64,000 nucleotides of DNA from Callorhinchus milii (taxonomy: Eukaryota), in NCBI RefSeq assembly GCF_018977255.1, contig NW_024704742.1:47742001-47806000 (forward strand). Direction: 5' to 3'. The notes below the pieces were generated by a model. That model ran no database searches. It worked only from the letters and a program-made list of their open reading frames with translations, and was not told the origin of the DNA. Made by a program: the position numbers and the translations under genes. Positions 1-64,000 of the stretch are shown here, piece by piece (the first letter of the stretch is position 1; every line of letters starts with the position of its first letter).

Positions 1-8
1 TGCAATGA

Positions 9-218
<210 letters not shown>

Positions 219-860
219 TAAAGCATAAGCATTAGTATATGACTGTGGGTCACTACACATGCATAGTAGCGTGTTCCTTTTTGATCATGCCTTCACAATT
301 CACCACATTTTGCACCAACAAGACTGACCTGAACTGGACTAATTTACTCAGCTTTTTACATTATGCTGCCCCAAGAAGAGCACAGAATTAGCTCAGAATG
401 ATTGGCCAAGATTTGCTTTTAGAAATTATAGGGTAAAGTTTAGGATGTTTTAAAGCATTATGGGATAAAATGTGTTCTATTCTTTAAATTAGCGTGAAAG
501 TTTTTTAGTTATTTTTTGCTAGATCATTACAGAAGTAGCCAAGCAGAGGTCCAGGTATTGATTATGAAATAAATGCATGTTGTCCCATGTTAAAAAGTAA
601 CTTTTTACCAATCAATGGCTTGGTCCAAGACTTTCGGGGGCACTCTCTTAAAAAGTTCATTTATGGCAAGGAACCATGTTGTGTAACTTTTGCCCCTCCT
701 TGTCAGATAAACAGCAGAAGAAAAATATTAAATCAACAAAATGACTTTAAAAAAAGCTCTAGGGCCCAAAATTTACATTTACACTTACATCTGCTTCAGC
801 GCTAACAAAGTTGGTGACAATCCAGGTCTGAAAAGAAACATATCATTTCTTGTGAGCTGT

Positions 861-1144
861 GAACAACGATTTGACAAGCTAGGACTCTTCAGTCGTGAGA
901 GAAGATGATGCAGAATGGACCTCATAGATGCGTATAACATTTTAAATAGGATTGAAAAAGTAAACCCAGAACAATACTTTAGAATGCACCAAGACAGTAG
1001 AACAAGAGGACAGGTTTAAAGTTGTAAGGGGCAATTTCAGAATAGATACCAAGACATTTTTCTTTACTTACAGGGTAATCAACAACTGAAACATGTTGCC
1101 AGGAAGGGTGGCTGAGGCCAGAACATTTAAAATACAACTTAATG
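861..1144 (+). mobile_element. CR1-clade LINE relic (ORF2 C-terminus)
   Basis: Degenerate LGLFSLE.RR.RGDLI..Y...SRTRG...FF..RVIN.WN.LP..V.EA. Confidence 0.75.
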
Positions 1145-1400
1145 TTTTAATATTTTTCCAAGTATCAACTCCAGTTGGAAACATGAGAATAAAGAAACCA
1201 TACAGAGCAAGCATTTTCTTCCTCCTTAGATATGCACGTAGAGGATATTCAATAATTAACACCTTTTTTACTGAAAAAGAATTCAAGAGCTGATTCCTTA
1301 TATTTTAGTACACTTGCTATCCCTTCCAGCACATATTTTGGAATAGTCATTTGAACAGTCAATAGATAGCACAACAATAAGTACAGAACGGTAGTGTTAA

Positions 1401-1556
<156 letters not shown>

Positions 1557-1899
1557 TGAATCTTGGGATTATAGCAACAGTCCAGTAGAATATTACAGCA
1601 CAGAAACCGTCCATTTGGTCCATCAAATTTACACATTTTTACAACACCTAACCCCAATCTCCCAATCTTTAGAAATACTCTTTTTCAAGCATCTATATAA
1701 TTCCCTTTGAAAATAATTTATGGACTTTACTTCAACAACATGTCAAAAGATTTTAATTATTTTTCACAAAAAGTTATCTTTTACGATAAACTGTCATGAA
1801 TCAAAATCTCATTCTTTGCACAGGTATTCCTCAATTCAGCATTCCCCTCTTCATCTAATGGCTGTTTCTAAAACGTGTTGTAATGTTTCACATTAGTGA

Positions 1900-2255
1900 T
1901 TCCACCACTTAATTGTGGAATTAAGCTCCAGGTCCATACTTGAACTCCTAGTCTAGACTCACAGTGTAGTATAGTACTGGTGAACCACTGTATTATCAAA
2001 AATACCATCTTTCAGATAAGATTTTAGACCAAGGTCCCATCTGCCTCGAGGTGGATGTTTAAAATACAAATTTGAAATGGGAGGCAATTTCCATAGGTGT
2101 TCTGGTCAACAGTCATCCAAATCCTTACTGTCTGCAAAATGGCTGCTGCATTGGCTTAAAATAATAGTTATAGGCTTGGCAGTAATTAAACAAGTGAAGC
2201 ACTTTGAGATGTTTCAGCATAAGGTGCTATAAATACGCAAGTTCTTTCTTTTCCT
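1900..2255 (+). mobile_element. Ancient Deu-domain SINE relic (SacSINE1/AmnSINE1-like)
   Basis: CCATCTTTCAGATAAG...AACCAAGGTCCCATCTGCC...GGTGGATGT-like core, GGCTGCTGCATT, AAATACGCAAGTTCTTTCTT tail (family recalled, not searched). Confidence 0.6.
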
Positions 2256-2265
2256 TCTTCATTGA

Positions 2266-2487
<222 letters not shown>

Positions 2488-2825
2488 TAAGTGGCAGTTT
2501 TTAACGGAACACCTGTATTGTATTCAATTTTTATTCAATTATTATTTTGTAATTAACTTTATTATTTAATGGAGCTCCTCTGTTATCTTTTTGTGTTAAA
2601 CCTTCATCTGTCGTGCAATTCATGCTGCTAAGAGAATTAGTTCTCGAATATTTTCAGACCATACTTAGCAAAAATCTCTCCATAGTAGGAAATAACTTTA
2701 TATCATTATGTTTAAGGAAATCATCACATGTAATCTGTTTTACTCTAACCTTGTGTTATAAATAAAACAAAATGTATAATAATAATACTTGCATTTGAAA
2801 TAGCACCTGATCATGTTGTTGAGAC

Positions 2826-3074
2826 TCTCTGCCCCACTATCGGCGGCCGTGCTTTCAGCCATTGCGCTCTGAAGCTGTGGAACTCTCTCCCTCAATCCCT
2901 TCGCCTTGTCCCCTCTACCTCCCCATTTTCAGATCACGCTTGAAGACCTTCCTCTTTGACCATGCCTACAGTCACCTTCCCCCTCCCCCTGGCTCGGCAT
3001 TGGGTATGGCACTGTGAAGCCCTCCGAGACCCTGTCCGGCATGAAGGGCGCTATATAAATGCAAGTTGTTGTTG
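2826..3074 (+). mobile_element. L2 3' fragment nested in a minus-strand SINE tail (2777-3135)
   Basis: GGRAFS...WNSLP...LKTFLF coding remnant and (GTT)n tail. Confidence 0.88.
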
Positions 3075-3167
3075 CGACGTCTCAAAGCGCTTCACAGAAT
3101 ATACTGTAAAGTGAATCGACTGTATATTTTGTAAGCAAAATATAAAAATCTGACTAATCTTTGCCAG

Positions 3168-3291
3168 GCGTCCTGACACATCAGAGGTAGAAGAGTCGAC
3201 CTCGCCATGTCCATATTGTGCTTTTCACCTGCCAGAGTGTGAACTACTTTGTCCAGGCTGTAAGAACAACCTACCTTACTGTATTGTAACG
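3168..3291 (+). CDS. WDR19: WDR19 exon D (Cys-rich zinc-binding region)
   Basis: tgccag| ... |gtgagt; [41 protein letters not shown]. Confidence 0.96.
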
Positions 3292-4439
3292 GTGAGTGTC
3301 AGAAACTGCATCAATTTCACCAGTGCTTACCGTCCGGCTTACATAGCAGTGGCAAAATTGCTTCTAAATAAAATCTAAAACATCAGAATGTTCTGCAGGA
3401 ATGTGCTGCGGTTTCAGTGTAAACGATGAAGATAATGAGGAGCACATTTCTTATCGCTGGTCTTCAGAATATTACAGAGAATATTAGTGGTAAATAGTAT
3501 GCACTGAGTTAAATAACAATGTTTTACAAATCCTTGTGTTCTTTGAGGGTTCATATCATTCTTTGGTTTAACAAAACTCTGCTTATTTATGTATTAGCCA
3601 GTCTCCCTTCTCCCAGACTCCCAACATTGATCCAAATGTGCTGAGCAGAGGTCTGGGTCATTCAGTGTCCTGCGGGAAAGCTCCTGACCACTGCTTGATA
3701 CTTCCCTGGGATGATTGGCTGAGATCACAAACTCATCATGTGGAGAAATGAATACAAGACCCACACACGACAGTGTGTCACAGTACTCTTCATTGTCCTT
3801 TGCCAGAGCTCCTGGGATGATACAAGCATAAGATTTCCTTGAAATACTGTGTGTCTTCTTTACAATGCTGCCAGCAAAACAGATTAGTTTTCAGAACAAT
3901 TGTGGGCTGGGGTTTTTCTACTCTATCAAAACACTAAAGATCAAAATTGGTTTGAGACACTAATGATCCAGACCAATAGTAAAAGCCTACCAGCTCCACG
4001 GCAATCACTTGACAACCATCACTCAAGTATATCTGCTTCTCATTTCTCTAATGGAATGATAACAGCATACAAAGGTCCTATAAAGAAATTTGTACATATG
4101 AATCATTTAAAATAACAGGGACACAGCTCAAATAAGTGGAGTCGAATATGCCAGTAATTTGTAACAGGATTACTTAATAGTAACATTTTCAAGCTTAGAA
4201 ATTAGTGAATCCATCTGTCTTATGACCAAACATTTATTAAAGTAAACCTAGAATGGGAAACTTTTTAAAATAATAAAATGTGGAAGGAAGATCAATTATG
4301 TCAAAATTCAATCTTTTTTTAAAGAATTTGAAGTGTTTTGTTTTTAGTTAGAAACTGATGTTTTGGGGCAGGGCCTTTTTAAACACAAGAGACGGGTAGA
4401 CAGGTTGTATCCTGTCCAGCCTCCCCCCTCCCGCATCTG

Positions 4440-4752
4440 TCTTCATGCCGCTCCTCCTCTCAGCAAGCAACTGGCCTACTTCACATTTCCCCGTCCTGCC
4501 CGCCCCACCATTGATGGTTGAGCTTTCAGCCTATCTGCTCCCCACTCTCTGGAACTCCAGGAGTCCCCTCGCCTTTCAAGGTTTGTTTCAAGATCTTCCT
4601 CTTTGACCGTGCCTTTGATTATCTTCTCCCCCCACCTCCAATTCTTGGCTCCACCCATCTCGAATCCAGCCCCCAGCTTGGCTGCAAACTGTCCAGCCCA
4701 TTTGGGACGTCCTCCCCATGTGAAAGGTGCTATATAAATCCAATTTGTTGTT
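4440..4752 (+). mobile_element. L2 3' fragment
   Basis: Same 3' end as the 45518 copy. Confidence 0.82.
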
Positions 4753-5045
4753 TGAACAGAGAATTTTGAAACAAGTATATTTTTAAATGAAGGGCTTTAA
4801 AATGTACTTTTTGGATTTTTTTAAAAGACATGCCCCATGAAATATTTCCGTCTCTGGTCTACTATGATTTTTTTTCCGCTTCTGCATCAAGTAAAACTAT
4901 TTCTAGGAGGATTTGTCACTGACAGTCGCATGAAATTAGCATTATTTTAAAGTACTGTTTGACCATAAAATAAAATAAATCCAGGTAGATTGCAGGTGTC
5001 ATTTTGAGCTGGAAGAATGAAGTGTTTGGATCTGTTTTTCACCAG

Positions 5046-5122
5046 GGGCGTCACATGGTGAAAGAGGACTGGACCATTTGCCCACACTGTGATTTTCCAG
5101 GCTTGTATTCCGAGTTCAAAAT
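5046..5122 (+). CDS. WDR19: WDR19 exon E
   Basis: caccag| ... |gtgagt; [25 protein letters not shown](I). Confidence 0.96.
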
Positions 5123-5184
5123 GTGAGTAGAGGTGTAGGATTAATATGTTTTTTCGATTTATGATCAAATTACCAGTATAATAC

Positions 5185-5550
5185 TCAAACCTGTTAAAGC
5201 AACCATCTCTCTCCAGCAACCACCTGCTGTCAACAACCCCCTTAGAGTAGTCCTGACTGATTTTCCATAATACACTGGTGGGCTGCTCAACACAGGCATT
5301 GTCATTGGCATCTAGTGGAGGTCTACATGTGGACTCACAGAAATTTTTGGCCCGTAGAAACACAGTAATGATTTGTATTTTGTAATTGATATTACTTTCT
5401 TAAAACTAGTTTGATTTATGGGCTTGTATGTGCACTGTATTTTTCTGTGCAATTAAAAATTCTACACACCAACGAACCCTTACGCAGAGGCCACCTTTAC
5501 ATAAAGGCCACTTTGGTTCAGTCCCTAGTGGTTGTTAAAAACAGGTTTGA
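5185..5550. mobile_element. Non-autonomous DNA transposon relic (pogo/Tigger-like MITE)
   Basis: Imperfect terminal inverted repeats TCAAACCTGTTAAAGCAACCA (5185-5205) and TGGTTGTTAAAAACAGGTTTGA (5529-5550). Confidence 0.55.
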
Positions 5551-5911
5551 TTAAGTTATAACTTAAGTGTGGTTAAGAACAGTGGGGGTGATGTTGAGTT
5601 ATTGCCTATCTGCACCAGGTTGATAGGGTAGTGGTTAGTGGGTGGACAGTTCTTGGGGAGAAATAGCAGTTCTTCCTCCATCCTGCAGTTACAGTATAGT
5701 CAGCAACAGCTTTAATATTTCACAACATTACAAAAGGTTTGGGTCATTTGATCTCATCCTTCCAGAATACTCACCCGTCTATCCCATTACAGTATCAAGC
5801 AATTTATTTTAATTGAGAAGCCGATTTTTCATTGAGAAGCTTAGAAAGTCAAATGATGTTAAAATTTCAGCCACCACTCATTCAATGCATTGTTTGTTGT
5901 ATCACTAACAG

Positions 5912-6023
5912 TCTGCTCGAGACTGAGAAATCCTGTCCCATGTGCTCAGAAAAACTCAGTGCTGAGCAGCTGAAGAAAAACGCTGAGTTGGCTCCATTGT
6001 TGCTGCCAGATGAGATTGAATAG
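5912..6023 (+). CDS. WDR19: WDR19 last coding exon
   Basis: taacag| acceptor, phase 2; LLETEKSCPMCSEKLSAEQLKKNAELAPLLLPDEIE then TAG at 6021-6023. Confidence 0.94.
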
Positions 6024-7524
6024 CGAGAGCAGGAAGAAGCCAAGGCAAAACATGAAAGGTACTGATCACCAGCATTTGCCATTTAGCTGCAATGTGTATA
6101 TTTGAAGGTGAGGGAGGGAAAGAAATGTACAGTAAATCTCACATAAGGTGTATCAGCCGGGGCCATAACATTTAATAAGACTTATTAAATTTCACAATCC
6201 AAGTCGCAGGCAAACTGGTACAAATCCGGCATATTTTATCAGGGGACTTCGCTTGTTTGCCTCAGTTCTGATGCTGTTAATTGCACCAGTGGCAGTCCTG
6301 CCCTACTATTGGCATCAGACTTCCCTATTTGTTGTCTCCCCTGATCATTGCTTTCCCCAGCTTCACTCTCAACGGTAAAAAGCATCCACTGCCCATTCAT
6401 GATTTTACACATTTCCCCTAAACCTGTGACTTTTACTAAATTTACCGTGACTGCTCTGTGATTTTTGAGAAATGCTATGACAAATCTGTAGCCCTACAGA
6501 TGAGTCATTGTAAAAGTCATAGTTCATTTATCTGCCATCTTTGCTGTTACTAAACCAACTACTGTCCAGGGCAATGTTGTTGCGTAATGAAAGCTTAATA
6601 GCAGATTCTTCTTGTTCTGGAGCTCTTGACAATACAAAATTTTTAAAGCTATGTTGCATGAAATCTGAATCGTCCACAACTAAGAGCTGTCTGGGGGGGA
6701 AGAGTGAGAACTGTATACCACTTCACACCAGCTTGTAGTAAGCAACACAACAACATTCCCACTGGAGACTCCAAGTCATTCAAAATACACTCTTGCATAT
6801 TACCAATCTTCACTTTCCAAAAGTTTGTTGCATTGAATGGTGCTAGCAAGTATAAGGCAATGTCAAACACCCAAACTTGTTGACACTTCTATTTAATGAT
6901 ATATACGTTTGGTTTGAAAAATAGTCTGGTGTAACAATGGGACTGCCACATCAGTGGCACACTTTGAGAAAGTGGAAGGTTTCCTGGCAGTTCCTGGCTA
7001 TCTTATTGAATCATAATTTTAAAAACCTGTATGTAATATGAAGTCAAAATGTATTCAAGAATGAAGACAATAGAATGTTTTTTATAAACAAGCTTGAGCT
7101 ATTTTATTGCAGAAAAGAGAAACCCAGGTCATCAAACATTATCAAAACACTGGATTTTGACCCAAAATATATTCATTCCAACCAACACATTGAAATTGAA
7201 GAGGGTTGTGTTTTTCCCTCTCCATGGGTAGTTTCCTATTAAGGTTGCTAGTAAGGTTGCTGGTGCAAACATAAATGAGCAAGAAGCTAATTAATTTTCC
7301 AGAATGCAGAATGTCTGTCAACTATTTGTAAACCTGGCATAAACATGTCCAGATCAGAAGCGCTGAGAACATAGCACTGAACACAAGAACAAGGTCATGT
7401 TACAATTGGGTGGTAGAGCTGGAGCAAAGTAGAGGCTTGTCCAGTGCTGTCCTGGATGCTGACTTAAGAACTTCAGTGGTTATTGGTTGTTTTGTGTGGT
7501 TTAGACTATTATGTTAGAAACCAC

Positions 7525-7703
7525 AATACAATACTTATATATGATTTAGTGCCTTATCACATTGTTGAGCCCTCTCAAAGCATTTCCATAGAATATACTG
7601 TAAAGTGAATAGACTGTATTTTGTGTGTGAAATGCAGCAGCCAATACGCACAGCAGGGTCCCACAAAATCGAGTGACCAAATTATTTTTGAAGGGATTAT
7701 TAA
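7525..7703 (-). mobile_element. Diverged SINE 3' half
   Basis: Reverse complement of the SINE body and tail. Confidence 0.75.
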
Positions 7704-9474
7704 TCAATGTCATTTTATCATTTTATTTACAGATCCAGAATTGGGAGGCTGCTGAGAGTTTTTATAAAGTGTTTCAGCAACAATGGAAATGATATTTACA
7801 ACTTTAGTTTCACTTTTTTAAAAAACGTATGTTCTAAAAATGTAAATAATGTGTTCTTTTTCAACTGTTAAGTTTAAATGCTTTATATTATAAACTATAA
7901 CTGGTTCAGGTTTGGAGAGCATCAGTGTTTTTTTTAAAAAACAATATATCTTCAGGTTATTTACAAATTAAAGGTGGAGCCAGAAGTTCAGAGCTTATTC
8001 TCCCTACAAATTCTCAACCACATCCAATCATTTCAAACATAATTATTCCAGTTCCACTTGGCAAAAATCAGATGTGACTTCACTGTACTTAATGGTAGCT
8101 TATTCCAAAGCTCAACTTTGGGAAATATTGCTTCCAACTCCTCTGTTTGAGGTGTACTAGCATTTTGAATGTATAGACAGTATGACCTTTTCAATACAGA
8201 GAACAGAAATACATATTCCATTGCAGTAATAGTGATTGTTTTTGCAGTTGAGGTGTTCCTTTGTGTTAAAGGCACAATCTAAATTACTTTAAAACAGACA
8301 AGAAACAGTGTTCTCTACATTGGTCACTCATAGTTCAAGCTATTTTTTCATGGTGATTACTGTCTCCAAAGATGAAGCAAACGATGAAGTAGGAGGAATC
8401 AGGGAGGAATAACGAAATTGCACAATATTTAGATGGCAACTTACCTCTGGTTACTCCCAACAGAATACCAGTATATCAGTTAAAGGCAAAAGCCTGGACC
8501 AGTGTAAAAGATCCTGAGAGATATTATGTGGGAGCTAGAGTATGGTTTCTTCTTCCACATACAATGTCCTGATACACAACATGAGTCAATCAAATTCATC
8601 TTCATGACGATGCTCTTGTGAATGCTGCTTCTCCAGGTCTGAGTCTGTCTGACCTGGGCACGAAAGAATGAACGACTTGGTATTGAACTGTACCCAGTGT
8701 CTCTACACTTAAATGAATTGAGCGTCACTTGTTTATAGTCAGGTTCACTTCCAAAGGAATTTCAACTCAAGCTGCTTTTCCCAGGATTGACTGCAATAGC
8801 ATGTGAAGATTCAACAAACAAGGAAGAACAAAATTGACCAGTTGTTGAGCCGATCAGAGGAGGCATATTAACCTGACCTGCTGTTTTGATGCTGCTCTCA
8901 AAAAACATGCTGACGTTGTTAGTGAATGTATCAAAATTAACAAAAAAAAACTAACCAGAAGATGCAATAACTCCAAGCTCAGAATATTCAGTTAAGCGTT
9001 TCAACATGACAAAAATACTCCAATTCAGTCTCTCCTGCTCAGCAGAGTATTAAACCTATTTCAAAATGTCCCCATCCCCACTCCCAAAAAAGCACTCCAG
9101 CAAAACCTTAGGCATCTGCAAAACTTTCCCCAAAACATTAGCAGTTAAATAGAGCTAAGTTTTCCAGAAATTTTGAATGAGCAAAAATTAAATGCACCAT
9201 AATTTTAAAACATTCTGAAATTCTACTATCCATCAAACCAAGAGGTCTTCCTTAGGTGACAGTTTAATATATTTAGGATCACAAACAAGATGGACCATTA
9301 AGTTGTGTGAGAAGGAAAGGGGAAGCAATACCTTTGTCGCTGACCACTGATTGAGAGAGCACATCGTCTGAAACAGATGAGGCAAGTAGATCTCGGTGGC
9401 GCAACCACCCTGATCAGGCAAGAGGACAGGGGTCTGCAGCTCTTGAATCTCGAGAGATGCTGGTGGTAAGTTTC

Positions 9475-9480
9475 AATAAA
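9475..9480 (+). terminator. Candidate WDR19 polyadenylation signal AATAAA
   Basis: AATAAA followed by a T-rich stretch; alternative ATTAAA hexamers at 6184 and 7967. Confidence 0.35.
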
Positions 9481-9565
9481 AATAATTCATTCATTTGATT
9501 TTAGGTCTGTTCAGGGGAGAAACTCGGGATCACCTTTGTTGTGCAGATTCAACTGCAGAAATTAC

Positions 9566-9571
9566 TTTATT
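9566..9571 (-). terminator. Candidate RFC1 polyadenylation signal AATAAA
   Basis: TTTATT on + strand about 260 nt downstream of the RFC1 stop codon. Confidence 0.6.
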
Positions 9572-9829
9572 CAAATTTTGTGCCACATTTCTGTTAAATG
9601 TACAATTTTCAAAAAAAAAACCTAAAATGTAGGTCTTTACATTATTATATACAGTGGCAAATACTTCACACAACAGTATTCTGCTGAGTAAAGATAGAAA
9701 ATAAAAATGTAAGAATCCCAAAAGTAACCCTTCTCTCCATCAGTCGCTGGTGAACACCAGAGCCTGAACTGCAGTCCAGTTTGGTTCAAGAAGCACAACT
9801 AGCCATTCAACAGCCAAGTCTGTACAATG

Positions 9830-9922
9830 TCACTTCGTCACCTTCCCCTTCCCTTTACTTTTCCCTCCTTTTCGCTGTGGTTGTATTTTTTCTTCCTTTA
9901 CGATCTTCGATGTTTTCTTTGG
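9830..9922 (-). CDS. RFC1: RFC1 exon 25 (terminal)
   Basis: ttattag| acceptor; PKKTSKIVKEEKIQPQRKGGKSKGKGKVTK then TGA. Confidence 0.9.
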   Translation of the reverse strand, partial: PKKTSKIVKEEKIQPQRKGGKSKGKGKVTK

Positions 9923-10611
9923 CTAATAAAACATGAACATGCATAAGTTAATCAAGACAACATTGATCATTCGTAAGTCAGATTTCCAGCTAGAAATATA
10001 TTACCCAGTGTTGTAATGCTCGCTCACACTCTCCTCATGACATGGAGCCTGGTCAGGATATCACAACGTGAAGAAGAACGAGCATAAACTCACTTGCTAA
10101 TATCCAGGGATACACTGTATTGCTGTTTGACNTTTTTTTCTAAACTGTTCAGAGAAGACAGTACTGTTTCAATACAGTACAATACTGTTAGTACAGTACT
10201 AACCTCATACTGATTTATTCTCAATAACTGCTTACTTGAGAGGCGTTCTCAACCATTGAACTACTTTATTGGTACAGACACAGCAGTTCATATTCTAGTT
10301 GAGCTTTAGTTGTGGGCAGCCTGTATCTTGCCAGCGGGACTCAGACCCCTGCCCTCCCTCAGCCATATCCAGGGCCACTGGGGGAGCACACTGAGTGCTT
10401 TGGGAGGTCGGGGGTCCGAGATACCAGAGTTTGAAATCGGCAGGGGAGTCCGGAAAGTGTCCAAGTTTGTGGTATTTTAGTTGACCTGTCGTCCAGATTT
10501 TCCCAGGGCCACCATTCTGCCTTGTGTCAGAGCCCAGCTGGTGGGCTCTGACACAAGGGTGCACTGACCTCTACATGCCCCTAAGGTCGGTTCAGGCCCT
10601 CTGTGGTTTAC

Positions 10612-10809
10612 CTTAATCATGGGATCTGTTTCCATACTGTTTGCAGCCTCCTCCTCCTCCACCACCACTTCCTCTGGCTGGACGCCCTCAGTCTCAAGCT
10701 CTGTGTCTTGGGAAGGTCCAGCTCCACGTTTTGATTTCTTTATCCCCTGCAGTGCATAGGGCGTCAAGTGGGCCTCCCTGTTATAGGCCCGAGTGAAGGC
10801 AGCTTTGAC
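10612..10809 (-). CDS. RFC1: RFC1 exon 24
   Basis: ctag| ... |gtaaac; VKAAFTRAYNREAHLTPYALQ...NSMETDPMIK. Confidence 0.95.
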
Positions 10810-11000
10810 CTAGCAAAAAGAGAAAAGGCACACTGTCAGACACTGAAGTAATAGAGATTAAGAACATTTACACAGGCTTAGAGGCGCACTTGCTACATTA
10901 CACAAGTTAAAAATGAAGTCTATTCAGATTTAGGACTGGGTCCAGCTGCACTGAGCACTTTGAGCAGTATTTTTGGTGATTATAGAAATTGCTTGGTTAC

Positions 11001-11214
11001 CTTTGGGTCTAATTTTGCAAAGGGATCAGATCTGCCCCCCCAGCTGCAAATCTCCATGATACTGTCCACATCCTCTTTCATAAGATAATATGCATCCATC
11101 GTTCCAACAGCGTGACGAACCCCATTGGTTCCTTCCTCCACCAGCGGCCGAACCAGTGTGTCCCGCAGGTAAGGGAGGTAGTCCAGATTCACTGCTCGCT
11201 TACTGGTTTGAGTC
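11001..11214 (-). CDS. RFC1: RFC1 exon 23
   Basis: tgacag| ... |gtaacc; TQTSKRAVNLDYLPYLRD...SWGGRSDPFAKLDPK. Confidence 0.96.
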
Positions 11215-11384
11215 CTGTCAGTTTTTTTGTAAAAAAGTATTAAAAAATATTTAATTAGTTCAGATGAAGACTGAGAAATTATGGAAGAATGTTAAATTTT
11301 TATTTTCAGGCTTTGAAGGCCCTTGTGAAAGGCACTATATAAATTCAAGTTGTTGTTATTCTTGAAATTAAATATAATAATATA

Positions 11385-11698
11385 TAATAATCCTTGCATT
11401 TGATATAGCGCTTTTCACGTTTTCTAGACGTCCCAAAGCACTTCACAGAATAGACTGTAAAGTGAATTGACTGTATATTTGTGAGCGAACGTGGCAGCCA
11501 ATTGCGCACAGCATTTTCCCACAAAGTCGTGGATTGAAAATGACCAATTTATTATTGTTTTGGGTTTTGAAGGGATTATTATTAGGCTCTGTGTGGAGTA
11601 AGGAAACTTGCCCAAGGTTTCGCCCTGACCTGCCGGGAATTGAACTCAGGTGTCTCACTTGCAGAGCGAGTGCTCTAACCACTGAGCTACAGGACTCC
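11385..11698 (-). mobile_element. Young tRNA-derived SINE, full length
   Basis: GGAGTCCTGTAGCTCAGTGGTTAGAGC head with A/B boxes, body, AAATGCAAGGA(TTA)n tail; near-identical to other copies. Confidence 0.93.
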
Positions 11699-12664
11699 AC
11701 TAAATTGCTAAATTGAACAGCAGCAACACCTGATACTCAACTCAAGGTTTTAGCTGCAAGAGGAGTCTGGTTTATCAATGAAGATCAACTAAGTTTTAAC
11801 CAGAAAGCAACAACTAATACTTCCCCAACTGTTAAATTGCTAAGTCACAATATGGAACCCTGTTGCGAATGGACCACTCAACTTAAAAGGGAGATTATTT
11901 TCTCTCCCGATGGTGCTGGAGTACATTTCCATGAACAAAAGCCACCAGATCCACAAGAAAAAGGCAATTCTTCATGCATCAACCTGATCAGCACGTGTCA
12001 CAAGCACTCAACCATCAAGAGCATCATTACTAAATCTAATCCCATCTTCACCAGACCTTCACACACTTTCAGCAGTAGTCTCTGATTAATGGTCAGGAAT
12101 GGGAGACTCCCTTTATAGACCAAGGGCACCAAAGCCAAATGTAGAACCCCAGATGAAAGCAGCTGTCACCACAGGCAAGGGATTAAAACATTCCTGACGT
12201 TCAGTCACACACTAGATATTATCGCAGAATGGATCGATCCTCACTTATCTACAAATTATTTCCACCTCCTCTACCTATCCCCTTCAGTTAGCCTGAAGGC
12301 CTTCTGGTGCTTCTTGACCTCTCTGCTGTACCATTGGCAGCCGTGCTTTCAACCACTGCCTGAACCTGTAGAAACCACCCCCCCAATCTCAATTGCTCCA
12401 CCTTGCTATCTACTCCCCATTTTCAGATTCCACCTGAAGAATTTCCACTCCAACCATCCCTGCAGTAACCCCCCCAGCCCACCCTCCCCCACTTTCTTCC
12501 CAGCTCCACATCAAACTACGATTATTAAGCGCCCTCGAGATACTATCCTGCTCATCGACCATTTTGCTATTGTAGAATCCCAAAGGGAAGAAAAAAAACT
12601 TCTGTACCATCAGTTCACCCAGTATAACAAGTCCTAAGGTGGCTGCTGCAATCATTGCTCGTAC

Positions 12665-12810
12665 CTTAGACACATGTGCCTGGTAAGTTCTTGTGTGATG
12701 CGATCATGCTTGCCAGTAGAGGAATATTTTCCCAACCAACTTGGGAAAGATGGAAACTGTGACATGTAGCCTCTCATCAACTCACCAGGAATAACACTGG
12801 CATAAATAGC
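12665..12810 (-). CDS. RFC1: RFC1 exon 22
   Basis: ttacag| ... |gtacga; AIYASVIPGELMRGYMSQFPSFPSWLGKYSSTGKHDRITQELTRHMCL(R). Confidence 0.96.
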
Positions 12811-13106
12811 CTGTAAAAATCAGAGAGTGCAAGACTTAAGGTGTCTGAAGCAGACGTTTGTTATTTATACATTCATGTTTTTACGGCATCCATAATCCCT
12901 ATCCAACCATATTTACGATGAATTGGGTTGCCTGGTTTATAGATTTATCAATACCATTCCTCTAACAGGAAGCATTTCTTTTACTTTAGATATGACCAGT
13001 TGGACAAGAATAGTCTGTTCTGGTGGCTCCTAATGGCTTAAGTCAGTACTGACTAACTCAGGGAGCCATTCGGACATCAAATTTGAATGGTTTCTGTAGC
13101 ACTGAC

Positions 13107-13224
13107 CTGAGTAGGGAGGAGAGTCCAGATCTGCTTTGAACGGATCATTTTATCGACCAGATCACCATCACAGATGCTTTCGGCCGTTTTACTCAGCAGC
13201 ATCAGGTGTTTTTTCATGTTTGAG
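13107..13224 (-). CDS. RFC1: RFC1 exon 21
   Basis: ttctag| ... |gtcagt; SNMKKHLMLLSKTAESICDGDLVDKMIRSKQIWTLLPTQ. Confidence 0.96.
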
Positions 13225-14492
13225 CTAGAAAGTAAACACATTGCAATTAACAGCTTATTCACAAGCTACAGCCATGAACAAACAACTACATAATGTGACA
13301 GGTGGAAACAAAGTGAATGTATGTTTATCTGGGACCAGACACATTCAGTAAATTGAAAGTCCATACCTCAAACATATCTGTAAAATTAAATGGCTTGCTA
13401 TAGATTTAATAACATGAAAATCTAAGGTCTCCAGGAGTCCTTAATACCCAGGGCAGGAACAGGTTATCTCCATGTCCTTCAGCTCCCATCCCCAGTTCTG
13501 GTGTCCAGCCAGCAGTGTTAAACACTTTAAGACAACCAATGTGAAAGGAAATATAAACTATTGTATTGGGCATGTTGCCCCTAACGTGTCATATATTATT
13601 AATCCTGGCAGCTCTTTAAATTTTAATTTTTTAAAAAAACAAACTAGTCAATTTTTCTCTTGCCTTTGTGGTTATTTTGACTATCCTAAAGAAGATTCCA
13701 GTTTTGCAAAACTCCCCCAGAACCTCATCCATGTGGCCATTATTCATGTGTGAGCCTCAATAGTGAGCATTGGAAAACTATTCCAACAACAGAGGGCATC
13801 ATGGTCAGTTCTGCCCTCACAATGTCAATGCACATGTACGGTCCAGCAGTTACTTCTGCTTGGTCTAAAATTGCAGAAAAAACTGCTGATGAACTAATCC
13901 AAGAAAAATAAAACATTAGGATTGATCAATGCCCAAAACAACACAGAAGATGATAATCGGACATCTCTCTGGGACCAGGAGTGAGAAATCTCTTACGTGA
14001 AACAGACTATCCAGGTAAGCTATGAAGGCAGAGTGCCAGCAGATTCAAAAGGGAATTAGACATCTATTTAGTGAGTTGAGGGGTAAAAGTGATAAAGAAA
14101 TGTTCAGGATTTTTATGAAAAGCTACTTTTGAGACCAGCAAGGTGGGCCACAATGGTCATCGGGTCCTGTGAATTCTTCTGTTCCTGCAGAATGCTCTTC
14201 ATTCTTTTGTGAAAAGAGGTGATTTTATATGTCTGGATGTTCCAGTGTTACTGCTATAACCTGTGGGCTTCAAATGTAATTAGATATAATTTAATCTATT
14301 AATAACTAACCTGACATTATCAAATATTCTATTAAATTATTGGACTTGGTGTTTCAGGAGAACATGGGTCATTTGGTCTCATTAATTAATAACAGTTGTT
14401 GATACCATTTCAGGCAACACTTGAATCACCTGAATGGATTTTGTACAGAAATAGCAAGAACCAAAGATAGAGACACACCCAAGAACACAAAT

Positions 14493-15020
14493 ACAACAAG
14501 TTGCAATTATATGGCACCCTTCACGCAGTGTAGCGTCCCAGAGCAGTGACAGTAGCGGTCTGAAGCCAAGCCAGGGGGAGGAGGGGTGACTGTACGCACG
14601 ATCAACAAGGTCTTTAGGCAGGATTTGAGGGGCAGGAGGACGGAGGGATTGAGCGAGAGTTCCAGAGTTTCGGGGCATAGTGGCTGAAGGTACGGTCTCT
14701 GATGGTGGAGCGGAGTGCACGTGGGACAAACAGAAGGCGAGAGTGGAGAGTGGAGTTAGCGGGTGGAGGAGTAGGTCGAATAGGTAGGGAGGTGTGAGGG
14801 CATGAAGGGATTTGAAAACAAGTGAGACTACCTTGGAATCAATCCGTTTGGTAATTGGGAGCCAGTGGAACCTGCCAAGGACTGATATGATGAGGGTACT
14901 GAGTTTTGTCCGGGTGAGTATCCGGGGTGCAGAGTTTTGAATTAATTTAATTTTGTGGAGACCAGTGAGGAGGGCATTGGAATAGTCCAGCTGTGAAGTG
15001 CCAAAGGCGTGGATGAGGGT
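14493..15020 (-). mobile_element. L2 3' fragment
   Basis: Reverse-strand L2 ORF2 C-terminus and tail. Confidence 0.85.
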
Positions 15021-15106
15021 TTGTGTGGAAAGCAGTCAACTAGAAAACATTTGGCAATAAAAACCCGCATCTGTACGATTTTGATGAACACCTCTCTCCT
15101 CCTTAC

Positions 15107-15261
15107 CCTGCGGCTACTGGCTTCACATGGATGTAGTTCTCCTGAACAAACAGTGGTGCTATTGAATAGTCATAGAAGAAGAGGTCAGACTTGTCGATTA
15201 GGCTCATACGAGCAGTCTCCTCACCGGTAGCAAACACCTTCCTCACAACATCAAATGGACC
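15107..15261 (-). CDS. RFC1: RFC1 exon 20
   Basis: ctttag| ... |gtaagg; GPFDVVRKVFATGEETARMSLIDKSDLFFYDYSIAPLFVQENYIHVKPVAA(G). Confidence 0.96.
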
Positions 15262-16166
15262 CTAAAGCCAAAAAGTTAACTCCATGTGAAAAAATGCAAG
15301 GGTTTTATTTTAAAAAAACTTTAATGGTCTTCACCACAAGCTAGTTTTTAAAACTCAAAAGTGGTTCAAATCCCATTCACATTTTTACCCTAATGGAGCT
15401 ACAACCAATAGCTACAGTCAAATTCAGTACACAAGACCTGGAAATTTCGCTGCCGATCCTCCTACACTGAAGTCGCCCATCACTGAGCCGAGATCAAACA
15501 CCAGGCCTGCAACTTCCTGCAACTTCCTTAAAAGCTAATTCTTTTATTTATATTTTGCTTCTCATCTTCCTCCAGTCTTCTCCTTGCAGTGGCTCCTCTA
15601 TTATGTAACCATTCAGTTTTAGCCAACACAGGATTCCCTGATTGGGATTTCTCATTCCCATGACCATCTAACACGGGGATGTTCTTGCCAAGGATGGCTC
15701 GAAACTTGTGGTCTGCCCAGTCGCAACAAGGATCACTTCTTGATCAATTTTATATCAAGGTCAGTTTTACATTCTTTAATAATTCCATCCCTGCAATCTA
15801 CCGAGAACAAATCATTGTAAGCTGAATTATTATAGCACTTTATGCAAATTGCATCACACTAATTATTCTCAAATATTAGTGACTATTTCAGTAGGCAAAT
15901 ATGCCAGCTATTTTTTTTTGTCATTTTGACTCGATAAACAGCCACGAGTTGAACAACCAATTTATCTAGAGGATCATTTGTATACCAGCAAAAACTCTCT
16001 TTTCCAGTATATCATGGGATCTTTATCGCCCACCTGAATAAGTTGGCAAGACCTGTTTAACCATCTCTGAAGGACGGCACCTCCAACACTGCAGCACCTC
16101 AAACCAGCCCTGGACTGGATATCAGCCTCAACTTCTTTTCAGTGGTCTTGATCATCAGTTACTCAC

Positions 16167-16265
16167 CAGCTTAATATCTTTCTTGGCACTTTTGCCATCT
16201 TTCTTGGCCTGATCATAAGTCATTGATTTCTTATCTGCACACCACATGGTAATATTATGCAAAAC
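16167..16265 (-). CDS. RFC1: RFC1 exon 19
   Basis: ttctag| ... |gtgagt; VLHNITMWCADKKSMTYDQAKKDGKSAKKDIKL. Confidence 0.96.
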
Positions 16266-16494
16266 CTAGAAAACACAACAAGACCACAGCTTCAAATACA
16301 AGGCAGACCATTCCAGCATGTGAATGTGCATGATGTGTGCTGGAATGGGGACAGAGGGCACTGGAAAATAGCTTAAAACTAAACTCTTCAGACCCAGTAC
16401 ACTTCAATGCTTATTGAAAGAATTTTGAAAATGAGACATGAGCTTAATTCTGCAATCAACAAACACCCCTTTCCATTGGTTAATTACATAATTA

Positions 16495-17415
16495 AGCACT
16501 GTATTTAAGATTATGAATATTTTGATAAGGTGGATGTTAATAGGCCGTTTCCATAAGTTGGCGAGTACAAAAGAAGGGAACATGAATATGTAAGCTCGTT
16601 GTACACATGATTTACATATGGTGAGCAGATCTAGTATTGTGCAAAACCTAGAAAATTAAATTTTTCTCTTCTACGCATCTACCTGCTGATTACTAATAAC
16701 CTGCACATCGAGGCTTCCTTTTAAGAAGGAATTAGTTGCCTCTAAATATCTGAAGTCTTACAATTTCTGCTTGTAAAAGATAATTCTATTTTCTACAACA
16801 ACATCTTCCTACAACGCTTGGCTATGGACAGAAGTGCCATAGGTCAGGCACTACAGTGCTGAATATACAAATATCTTTTTTTAAAGTGTTATTTTGATCC
16901 TAATAGCATTTGTGTGTGAGGTACCAATAACCAGGCATATTAGGATGAGTAATAAAGATCTAAAAGGGGGTTTAGGAGGAACTTCTTTGTGCAGAGGATG
17001 GTGCAAATATAGAACTTGTTGACAGAAGTTCTGGTTAAAGCAAAAAAGCGTTAAATCATTTACAACAACAAAATTACATTTGTAAAATGCCTTTCATTTC
17101 AAGAGGACGTCCCAAGGCGCTGGACAGACAGAGTTTTGGACCCGAGCTGGGAGTTGGGGAGGATGGAGGGCAGGGGCGGAAGCAGGGAGATCGAAGGCAC
17201 GGTTGAAGAGGAGGGTCTTGAGATGCGTCTTGAAGGTGGCGAGGGAGGGGGCGAGACGGAAACTTAAGAGGAAACTTGATGCATACAAGGGAATACAAGG
17301 AAATGGGAGTGCTGGAGGCTCATGCAGAGTATAAAGTACTGGAAGCTCATGAAGAGTATAAACACCAGCATGGATTAGTGGGGTTGAATGGCCTTTCTCC
17401 ATGGTGTATAATTCG
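16495..17415 (+). mobile_element. CR1 3' relic split by two insertions (16598-16950 and 17063-17250)
   Basis: CR1 ORF2 end motifs resume after each insertion; ends with the GAATGGCCT...TGTA-type 3' UTR. Confidence 0.7.
17063..17250 (-). mobile_element. L2 3' fragment inserted in a CR1 relic
   Basis: FKTHLKTLLFNRAF remnant and tail; CR1 sequence on both sides. Confidence 0.85.
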
Positions 17416-17743
17416 GTTACTATGCATTTCCAGTTGTACACGATTTACATATGGTGCACAGCAGACCTCACTATACAAGCTACCTGGAAATAATCGCTTC
17501 AAACACAAAGGACAAATGACTGGCCCTCAAAATAACACATTGTACAAAATTCAAATTGAATTTGCTTTTAACATCCTATGATGGGTATATAAACTATGCT
17601 TTCAGCAGGACGTTGATTATAGAACATATTCCCACACTCGTAGTATGTAAGAGTTGTGATGTGGGGTCCAGCCCATTCAAGGGATCATCTCAACACTGAA
17701 CACTAATGCTAATTATTTGGGATGCCAGGATCTGGCCACGAAC

Positions 17744-17839
17744 CTGTCTGATATCCTGATTGGCTGCAAGGATAATTTCATTCATGGCTGGAGGAGGAAT
17801 CTTCAAACCTTCTTTATAAGCAACAGTCATCATGGCACC
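17744..17839 (-). CDS. RFC1: RFC1 exon 18
   Basis: ctatag| ... |gttcgt; GAMMTVAYKEGLKIPPPAMNEIILAANQDIRQ. Confidence 0.96.
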
Positions 17840-18264
17840 CTATAGGTGAGGGCAGAGAAAGGTGATGAGTTACGAAGAAGCGAGCACCCAATCACAGCAG
17901 CTCACGACTCCAAAGTGCTTCCCCTTCCCCCAAATACCATTATTTCTGGATACAAGAAGAAGAGTTTATCAGAACAATCACCAATTTTGCACAATATGAA
18001 TTTCTGTTTCACTGTCACGTGACGGAGTAATCAAATTTATTCAACTTCATTTGAAAACCTTTTTAGTAAGGCCTGTCGAAAGCTTTACACTACTCCATCA
18101 CACCAATCACCCCACCGCCCTGGCTCACTCAGCCTTTCCCACCACTCGTCACATAAATTTATCCCCTACCCACCACGAGGAAACACCACACTGGATTTCA
18201 CCAGAGCAAGAATTAGAAAAACTAGTCACAGCGGTTGTTGGTAAAGTAACTTCTGTAACTGCAC

Positions 18265-18402
18265 CTTGATCTGTTCCAGTCGGGGACGTGGGAAGCGGAG
18301 GTCAAAGCAGTAATTGGCCAAGGAGCGGATCTTGGGATGGTTCCTGTCATTGCACATGCAGATGATTGGAATCTTGGTCTGTTTAATTAGAGCGATCAGT
18401 TC
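18265..18402 (-). CDS. RFC1: RFC1 exon 17
   Basis: tttcag| ... |gtgcag; ELIALIKQTKIPIICMCNDRNHPKIRSLANYCFDLRFPRPRLEQIK. Confidence 0.96.
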
Positions 18403-18496
18403 CTGAAACACAAACACAGCCACCATCACATTGCAAATTCTTCTCAGATGAGAGAAGAGATGAGAGAAACACACAGCGCAGTACAGAGTGCATTAC

Positions 18497-18585
18497 CTGA
18501 ACTCCTCCCCGGTCCTCATTGCCAGCCATTCCATCCACCTCATCCATGATCAGCACATGTTTACTGCTTACTGAGGATGAAGCTC
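18497..18585 (-). CDS. RFC1: RFC1 exon 16 (Walker B)
   Basis: cttaag| ... |gtaatg; ASSSVSSKHVLIMDEVDGMAGNEDRGGVQ. Confidence 0.95.
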
Positions 18586-18724
18586 CTTAAGGAGATGAAA
18601 AAACCACGTTAGGAAACGATGTCCACACCATTTTTTAATGTGGTATCTCGACCCCTGACTGTCCAGCGCTTTGGGACGTCCTCCCGACGGGAAAGGCGCT
18701 CTGTAAATGTAATTTTGTTGTTGT

Positions 18725-18991
18725 TGTAGCTCCGTGGTTAGAGCACTCGCTTTGCAAGAGAGAGAACTGGGTTCGATTCCCGGCAGGGTGAAACCTTGGG
18801 CAAGTTTCCTGCTCCACACGCCTGATAATAATCCCTCAAAATTGATCATTTCAATCCACGACTGTTTGTGGGACACTGCTGTGCGCTATTGGCTGCCGCG
18901 TTTCGCCCACAAATATACAGTCAATTCACTTTTACAGTGTATTCTAGAAGGCGTGAAAAGCGCTATATCAAATGCAAGGATTATTATTATT
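18725..18991 (+). mobile_element. Young tRNA-derived SINE (first 7 nt missing, short 3' internal deletion)
   Basis: Same family; preceded directly by an L2 3' tail. Confidence 0.9.
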
Positions 18992-19081
18992 AAATGTGCA
19001 GCAACTACCAGGCACCACATCAAAGCGTGGCAGCAATGCACTAGCACAGCCCAACATAGGCATTGTGGTGTCTGCAGATAC

Positions 19082-19196
19082 CGTAGTAGAAGCCAGTGAT
19101 GGTGGTGTTGTTCAGTGACTCTGCTACCACTTCCTTCAAGCTGTTTTTGCTCCGGGTGTCACTGGCGTTGAGTTCAACGTAGCTGAATCCCAAATT
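19082..19196 (-). CDS. RFC1: RFC1 exon 15
   Basis: gaaaag| ... |gtatct; NLGFSYVELNASDTRSKNSLKEVVAESLNNTTITGFYY(G). Confidence 0.93.
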
Positions 19197-20214
19197 CTTT
19201 TCAGGAAGAAAACAAAAGGGAAGGAAAAACGAATGCCACATGTATTACAATGTTACAAAATGCCAAGTAGCATGAGAAAAACAAGACTTAAGAAAAAGTT
19301 ATAAGCTTCCAATAATTTTGTTTCCCTCGAGTTTGCATTCATTGATTGACTTCAGGTTTGATACTCATGTATCTCTGACGTTTAAATTAACCTAATCCAG
19401 TAAGCAGACACAGGCCAGTGCAAAGAGAGGGCACGGCAACAGGTTGTCCTAAAGCAACATGTTATATTATGAAATGAGTTGGCATTGAATTTGTGTCTTC
19501 TACTCATCTATCTGTTGATTATTAATAACCTGCATATCAAGACTTCCTTTAAAGAAAGAATTAGTTGCCCATAAATATCTGAAGTCTTACAATTTTTGCT
19601 TATAAAAGCTATTTCTATTTTCTATGACAGCATCTTCTTACAACGCTTGGCTATGGACAGAAGTGTCAGAGTCCAGGCACTACAGTGCTGGATATACAAA
19701 TATTTTTTTTTAAAAATGTTATTTTGATCCTAATAGCAGGTACCAACAACCAGCCCTATTAGGATTAGTGAAATAGTGCTGGGATCAGTAAGGCTGCGAT
19801 GGGAGAGTGAGTTTATTTAACACATCCATCTCTAAAAGTAAATTAATCTGTTATTTTACAAGTAAGCAAATGCAAGTTCATCTCGTATCTTATCCCATTT
19901 CCAAACATTTGCAGAGATAAGAGATGTGAAGTTTCATTCGCTAGATTGTAACCAGCTCATGTGTCCAGATATCAGATTGGATTCGAGATATTCAAACCAT
20001 TAAATATTTGCTTGACCAATATTTACAGTCTTCTGTTAATTGTGTACTGTGCGTTAAGGAGGAACATTAATAAATACAATGTGTTTTATAAAAGCTCTTA
20101 ATGTAACAAAGCACTGCAGTGACATACAACCGTGACAGAAGGCCATCAAGAGTTCACTGCATTAAAGGTGGTGCTAATATTAGGCTTGTATCTCTGGAAT
20201 TTATATTCTCTTAC

Positions 20215-20324
20215 CATACAGACGAGAGTGGCTGTGGTGGTTTTCCCCACACCAGGAGGACCAGAGAGTAGAGCAGCTTTGGAACTTGAACCATCATCCC
20301 TTCCGCCAAACCTGTGAAACTTTG
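20215..20324 (-). CDS. RFC1: RFC1 exon 14 (Walker A)
   Basis: gtacag| ... |gtaaga; KFHRFGGRDDGSSSKAALLSGPPGVGKTTTATLVCM. Confidence 0.96.
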
Positions 20325-20786
20325 CTGTACAAATACAAAACAAATTTTATAGCGCGTTATCTCAAAACGTCACACAATTATACTGAGACGTATGGCTGTT
20401 ATTGGCAACCACAACATGTGCCAGCTCCATCACATAAACAGCAAATATAAGAACAATCAATGAATTTGGTTGCATTTTGGCCATAGGGGGGAGAGGCCAG
20501 CCAGGACCCGGGGGGGGGGGGGAGAGGAAGGGAAGATCAGTCCCTTTCCTTTACTTCCCTATTCCCCTCTGCCTCATGTATGCATTGTTTCCTCTTCAAT
20601 ATTCTGATTAAATAACAAAGGTAATAAGGGAATATGAAAAAAATGCAGGGAAATTAGATTGAAAATAGAAAGAACTGCGTTATCTAATAAAATAGCAAAA
20701 AGGCTCAAACAGACGAACAGCTTACTACCATTTGTTATGGAGCTGCCCCAATAGGTCAAGCTCAGAGAAAGGTTTTCTATCCTCAC

Positions 20787-21192
20787 CTATAGGCTTGTTG
20801 CCCCCAGAGTTGTTCCTATGCCAGTCCTTCAACCAGCGGAGCAGCTTGTTGGCACAGCTCTGTTCCCCTTGTTGTCCTATGATATTTTTCAGGGCTGTTG
20901 GCTTGTACTTATCCACCCACAGCAAGCTCGCTTCTTCCTCCTTCGCTGACAGCTGAGAGGCACTTGCTGTCTTCAGCCTTGATGTAGAGGCAAAGGGTTC
21001 TGCACTGAACGAGATGCTCTTCACACCTCTCAAAGAGTTGCCATTCTCTCGTGTTGGAGGACTGCTGGTTGAAGGGCCGTCTTTTTGATGCTCACTCCAT
21101 TTCTTTGAGGGTGTTGAAACCTTCACATTGCGTGTGGAACTTTTCCCCGATACCTTGTTTCTTTCCTCTGAAACTACTTTCAATTTTTTAAC
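20787..21192 (-). CDS. RFC1: RFC1 exon 13
   Basis: ttacag| ... |gtgagg; VKKLKVV...LLWVDKYKPTALKNIIGQQGEQSCANKLLRWLKDWH...NKPI; 406 nt fits flanking phases. Confidence 0.93.
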
Positions 21193-21389
21193 CTGTAATT
21201 TGTTTGGGTTTAGGAGGGGAAAAAAATTGTGATCCATCAAGTTGTCACTGGAGATATCAGATAAACAGATCGCGGGTGCTGAAAACACTCTTGTTGGTGA
21301 TCTTGATATAGGTGTTGATTAACTTACACACAAAGTCAAGAAGCAACAGGTAAGACCCCAAATGTCCCCACATTCAGCACCAAACTAAC

Positions 21390-21494
21390 CTCAGCTTCAG
21401 CTGCAATCTCATACTTGGATTTCTTTCCTGGCAATTTGTGGATCAGATCCAACAGGCCATCCTCATCAATCTGTTTGGTGCCAAGGGTCTCTGC
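21390..21494 (-). CDS. RFC1: RFC1 exon 12 (BRCT C-terminal part)
   Basis: ctttag| ... |gttagt; AETLGTKQIDEDGLLDLIHKLPGKKSKYEIAAEAE. Confidence 0.96.
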
Positions 21495-21814
21495 CTAAAG
21501 AAAATAACATTAAAATAAAGTCACTGCTTAATTTCCACAAAAGGATACCCGCTAATGGATGGGAAAACATACTTCAGACCAGAACACCGTGCAATTTCAG
21601 TACTCAGAAGCATAGAAACTTGCTGCACAGAAGGAGGCCGTTCAACCCATCCTGTCTGTACCACTGCTACCAGTCTTTCTAAATTACTTTGTTAAAATTC
21701 AGACTCGCTGAAACAATCTCAATGCCAATAGCTTCCTTCCGTCTGCCAGATGCGAGAAGCACATGAAGTCAGCGGTTATTAGCAATTTTACTGATGTGAT
21801 GTGTGCATTTGGTC

Positions 21815-22020
21815 ATTATCAGGTCATTGAGACGTCTCAAAGCGCTTCACAGAATATACTGTAAAGTGAAAGGGCTGTATATCTTGTGGCCGAAATGTGG
21901 TAGCCATTGCACACAGCAGTGTCCCACAAACAGTTGTGGATTGAGTAATCATTTTTTTGGAGGGTTTATTACCCCTGGAAAGCAGTCCGCCAATCGACTA
22001 ACAACCAGGTTCCTACATAG
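21815..22020 (-). mobile_element. Older SINE subfamily fragment
   Basis: Shares the extra internal segment GGTTGTTAGTCGATTGGCGG...TTCCAGGGG with the 62625 copy. Confidence 0.75.
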
Positions 22021-22640
22021 AATTGCGTAAAAACAAACTGAAACGCACAAACACAGACGAGTTGGGGACAGTAGCTTTGCAGCGATAGAAACATCAACCA
22101 GTCATCTCATCAACTTGATTGTTCATTATTAGACTGACTGTGTCAGTGACTCAGGTATCACATGGAGCAACAATCGGGTATTACTAGGGAGAAGATGGCA
22201 GGACTAAGCCAAGTTGCCCATTAAATAGAGCCACCCGAGGTGAAGAGGTCCATGTCCCCGACTAACTGCCAACACGTACCTGAAAATAAGCTGCGACACT
22301 GCAAAGCAACAACAACAACAAATAACATTTATATAGCAGCTTTCACGTCAGGAGGACGGGAGGATCCTGTGGGAGCAGCAATGGAGATGTGCGTGTGTAC
22401 ATGGTGAGGCAAAGGAGAAATTTAGCACCCCTCCCCACCCACCAGTAACATCTGATCTCCAAATGATCCAGTGTTGAAATGCAACAGGATAGAGGATACT
22501 TGCCATAAGCTCACCAGGTGCCGTAAAGCGATATAGCTCTGCTGCAAATAACCTATGCGCCAGATACTTAGGCATATGACCTATGCGCCATATTTCAGTG
22601 GTGCTGATATCCAATATCACGCATTACTGATAGTACTCAC

Positions 22641-22820
22641 TTTATCCAGCTTGGATCGACCACTATCCCGGCCCATCACCAGGTAATTGGTTTTTTTACT
22701 GACATTTCCAGTCACTTTCCCTCCATATCGCTCTATTAGAGACTTGGCTTCATCGCGCTCCATTGACTCCAGGACCCCAGTAATTACGAATGAAAGATTC
22801 TCCAAACAGTTCTCAGCTCC
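22641..22820 (-). CDS. RFC1: RFC1 exon 11 (BRCT)
   Basis: atcaag| ... |gtgagt; GAENCLENLSFVITGVLESMERDEAKSLIERYGGKVTGNVSKKTNYLVMGRDSGRSKLDK. Confidence 0.96.
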
Positions 22821-23879
22821 CTTGATAGGAAGAGTTTGAACAATCAATAGGGCACATTCTAAACCAACTCACTTCTACTGAGGAACTGAAAATTATAATT
22901 GGGGAGGAGGGGAGGTAGGAAAGAGCGTAAATTTGTTTGCAACCAGAGATACAGGGTGTCTGAGCATCTGAGTATTTGACAGAACACAAGCAGCACGGAG
23001 ATAAATCCAACCATTGTACAAATGTTGCCTGCGAAAAACAAATATTTAACAACCCTTCCCGTTTGACTATTATGTTCCTTGGTCCCAAATAACCAGCCTG
23101 TTGAGGAGTTCACTGATTGGAGCAGCTCCAACTAACAAAGGTACTGCCTCCCCCTGGGATGAAGGTGGAAAGATCTATAGACAGTATGTGACATGCCAAT
23201 GACATTGATGTTCTAAAGGTCAGAGTCCAATCTGAGTACCAAGTTTATTTGTCATCAACTGCTTAATCCAGGTTATCTCTCAAGAAATTTTAGCAACGTA
23301 GCATGAAGCCATCTCCACCACCAGGGTGCTGAGCACCAGATCAGTATAGACCAATGCCCTGCAGGCACTTCATTTCACCAAAAATCCATCACACTGCTTG
23401 GTCCTGGATCTTACAAATTGAATGAGGAAAACCCTTCTGTTGCATGTCCAGGTGAAGGAGAACTATTTAGACATGTTCTATAATTCACACGCTTAACCTA
23501 CATTGGGACTTTGCTGTCATTGAGAGACCTCACCCCTTCTCATGGTCCCAAATGATGGTTGGTGTCCACCACAACCTCCAGATACCAATAGAAATCAATA
23601 ATTGTCAGTTACAATACTGTACCAATTACAATAATTGTATCTTCTAATTAATATAGTCGAGGTCCCCTCTTGAGCTGTGCAAAATCATAATACCACATTT
23701 GGGGCAACCAGGACCATGTTCATTCAATGGTCCAGTGTTCAAGATGGTGAGGACAGGGCATGAAATTCCCAGTCGAGTCCGCCAATAAAACAACATTATC
23801 TGCAACAAAGGCCCCACAAGTCTACCAGAAAGGCCTGGATCCGGCAATCTAAGCGGGTCTTTTTTGATGCCATCCATCA

Positions 23880-24150
23880 TTGATACATTGAATAGGGTGG
23901 ATAGCACCCAAGACGGACAGGCTCAGTGAGTCTGCCATCAAACCACACATGGATCTTGACCTGAAGGACACAAGAATAGGCCATGTTCTCATGGTGCATT
24001 AGGTCAAAAGCCTTAAGAAAATTGGTGAATGCAACATAAAGGGGTTTCCCCAGAGCCTTCTGGCATTCTGAGACTTCATATAAAGTCACAACCTGCCCCA
24101 CACATACCTCACGAGAATGGAATCCATCTTTCCCGATTATACGCAATGCA
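23880..24150 (-). mobile_element. Degenerate non-LTR RT fragment, RTE-like
   Basis: KPLYVAFTNFLKAFD and DGRLTEP resemble RTE-clade RT motifs. Confidence 0.45.
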
Positions 24151-25286
24151 TCCGAAAATTGTGCTTAACTACCTGAATCACACAAAAGTGAAAGCATTTG
24201 GCAGGAATGTTTTCGTTAGTCAAGAATGAAAGGCAGAGGTTCACAGACTTATCTAATACTGTTGTTTCTCTAACAGTAAAGCGTGCCAACTAGCAAGCTA
24301 TCCAGCTGACTATACGTACCCACATGGGTTTGTTGTAAGCCATGTACTTGTCTAACAACTGGCACCTCAGAGAGCCCTCCAGCTATGTCCTGGATTAAGC
24401 AGTTAGTGTTAAGTAAGGCTTGTATGTGGTATTGGACTTGGACATCTAGAGCATCAAGGTGGCAAGCACGCCACAAATAAATGTCCTCTCACCATGAGGA
24501 AGGCAGATGTCCATGCTGATGTCCAAGGCTTAGGAGGACAGCTGCCGGAAGGCATTTCCTAGAGACCAGGTTCGTGAACATACGCTTACATTCAGGACTT
24601 GGTATAACTCGATTTGTAAGCACCGCAATTCCAAATAGCGGGACCATCACTCATGAGGAGGAATGTGTGGTTAAGAGGATCAGGGCAATGCACTCATGCA
24701 TTTTCTGCCAAGTTGTGTTGCTCACCATATGGCGTGTGAGGAATTCCTGGTTCCTTCTGTCTAGTGAAGGCTGAATCCTGCAAGCCAAAGTTCTAACAGG
24801 TAGGGTGTCCTAGTTAGCCATGCAGCAGAAAGCTTACTGGTTTTCACAATGGCAAACTGTGATTTTAGTTGATTAAACTCCAGTAGTACTCTGATACATA
24901 CACTGGGGTCCCCAAACATTGGCTGTTGCCAGCCTGCAGCTATACTCTCTGAGATTAGGTGGGCTGGGTGCATTTCTCCGGGGAAAGAGTCTGCATTGAC
25001 AAATAAATTGAAGCCACACACTTGTGACAATCTCAGTAAATTGGTTTGGAGACTCTTAATCACGATGATGTGTTCCACGCGTGTCAGATACCTGGCCGAC
25101 CAATAAAAAAATCATCAGCAATGCTATGAGCATATACTACAAAAATATGCAAGGGTTTTGGAGAGAGAAATAAAAAAAATCTATAAACATATTAGCTTCT
25201 ATAGGGCAGGAAAAATAAGACTTACATCTGTATATAAAATCGATTCCACAAAGTGAATCTTTCGCATGCAATTAGCACCATCTTAC

Positions 25287-25388
25287 CTGAGGGATTTCTT
25301 TTGACCCCAGCGCTCGAGGTCCATCACGGTTCAAGTAGCTGCGATAAGCCAAGTAATTCTGACGTTTCTTCTCGCTGTCCTCTGGACT
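25287..25388 (-). CDS. RFC1: RFC1 exon 10
   Basis: acccag| ... |gtaaga; SPEDSEKKRQNYLAYRSYLNRDGPRALGSKEIPQ. Confidence 0.94.
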
Positions 25389-25767
25389 CTGGGTTTGCAA
25401 AGAACAAAGATGTGATGAACTGTCTTCCAACTGCTGCCCACACAAAGGTAAGCCACTTCACGGTCACACCTTCCTCTTATGAATTCCCCCCTACTTAATG
25501 GCAGAAGTCACTGTTTAGTATAGCATAAAAAATAAGATAAATCTTAAAGCATATGCTCATAGAGGTACCCAAGTTCCCTTTCCTTGTGAATCAAGCAGCG
25601 AGCCCTTCAGTCATCAATCAGATATATCCAGATTCAACTAATCGAAAGTAGCAAACGTATCTTAATAGAAAAAACTGATTTAGGTGACTGAAGCTTTCTC
25701 CCATGAATTTTCATATTTTGCAGTCTGATCCACAAAGGAAGTGTTAAAATAATTCAGTAGTTAGCTC

Positions 25768-26015
25768 CAGGGCGAAACCTTGGGCAAGTTTCCTTACTCC
25801 ACACGCCTAATAATAATCCCTCCAAAAAAAACAATAATAAATTGGTCATTTTCAATCTACGACTGTTTGTGGGACATTGCTGTGCGCAATTGGCTGCCGC
25901 GTTCGCCCACAAATATACAGTCAATTCACTTTACAGTGTGTTCTGTGAAGCGCTTTGGGACGTCCTCCCGACGTGAAAAGCGCTATATCAAATGCAAGGA
26001 TTATTATTATTATTA
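25768..26015 (+). mobile_element. Young SINE, 5'-truncated (no tRNA head)
   Basis: Starts at AGGGCGAAACCTTGGGCAAG, ends in (TTA)n. Confidence 0.92.
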
Positions 26016-26531
26016 TATTACTTGGTTTGACTAATGAAAATAAAGTACATTTATTTCCAACATCAAAGAAGATTGTTACTAGATTGTAACTAGGTAGTCG
26101 CACTTATCTATCTAGATCAGCCCTTTTCATCGATTCTTAACGTCTTTCAAAATAGCTGTAATTAATATAGTCTTTAACATTGTGAAACTCCTTAAAATAA
26201 ATCAAGCTATTACAAAGTTAGGAAATGATTGCGGTGTGAGGAAATGCGGCTAATTTGCACCACCACATTCAGCATAAACGTGAATAACAATTATTTTTTT
26301 TAAGTGAATTTGGTTGAAGGATAGACATCGACCAGAAGAACCCCCTATTCTTGTGAAAAACAGTGCAATGGGATCTTTAACCTCAACACAAATCATGTGC
26401 AAACAAGGCCTCAATGTAATTTTTACCTGAAGAATCTTAAGAGGAGTTGCATAGCCAGGTATTCTCAAGTAAAGCACAACTCTATCTCTGCTCTAACACA
26501 CACCACACAGTGGGAAACAAATGCTCCTTAC

Positions 26532-26806
26532 CACAGATTTTGCTGGTGAGATTTTCTCCTCTTTCTTTGGAGAAATAATTTTCTCTTCTACTGGCGTCGA
26601 TGCCTTCTTCATCCCAGACGATTCTTCCCTACGTTTCATAAACGCAAGTTTAGAGCTGGTTTTCAGAGGAGACGATTTACTGGAGAGCTTTTCTTCTCTG
26701 TGAATGGAGCTCCCAGGTGGAGGTTGGGAAGCAGTCCTGGATTTCTCCAACGTAATGCGGTCGCTGCGGCGCCTTCCATGGTCATCAGACTGGCCCAGCG
26801 ACTTGC
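26532..26806 (-). CDS. RFC1: RFC1 exon 9
   Basis: attcag| ... |gtaagg; low-complexity K/S-rich segment KSLGQSDD...SSKLAFMKRREE...SPAKSV; phases fit. Confidence 0.88.
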
Positions 26807-27373
26807 CTGAATAATTAAAGATATTTGTTTTACAAAACTTCTTGAACATTTTTGATTCCAAATATTCCTTTTTTTAAAATAATAAAATAACTCCCATTTC
26901 CGACAACAATTTACATAGCTGCTTTGACATTGTCTTAACATTTCAAAGCCCTTCAAGCACCTGATTTATCATCTGCTGTGCCCTGAGTACTGAAGGCACA
27001 CCTGGACTATCGAGACCAACAGAGGATTGACTTGGTTCCAAGTTTCCTTTGCCAAGCAGCTCACCTTGGAGTTAGTTCAGCAACAAGGAGACCCCGCTTA
27101 ACTTTCCTCTCCCCACAGTGAGTTCCAGAGGTTAAGAGCATAGTGGCTGAAGGTCGGCCATCGATGGTGGCATAGATGGGTTAGGGGAAGTGCAGAGCCC
27201 TGTTAGCTGACCAAAGGGTTGGGCAGAGGAGTGCGGTACAAGCAGGTCAGGGAGGTGGGAGCTGTTAATTTATTAATAGTTAATCCAATGGAAACAGATT
27301 TACACCCATTTTGTAAAATAAATTAAAAGATTTTGAAGCTTTGCCAACTTTTTTTTTAAAAAAAAACATTTAC

Positions 27374-27470
27374 CTGAGTTTTCTTCTGTCTGTTCATCAG
27401 CAGTTTTTCTGGGTTTGGCTTTAACCACCAAGGATAACGATAATTCCTGGCCTTCGGAACCCGTCCGCGC
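27374..27470 (-). CDS. RFC1: RFC1 exon 8
   Basis: cctcag| ... |gtaaat; ARTGSEGQELSLSLVVKAKPRKTADEQTEENS(G); supplies the needed phase 0 to 1 shift. Confidence 0.82.
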
Positions 27471-27581
27471 CTGAGGTTTAAAAAGTCAGATAAACCGATT
27501 GTCAGATCGCCAAATCAATTGTCAAAGAAATACTCTGGGATAAGAGCAAAAAATAACCTCATCCTTAAATAAACCCAGCAA

Positions 27582-28122
27582 AATAACTTGGATTTATATA
27601 GTGCCCTCCACGCAGGGTAGTGTCTCAGAGCTCTTAACAGTGGGGAAGCCGGACTCCGAGCCAGGGGGAGGGAGCCATAAGCACAGTCGAAGAGGAAAGT
27701 TTTCAGGCGGGACTTGAAAGAGGGGAGAGAGGGGGCAAGACGGAGGGATTGAGGGAGTTTTTCCAGAGTTTTGGGGCGTAGTGGCTGAAAGCGCGGCCTC
27801 CAATGGTGGGGCTGAGGGTGTGAAGGATGAGCAGAAGGCTGGTGCCAGTCGAGCGGAGGCACCGGGTGGTGGATTCGGGAGTGAGGAGGTCGGAGAGGTA
27901 GGGAGATGCCAGGGAGTGGATTTGAACATAAAAGTGTGGATCTTGATTTGGTCCGTTCGGTGATGGGGTCAGTGGAGCCTGGCCAGAACTGGTGAGATGT
28001 GGGTACGGAGTTTTGTCCGAGTCAGTATGCAGGCGGCAGAGTTTTGAATGAGCTGGATCTTGTGAATGGTGGAGCTGGGGAGACTGGCGAGGAGTGCGTT
28101 GGAGTAATCCAGGCAGGAGGTG
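27582..28122 (-). mobile_element. L2 3' fragment
   Basis: TIGGRAFSHYAPKLW, FKSRLKTFLF remnants. Confidence 0.88.
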
Positions 28123-28929
28123 ACAAACACATGCAGCAATTAAATGTTTTCTTGGACTATCACTCTTTTGGGACATTTAATATGGGCGAGTGTATGAATG
28201 CCCAGCTCTTTGTAGATTATTTTTGCTTAGTATACAAGCTAGGTTGTAATCCTCATCTGAGCAGATTAGTGGCTCAGAGTTTAGTATGGTTCTATTAGAG
28301 TGAACTCAGATTCAATGGGTGTGCCTGGATTGGTAACATAGTCTGCACCAATGAACAGTCAAACACAGATCCAATATTAGGTCATAGAGAACACTACAAA
28401 AATCGGCCATTCTACCATGAGAAGCAGACTGCTTGGCTCAATCTTTTTCCTTCATTATTGCAAAGTGGAAGAAGCATGTTGATTGCTTACCATCCCGAGA
28501 CATTAACAGTCTAGACCGAAATGCATTTGGTACCATCCTCCCTAGAATCTCTGAAACTGAATCAATACTGGTGCTTCAGGCTGCAAATGATGCATCAAAA
28601 ATCATCAGTTGGTAATTACCTAGTCAGGGTCCTTGTGACTCTCTCTCTACTCTTGTTTGCACATGATTATCACATCTCACAAATTACATGGAATTTACAG
28701 CAGCAAAACAAGGTATTCGACCCAACTAGTCTCAGTGCCCTCTGTGTAACCTACATGTATGCCCCTTTGTAATGGAAATGAGACCCAATCTTGTAACTTC
28801 ATACATCTGAAATGTAAAGTACCTGTGATCAGCAATAGATTATTGATTTTATCAATTTTTTTAAAATTAGTGGCAGCCTTGGTTCACTTTTGAAGGTAGA
28901 TCTTAGTGCAGTAACATTTCAGACTTTAC

Positions 28930-29007
28930 CTTTTTACTTTTAGGCAGCTCATCCAACATCGCCAAGGTTCTGGCAAACTCTTCATCTTCATGCAATTGTC
29001 TCTCAAG
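28930..29007 (-). CDS. RFC1: RFC1 exon 7
   Basis: tgtcag| ... |gtaaag; LERQLHEDEEFARTLAMLDELPKSKK. Confidence 0.95.
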
Positions 29008-31253
29008 CTGACAGAAATCAGAGAACAGATTATTGTTTATTAATTCTCTCTCCTGAAGACCCAACTATTGCTGAGGTGCAATCCCTTGAACGTTGGCACC
29101 CAACACGTTGAGTCAATAGTACTCTGTCCAACACAGTTTCAGGTCCCAAGCCTTAGCTCTTGTCAGTTTGGTGCCTAATAGTCTCTGGAATTAAGTGAGC
29201 AGGGAGCATCCTACGGGGAGAGAGCATGCATTCTATTCCAGAGAAAGGGGAATTTCCACGTGTACGCTGCATATACATATATAACAGTCTGGTTTGGATA
29301 CTCTTAATCATGGTGATGAGTTTCCATACGTGTCAGACACCCACTTGACCAAAAGGAAAATGGTCACTGGCAATTCTTTGCCACCTCCTCCAAAGAGCAA
29401 ATCATATGTACGCTTAATGAGTGAGTAACTGAACTACGACTGTGAAGGATATTGCTGTGTTTAGTGTTTTGAGAGAAGAACCTGGCAGGTCTAGTGCCAG
29501 GTCTGTGCTGAGTTAACTATTCTCAGTCACAATTGGGTTAGGAGGAAGGTAAACAAAATCAGGCACTGCCATTCCTGATAGCAATCTAGGAACTCCCTGC
29601 TAGGAGGCGAGGCTTGGGTAGGCAGCTTCGGGAGAGACTGATATGCTTCAGTCAAATAGTCTGCTGACAACTCACTAACTAGGGCGACACATACAGAATC
29701 ATTACTTGAGCCAAGAGCGTTTATAAAACCATACCCAAGCAAGAACCCTTCTGAGGAGGTGAAGGCAGGAAAGAGGAAAACTGATAAAAAAGAAGAAAAA
29801 GAACTGCACTGGTCTATGACAAGATGTTTGCAACCTTCATAAAACAGCCATAATCATAAAACCAATAACAACTTGCATTTTTATAGAACCCATTGTACAG
29901 CGCACAGATGCTATTCGGTATGAAGATATAAATGCAAGTTGTTGTTCAAATAGGATAACATCTTTACAGTGCTTTACAGTGACAGTGGGTCAGTCACATA
30001 CATATAAAGGAATGTAACATCCTTGTAAAATCATCAAAATAGCAGGAATTACAAGCTGTTTAGAGGAGAGGAGAACCAGTTGAAGAATAACACACCGACT
30101 TTGACACAATGCGTTGCTGCAGAAACACACAAAGTGAACTTTGTCCAGTTCACTGCACACTGAAGTCAATAAATTTCAACAAAAGATTTTACCCTCACAG
30201 AATCTATTCAGAAAAAGAAACCCACTGAATCTATAGAATCAATAAACTGAACAGGATTTGTAGTAATAAACTCTGGTGTCCAACAAGCTACTGATTTTGT
30301 TTTAATCTGTGCTGAGCACTCGCAGTCTGTCTACTGAAAGTGAGTTTGATAGAAAATGGTTTTCAATGTGATTATCAAAAGAATGTCATATAGGTGTCTC
30401 CATGAGATTGAAGGGGTCACCTACATTTGGTTCCCATTGGATTTTCAGGCTACGGCAGCCATCACTTTGCTCTGGCCTCAGCAGCAGTGACACACCATTG
30501 CAAGTGTGGGCTAATGAACATTCGTAAACAGCCAGGGGGAAGATTCACTAGGAATCTTGGTACCCCGCAGACCTATAGGTTGCAAACTGATGTCACTGGG
30601 TATCAAAGGCAAGACATGACATCAATTAGCTAAAGGGAAGAAACAAAGGGAGCAAGGTAACATGGCAGTTGGCAATAAGTAGAGTGCCTCAGCGGTCTTT
30701 ACTATTCCTTGTATATCTTTAATATTCTTTGTATATATCAATGAGCTGGAGTTGCAGACCCAGTGTAAGGCAGTTTGCAGGTGACACTCTTGTAAGTGGT
30801 GGGGCTGGGAGCAAAACTGTAGAGTTAGAAGAGGCTACGTGTATTTAAGTGTATTAAGCACACTGCCTGAGGTGTTCACCTCCACCAACTCGACTGCTGG
30901 AGGCAAATACATATTAAACACACAGAGAGGTCATCAATCTCCTTCAGCTGTACTATTCTACTTCATGTCCCTACCATATGCACCCCACTCTTGGAGTATG
31001 GGATTTCAGCCGATCTGCCCCAACTCTGGAACTCTATTACCGCTTTCGGTCACCTTCCCTTCCCCACCCCCTCGGCTCCCATCCCCAGTTCAGGTGCCCA
31101 GCCAGCAGCATCAAGCACTTTGGGATGTCCTCCCAATGTGAAAGGTGCTATACAAATGTAAATTTATATTGTGCTGCATTAGCATTAAACTGAACTTGCT
31201 CAAATCCTGACATGTCCCTTTAAAAGTATATTACAACATTCCACTACTGTTAC

Positions 31254-31322
31254 CTCCACATCATCTTCAAGCTGGTGAGCAAACTCCTCATCTTCCATTG
31301 TTGAATCCAGGCTGCCCGAAGG
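31254..31322 (-). CDS. RFC1: RFC1 exon 6
   Basis: tcttag| ... |gtaaca; PSGSLDSTMEDEEFAHQLEDDVE. Confidence 0.85.
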
Positions 31323-32393
31323 CTAAGATAAAAGAGAATAATAAACATTACATAACCGGTTATAAAAAGATATTGATGCAGTGCAGTGGTAAATACTCCA
31401 GCATCCTCTCTCCAGGCTCATGCATGTAGATACTTCATGTGAGTGAGGAACACGCATGGTTTTTAACCATCTTCTGTGTCGTCTCGTCAAATACTTCTGT
31501 ATGCTTCTACACAAAGGTCAGTTAGCATTACACTCCCAAATATCTCCAAAAACAGTGTTTTAGAATTATAAGTGAGATGAAAGAAAATTTCTCCATGCAG
31601 CTAGTTAAATTGTGGAATTTGCTGCCTCAAAAGTGCTGTGAATGCAGAATTGATTAAGGATATAAAAACACAAATTAAATAGTTAGCTGGGAAGCAACAG
31701 TATTAAGGGGTATAGAGAAAAGGCAGGAAAAGGTGATTACAAGATCTGCGCTGTTATTATGAAATGGCAGAAAATGCACAAATGGTTTAATCTTCTTCCT
31801 ATGCAGGATCACTTAGGCAAAGAGACACAAGCTCATCTCCTCCATCTTGCTGATCCCAAAGCAAAAAACCTCTCTTTCTCATACCACTCATCTAATTTCC
31901 TATGCTTATAGGATTGTTGTTCAGGACACCAGACAAAATTCCAATGAGATCTTTAACAAGAACTTGCATTTATATATTGCCCTTCATGCAGGATAGTCTG
32001 GGAATGCTATACAATGGCGGGGTTGGACCGCGAGCAAGGACAAAGGGGGAAGGAAGACGTAACCATAGAAGTTGTCAGAGGCAAGTCTTGAGGTGGAATT
32101 TAAATAAAGGAAACAAGGTGGAGGGACACAGGCAAAGGGTTCCAGAGGTTAGAGGGGTAGTGGCTGAAGATACCATCACCGATGGTAACGTGGAAATAGC
32201 CAGACAGGACCTCAGTTTACTGGCTCACCCAATCGACAGCAACTCCAGTCATGCAGCACCTACTTGCTACTTCACTGGAGTGTCAACCGTGTTCTAAGTC
32301 CTGACCCAAGGCTTCAACCTATACCTTCTGACCCAGAAGCAAGAGTGCTACCAGCTGATACACACAATGTAAGTGAAGTAAAACCATTCTCAC

Positions 32394-32647
32394 CGCTTTC
32401 CGTTTGCTGGCCACCAGTTTCTTGTTTGATCTCTGGACACTGCTCGTGCCAAAGTAATCCATTACTGAGGTGGTGACCTTCATTGGGCTGGCGAGTTTGG
32501 CATGTGCAGGTTTGGTCTTCGATTTACTGACTGTGGACTTGCCAAACCCAGATGTTCCGGGACGGATGCTTGATCTCGGAGAGGACAACCCATTCTCACG
32601 GGACTTCTGAGTTCTTTTGCTGCCTTGCTGATAATCATCCTCTTCAT
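32394..32647 (-). CDS. RFC1: RFC1 exon 5
   Basis: taaaag| ... |gtgaga; (D)EEDDYQQ...TSVMDYFGTSSVQRSNKKLVASKRKA. Confidence 0.92.
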
Positions 32648-33199
32648 CTTTTATTGGAGAGAAGGCAGGAAAACTCATTAGTGCACCAAAGTCACTTTAA
32701 AAAGGACGCATGCAACTAAAAATACATACACACTACCACCATCAGTAAGTGTGGAGGCAAGCGGTTTACACACTGCCTAAAATAGTCTCAGTCTTTGATT
32801 GAAACCATTGACCACCTTTCTCCCACCTCCTCAATCTCACCCAACTGCTCTGCATTTTGAGAAGTGTGAGGCACAAATAGTTGTTATAAATGAGATAAGA
32901 TGCCACCATTGATTCATCGTTTACAGAATATCTGCTCATTTACATTTATGGAATTTCAGCCATTTTGTTTTGTGTTAAGTCTCTTGACTGGTCTTACAGA
33001 AAATGGTGAGCACCTTCTGAACCATTTGCATGTATCAAGTAGCTGGGAAAGCTACCTTGCTACTGAGGCTCTGTTCAACCCATGGGAGCTTGAGGCAGAT
33101 TTATACCACAGGACTAGTTCAGGTAGCTCTGCTTCTAGAATATTATGAAGCACTCAGTATGTGCAATGCGCCTCAGTTACACTGTCTCTCTTGATCAGA

Positions 33200-33540
33200 A
33201 GATCACAAGATCAGTCTGGATGAAGATGTCGTTCAGCCCTTCCGATTTCATCCCTATTTAACACCCATCCACCAGGAATGCATCAAGCTGCTCTTTAAAT
33301 TGAGTCAGGTGTACTGGCCTCTGCCATCTTTCCTGACAACCTTTCTCCAGTTATTGATAACCCTCTGTATAAAGAAAAAATCCCAATATCTATCTTGAAA
33401 TTACCCTTTACAGCTCTAAACCTATGTCCTTGTGCTCTACTGTCTTGATGTAAAGTATGGATCTAGGTTTACTTTTTCAATTTTATATTGTACAACTCTG
33501 AGCTCCCTTCAGTCGTCTTTTCGCAAGAATGAAAAGACAA
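33200..33540 (-). mobile_element. CR1 3' relic
   Basis: Reverse-strand RTRG...FF.QRVI motifs and 3' UTR. Confidence 0.65.
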
Positions 33541-36500
33541 GCACGCTCACTCCAGCACAGAAAGAGAGAGACACACACTCACATAGAGACACTCACAAAC
33601 ACACACACCCCATACACACAACAGTGGGGCCTTCGACTGAAGCCCATTTGTCGCTTGCCCCACACCGTGCATGCGCTTCCAGAACCGCCCCATCCACAGT
33701 GACGTCAGGTAAACAGCCAGGAGGCCCGCGGGTCACAAACTACATTTATAGCAGGGTTGTAGCAGACGTGGGTGTTTTAGCGGATTCCGCAGAGAAAGTG
33801 TGACCGCACTTTTCTATTGGCCCAGCTCATAGCTCATTCCTCAAACACCGGGGATCATCCTTTTTCCTTGCTCATAAAATTCTGCCTTAAATCCATCAGC
33901 TCTCAATTAGCCTGAAACTTCCTGAGATAACTTTAACCTCTCTCATAACCTTAGAGCTGCCAACTTGAATACAAAGCTGACAGTTGTACTGCTGTTCTTT
34001 GTCAGAAAGCCTTTGCTGGTTCTCAAAACCTACCTTCCATAACTTCTGTCAACAACAACTTGCACTTATATAGCGCCCTCCGTGCAAGGTAGCGTCTCAG
34101 AGCGCTTAGCCTCGTGTTTCAATTGTCACATCTGGTAAAGAGAAGGCTGACTATTTTGGCTCACTTTTCTTGAGCTTCAATCAAATTCCTGCTCGATTAG
34201 AAAAAAAACTGGTTTAAGCAAATCCCAATCAATTTCTGGCTTGCATTTCCACTTCACATGCACGTCTGAGCACGAGTGTCTCAATGCCAGTCACCAAAGG
34301 GCCCCCACCAGCATTTGGGAACAGAGAGTCCATTCAACACAAAAACAAGCAGATTATCTCACCACGTGAATCATCTGCCACATCCTAGCGCAGCCTCGTC
34401 CCATCTCTCCACCCGCAACTCTTACAATGCATTGCGGTCTTCTTAATACTAAATCACAGCTTCAAACAATGAGCCAAGTTGCACACAACTCTGTATTAGG
34501 CTTCGCTAGTGCTTTCCTTTGCTAAGACGAAGGTTATCCTTTACGATCTGGAATACGCTGCCAGAAGGGTGGTGGAAGCAAATTCAACAATAACTTTCAA
34601 AAGGAAATTGGATATATACTTGAAAAGGAAAAATTTGGAGGCTATGGGGAAAGAGTGGGGGAATGGGACTAATTGGATAGCTCTTTCAAAGAGCTCAAGT
34701 AGCCTCCTTTTGTGCTGTAAGATTCTGTGATTCAACACACTTATGTCCCCCCTTCTCTTTTTCCTAGTTTGCACACACATACACCACACACACAAAAGTC
34801 CATTAAAGACCATTGACTCAAGATACTCCAGAACATCCATATCGAGTATCATTTGAGCATGACATGTGACTTCCAGTTCCTCACAACTCAACCGCAGAAG
34901 GTCCAATAACCCAAATGACATTTTCCAAAGCTTTCTGGATAACATTCTGCAAATTGAAATGTCATCTCAATTACAGCAGAGGCAGAAAGTTTTACAACCG
35001 GACTTCTGATAAAACCATAGTTTACAGCCCACAAATGACAGTGGTACTTTTGAGTTAGTGAGTTACAGCAGAAGCTTTTTGTTATCTAGAAGCAGCAACA
35101 TTTTAATGTCCACAGGCCATACAGCTACCCACATTGGCACTGATGTTATTCAGTTTACTTTAAGGACTGGTAAGCATTAAAGGTAAAAGCTCCAGAGTGC
35201 TTGGATGAACATGCTTCCAACAGAAACCTAGCACCAAGGTCAAGGCTTTGCACTTGTAAATGCACAAGGTATCGGAGCTCCATGAGATTACTTTTACTGC
35301 ACTTATCTCTGAACCGGCCAGAGCTGCCCATCTGTCCTCAGACCAACATACAGGGAAAATACAAATCTTTTGATAATATTAACTTTGACTCAACATAATT
35401 CCCATGTCATGCTAATGAATGTCATGCATCATGAAAACAATAATTTTCTTGGACAGAATCATAGAATGTTACAGCGTGGGAGGGAATTTGGTCCTTTGAG
35501 GATGCACAAACTCTCATAGCAAGTTGCAGTATCAATCCTAAGACCCTGTCCTTTCCAGTTCCTGGGCCAGGTGGGTCCGCAGTATTCCAGGGCACTGCTA
35601 ATGACAGCACAGCCGGCCTGGCTCATTGGCAGGACCTGGAAGGGCAGACCAGTAACTGGGGGCAAGGAGTCATCCCACTCGTCTCCTGTTAACCATGCAT
35701 GCCAAAGCCCTAATGAGTTGGGTGGTCCTAGCTCGACAAACAGCGGGAAAGCTTGCCGATCAGCAATATCAACGGCAAGCTATGCAGTTTTAACTGGTTA
35801 GACTCCAACAGCATCCCAACGCATACTCTGGGGAGCCCAGGCCTTGGCTCTTGCCAACCTGCGCCTAATACTTTCCAGAATTAGGTAAGCAGGAAGTGTC
35901 CCTCCAGGGAGAGAGTGCGCATTCCATTCCAACAACCTATCTCTGGGATTTCCATGTGTAGGTGGGATGCATGGAAAACTCAGCTTGGCTAATCTTAAGC
36001 ATGGTGATGGGCTTCCGCATGTGCCAGACACCTGGCTGACCCCCCAAAAAGTATGTTTATCCAATTCCCTTTTGGTTGCTATGGTCTGCAATGGTTTTAA
36101 CCTCAATACTCGTTTGAGGCAAAGCCTTAGATGTGCTGTTCTCAGCCCAGATGGCATAAGGTGCTACAATTGGCCATGGTGACCCTCTCAGCCATGATGC
36201 ATTTTCAAAAAAAAGTATAGTCTGTTTTTATTCCTGTGATTGTAAATAAAGAGTGTAAAGATCGTAAATAGAGTGTGTAAATCTCTTCTGATCTGCATTA
36301 ATCAGCTGTCTAAAACAACAAGATTACATTTGTATAGCGCCTTTCACGTCGGAAGGATGTCCCAAGGCGCTGGACAGAGTACAGAGTCTAATCCACTACA
36401 CGGACCATATTTCAGCAAAGACCAGCTGGTCCAGCTTGACAAGAAGCCGCTTCAGAAACCGTCCCAACATCTCAATTCTAAGGTGCGCCAAGGTGATATC

Positions 36501-37424
36501 AGTGGCACAGGGAGTGACTGGTGGCACTAAACTGACATAAAGTAGTCAAACGTTCCAGTGGTATTCTCAAGACGTTAGAGAGCCAGGTCTACCTCTGATA
36601 CAATTATCTCCTCCACAATGCACATTTTGTTCTAAACTATACTGCAATAGGAACTATCCTGAGCAAGAATCATTCAAGGCCTGAATGTTTCACACTGGAG
36701 AGCGGGTAGCTATTAAATCAAACAACATTATTACATTAAACTGGTGTAATTTTCCTTCATTGAAAAAGGGGGCATCGGGTGTTTATTGAAGAGTGTTCTT
36801 TATAACCGCACAACTGACTCAGATAAACAAAACATCTCAAAGTCCAATTGACTGAACAAGCTGTCAGCTACAGCTAGTCCCTGGCCTTACTCTGCTTGAT
36901 GTTGACCCGCAAGCCAAGGCCACTGGTGCATTCCTTGGCAGACCCAGGCAAACAGTCAACGAGATATCCCAGTAATATTTTTTTACACATCCAATTGATG
37001 TTCCGACTGCAGAGCACGGATCAATGTGTACATTGCAAAATAAGAAAGACCTCACCAGCCCTCTCATTATAAGCACTCTCCACAACCTCAGATAAAGCAG
37101 ATGCTGGTTATAGCTCCAACATGGAAAAACATTAAACCCCATCTCTCTGAAGCACATCCCGTTTCAGTAAAAGTGTTTCTGCACAGACTCCAAACACAGC
37201 TTTGTACTGGAGGCCCTAATGTACCAATGCCAACACAGTGCAAACATTCACAATACCGACCTTGCCCTGAAAAGGTCAATGTTACATTTCAATTTGATCC
37301 ATTTATGTATTGGTAAACTATTACCTCTAGATAAGCTCAAACATATCATGACCCAGTTTCATCATACATGTTCACTTAGCAAACTATACTGGGGTGGGGG
37401 AGGGGCAGGAATGTAAATGAGGCA

Positions 37425-37760
37425 GCGCACATACTAACATTTGATATAGAGCCTTTCACATCAGAGAATACCTCAAAGCACTTCACAGGATATACCATAA
37501 TGTATAACAACTGTCTTATTTTGTGGGCAATAATGGCAGCTAAATTGCACACATCAATATCCCACAAACAGCTGCAAAAAGGATGACCAATTTTATCAGG
37601 GGATTGTTGGCCAAGACACCGGGAAAAACTCTCTTATCGAATAGTTCCATGGGATATGCAACATCCACCTGAACCAGCAGATAGGACCTTGGTTTAATAT
37701 CTCAACTGAAGGATGGCACCTCCAACGATGTAGCGCCCCCAAGCATTGCTCCTGACCGAA
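37425..37760 (-). mobile_element. Ancient Deu-domain SINE relic
   Basis: Reverse complement of the same core and tail; similar relics at about 15830-16130, 26240-26480, 51330-51625, 57095-57214 and 61455-61700. Confidence 0.6.
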
Positions 37761-37924
37761 TAAACAAGAATCCCTCCCATCTATGAGCACACTTTCCTCA
37801 TGCTTAGATATCCAGAGCTGTGTAGACCTTAAAAAATACAAAGAATACAAAGCATCCCAGTCATAGTGCATCAACACCATCTCCTCCATCATCTCTTGGG
37901 GAAAACGGGCTTACAAAAAAGATT

Positions 37925-38246
37925 TAATAATAATAATAATAATCCTTGCATTTGATATAGCGCTTTTCACATCTGGAGGACGTCCCAAAGCGCTTCACAG
38001 AATACACTGTAAAGTGAATTGACTGTATATTTGTGGGCAAACGCGGCAGCCAATTGCGCACAGCAATGTCCCACAAACAGTCGTAGATTGAAAATGACCA
38101 ATTTATTATTGTTTTTAGTTTTGGAGGGATTATTATTAGGTGTGTGGAGTAAGGAAACTTGCCCAAGGTTTCGCCCTCTGCCTGGAATTGAACTCAGGTC
38201 TCTCGTTTGCAAAGCGAGTGCTCTAACCACTGAGCCACAGGACTCC
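37925..38246 (-). mobile_element. Young tRNA-derived SINE, full length
   Basis: Same family. Confidence 0.93.
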
Positions 38247-38669
38247 ACAGTCCTGTGGCTAAATGTTAAAACTAAATGTTAAAGCTAAATGTTAAAAAAG
38301 TTTTTCTATTACAGATTGTCAAACAGCTTTTGCTTTAAAAATGGCTGTTTTCTGAGATAGTTTATACATTTAGACCCCATCAATCAGTTTGCTACAAAGG
38401 AGCAGCGACTGGGTCCAGTTGTCACCGGAAGGCAAATTTCCATCAAATTGTAAGAACTATCAGAAATGGTCAGATCAGAAAACATCCGGTACAAACCACA
38501 GTTTGTGCTCAGCTTATGCATCTTATCCAGGGAAGCAGCAGGGAAATGAAATAGGCCTTTGGGCTCCTGGGATAGGGAGGAAAAAATCATCTAGGTTTCC
38601 TCTAATCGTTCCGAGACGCAACCCTGTGTGAAGGGCACTATATAAGTGCAAGTTGTTGTTGTGGCTGCT

Positions 38670-38870
38670 ACAACAACAACAACTTGGATTTATACAGCGT
38701 CCTCCACGCCAGACAGCGTCTCAGAGTGCTTCACAGTAACGGATCCCGGAGCCGAGCCGGGGGGAGGGGGAGGAAGGTGACCAAAGGCGCGGTCGAAAAG
38801 AAAGGTCTCAGCCAAGACCTGAAAATAGGAAGAGAGGGGGCGAGGCGAGCGGAGTGAGGAAGGGAAGGCT
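38670..38870 (-). mobile_element. L2 3' fragment (tail-to-tail with a short plus-strand L2 tail at 38611-38662)
   Basis: (AAC)n on + strand followed by the reverse-complement L2 end. Confidence 0.85.
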
Positions 38871-39140
38871 AGGGTATGGACATTGGATGACAGGAACAAG
38901 CTCAATCCCCCACAGTCAAATGGCTTGCCAACACTCTAGGCCAAAGCTCACATATGAAAAATGTTCTCTTGGAACCAGAGGGTGACCTGTCACGGGGAAC
39001 CATAGCCGAAGGAGGAAATAGAAGGAACACTGTCAGGAGAGGAGGCGGGGGGGAAAAAAGTTACTCTTCATGAGCCAATACCACTGCACTGTATAAACAT
39101 TTCTAGTGCAACAACATTGGAACACAGCAACCTTGATATC

Positions 39141-39160
39141 TGTGTGTGTGTGTGTGTGTG

Positions 39161-39193
<33 letters not shown>
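39141..39193. repeat. Compound microsatellite (TG)n(TA)n
   Basis: Direct reading. Confidence 0.95.
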
Positions 39194-39200
<7 letters not shown>

Positions 39201-39249
39201 TAGGGCAAGACAAACTCATGGATAGGTCACAGTATTGAGTGTTGTTATG

Positions 39250-39700
39250 ACGGAATCCTTTTACAGAAAGGATATCAGAGCTATGGAGAGAGTAAAGGGT
39301 GGATGAACTTGAGATGACACCAGAGATTTAGCATAATTACAATTAAAAAACTAAAAACACTGGGGCAGTAGTCAATGGAGGAGAGAAGTTTAAGATGTCA
39401 ACTAATTGACTCCATGAAATTATGAAAGAATTTGACATGGTAAATAGTGAAAAATTATTTCTAATGATATGTGAAATGGGAGCAAGGGGGCAGCAATCGT
39501 TCCTAGTACAAATTTGTTTCACACAAAAGGTTTATCAGGATGTAGGGCAAGTTATTTTGCAAGGCCACTGAAGCAATATCAATTGACGTAAAAAGGAATG
39601 GGAAAAAACATACGAAGAATGAAGACATAAAAAGCATAGCGGAAAGAGCAGAGACATGAGATTAGAGCAGATTGCTCCAGAGGGGAACTGGGTACCCCAG
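39250..39700 (+). mobile_element. CR1 relic
   Basis: Degenerate RKDI..LERVQ...ERR.LRG.LI motifs. Confidence 0.6.
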
Positions 39701-39711
39701 CAGAGCTAGCA

Positions 39712-39903
39712 ATCCTTTCAAAATAATAATTTGGTAACTCAATCCACGACTATTTGTGGGACACTGCTGTGCGCAATTGGCTGCCATGTTTCAGCCATAA
39801 AATATACAGTCAATTCAGTTTACGGTATATTCTGTGAAGCGCTTTAAGATGCCTCAAAGACGTGATAAGGCACTTTATCAAATGTAAGGATTATTATTAT
39901 TAT
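39712..39903 (+). mobile_element. SINE 3' half
   Basis: Body and (TTA)n tail. Confidence 0.85.
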
Positions 39904-40854
39904 GAGCTAAACAAAAAATAAGTGCATTTATACAGCATTAAAATGTCTCAAACCATTTTACAGTAATCACTGTCAACTGGAATTATTACTTATAAGGCAA
40001 GGGCAATTTACAGCCAGACACTTTTTTTAAAAAAAAACAGGATAGCTAACAACTGGAACACATCACCAAGAAGTGTAGTAGAGGCTCGGGCACTGGACTG
40101 ATTTTAAAAAAAAACAGCTCAATGCTGTGATGGGAAGTTTGGTATTCTGGAAGAATGATATTGAACAGGCTTCATCATCCAAACCTCTCTTGTGAAATGT
40201 GGAGATCATTTTGTGCATAGCAAACAGCCTTGAAATAAATAACCAAGTAATCTAAAGAATTGTTGACCCTGGGCAGTGGGAGAAACTCTTTTTAAACAAC
40301 CTTCATTTCTGATTGCAGAAAATCAGAATTTGATCAAAATAAAGTACCAGAAAGAAACCACTAGCAGAACAGACCAGTGTTAAACAGGGTCTGGCAATCT
40401 AGTGAAACCCAGGGAAGAAAATAGAGCCAGATAGTTTATATAGAGTCAATACAGAAAGTCACACAACCAAGTAGATCTTACGTTACAGTACGTCCATATT
40501 CACTGGCTACCTGACCTTTACATAGCGGTATGGGTGTACCAAGGATGCTAAATGAGCAATTACGAAATTATGGAGGTTGGTTGCACACTACAAGTATTTT
40601 CCACCAGGGAATAAGAGATTATCAGATCTCTCAAGGCCACGTTTCAGTTCTTTAACAACTTGCATCTCATAAAAAGCTCTTAGTAAATAAGGCTTCAAGG
40701 GAACAGCATGTTCTAAAGTACTGTTCATCACAACAAGAAATACAGGTAACTTCTGAGCTTGTACCTTTACTTCTAACAAACAGTCTTAATGTTAAGCCTA
40801 TTCTGAAGTACCCTTTCACCTAATAAAACTACAGTAATAGTAGAAATCCCTGAC

Positions 40855-41060
40855 AGCCAGGTGGGTAAATGTACTGCCCAGTATAGCATTAAGCCATACA
40901 GCCCAGATTCAATCCCCAGTCCATTCTGTATTAGCTGATCTCATCCGAGGAAGCAGACAAGCACTAAGGTTGGCATAATGTCCCTTGAGATTTTTGGGGT
41001 GACAGCGTGGGGGGACAGCCATTCAGACAGATATCTTAGTAGGTGAGCTTGTGTGGATAA
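40855..41060 (+). mobile_element. LF-SINE-like relic
   Basis: GTGGGTAAATGTACTGCCCAGT...AGCCATACAG...TTAGCTGATCTCA; related relics at about 29490-29760, 44865-45300 and 48080-48290. Confidence 0.5.
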
Positions 41061-43880
41061 CGATAAAAATTTTAAGGCACTCTGTCAAATGCAAGGATTA
41101 TTATTATTAGATACAACACCTTATCACATTGTCAAGACGTCTCGAAACACTTAACAGTAAATCTTGTGAAATGTAGTGATTGTGTATTGATAGAAAATAA
41201 GGACAGGGTTAGACCGAGCTTTGAATACCGCCCCTGGCAAGATGGTCTTTCCCTAAACCCTCTTACTCCACAAATTGCAATTATATTTACAGTCACTACA
41301 CTTCAGTATATTCTGTGAAACACTTTGAGACATCTGAAAAACGTGATAAGGTACTATATCAAACGCAAGGATTATTATTATTATGTAGCACCCTTCTTCT
41401 CACAGGATAGTCTCAGAGGGCTACATAGTGGGGATGTACGCCAATAAGGCAGAAGGTAAAGAACTATCTTCCTCTTTTTTTAAAAGAAACTTTATTCTAG
41501 TGGCTATCAAATTAATTTTAAATGCAGTTTTTCATATAAAGGTTCTTTTTTTAAAAAAAGGAAAAATCATCTAACATCGTATTTGTCATTGAATTCTTTG
41601 ACTTATCTGACAAATGAGGGGCATGCCCTGGAGCTCAGTGGAGGTCATCATCATCAAACAAGAGACAAGGCCCACGATTTAATCAAACAGGAAAAAGTAA
41701 ACACCTTTCAACAGGTAGGTACAACAAAGCAAAGAGCACCTCCACAGCTGCAAGCTTATCTGGCTCAGGCAGAGAAACAGTAGCTTCAGACATCACAGGG
41801 AGTATAACGCTACCTTGGCAATTGGGACATTTACAACATTAATCTATTTATGAGCACATCTCAGTCTCTAATCGAGTAACTCATCTTAATTATACACAGC
41901 CTTATCAGGACTCCTTCAAATTTGCAGCAAAATGCATTTAAAAAATTTTGCGGAATTGTGGAACTAAATCAAAAAAAGTTCTGAACAGAGTTTAAATAAT
42001 CTTCGTTCAAGCAACTGATTACAATGCAAATTGCTCGTATACAAAGAAAGGGAAAGCACTGGACAGAACTGATGCCATCATTAAGGCAGCTCAGGGTGCA
42101 AGGCATACTCACAAGTGAAGCGATTCCAGTGACTTTTCACTGTATATGTATACAGTGTACAAGGTATAGCACTGACAATTTTGCCGGGGATATTACAATT
42201 GTATTTTGTCCACGATATTGGAGGTGTGCATGGGGGAAGCGAAACGTGAAATTAAACTGAAGTGCATTTTTTAAAAATGGTACAAGAATCACCTACAAAA
42301 ACAGTCACTACATTTTGAGGAACCCGCTTTGACACAGTTTAGCATGATAAACTACATCAAACGCAACGTTTAATATTTAAAGTCAAGCCTTGCAAATCCC
42401 TCCAGGCAGTTTGAAACGCAACAGGCTGCCTCTTCTCCTGGGCCAACCGAGCCTGGACTCAGCAGTCTCAAGCTCATAAAACAGCCCCTTTTAATTACCA
42501 GCAAATTTCCATAGAACTGAGCCACTACCCCCAACGTAAGGAAAGACAAGTTAAATGTCTTTAGGAGCAGAGCAGCCAGATTAGAGTGCAATTCGGCTGA
42601 GAGACATTTTTTACAGTGCTCACATACACCAAAATCCGGGGAAGGGCAAGATCAACAACTCTTGGCACAATCCGAAGCAAGTTACTTTCAGTGCTCAGCT
42701 CTCAAGAGCCAGAGGACTGTAGTCTTGACCAGTGAATGAACAGCACTCGGCTATCACTATTTGCACATCAATCTGAATGGGCTCACGAGAGCAGCCAATG
42801 AGCCATCACTTGAATAAAGTTGCCCTTGAATTACAATAGAACAGATCGTTCAATTTGGCAAAGATCAGGTAGGTCACTCTGTCCAAGAAAATTAGATGCC
42901 ATAAAATGCAGTGTGGTGTGTGACAATGCTGTGGACTAAAGAGTGAGAACAAGAGGCACTAGCTGGAAGAGAATTTCATAGAACTATAGAAATTTACAGC
43001 ACGGAAGGCCATTGAGCTCATCGTGTCTGTGCTGGCTCTTTCAGGAGCTATCCTTTCAGTCCCATTTACCTGCCTTTTCCCACAGCCTTATAGTTTACTC
43101 CTTTTTAGTTATTTAGCGAGTTCTTTTTTGTAAAGCTAATATGGATTCTGCCAACCATTCCATATCCTTCAAATAAATAGTGTTAACAGAAACTTGACTT
43201 TGGATAGCACAGGACTGGAAATTAAATATACAGAATACAGAGATAGAGAAGGGTTACAAAGGGGTGTCAAAGAATTACACGGAATGATGCATCACGGAAA
43301 CAGGCCATGCCAATGTTTATATTCCACGCAAGCCTCCACCTGTCCCATTCTTCCCTGGCTCAGGTGCCCGGCCAGCTGTGTGAGGCTGCTTTGAGACATC
43401 CTCCCGACATGAAAGGAGCTGTATAAATATAATATGTATGATTGTAATTATATTTTTATTACTGTATTCACTTAAATATATGAATGGGTAACAAAAATGT
43501 AATTTCACTGCATCCTCTCCTCCTTTGTGTTTTATACCCACCTGTGCAAAGCAGCACAAGAATAGCCAATCCTGAAACAAACGGGGATCCTCTGTTGACA
43601 AAGATGACAAATCCTCTCTCCCGTCCCTGAGCTACAACCCAGAGGCTCTCTCACAGCCATAAAGCAAAATGGAGAACAAGAGGACCAACCAATTTAATCA
43701 GTCATGCTAACACAAGAGTGAGGGCTGACCTAGATTTGAGAATCTATTATAGGCAGAAGCACAACAGTGCATCAGTAACTATGGCTGAATGGAAGCTCGA
43801 TGCCAAAGGCACAATCTGTGTTCCCAAGTGCAAATCTGGTGAGATAAAAAGGAGGATTATATTCGTAGGCAGTGCCTTAC

Positions 43881-43991
43881 CAGTTTCAGAAACCACTGTG
43901 ATAATCGCTGGTTTGGATACTTTTGCAGGCTTGGATGATGAGGGGGATTTCTTAGGTTTCTTATCTGGAGGCAGCAACTCTGGTTCAGAAT
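43881..43991 (-). CDS. RFC1: RFC1 exon 4
   Basis: atgtag| ... |gtaagg; (D)SEPELLPPDKKPKKSPSSSKPAKVSKPAIITVVSET. Confidence 0.88.
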
Positions 43992-44234
43992 CTACATCAC
44001 GACAACACAGGAGTGGAATTCATTAGGCTTTTGCTCAGTCAGCACAAGTGCAAAAACATAAGCCTGCTGAAGCAAGGTTTTGTTCCCATTCCAATTTCTC
44101 AGTTACCACGCCCTTCTTTTAGAGCAGTTTACTAAAAATGCTCCGTCTGGCCACCAGTCTCCCAGTCTTCAAAAACCTTCCAAGAAATAGATGTATTTAA
44201 CCATGCCTTTGATTCATCCAAAAACTCTACTGCC

Positions 44235-44662
44235 CACATCCTTATCCACAGGAAACTCCCACTCTCCCCCATACTTGCCAGGTTCCACCAGCATCGACTC
44301 AAAGATCCTCACCTTTACCCCTCGTACCTCCCTACCTCTGTGATCTTCTCCACCCTCACTCTTCTGCTCATGCCCTCTGTTTGGAAAATCCAGGCCTGGT
44401 GATCTTACCTCTGTCCCCCACCGCTCCACCCCACCATTGGCAGCTATGCTTTCAGCCACTGTCTTCACCATCTGTAATTATCTCCGGCTCACTCTTTGGC
44501 TCCCCTCTAAATCTATATTCAAATGTTCCTTAAAAACCTACATCTTCAATTGTGCCTACAGTTTTCTCTCTTTCCCAACTCCCCTTGGTACTGGTGTCTA
44601 GTATCTATGAAGCACTGAGACATTACTCTACTGAAAGGATACTATATAAGCATAAGTTGTTG
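44235..44662 (+). mobile_element. Diverged L2 3' fragment
   Basis: Degenerate LHWLP..RI.FKIL...GG.AFS motifs and tail. Confidence 0.75.
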
Positions 44663-44917
44663 GTTACCATCATTAAATCTCTTGATTCCCTCCTCGGAAT
44701 CGACCACTAAATTTATCGAGCATTTTGACCCCTTTTATGTGAAATACTCTATGTAGAATTATAGAATTGTACAGTACAGTATTTGCAACTTGTAGATGTT
44801 CATACACACACCAACTACAATTTAAAAAGCATTGTATCATTTCAAAACTCTTAAAGGCTAGTTCCACAGTGGCTCATTTGGTAAATGTTCCCATATTATG
44901 GTACCATAATACCGCAT

Positions 44918-45224
44918 GGAGTCCTGTAACTCAGTAGTTAAGAGCATTTGCCTTGCAAGCAAGAGCCCTGGGTTCGCTTCCCGGCAGGGCGAAACCTTGG
45001 GCAAGTTTCCTTACTCCACACGCCTGATAATAATCACTCACGAAAAAAAAAATTGGTCACTTTAATCCACGACTGTTTGTGGGATACTGCTGTGCGCAAT
45101 TGGCTGCCGCGATTCACCCACAAAATATACAGTCAATTCACTTCACAGTATATTCTGTGAAGCGCTTTGAGACGTCTAGAAGACGTGAAAAGCACTATAT
45201 CAAATGCAAGGATTATTATTATTA
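44918..45224 (+). mobile_element. tRNA-derived SINE, full length
   Basis: Same family, slightly more diverged. Confidence 0.92.
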
Positions 45225-45517
45225 CCACTCAATAAAGTCTCGAAAGGTCCTAAACTCTGTCGCTGGTCTGTGTAGAGTCACCTTATCTCCACCCTCAACC
45301 ACAGAACAATGTTCTGCCAGCATGGGTGGCGAAACCAGACTGTAAAAGGACTAGAAACAGGAACTGGACAAGCTCCAATCAACTAAAAATATTCAGATCA
45401 TTAGAATGAGTGACAGACATCAAATGAGCCCTTGTGGGAAATTGAATGGCTAAATGGACCGATATCCTAGCCTGAAACTAACACTATAATAACAGGAATA
45501 AGTCAGTTCCCCAGGAC

Positions 45518-46720
45518 CACTCAATCCTCCTCCACCGCCTCTCCTCCCACCTCAACCTTCAAAATTCTGTCCTTGACTGGTTCAGGTCCTACCTTTCACA
45601 CCGCCACTTCATCTCTGCAAATTACTTCTCCTCCAGCCCCCGCACTGTCTCATGCAGTGTTCCTCAGGGCTCTGTCCTCGGTCCCCCCCTCTTCACCCTC
45701 TACAGGCTCCCCGTTGGTGACATTGTTTGCAGACATGGGGTCAATTTCCACATGTATGCGGATGACACCCAACTCTATCTCTCTGTCTCCACCCTCAACT
45801 CCAGGACTGCTGGCGTCCTGACCAACTGTCTGTCTGACGTTAAGCCCTGGACGAGGGACAATTTTCTCCAACTCAACGTCAGCAAGACTGAGACCCTCCC
45901 GATTGGCTCACACCAGCGCCTTCTCACGGCAGGCGATGGCAGCATCAGCCTTCACGGCTGCTCACTCAACCTCACTAAGCCAGTCAGGAACCTGGGTGTA
46001 TTGTTTGACCCTGAACTGTCCTTTCTCCACCACATCCGCATCATGACCAGCACTGCCTACCACCACCTCTGCAACATTGCCAGACTCCGCCACTGCCTCA
46101 CCCCTCAGGCTACCGAAACCCTCATCCAATGCATTCGTCACATCAAGGCTCAATTATGGAAACTCCCTCCTCATCGGCCTTCCCAACTCTTCCCTTCAAG
46201 AGCTTCAGATCATCCAAAACTCTGCAGCTCACGTACTCTTGCGCACCAGGCTCCGCAACCCCATCACTCCCACTCTCGCCCGACTCCACATCCCCCAGAG
46301 GATCGAGTTCAATATCCTCATTCTCACTTTCAAGGCCATCCATGGCCTTGCCCCCTCCTATCTCTCTGACCTGCTGACTCCCTACCAACCTGCCCGCTCC
46401 CTCGTTCATCGGGCTCCGGCTCACTCCATGTCTCCCACCCGACCCACCATCGGTGGCCGGGCTTTCAGCCTCTCTGCCCCCACACCCTGGAACTCCATCC
46501 CACAGTCCCTTCGCCTCGCTTCCTCCCTTGCCTCCTTCAAGGCCGGTCTCAAGACCCTCCTCTTTGATCGTGCCTTCAGTCGCCCTCCCACCTCTCTGCC
46601 TTCCCTCACCCCTACCCCACTCCCATGCTCTGGTCCTGACCCCTGACTGTCCTGTCAGCACCTTGGGACATCCTCCCGACGTGAAAGGCGCTCTATAAAT
46701 GTAATTTTGTTGTTATTGTT
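45518..46720 (+). mobile_element. L2-clade LINE, 5'-truncated, frameshifted RT ORF
   Basis: [13 protein letters not shown] motif, [40 protein letters not shown]...WNS.P...FKAGLKT.LF; (GTT)n-type tail. Confidence 0.93.
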
Positions 46721-47808
46721 GACCTTGCCACACCCAGAAAACGAACCTGGGCCCTCTCACTTGCAAGGCAAGCGCTGCACTGCAGGACTGCACAATGAAT
46801 GTACAAACACACCCCTGGCTAACTCCCTGCTCTCTGTGGTTATGTGCCACTTAGTGTAGGTTTAATTCTATGCATCGGTTCAGCTGTGGTAATAAAAGCA
46901 CAGGATTCCTGGGTGTGAAAAGCAACATCAATTGCTGCCTCGGCACATCACCCCAGAGTCTCAATTTTGCATTACCGAGGTTGATTACAAACACATTGAG
47001 TGCTCAATTGTCCCACAGAAGGTCCCACTGTGTCTGCCTCTCACCATTTTACACAACAGGAAAGCAGTCAATTTGGAATTCTCCTTCCGGAGCTGAACCA
47101 GCCACAGGATTAGAATCTGACCTGCAACCCCTCACGATTGTGCCTACAAAATACATAGTCACCACACTTCACAATGAAGCACTTTGAGACATCCTCCCAA
47201 CACGAAAGATGCTATCATATGTAAGGAGTGTTATTATTACAATCCTGTATATAAACTGGTTATCTAGGGCCAAGCACTTTCTACATCAAAAGACTGAGTA
47301 ACAGAGCTGTTCCTAGCTTTCTGTTCTTACTCTCCCCAATTTTCTCCATCCTCCTGAATGACGTTAAGAAGATACCTCTAGTTAAGTGTCAGTCAGTCTC
47401 TCAGAGAGGGAACCAGACAGGCACTAACAAATTATTAAAAAGCAAAAAACTTCACAGCCTCAAGAGAGATATCTGTAGGGCCTGAGTGCACAGGACATTA
47501 GTAAATGCACAACCAAATAAATTATTCACAAGTTATTTTCAGCACAAAGATACATCTCGTAATCATGCAACAATACATACTTTCCCGCCTAATAATCACA
47601 AGCATATACTTTAAAATTAAAGATACCTACATAGGAGAGAATTAAATGTCAATATCAGAAGGCTGCTAATACCAAAGTTTAAAACCAACAACAAATGAGT
47701 ACTTGATATGAAGCATCCCTCCCACAGCACTTGTAATTAATTCTGTCTTTTTTGTTATTCTGTATCACTTGCCATCCAGTGTCTACAATGACGTGCTGCT
47801 AATCTTAC

Positions 47809-47887
47809 CTGAATCATAAATAATGTGCTTCTTCCGGTGCGTTGCCTTCGGTTTTATGGCTATCGAGTCATCAGATGAACTCTTCCC
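47809..47887 (-). CDS. RFC1: RFC1 exon 3
   Basis: tttcag| ... |gtaaga; GKSSSDDSIAIKPKATHRKKHIIYDS. Confidence 0.9.
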
Positions 47888-48846
47888 CTGAAAAATACAA
47901 TGCATGTGAATCTGCCGCATTCTCACCATTAGGTCACACTCGGGAGATCCAAACAGATTTCTTGCCGTCTAGAAGAATGTTTGAAGTAAATGTGCCCTTT
48001 TTCCTTTCTCCAGGCCTTTGAAAAACAAGCTTGGTTCCAATGAAGCACTGGAGCGGATCAATCACCATCCAGTGCAACATTAAGCCAAACAGCCTGTGCT
48101 GGGTTAGCTGCCCACAACCAAGGCAACTGCTGGGGCATTGCAAATGGCTTCAGCAAAACCAGATTAAAGGAAGTGAAATCACAAATCAGACCAAGTTCCT
48201 GCTTCAGATCACTATTTGGACATCCCTGCTGGAAAGTGGGAATGGCTGGTGAGGACAGGACTGAGCTGGATACATTCCTTCAACAACCTGCGGCTTTCAC
48301 ACCACAACATGCATTTATATAGTGTCCTTCACACGGGGTAGCGTCCAGGACGATGGTGTAGTTTGACACTGAGCTGGGGAGAAACGGATAGTAACCCTTT
48401 CTGAGGAAGGTCTTGAGTTGCAATTTGAAAACAAGAACTTGCATTTATATAGCACCCCTCATATGGGGCAACATCTCGGAGCGCTTAAGAGGAAGTAAGG
48501 TGGAGGGATTGAGGCAGGAATTTCCAGGCGTAGTGGCTTGAAGCCACCACCACCAATGATGGCGCAGAGGGGTCACAGCATGAATGTCTCAAAGTTCCTC
48601 AGAAAGAAAGAAGCAGAAAGAAGAGGAAGTTAGAGCTTGCTGAACAACAGCTCATTAAATGAGAGATTTTTTTATAGAGAGTTGAGAAGGTGAAAGAAAA
48701 GATTATGGAGAGTTCCAGCTCGCGAAGACATTGTGACTGAAGGCTTGGTCACCAATGAAAGGACTGAGAAAATTTCCCCAAGATTCTGATTAAATAAAAC
48801 GCTGAACCACAGTATTAGTGCAGAGTCTCTCCCATCACTGACTGAC

Positions 48847-48978
48847 CTTGGGCTCCCTGGGTTTCTTCTTCACATCGGATGTCACTTTGATTCCGCTTTT
48901 CGCTCTGCTCTTCCTTTCAGAGGTCTCATTCCCACTTCTCTTTCCGGCAGGAATGGTATCGAAGAATTTCCGAATATC
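48847..48978 (-). CDS. RFC1: RFC1 exon 2
   Basis: gtgcag| ... |gtcagt; DIRKFFDTIPAGKR...KKPREPK (conserved PCNA-interaction-like DIRKFF). Confidence 0.94.
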
Positions 48979-51900
48979 CTGCACACAAAACATTACCGTC
49001 AGCAAACACCAATAGATCAAATGCAATTTTGCACTTCACAGATACAGGTAACAACATTAAACAAACAGCAAGAGGTATTACAATCCTGGCCAGAGATGGG
49101 TCGAAATTAGCTTTATGCTGAATATACATGAATCACCACAGCCAAGATAGACTCGGCTGCAAGTTCCTAAAAAGAAGAAATAGAACAGAAGTCCAAGATG
49201 TAGGGTGGGCATAGGTGATCAAACATCTATGGACTATTTATATACACTGGTATTATTTATGTAAAGGAATGTCTCATTGTGCTTGATCACTGGGATGCTG
49301 GAGAAAATGAAGAGTCATCTGTGGAAAGCAATGGATCCAGACACAGCAGCACTGGGAACAATCTGACTGATGAGAATGCAACCCTAGAGGTTTGAGGTTT
49401 TTATCTCCGTACAGGGTGAGGAATCGATCTCGCTCTCTCTTCCTCTCATTTCACTCACAAAATAAATCAATTCACTTTACAGTATATTCTGTGAAACTTT
49501 TCGATACGTCTCAATGACGTGATAAGGTACTATATCAAATGCAAGGATTATCATCATCCTCCTCCTCCAAGACGGAACTTCACAAAGCCGATCCTCAGTA
49601 ATCCTGCCTTGTGATTATTGATTTAGCTCCAAACACTGGGCGGACACATGGGGTCTGATTAAAGGATTGGACTTGTGGTGTTGGATGCATTTCTTCATTG
49701 CCTGACATCCAGGGATACATTCTTCTCACAATGGCTCCTGGCAACTTGGTGCCAACTCCAGTAGAGTATAGCTCCATCAACTCTTTGGAAACCAATCTAC
49801 CACAGGCAGAGACAGATCTATACAAAGAACCAGCCAACTGGACAGCCAAGCATATAAGTAACCCCAACAACAAATCCCGATCAACGCTCGTGGAGAAAAT
49901 GGGAACCCGGTTCAATGGTTACCACCCGAGGTAGCAACAAGTCACACAGGCCACAAAGCTGCAGGTTCAGGTTAAAGCTGAATTAACTGAACTCCACTGT
50001 GGTAACTGTCTTTGGCATGCATAGTTTTGGCGGGGGGAAGGGGGGTGGGAGGGATGGAGTGGAGTTGAAAAACAAAGCCAGCATTCGACACAGTCAAATT
50101 GTCCTCAATGCCATACAAAGGTGAACAGTCCATTACGAATTGCCACTTGAACAAGGTAGCAGAGTGGAACTGCACTCAGCAAACAGTTCAGCCGATCAGA
50201 GAATGTGCAAGAGGAGAAAAAAAATAACTGCCATCCAGTGTACCAGCAAAAGCTTCAGTCCTGCACTGCAGGAGCACTATAACAGACACTGGTTTGAGAT
50301 TGAACTGGGAACATTTTTATTCAAAAGGTTGGTCAGCAGCAGATCAGAACGGCAGATGTGATGATAGGACGCAGACTGAACTGGGATCAGGTTTGAAGGC
50401 CCGCAGGATAAATTGAGCTGCAAGGCTTTGTTGTACGAATCTCCATCACTCTCAGTAAGTGTCGAAAGTTTCTGCTCTGGAATTCACGTGCCTGGACCCA
50501 GAAGCATTACAATATACCATCTCACTGATAACAGGCAAACTGACAAACCCTTCTAAAAAAAAAACCGCAGCTCCCTTTCGTGGCTTTGTAACAAAGCAAT
50601 AGTACAAGTAATCGGATTTTCATTTCCTAAGCGCACCACTGAATTCCCTACACACTGACACAAAATGGGACCATTAGTTTGTCAGCATTAAAAGAGCTGG
50701 AGGATTAAAGCTTTAAATGACGCTATGCACTAAACTATCACCGAATGCACAAGCAGAACGCCAAGACCTCTCCCAAAATACCCACACTTTCTGCAGAAGG
50801 GAAAATCCCATACATCTGTATGGAACGAGGAACACAGCCTTACTGGTGGGCATTAGCTGCTGCCTGCAGACCCAATGCTTCTCAACTCCATCTTGAAATG
50901 GGACACAAATGACAATTAGGTCCAATCTCCACTCAACAGCCAGTCTGAAAGTTCTCCAGGTTACACACTAGCATTTCCTCTCTCTCTCTCACAGAGTGCC
51001 CTCTCACACCTGCATGCACCACGACACCATTCCACCAGCGCAGGAGGAGTCATCATTCCTAACTCTCAGATAATATATACTGGGTGTTTGGCTTCTTCAC
51101 CTTTCTTTCAGGCTTTTCCAGCTTTCGGAAATTGCAATCAGCCAGGTTGAGTATATCGCAAGTGGGACTTTCAATATTTGCAAATGCAAGTCGCTCACAG
51201 GCACATCTACTTTGGTTAGCAAATATCGCAAGTTAGATCCCAAAATCCTAGAATGGAGACATCAAACAGAATTCCATCATCCACGTGCAGGTTCTCCTCA
51301 AGACTGAACTCTCTGGACACGGGGATCCGGGGGCTGAATCATCACTGTTTTTTTGACGAGACTTTAAACCGAGGTGCCATCGTGTTGTTCTACTGATGTT
51401 AAGGTTTCCATGACACCATCCGAAAAAAATCAGTTTCTCTCAATGGTCTCGCCAACAATCCTCCAGATAAATTGGTCACTGACATCATTGTTGTTTGTAG
51501 AGCCGTCTCAGCACCACTTAGTTGCTGCGTTCGCCTGCAAGTACCCATCAGAAACCACCTGCAAAATGCTTGGATTAATTTCACTATTACAGTCATTATA
51601 TCAAACGCAAGGATCGTCAATATTATGAGTTCTCACTCACACTGCCGTGCTCACTTCCTTCCACAGGAAACCACAAGAAAATCTAAAAGCTCCTCGGCAG
51701 AGCACGTTCCACACCACTCAAAGAAACTCTTAATTAATACAAAATACACCCACTATTCTCAACACCCACCACACACCTGTCCCCCTGCCTGGATGCAGTA
51801 ACACCATCCACACAAAGTTGGGGGAGAAACAAATATGAAATATTCAAAAATACTCCACCTTCAAATGAATAATTCTGCACGTCAGTAATTGTGTACAGTC

Positions 51901-52052
51901 AAATTCCATCACAAGGACCTGCAACCTTAGGATTTGTCTCCTGACTGCACCACAGACAGCAGGAAAAACCTATGGTTGAAGGCATGGTGATAGAATATGA
52001 GGGTCCTTTTACCTCAAGTCAGACTCCGGAATACTAAGAAATGTAAAATTGT

Positions 52053-52203
52053 ATTCTGATGGACTGTGTTATTAATGGGGAGGGGAGCTGTGTGACGAAT
52101 GGAGGGTGGGGTAGAGGAAGAAAGAGTTTTGCTCCACCCACAACCCGCCTGCTCCACTCATCACACAGCTCCCCTCCCCATTAATAACACAGTCCGTCAG
52201 AAT
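52053..52203. repeat. Long inverted repeat, 52-bp arms, 47-nt spacer
   Basis: 52053-52104 vs 52152-52203, 49 of 52 complementary. Confidence 0.92.
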
Positions 52204-53488
52204 TCCAACAATAGTCAGGAAGCAGGATTTTACCCCTGGGGAAAAAGCTAGTTTCAAATTTACTGACTAATCTGAAACTGCTCATACCTCCTGCCTGCCA
52301 TCTCAAAATACAACACTAGATCTTGGCACATTCCCTGCAGATCAGACAGAACGGAGCTCCCACCAGCTAATATTCCACTTGTCGCTAAGTGCAGTGAGGT
52401 GATCATTGCTTTATAATGGGATTTTTCCAGATTATAAGCGTACATTTACAATTTAGCAGCAAGCAAAATATCTTGTTTTGGGCATATGAAACCTCCCAGC
52501 CCAAACCCTGGCTTGGGCTAAGGGAATGAAAGAAAGAAGTCTAAATGTTTAAGAAAACCAAATCGAGTTTTATTTTATAATAATGAATTAACAGCAACAT
52601 GCGTTACAATTCAGTGCACAAACAGCAGCTGTACAGGATGCTAAACAGGTGTAGACACTGAGCAATGGGGTCACAAGGTTGTTTTGAAAAAAAAATATCA
52701 AAAATATTCCATCTTTGACAATATCATTTTGAATAAAAGCACCTGCAGGTGTGTGCTCAGGTCATGTTTTCCTCAAGACCGTGTGCAAAGGTCAGCAGCT
52801 GCACCTGGAGACTCCAGCCAGTCAATTTATGTAGCTGGGTGGAGCAGGCCTGCGTTTCCTGGGCTGTTATGTTCATTCACATAACACAATCGTTGGCCCG
52901 ATTGGCTGTTTGAAACTACTGGCAGCTTCAGGATCCTTAGCTCATCCACACAAACGGTAGCAGTCATCGATTCTCTCCAAGTGGTGAAATGCATGTCACA
53001 CCGGGAAACAAACTGACATGATGTCTGCAAGATACCCAGTCCTAAAAAAAGAGGCAATTCTGTTTATTTTCTTCGAATGTACAATGCAGGAGAAACAAAT
53101 CCAAACCCACCAATTTTCAAAATGTACACTGTTGTTGCCAGGGAAACTCCCAGGATTTCCCACAGGGACATGGAGAATCACTTAGAACCAAATATAGCCC
53201 CATTATCAATGCAAGTCATGGGACAGCAAAGCATTATAATAGAATAGATTCTGGCACGTACCTAGTTAAATGGGCACAACCACTTGCTGAGTTCCCGTTG
53301 AGTCTTGCCTTGGAGCTCATTTTCTCTTGCCAGCAACAGGGAGAAGCTACATATCTAGCCGTTGTATTTTTAGTTCCTCAGCAATGTAGGCAGAACAAAA
53401 TTAAACATTCTTTTTACTTCTACAATTTTAAAATAAAATACACCAGCATTGGGCTAAAATATTCTTCAGATGCATTAAAACACACATT

Positions 53489-53940
53489 CAACAACAGCAA
53501 CAAATTACATTTGTATAATGCCTTTCACATCAGGAGGCGCTGGGGAGTCAGGTATTTGGACCTGAGCTGGGGTTGGGATCAGGAGAAATGGAGGGTAGGG
53601 AGAGTAGGAGTGGGAGGGTGACCGAAGGCGTGGTCGAAGAGGAGGGTCTTGAGACAGGTCTTGAAGAAGGCAGGAAAGGAAGCCAGGCGAGGATGGGGTG
53701 AAAGGGTCACAGAGCCTGCGGAAGAGAACACAAGCTAGAGTGCTGCATTCTGCAGCTTGTTGAGGGAAGAGTTGGGAAAGCCGACAAGCAAGGAGTTGGC
53801 ATAGTTGAGCCTAGATGTAATGAATGCGTGTTTGTGGGTTTCGGCAGCCTGAGGGGTGAGGCAGTGGCGGAACCAGGCAATGTTGCAGAGGTGGGGGAAG
53901 ACAGAACTGGTCATGGCACAGATATGGGGTAGAAGGGACA
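53489..53940 (-). mobile_element. L2 fragment with internal deletion
   Basis: HAFITSRLNYANSLLVG remnant joined to the 3' end. Confidence 0.85.
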
Positions 53941-54954
53941 CTTGAGACATTCAATAATCAACAGCAGTCCATATATTTCAGAACACAGCTCTGAGTTCTT
54001 CCTNCCCCCTTTACCTCAAACCCACCTCGCCAAAAAAAGGGATTGTGGAGACACTGAACCTTCCTCCATAAGCAGCACAATAGATTAAGAACAACAATAA
54101 CAATAATCCTTGTATTTAATGTAAGCGGCTTTCACATCAAGTGGACATCTCAAAGCGCATCTCAGGATTTTAGTTTAGTGACTGTAACTTGTTGGTGAAC
54201 CTACCAGCAACCGAGGAAGAGACGCAAGTTAAAGGTGGATGTATCAAGGAATTTCATGGTATCGAGAAATCCCGAATCTCAATTAGTGCAAGTCCCAGTT
54301 TTGGAATAAAATCAAGAAGAACTGATTCGAGGATTCTACTGATTTACTGGATAACCAACTTCCTGGAATCTGTACAGCCCAACCCTATGCAGACCAGCTG
54401 ATGTCAGGATAACGGAGCAAGAATCCATCCCACTGAATATCGAGATAATGAACGTAAGTGCAATTCAATTGATAAGATACACACACTCATTTCTAATCAC
54501 TTGGTATTGACTTTTGGCCAATTTTCTTTTCTTCTTCTATCATTCGAACCATATTGCTCGACAGCGTGTGCATGTTAATGGGCTCACTTTTTTGTGGTTG
54601 GGACTGTTCAAATGTCAATTGCGGAGCTACCAGCTCCAGCAGTCACAGACCACAGTAACTGCAGATTTCTTCAGACGGCCTGTCCGATATTGAAGTAATT
54701 CAAAATTCACACAAATCCATACCCAAAATGAAATCAGTGGCTCCAAAGATTGCAAAAAAAAGGTACAGATTGGACACAAAAAAAGACAACGACAGTAGAA
54801 GCACATCTTCGGCAGAAGAAAACCACCGACATGTATTAGAGAGAGAGAGAGGGACTGTCACACAGGGGAGTCCACCTGCCTTGGGATCAAAAGGGAGCGC
54901 TGAGCACAAGCTGCATGCAGACCGTAAACCTAGATTCAAGACGCGCACAGTAAG

Positions 54955-55496
54955 AATCTGCAGCTCGTGTACTGTCCCGCACCAGGCTTCGCGACCACAT
55001 CACTCCCACCCTCGCTCGCCTCCACTGGCTCCCCATCCCCCAGAGGATTGATTTCAAGATCCTCATCCTCACCTACAAGGCCATTCACGGCCTCGCTCCC
55101 TCCTACCTCTCCAACCTACTATCCCCCTACCTACCTGCCCGTACCCTCCGTTCCTCTGGCTCCGGTCTGCTCCACGTCCCCCGCCCCAACCGCCCTACTA
55201 TCGGTGGTCGGGCCTTCAGCCTCTCAGCCCCGAGGCTCTGGAACTCTATCCCCCAGTGCCTTCGCCGCTTCCTACCTTTCCTCCTTCAAGGCCGGTCTCA
55301 AGACCTTTCTCTTTGACTGTGCCTTCAGCTCCCCTCTCGGCTCTCTACCCCCTCCTCGCTCCCTCCCTTCCCTCCCCTCACCCTGACCATGTCCCCCCCA
55401 AGGCTCGGGTCCTGACCCAACTGTCCAGCGCCTTGGGACATCCTCCCGACGTGAAAGGCGCTCTATAAATGCAATCTTGTTGTTGTTGTTGTTGTA
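54955..55496 (+). mobile_element. Young L2 3' fragment
   Basis: HITPTLASLHWLPIPQRIDFKIL, FKAGLKTFLF, (GTT)n tail. Confidence 0.9.
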
Positions 55497-56267
55497 AGAG
55501 GCGAAACAGGATACCTACCCACCGCGTGCTGAACAAACCCCCGGGTGTGCGCTGGAGGGAAATCGGTACCATTTATTAAGCGCCTCAGCCTGCTGTCAGC
55601 GGGCAAGAGAAGCCACAACAGGACTGCAAACAAATACAACTGGGAGGGGCTGGATTTCTTCCACACCCACAGCCACACCCAAATATACATATAGATATAT
55701 ATCTATCTATGTGTGTGTGTGTGTGGGGGGGGGGGGGGCAATGTAAAACCCTGATGGGATTTGAATCTGGATTGCCAGACAGAGAGAGATTTTTATATAT
55801 TTTTTTCCCCCAAAAAAAAGCCTAACGGTACATACGGTTTTTTTTTAAAAAAAATGTATGTACACAGAAAAAGAGAAAAAAAGATAAGACGACGACGACG
55901 AAAAAAAAAAGAAACGAGAGAGAGAGAGAGAGAGAAAAAATCGCCCCCTCTCTCTCAACGCCACAAGGCGCGCGTTCAATAAACCAACGGCTGAATCCCG
56001 GGGAGTTACGGGGATCGGTCGCTGTCGGTTTTATTTATTTTATTTTATTTTTTTAAAAAAATTTTCGCGCCGCACCGGAACCGCCGGTGACACGGGGGGT
56101 TTTTTTTCGCGGCCGAGGCCTCAGCGCCGGTAACGCCCTCCGTCCCTCCCGCCTTCCCAGTCCGTCCTCCCTCCCTCCCTCCTGCCCTCCCTCCTGCCCT
56201 CCCGGCCCGCGCAGGGGGGCCCGCCCTTGGGCCTTGCTTGACTATTCTCTCGGGACCGTTGAAACCC

Positions 56268-56481
56268 GGGCAGGGCAGGGCAGGGCCGGGCAGGGAGGGC
56301 CGGGCAGGGAGGGCCGGGAGGGCGGGCAGGGAGGGCAGGGAGGGCAGGGTAGGCCGGGCAGGGAGGGCCGGGCAGGGAAGGCCGGGCAGGGCAGGCCGGG
56401 CAGGGCGAGCAGGGCGGGCAGGGCCGGGCCGGGAGGGCGGGCAGGGAGGGCAGGGCCGGGCAGGGAGGGCAGGGCCGGGCC
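56268..56481 (+). repeat. G-rich tandem repeat of GGGCA/GGGCC/GGGA units (G-quadruplex potential), RFC1 intron 1
   Basis: About 40 GGG runs separated by 1-2 nt; flanked by (CCCT)n tracts. Confidence 0.93.
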
Positions 56482-56619
56482 GCTCGCAGTGTGCGGGGCC
56501 TGGGCACGGCAAGCACTCCCTCCCTGCCCTCCCTCCCTCCCTCCCTCTCCCCAAACATACCCCCCCACCACCACCGTGAAGGTATATGTATAACACACCA
56601 TCTCTCCCCCACCCCTTAC

Positions 56620-56622
56620 CAT
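56620..56622 (-). CDS. RFC1: RFC1 exon 1 coding part (start codon only; 5' UTR extends to roughly 56720)
   Basis: gcagccagATG|gtaagg inside the CpG island; joins exon 2 to give MDIRKFF, an ATG-only first coding exon as I recall for human RFC1. Confidence 0.85.
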
Positions 56623-56906
56623 CTGGCTGCTGGGCGGCCCCGCGCGCTACCGCTGCTACTGCTGCTGCCGCTCCTCCTCTGACCCGACCAACCGCCACAT
56701 TTGGCGCCAACAATTTCAACGCGCACGCGTGCCCGGCGCGCGAGAAAGACGTCACCGTCACCACACCCCTTCACCCCCCCCACACCCTCCCCCCACACAC
56801 ACGCCCCGCCCCCACCTCTCCCTCTCTCTCCCCGTCGTCGGCGGACGTTACGTCACCGATCGCGCGCGGGCGGAAGGAACTTACGTCGCCAGATTAGACG
56901 GATTCA

Positions 56907-57046
56907 CGCCCAATTGGGCGTTTTTTTTTGCTGCGCTGGACGCGAGTAAAGAAGCCCAATTGGGCGGGTTTACGCGAGAAAAGAAGCCCAATTGGGCGGG
57001 TTTTTTTGCACTGCACGCACGAAAAGAAGCCCAATTGGGCGGGTTT
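56907..57046. repeat. Four dispersed copies of palindrome GCCCAATTGGGC (unit AAAGAAGCCCAATTGGGCGGGTTT)
   Basis: Copies start at 56908, 56954, 56986, 57029. Confidence 0.93.
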
Positions 57047-57236
57047 TTGTTGCCATGGAGTGAGTGACCAATTTTTATTTTGGGGGGGAATTGTCCCTCC
57101 AAAGGTCATCCCCTCCGACATTGCGGCACCGACCCGGAGTGTTAGCACAGACTGGATGGGTTCCTTGTCCCAGTGTGAGGCCTGAACCCACAACCTTCTG
57201 ACTCAGAGGCAAGATTGAGGCAGGTTTGGTTGGCCT

Positions 57237-57449
57237 TTGCCCAGGAGTTGCCCAGGCGTTGCCCAGGAGTTGCCCAGGCGTTGCCCAGGAGTTGCCCAGG
57301 AGTTGCCCAGGCGTTGCCCAGGCGTTGCCCAGGAGTTGCCCAGGAGTTGCCCAGGCGTTGCCCAGGAGTTGCCCAGGAGTTGCCCAGGCGTTGCCCAGGC
57401 GTTGCCCAGGCGTTGCCCAGGCGTTGCCCAGGCGTTGCCCAGGAGTTGC
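57237..57449 (+). repeat. 11-bp minisatellite (TTGCCCAGG[A/C]G)x19
   Basis: 19 units, perfect except for one biallelic position. Confidence 0.97.
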
Positions 57450-57554
57450 GTGGTCAGGTCCCGCAAAATAACAAGCAAGGCTATTGCTAAGGGGAAAAGG
57501 TCGGCCAGTCCGTGTACCTCTGGATAATGCGGATTACTGGAGGCATTCTGTTTT

Positions 57555-57810
57555 CATAGATGTTACGTAGATTGTACAGCACAGAAATAGGCCGTTCCTC
57601 ACCATTAGTCATTGCCAGTGTTTACACACAAGTCTCCACCCACTGCTGACACCCTCCAATATCCCTCGATTCCCTTCTCCCTCACGTGTACATCCAGCTT
57701 CCTCTTAAATGCATCTATGCTGTCTGATTCAACCACCGCTTCGGGCAGCGAGCTCCACGTTTTCACTACCCTTCACTTGAAATAGTTCCTTCTATACTCT
57801 CTTTTAGGTT
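57555..57810 (-). mobile_element. CR1 3' relic
   Basis: Reverse-complement CR1 3' UTR (TACAGCACAGAAATAGGCC) and ORF end. Confidence 0.65.
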
Positions 57811-58323
57811 CCCCCCCCCCGGCGCAGGGTCATGTAAGTGCTCACAACTTACATAGTATCAAATAAGTAGTCGTACTCAACCACTAGAAGATATATATCT
57901 TTGCTTAACTCAAAACCGTTTCTGGCTCAACCTTGGACTCGGGGTGTTTAGTTATTTAATTGGTCTTAAGTGTTTCTTTTGCATTTTGGTGTCTAATCTG
58001 TTCACTCACAGAAACATTGCTTCTATTTCTGCTTGCGTGCCTCAGCAATAGGTAACATTTTGGCTCTAGGTATACACTTTTAAATCCTCTCGTGTGACCT
58101 GCACTGTATTGTATACTGCTTGTAAAATCTCATTATTCCTGTTAATTGGTATTATGACCTTGTCACCTTTGTACCACATTCAATACAAGCAATTATTTAA
58201 CATTCTTGTTGTTTGTAAATACAGGTTTCCTTTCACAATGTATTTCAAAGGCACGTTCAGTCACTTTGCCCTGAATCTCTGAACTCTTCGCCTCCATCCC
58301 CCCTTCTTGCCCCCTTTCTCAGT

Positions 58324-58629
58324 GGAGTCCTGTAGCTCAGTGGTTAGAGCACTCGCTTTGCAAGTGAGAGACCTGAGTTCAATTCCAGGCCGAGGGCGAA
58401 ACCTTGGGCAAGTTTCCTTACTCCACACAGAGCCTAATAATAATCCCTCCAAAACCAAAAACAATAATAAATTGGTCATTTTCAATCTACCACTGTTTGT
58501 GGGACATTGCTGTGCGCAATTGGCTGCCGCGTTCGCCCACAAATATACAGTCAATTCACTTTACAGTGTGTTCTGTGAAGCGCTTTGGGACGTCCTCCCG
58601 ACATGAAAAGCGCTATATCAAATGCAAGG

Positions 58630-58680
<51 letters not shown>
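58324..58680 (+). mobile_element. Young tRNA-derived SINE, full length, with long (TTA)n tail
   Basis: Anticodon-arm-like CTCGC-TTTGCAA-GTGAG (Ala-TGC-like); tail of about 17 TTA units. Confidence 0.94.
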
Positions 58681-58681
<1 letters not shown>

Positions 58682-59637
58682 TGTGTGTCTTCTAATCGTG
58701 CATAGAGTTTCCTCCTCTAACATGCCTTCGGTCACTTCCCCCACCTTTCCAGCTCGGAGTCAAGGCATGGCGCTGTTAAGCGCTCTGTGACTGTACCTAA
58801 ACTTATCACTGATTCACAGTGATTTGATATGTAAGTCATGTATTCTTTGGCTAATGATACATTGGAATTGCTTAAAAGTCTGGCTCTGAGTTGGCTGTTT
58901 AGAATTCCACAGATAATGTGTCCTCAAATCAGACAGTCTGTAGGCGACTGAATTCATAAGATTGCTTTGTCCTTGAAGTCTGTCACAAAATGGGTTTTTT
59001 GGGCACGACCTATCTGGTGATTGCTACTTCTGAAATTTCTCTATCCCAGGTTGTATTTTTACAGAAGTTGAAGTAAACTTTCTTTTTCAAAAATGTTCTC
59101 TATTGTCACATTCATCTTCATCCTGTTTGAAAGAGTTATAAATGCCAAATGTGTATTCCTCTGCCTTTGAGAGTAGAGCAGAATTGTTAAGTCTCTGTAT
59201 TTGCAGTAATTTCAGTTACTTGAATATGAAATTAAACATGATTTAGTCACTTCCTAGAGTCATTCACGTCATCTGTTTGTGGGACATAGCTTTTCGCAAA
59301 AAGGCTGCAACTTTCGCCCACTAAACACACAGTCACTGCACTTTACAGTATATCTTGTAAAGTGCTTTGGGACATCCTCCCAACTTAAAGCTGCACTTGA
59401 TCTTCTAAGCTAACAGGCTGAGAATATATATTTTTTATTTTTAGACTAACCAGGTGGACCACAATAGTTTTTCCCATTGCTGTATATTCCTATGTTCCTA
59501 TACTCTCTATCTAAGTTCATACACTAATTGATCCTTATATTTACAGTGAGTTACCATGTTGCACAGAAATGTGAACATTGGAGCTTACGTAAGAAAAGCT
59601 TCAGGTAATACATTCATTCAAAGCAAACATCTGTAAC

Positions 59638-59809
59638 ATTGACCATTTGTCCCATTTGTGGGAGACTGCTGTGCCCAATTGACTGCTGCGTTTCGCCCAC
59701 AAATATACGGTCAATTTACTTTACAGTCTATTCTGTGAAGCGCTTTGAGACGTCGAGAAGACGTGAAAAGCGCTATATCAAATGCAAGGATTATTATTAT
59801 TATTATTAT
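59638..59809 (+). mobile_element. SINE 3' half
   Basis: TTTGTGGG...GCTGTGC...AAATGCAAGGA(TTA)n. Confidence 0.88.
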
Positions 59810-59829
59810 TTAGCATTAGAATGTAATGC

Positions 59830-60150
59830 TTACTTCCCAACCCACTACCAGCTGCCTCCGCTCGAGGCTCCGGCCTCCTGTATGTCCCTTTTGCCCTCCG
59901 TTCCACCATCGGTGGCTGCGCTTTCAGCCACTATGCTCCGAAATTCTGGAACACCCTTCCTCTATCCCTTTGCCTTGCCCCTTCCTTCCCCATTTTTAGG
60001 TCACCCTGAAGACCTTACTCTTCGAGCGTGCCTATGGCCACCTCGCACTCCCTCCCCCCAGCACAGCGTTGTGCTCTGCCACTGTAGAGCGCTCTGGGAC
60101 GCTACCCTGTGTGAGGGGTGCTACATAAGTGCAGGTTGTTGTTATTATTG
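59830..60150 (+). mobile_element. L2 3' fragment
   Basis: L2 3' end and (GTT)n tail. Confidence 0.82.
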
Positions 60151-60450
60151 TAATCTCCCCTGCTGTGTAACTGAACTAAAACACTTTAAACTGCCAATAT
60201 CCAATGTGCAACATGAACACTGATCATGTTTCAGAATATATAATCATAGCTCCATAGACCTAAAATTCACAAGATCTCAAGATTAGTTTAGATGAGGAGG
60301 GCCCTTTGGCCCATTTAAAAATTTTGCAGAATAGAATAAGGCCATTCAGCACATTTGATCTCATACTTTCAGAATACCCGAATGTTGAAAATATTAACTG
60401 TACTTAAAAGTTTCAGGATTCACATTAGCACAGTAAGTTGTATACTAACA

Positions 60451-61440
60451 TCAACAACAACATTTCATTTGTAAAGTGCCTTTTATGTTGGGAAGACATT
60501 CCAATGCACTGGACAGACAGAGTTATGGAACCAAGCTGGGGGTTGGGGTCAGGGAGGTTGAGTAATAATAATAATCCTTGCATTTGATATAGCGCTTTTC
60601 ACGTCGGGAGGACGTCCCAAAGCGCTTCACAGAACACACTGTAAAATGAATTGACTGTATATTTGTGGGCGAACGCGGCAGCCAATTGCGCACAGCAATG
60701 TCCCACAAACAGTCGTAGATTGAAAATGACCAATTTATTATCGTTTTTTTTCTTTTGGTTTTGGAGGGATTATTATTAGGCTCTGTGTGGAGTAAGGAAA
60801 CTTGCCCAAGATTTCGCCCTCTGCCTGGAATTGAACTCAGGTCTCTCGCTTGCAAAGCGAGTGCTCTAACCACTGAGCTACAGGACTCAAGGTCAGTGGG
60901 GGAAGCAGGGAGATCGAAAACAAGGTCGAAGAGGAGGGTCTTGAGATGGGTCTTGAAGGTGGCGAGGGAGGCGGCAAGGGGGAGGGACTGCGGGATGGAG
61001 TTCCAGAGGGTGGAGCAGAGTGGGGACGTGAAGCAGGCCGGAGCCCGCTGAGCGGAGGAAGAGAGCAAGATGGTAGGGGGTTAGAAGGTCGCAGAGGTAG
61101 GAGAGAGCAAGGCTATGAAGGGCATTGAAGATGAGGGCCAGGATCTTGAACTGTATCCTCCATGTGATGGGAAGCCAGTGGAGTTGGGCAAGGATGGGGG
61201 TGATAGGGTCACGGAGCCTAGTGTGGGAGAGGACATGGACTGCAGAGTTCTGGATGATCTGCAACCTGTGAAGGGAGGAGTTAGGGAGGCCGACAAGCCA
61301 TGAGTTTGCATAGTTGAGCCTCGATGTAATGAAAGCGTGTATGAGGGTTTTGGTGGCCTGCGATGTGAGACAGTACGGAGCCGTGCGACTTTGTGGAGGT
61401 GGGGGAAGGCAGAGCGGGTCATAGCATAGATTTGGGGTAG
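60451..61440 (-). mobile_element. L2 fragment interrupted by the SINE at 60563-60888
   Basis: QIIQNSAVHVLSHTRLRDPITPILAQLHWLPITWRIQFKIL; WNSIPQSL...FKTHLKTLLF. Confidence 0.9.
60563..60888 (-). mobile_element. Young SINE, full length, nested inside an L2 LINE
   Basis: L2 sequence continues on both sides. Confidence 0.93.
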
Positions 61441-62624
61441 AAAGAATGGTGCACTTATATTAATATAATAATAATTCTTGCTTTATTCGTCATTGAGAAT
61501 TCTCCAATACTGGGAGAAACTTCATTCTCTTTTTGACTAGTGCCATGGAATCTTTAATATAGACCTAAAAATGTAGGAGAGCTTGGTTTAATGTCTCACC
61601 CACAGGTTGGCACCTCCAATATTGCAGTGGTCTCCCACAACTGCACTAAAGTGCCAGCCTAGTAAGCTCAATGTCCCCATGTGGGGCATCCTCGTGGGAT
61701 GCTGGAGCAAGATTTGGCAGGTTACCAATTAGCCAGTTACCAATGTTAACTGAACAAAACACGTCAACCAACGAGAGCAAGGGGAAAAGCAAAAATAATG
61801 GTTTTATTAAAAATAAATTAAATATTAAACATTGTTTTTATTTTGAAGAGAACTTTGAAAGAATAATATGTTTGTGGTTGCAACATAATCCAGGAGTATA
61901 AAATCCACCAGCAGCTATGCATATTATAATAATCAATAAGCCTTGCATTGAGATACTCCCCCCCTGTGAACACAGTGTACACTGTACTTTGCTGAGATGT
62001 ACATAATTAGTAAGTGGAGGTTTCGTGTTTGTATTGGAGGTGCTGCACTCTCTTTCATTGCGTCATTCTTGTAATAACTGAAAAATTAGCACGATCAATT
62101 TCTTTTGTTAAATATTTGTATAGCCTGCGTCACATCTTTGATCAATAATTACAGTTCATGGAACAGGTACTGCTCCCATCAGTGCATTCAGCAACAAGTA
62201 GGCTAAATGAAAATAAGTGGCTGTATTGCGACAGTCTCTTTTTACTGTATTAAGAGACTTTTTGTGTGAATTTTTGTGCACTTCATAAAGGTGTATTGTA
62301 TGAGTGTAGGGAATGGAACATTTTTGCCATTTCCAGCACCCAGTGTCAGCATTAAAAACTCCCAGGGTCAGATATTGTTCAGACAGATGCAGAGTAAAGT
62401 TCCAGTCACTCTACTCTGCACCCAACTGTATGCCTCAGCCCGAAATTCCCCCCAACTCTCCCGCGTGCTTGCCTATATGTGTCAGTTTTTGTTCTATGGC
62501 AAATAATGAATGGGTATAGAAAATGAGTTGTGGCAGGCTAAACTAAGTCCACACCAACAGAACGGACACCTCGTGCCATCAGTCTGCAACAGATTCAAAC
62601 ACGGTCCTGAAAGTAACCAATTTT

Positions 62625-62970
62625 GGAGTCCTCCAGCATATTGGTTAAAGCAATCGCCTCGCAAGCGAGAGGACCCAGGTTCGATTCCCGGGCAAGTTTC
62701 CTTCCTCCACATGCCTCTGTTTACCTAGCAGTAAGAGAAATCCGTTTGTTGGTCGATTGGTGCATCGCTTTCCAGGGGTTATAATTCCTTCAAAAAATAA
62801 TAATAATAATTTGGTCACTCAATCCACGACTGTTTGTGGGACACTTCTGTGCGCAATTAGCTGCCGCGTTTCTCCCACAAAATATGCAGTCAATTCACTT
62901 TACAGTATATTTTGTGAAGTGCTTTGAGACGTCTTGACAACGTGATAAGGCACCATATTTTTGTTATTAT
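62625..62970 (+). mobile_element. Older, longer subfamily of the same SINE
   Basis: tRNA head plus an extra internal segment of about 60 nt (62717-62778) absent from young copies. Confidence 0.85.
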
Positions 62971-63444
62971 CATATGTTTTGTACAGTACTTACCAGCTCC
63001 TAACCAGTAGTATCTTATCCGTCCTTCCTGCCCTGCCCTCTGAGGGGCTTAAAAGGAAAAATGAATTTAGGTATGAATGTGGGGGGTGGGGGGGGGGGGG
63101 TGTTGGACGGGAATGAAAAAACTTTCATTTTATTTAAATAAAATATTATTGTCTTTATTAAAAAAAAAGGCCATTTAACAAATATTTTTGTTTAAGGATG
63201 GAGAAGGGATATATTTCATTTTCATCACATTTCATTTGATTTTCAATGTGTTCACTCCATTGAGTGGTTTTAACTTGGACATTGATCAGAAACGATCATG
63301 CCAGGTCCCAACTGCAATTTTTTTTTAAAAAAATCATACAACAGCAGAGAAAAACCCTAATTTACAAATTATCTTTGGCCCTTTGGCCCATTTGACCCAT
63401 CACTTATTTTTGTTTCAAATTATCAATTTGAAACAAAACAAATA

Positions 63445-63609
63445 ATCCCCTTCCCCTCTTTTAGATCACGCCTGAAGACCTTCCCCTTCGACCGTGCTTA
63501 CAGTCACCTCCTCCCTACACCGGGCTCGGTATCAGGCTCCGCCACTGTTAAGTGCTCTAAGACACTGCCCCGCGTGAAGGGCGCTGTATAGATGCAAGTT
63601 GTTGTTGTT
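63445..63609 (+). mobile_element. L2 3' fragment
   Basis: L2 3' end and (GTT)n tail. Confidence 0.8.
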
Positions 63610-63804
63610 ACGAATAGATTATGTATTAATCTCAGTCACTCGCAGCGTGTGTGTGGCTGAGATTCGTCGTTAATGATCTACAACGTGTGATATAGATGTG
63701 TTCTCCAGTTATATCATCCTGGAGACTTTGCAGGTGATGAATTGTGACACACTTCTCTATCCCCAGTGCTATTGGAGTAGCAATGTTTGAGCAGCCCATG
63801 GTTT

Positions 63805-63880
63805 GATCTCCAGTTTGTGTTAATGATTGACAGAGAATATTTCAACCACAAAGTGAGTGATAAATCCAGTCCAGCAGTTA
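63805..63880 (+). promoter_or_regulatory. Probable KLB (beta-klotho) core promoter / 5' UTR
   Basis: HNF1 site GTTAATGATTGAC 63819-63831, TGATAA 63858-63863, CAGTCCAGCAGTT 63867-63879; resembles the human KLB 5' end as recalled; WDR19-RFC1-KLB synteny. Confidence 0.6.
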
Positions 63881-63976
63881 GTTCACTTGGGAATGGAGGT
63901 GGACTGGGCTGCAGTGATGTCTCTGTACTGATGAGCTGAGCTGCCTTGAATCGGTTTTGTGGTTTAGGTTCACACA

Positions 63977-64000
63977 ATGACTGAGAGACTTGTAATCCTC
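63977..64000 (+). CDS. KLB: Possible first codons of beta-klotho (runs off window)
   Basis: acaATG then MTERLVIL, open to the window end and signal-peptide-like; only 8 codons visible. Confidence 0.35.

Follow-up and report, generated by a model that had tools for sequence, protein, structure and literature searches.

Repair-mediated duplications (RDs) have been described by Pace, Sen, Batzer and Feschotte (2009), whose text reports 1,136 interrupted transposons, found by the same logic that is followed here (PMC2671141). As far as that text sets them out, the criteria for an RD are the following: two transposon fragments in the same orientation lie at least 50 bp apart, with their consensus positions within +/-30 bp of each other; the inserted sequence has one other genomic match; the distance to the donor exceeds 50 bp and stays below 5 kb; poly(A/T) is absent; the breakpoint carries microhomology, a deletion or filler; and the orthologous site is empty (PMC2671141). 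The same text counts 824 proximal human RDs (donor <5 kb, maximum 619 bp) and, among the 1,136 cases, 20 two-donor chimeras, five of which have a second local donor; RDs are also reported there from chicken and zebrafish (PMC2671141).

Other described classes involve more templates, shorter patches or more distant donors. The account of Osia et al. (2021) includes human germline MMBIR/FoSTeS insertions that draw on three to five templates (PMC8421209), and insertions made by polymerase theta are described as often being patchworks, generally shorter than 25 bp (PMC12426944). The class 2 templated sequence insertion polymorphisms (TSIPs), as their source presents them, have distant donors, and an RNA origin has been inferred for them (PMC5110952).

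Here, we describe an insert that is located in an old CR1 relic, within a window of 64,000 nucleotides, i.e. the whole stretch of Callorhinchus milii DNA that has been analysed. Our literature search returned zero matches that join the elephant shark to templated insertion, which does not imply absence from print. The insert, at 16598-16950, sits in intron 18 of RFC1, and the donor of its longest piece lies in intron 14. The gene is identified by the exon at 20785-21279 (minus strand), which matches chain A of the PDB structure 6VVO (E 1e-17) and is 99% identical to the Callorhinchus milii RFC1 model P0001; mapped on the window, P0001 gives 24 coding blocks, all of them on the minus strand. 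Our exon numbers count an ATG-only exon 1, which we assume on the model of human RFC1, and the numbering of exon 19 and of introns 14 and 18 given in an earlier, sequence-only reading of this DNA is right on the same count. P0001, a UniRef model, begins inside the block 48993-48847 with a few extra residues; we suspect that the true start of RFC1 may be a tiny exon upstream of this block, as in human. The coordinates of the insert, its donors, the CR1 and the neighbouring exons are listed in the table.

Table. Features of the insert, its donors, the interrupted CR1 and the flanking RFC1 exons (positions in the window).
Feature	Position	Strand	Remarks
RFC1 exon 19	16167..16265	-	P0001 residues 818-850
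Donor of B	16250..16273	+	RFC1 intron 18/exon 19 junction
CR1 left arm	16490..16599	+	ORF2 C-terminal coding remnant, ending shortly after the R-G-H motif; 5' limit approximate
Piece A	16598..16632	+	direct copy of 17433-17468; first 2 nt common to the CR1 arm
Piece B	16632..16655	+	direct copy of 16250-16273
Piece C	16655..16950	+	direct copy of 19484-19769, intron 14; 296 nt
CR1 right arm, first part	16951..17061	+	R-R-N-F-F region of ORF2
High-copy repeat	17062..17260		nested in the CR1 right arm; depth >2e5, many matches in the window
CR1 right arm, second part and 3' end	17262..17425	+	aligned to relic 57570-57810
Donor of A	17433..17468	+	starts ~8 nt past the CR1 3' end
RFC1 exon 18	17744..17839	-	P0001 mapping
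Donor of C	19484..19769	+	RFC1 intron 14

The comparison of the window with itself has revealed that the insert is tiled by three direct local copies, which we refer to as A, B and C, with zero untemplated bases. Piece A aligns with its donor over 38 columns, with 32 identities, one mismatch and five gap columns (blastn E 5e-4), so that it carries one mismatch and two indels relative to the donor. Piece B is identical to its donor at 22 of 24 positions, with two mismatches (E 2e-3), and contains the last 8 nt of intron 18, including the acceptor AG, followed by the first 16 nt of exon 19. Piece C shares 252 of 285 aligned bases with its donor (88.4%, E 1e-93), and has 11 extra nucleotides at 16908-16918 as well as a 1-nt indel; its divergence of 11.6% (K2P 0.127) is made up of 21 transitions and 12 transversions, and a comparison of the direction of substitution between the copy and the donor was uninformative. 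The matches proposed in the sequence-only reading are recovered: the pairing of 16598-16632 with 17433-17468 stands at 32 of 38 columns (E 5e-4), the 20 of 21 nucleotides claimed at 16635-16655 are the inner part of the longer alignment of 22 of 24 at 16632-16655, the 85-90% identity with an 11-nt indel that had been judged for C becomes 88.4% with the indel at 16908-16918, and all three pieces are direct relative to their donors. Measured from the break, the donor of B is located 326 bp to the left, while those of A and C are located 482 and 2533 bp to the right; should the nested repeats be younger than the scar, the latter two distances shrink to ~280 and ~1,990 bp. At 17441, a CpG base in the donor of A, sample X10 differs both from the window and from sample X11, so that the donor of A is polymorphic.

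Rfam identifies zero families in the insert or in its donors, and C is therefore not a catalogued RNA gene; the seven Rfam matches in the window (tRNA) are the heads of tRNA-derived SINEs, at 11625-11696, 18725-18785, 38178-38240, 44920-44992, 58326-58393, 60821-60883 and 62635-62691.

For the two short pieces, the role of chance has been assessed with 733 non-repeat windows of 58 nt, with 20% of the analysed stretch masked as repeat and each search extending over +/-3.5 kb. The score of B (at least 38) is reached by five of the 733, three of which are pieces of the event itself, and the score of A (at least 45) by two, one of which is the event itself; among 1500 dinucleotide shuffles of 16598-16655, one reached 38 and none reached 45. 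Both A and B fall in the single 58-nt gap that adjoins C. The matches of A and B are not due to chance.

The continuity of the insert has been examined in the contigs of two same-species samples, X10 and X11, which come from one study and are represented by contigs of short reads rather than by long reads. They are two of the four runs in which 75-79% of the sampled words occur; with the two runs of other organisms that are considered below, the analysis covered four of 19 listed runs. In X10, one contig of 922 nt extends over 16068-16989 with two differences and zero gaps, bridging all four junctions; in X11, the contigs 15993-16673 and 16797-16985 bridge three junctions under a 31-nt rule, and the B|C junction falls short of that rule (18 nt). 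The donor of C is spanned by contigs over 18972-20400 in two samples. The depth in X10 and X11, a proxy for copy number at 80% likeness rather than copy number itself, is 10.4 and 8.0 at C (16655-16805) and 12.8 and 7.6 at its donor (19524-19674), next to a single-copy depth of ~8-14 and ~7-12, respectively, and to 1e5-1e6 in SINE bins; within the 64-kb window, C has one other copy. At 80% likeness, C is not a repeat family, and the insert is real and inherited.

These data bear on the possibility that the structure is an artefact or a product of nesting, i.e. an assembly chimera, a dispersed repeat at C, or a tandem duplication of 16250-17468 that was subsequently trimmed by deletions. The A|B junction is, formally, the junction of such a tandem duplication, but the tandem route needs two deletions that restore the exact contiguity of the CR1, plus a separate capture of C. 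A dispersed repeat, one of the outcomes by which the sequence-only reading could have failed, is argued against by the single-copy depth and the same-species contigs, at 80% likeness; an assembly chimera, another such outcome, is argued against by the independent (short-read) contig of X10 across the insert, and misassembly cannot be the source of a copy that has diverged from its donor by 12%. This group of explanations has already been largely refuted, and we leave it hardly any probability.

We turn to the CR1 that hosts the insert. The peptide of a sister relic at 57570-57810 retrieved 403 proteins, of which the best 150 have been used; we take them, judging by their motifs, to be C-termini of CR1 ORF2. 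The right arm aligns with this relic across the nested repeat (E 5e-14), being identical at 67 of 103 positions (65%), and it is found both by a CR1 profile (E 4e-6) and, with tblastn, by 72 of the 150 proteins. The repeat at 17062-17260, which interrupts the right arm, presumably deserves an L2/SINE-tail-like label. The left arm is recognised by two of the 150 proteins, P0150 and P0155, at 16524-16583 (tblastn E 0.25 and 5.1), and was missed by the profile of 43 CR1 blocks; its depth is at repeat level (131 and 107, versus ~10; 1164 for the second part of the right arm), and DNA alignments with two distant relics are collinear and ~55-60% identical, with inconsistent local gaps.

The link between the two arms is provided by the spacing of two conserved motifs: RG[HNS] and FF are separated by 16 residues (48 nt) in 43 of 45 motif pairs, from 43 of the 150 CR1 proteins, and the corresponding motifs of the window, at 16575 and 16983, come to lie exactly 48 nt apart once 16600-16950 is removed. 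Both proteins that match both arms imply an insert of 351 nt, as observed, on a protein-level comparison and not on a DNA consensus. The earlier claim that a CR1 is interrupted by about 350 bp and resumes after 16950 holds in this form, with contiguous arms and an implied insert of 351 nt. Taken together, these observations show a single CR1 that was broken in two with practically nothing lost; this fixes the polarity of the exchange, with intron 18 as the acceptor.

Further CR1 3'-end relics are located at 885-1125, 33310-33536, 34545-34722 and 57570-57810, and have served as comparators. A 27-nt tandem duplication (89% identical) occurs at 17308-17361, inside the CR1 3' region, and a GC-rich tandem array with an 11-nt unit and 96% identity occupies 57237-57449. 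Other low-copy pairs of 70-75% identity (29145-29341/35836-36032; 23202-23272/24389-24460, inverted; 25042-25128/29290-29380) may represent local duplications of greater age, or else repeats that are rare. A candidate target-site duplication around the whole CR1 (16470-16490 versus 17427-17451) has been rejected, its score of 19 having been reached by 17.5% of 3,000 random windows. Scans with a CR1 DNA pattern found zero loci in viral contigs, two in prokaryotes and three in metagenomes, and the four loci that were read are unrelated chance matches; a word-based protein search with the CR1 relic peptide gave 22 candidates, none of which passed, and Pfam returned zero families for three peptides.

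The order of events can be approached through the wear of the CR1 relative to that of the copy. The conserved CR1 codons, which were drawn from a mixed protein set rich in bird-like sequences and two of which lie near an indel, have changed at least nine times over the 38 sites at which a substitution is detectable (24%), whereas C has changed by ~6% per lineage; the probability of nine in 38 is 6e-4 at 6.5% per lineage and 0.011 at 10%. The CR1 was thus already old when it was broken, and a CR1 older than the copy of C means that the scar was not formed during CR1 integration. During target-primed reverse transcription (TPRT), the target DNA is opened at the 3' end of the element, and the donor of A starts ~8 nt past that end, where such an opening would lie; the scar might, on this account, have been made as the CR1 integrated, either with A and its donor as a target-site duplication or through jumps of the reverse transcriptase across local DNA. 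This account predicts that the CR1 and the copy are of the same age, in contrast to the ~24% and ~6% per lineage observed, and the right arm is just 67/103 identical to its sister relic; the simple target-duplication version, moreover, makes the contiguity of the left arm a coincidence. We regard an origin at integration as extremely unlikely, and the proximity of the donor of A to the CR1 3' end is a coincidence that lies outside the reach of the model that we favour, i.e. the later repair of a break in an old relic.

The scar is old, as proposed in the sequence-only reading, with a copy-donor divergence of 11.6%, and it is present in both of the same-species samples examined. In the longest pieces from two further organisms, B and C, ~6-14% of positions depart from the window (8/136, 23/~340 and 43/~310), figures that include exons and are biased to conserved parts; this divergence is comparable in magnitude to the 11.6% that separates the copy from its donor. 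The holocephalan crown is dated to ~173 Ma and the Callorhinchus crown to ~15 Ma in the part of the literature that we cite (PMC11521621). If organisms B and C are other chimaeras, we infer that the insert may be about as old as the long Callorhinchus stem, which runs between these two dates. The depth of the organisms' samples at 16655-16805 is 25.6 in X6 (single-copy ~22-24) and 20.5 in X5 (single-copy 46-127), with the donor partly covered, which fits either a shared insertion or a single locus covered in parts; among the joints listed for organisms B and C, which are dominated by SINEs, an empty orthologous site was not seen.

The junctions of the insert show how its pieces are connected. 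The same 2 nt occur at both outer ends, being common to the start of the donor of A and the end of the donor of C, and the A|B and B|C overlaps amount to 1 nt each; the ends of the insert have zero poly(A) tails, zero long target duplications and zero extended flank homology. The overlaps of 1-2 nt would fit minimal priming, yet they are close to what chance gives, and they are read on sequence that has diverged by 12%. The event, in sum, inserted 351 nt with no net loss and with a 2-nt overlap at both outer ends.

We consider it very probable that a germline break in an old CR1 relic was mended by synthesis on DNA templates, with switches from one template to another. A double-strand break or a broken fork would have occurred in the germline, inside the old relic in RFC1 intron 18; the left end would have primed the synthesis of A on the right end's resected strand, while the right end would have invaded an intact duplex (sister or homologue) ~2-2.5 kb off and copied C. 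After C, the right end would have been released and would have primed the synthesis of B on the left end's resected strand, and the 1-nt A|B overlap would mark the place where the extended ends were joined. In a variant that is just as simple, the left end copies all three pieces one after another, from A through B to C. Whichever end made it, the order A-B-C calls for one piece from an intact duplex; with the two other pieces taken from the opposite broken end, the direct orientation follows automatically, and no RNA is needed. Drift would then have carried the scar, a neutral part of the intron, to fixation or to a high frequency. This repair would be an SDSA- or MMBIR-like event, with polymerase theta as a plausible author of the short patches. 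The template-switching origin proposed in the sequence-only reading is supported in this form; polymerase-theta joining alone, named there as one of its routes, is a poor account of the 296-nt piece C, copied from 2.0-2.5 kb off.

The scheme assumes a single event. A and B are too short for dating, and with the tenfold difference in piece size, this leaves room for two or more events at one site, e.g. a duplication of C followed by a later patch of A and B. Such a history requires repeated breaks at the same base, but the CR1 arms remain contiguous, every base of the insert is assigned, and the 8% divergence of B agrees with the 11.6% of C; we hold it to be very unlikely.

The uniform orientation had also been read as allowing for an RNA template, i.e. 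for a copy of RFC1 pre-mRNA made by a LINE reverse transcriptase. In the version that we have considered, the left 3' OH would be extended on the nascent, unspliced RFC1 pre-mRNA, with two jumps, by a reverse transcriptase, either LINE ORF2 or polymerase theta, which also has this activity. A span of 3.5 kb of the RFC1 transcription unit takes in the three donors, all of them in the predicted orientation, and CR1 and L2-like relics are plentiful in the window. RNA-derived patches at breaks are known, but the experimental patches described in the same source came from distant loci (PMC5110952). The orientation is a weak argument: it would arise by chance in one case out of eight, and DNA routes also yield direct copies. 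B, moreover, is an unspliced intron-exon junction, the insert has zero spliced junctions, poly(A) or long target duplications, and intron 14 would have to stay unspliced beyond the transcription of exon 19. According to the RD survey, 295 of the 824 human proximal acceptors are intronic, so that the class needs no transcript (PMC2671141). Nothing in the insert is specific to an RNA template, and we judge it very unlikely that RNA-templated repair, the earlier idea, took place here; that the insert is a germline-fixed record of reverse transcriptase repair, in cis, on the nascent unspliced RFC1 transcript is a correspondingly improbable conclusion. One locus cannot separate DNA from RNA templates; if the RNA reading were true, part of the proximal RD class in vertebrate introns would be RNA-templated.

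Piece B has brought a second copy of a splice site into intron 18. Read on the minus strand, it recreates the AG of the acceptor together with 16 bases of the exon, at a site that precedes the genuine acceptor by 382 nt, with 16647 as the first exonic base. The pyrimidine-rich tract is replaced at this decoy by purine-rich sequence with nearby AGs, an in-frame reading past the decoy reaches a stop after 11 codons, and three Callorhinchus milii protein models join exon 18 directly to exon 19, skipping it. To judge from these features, the decoy acceptor is likely to be silent. The insert shows no sign of function; under our favoured reading, DNA-templated repair of a break, it is an unremarkable product of a mutational process that is already known.

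The comparison with the known classes of templated insertion can be made feature by feature. Polymerase-theta end joining (TMEJ) shares with this insert the patchwork of small segments, the minimal priming and the direct copies from the opposite end, and A (35 nt) and B (24 nt) come close to its usual size; in contrast, C measures 296 nt, comes from a distance and exceeds the 25 bp below which such insertions generally stay, and one piece needs an intact duplex. The class 1 TSIPs, or LINE insertions, are marked by poly(A) and by target duplications of 5 bp or more, whereas here the overlap is 2 nt and there are zero tails. The class 2 TSIPs, which are reportedly the work of Onozawa and Aplan, are similar to the insert in that a break is patched by templated sequence, without target duplication or poly(A), but they have distant donors, whereas all of the donors here are located within 2.6 kb.

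The MMBIR/FoSTeS templated insertion (MMB-TI), like the insert, joins several local templates at microhomology with zero untemplated bases, the overlaps here being short and near chance. The yeast signature of MMB-TI, as its source describes it, is an inverted copy beside its template, whereas here all of the copies are direct (PMC8421209); furthermore, one donor is located 2-2.5 kb away, and the event, an ancient one, is shared by the two same-species samples.

Among the named classes, the insert fits the repair-mediated duplication most closely. A transposon is split by a local copy from less than 5 kb off, the size is under 619 bp and the donor is intact; microhomology is present and poly(A) is absent, and chimeric multi-donor RDs are known. 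In terms of the criteria quoted at the outset, the transposon is split at the protein level (351 nt, with a 48-nt spacing and a weakly identified left arm), the donors lie at 326, 482 and 2533 bp, and there are zero tails and overlaps of 1-2 nt across four junctions. The insert differs in having three local donors, where the text of the original survey describes two-donor chimeras (PMC2671141); a table of the same survey lists unassigned filler with lengths that reach at least 90 nt, in which pieces such as A and B might be concealed (PMC2671141), and the survey, by its own text, does not take in cartilaginous fish (PMC2671141). Repair scars of great age may stay legible in the slow-evolving genomes of chimaeras, and the filler in repair-mediated duplications can itself be templated: the insert in RFC1 intron 18 is a three-donor scar that is still legible base by base after ~12% divergence, in a lineage outside the original RD survey.
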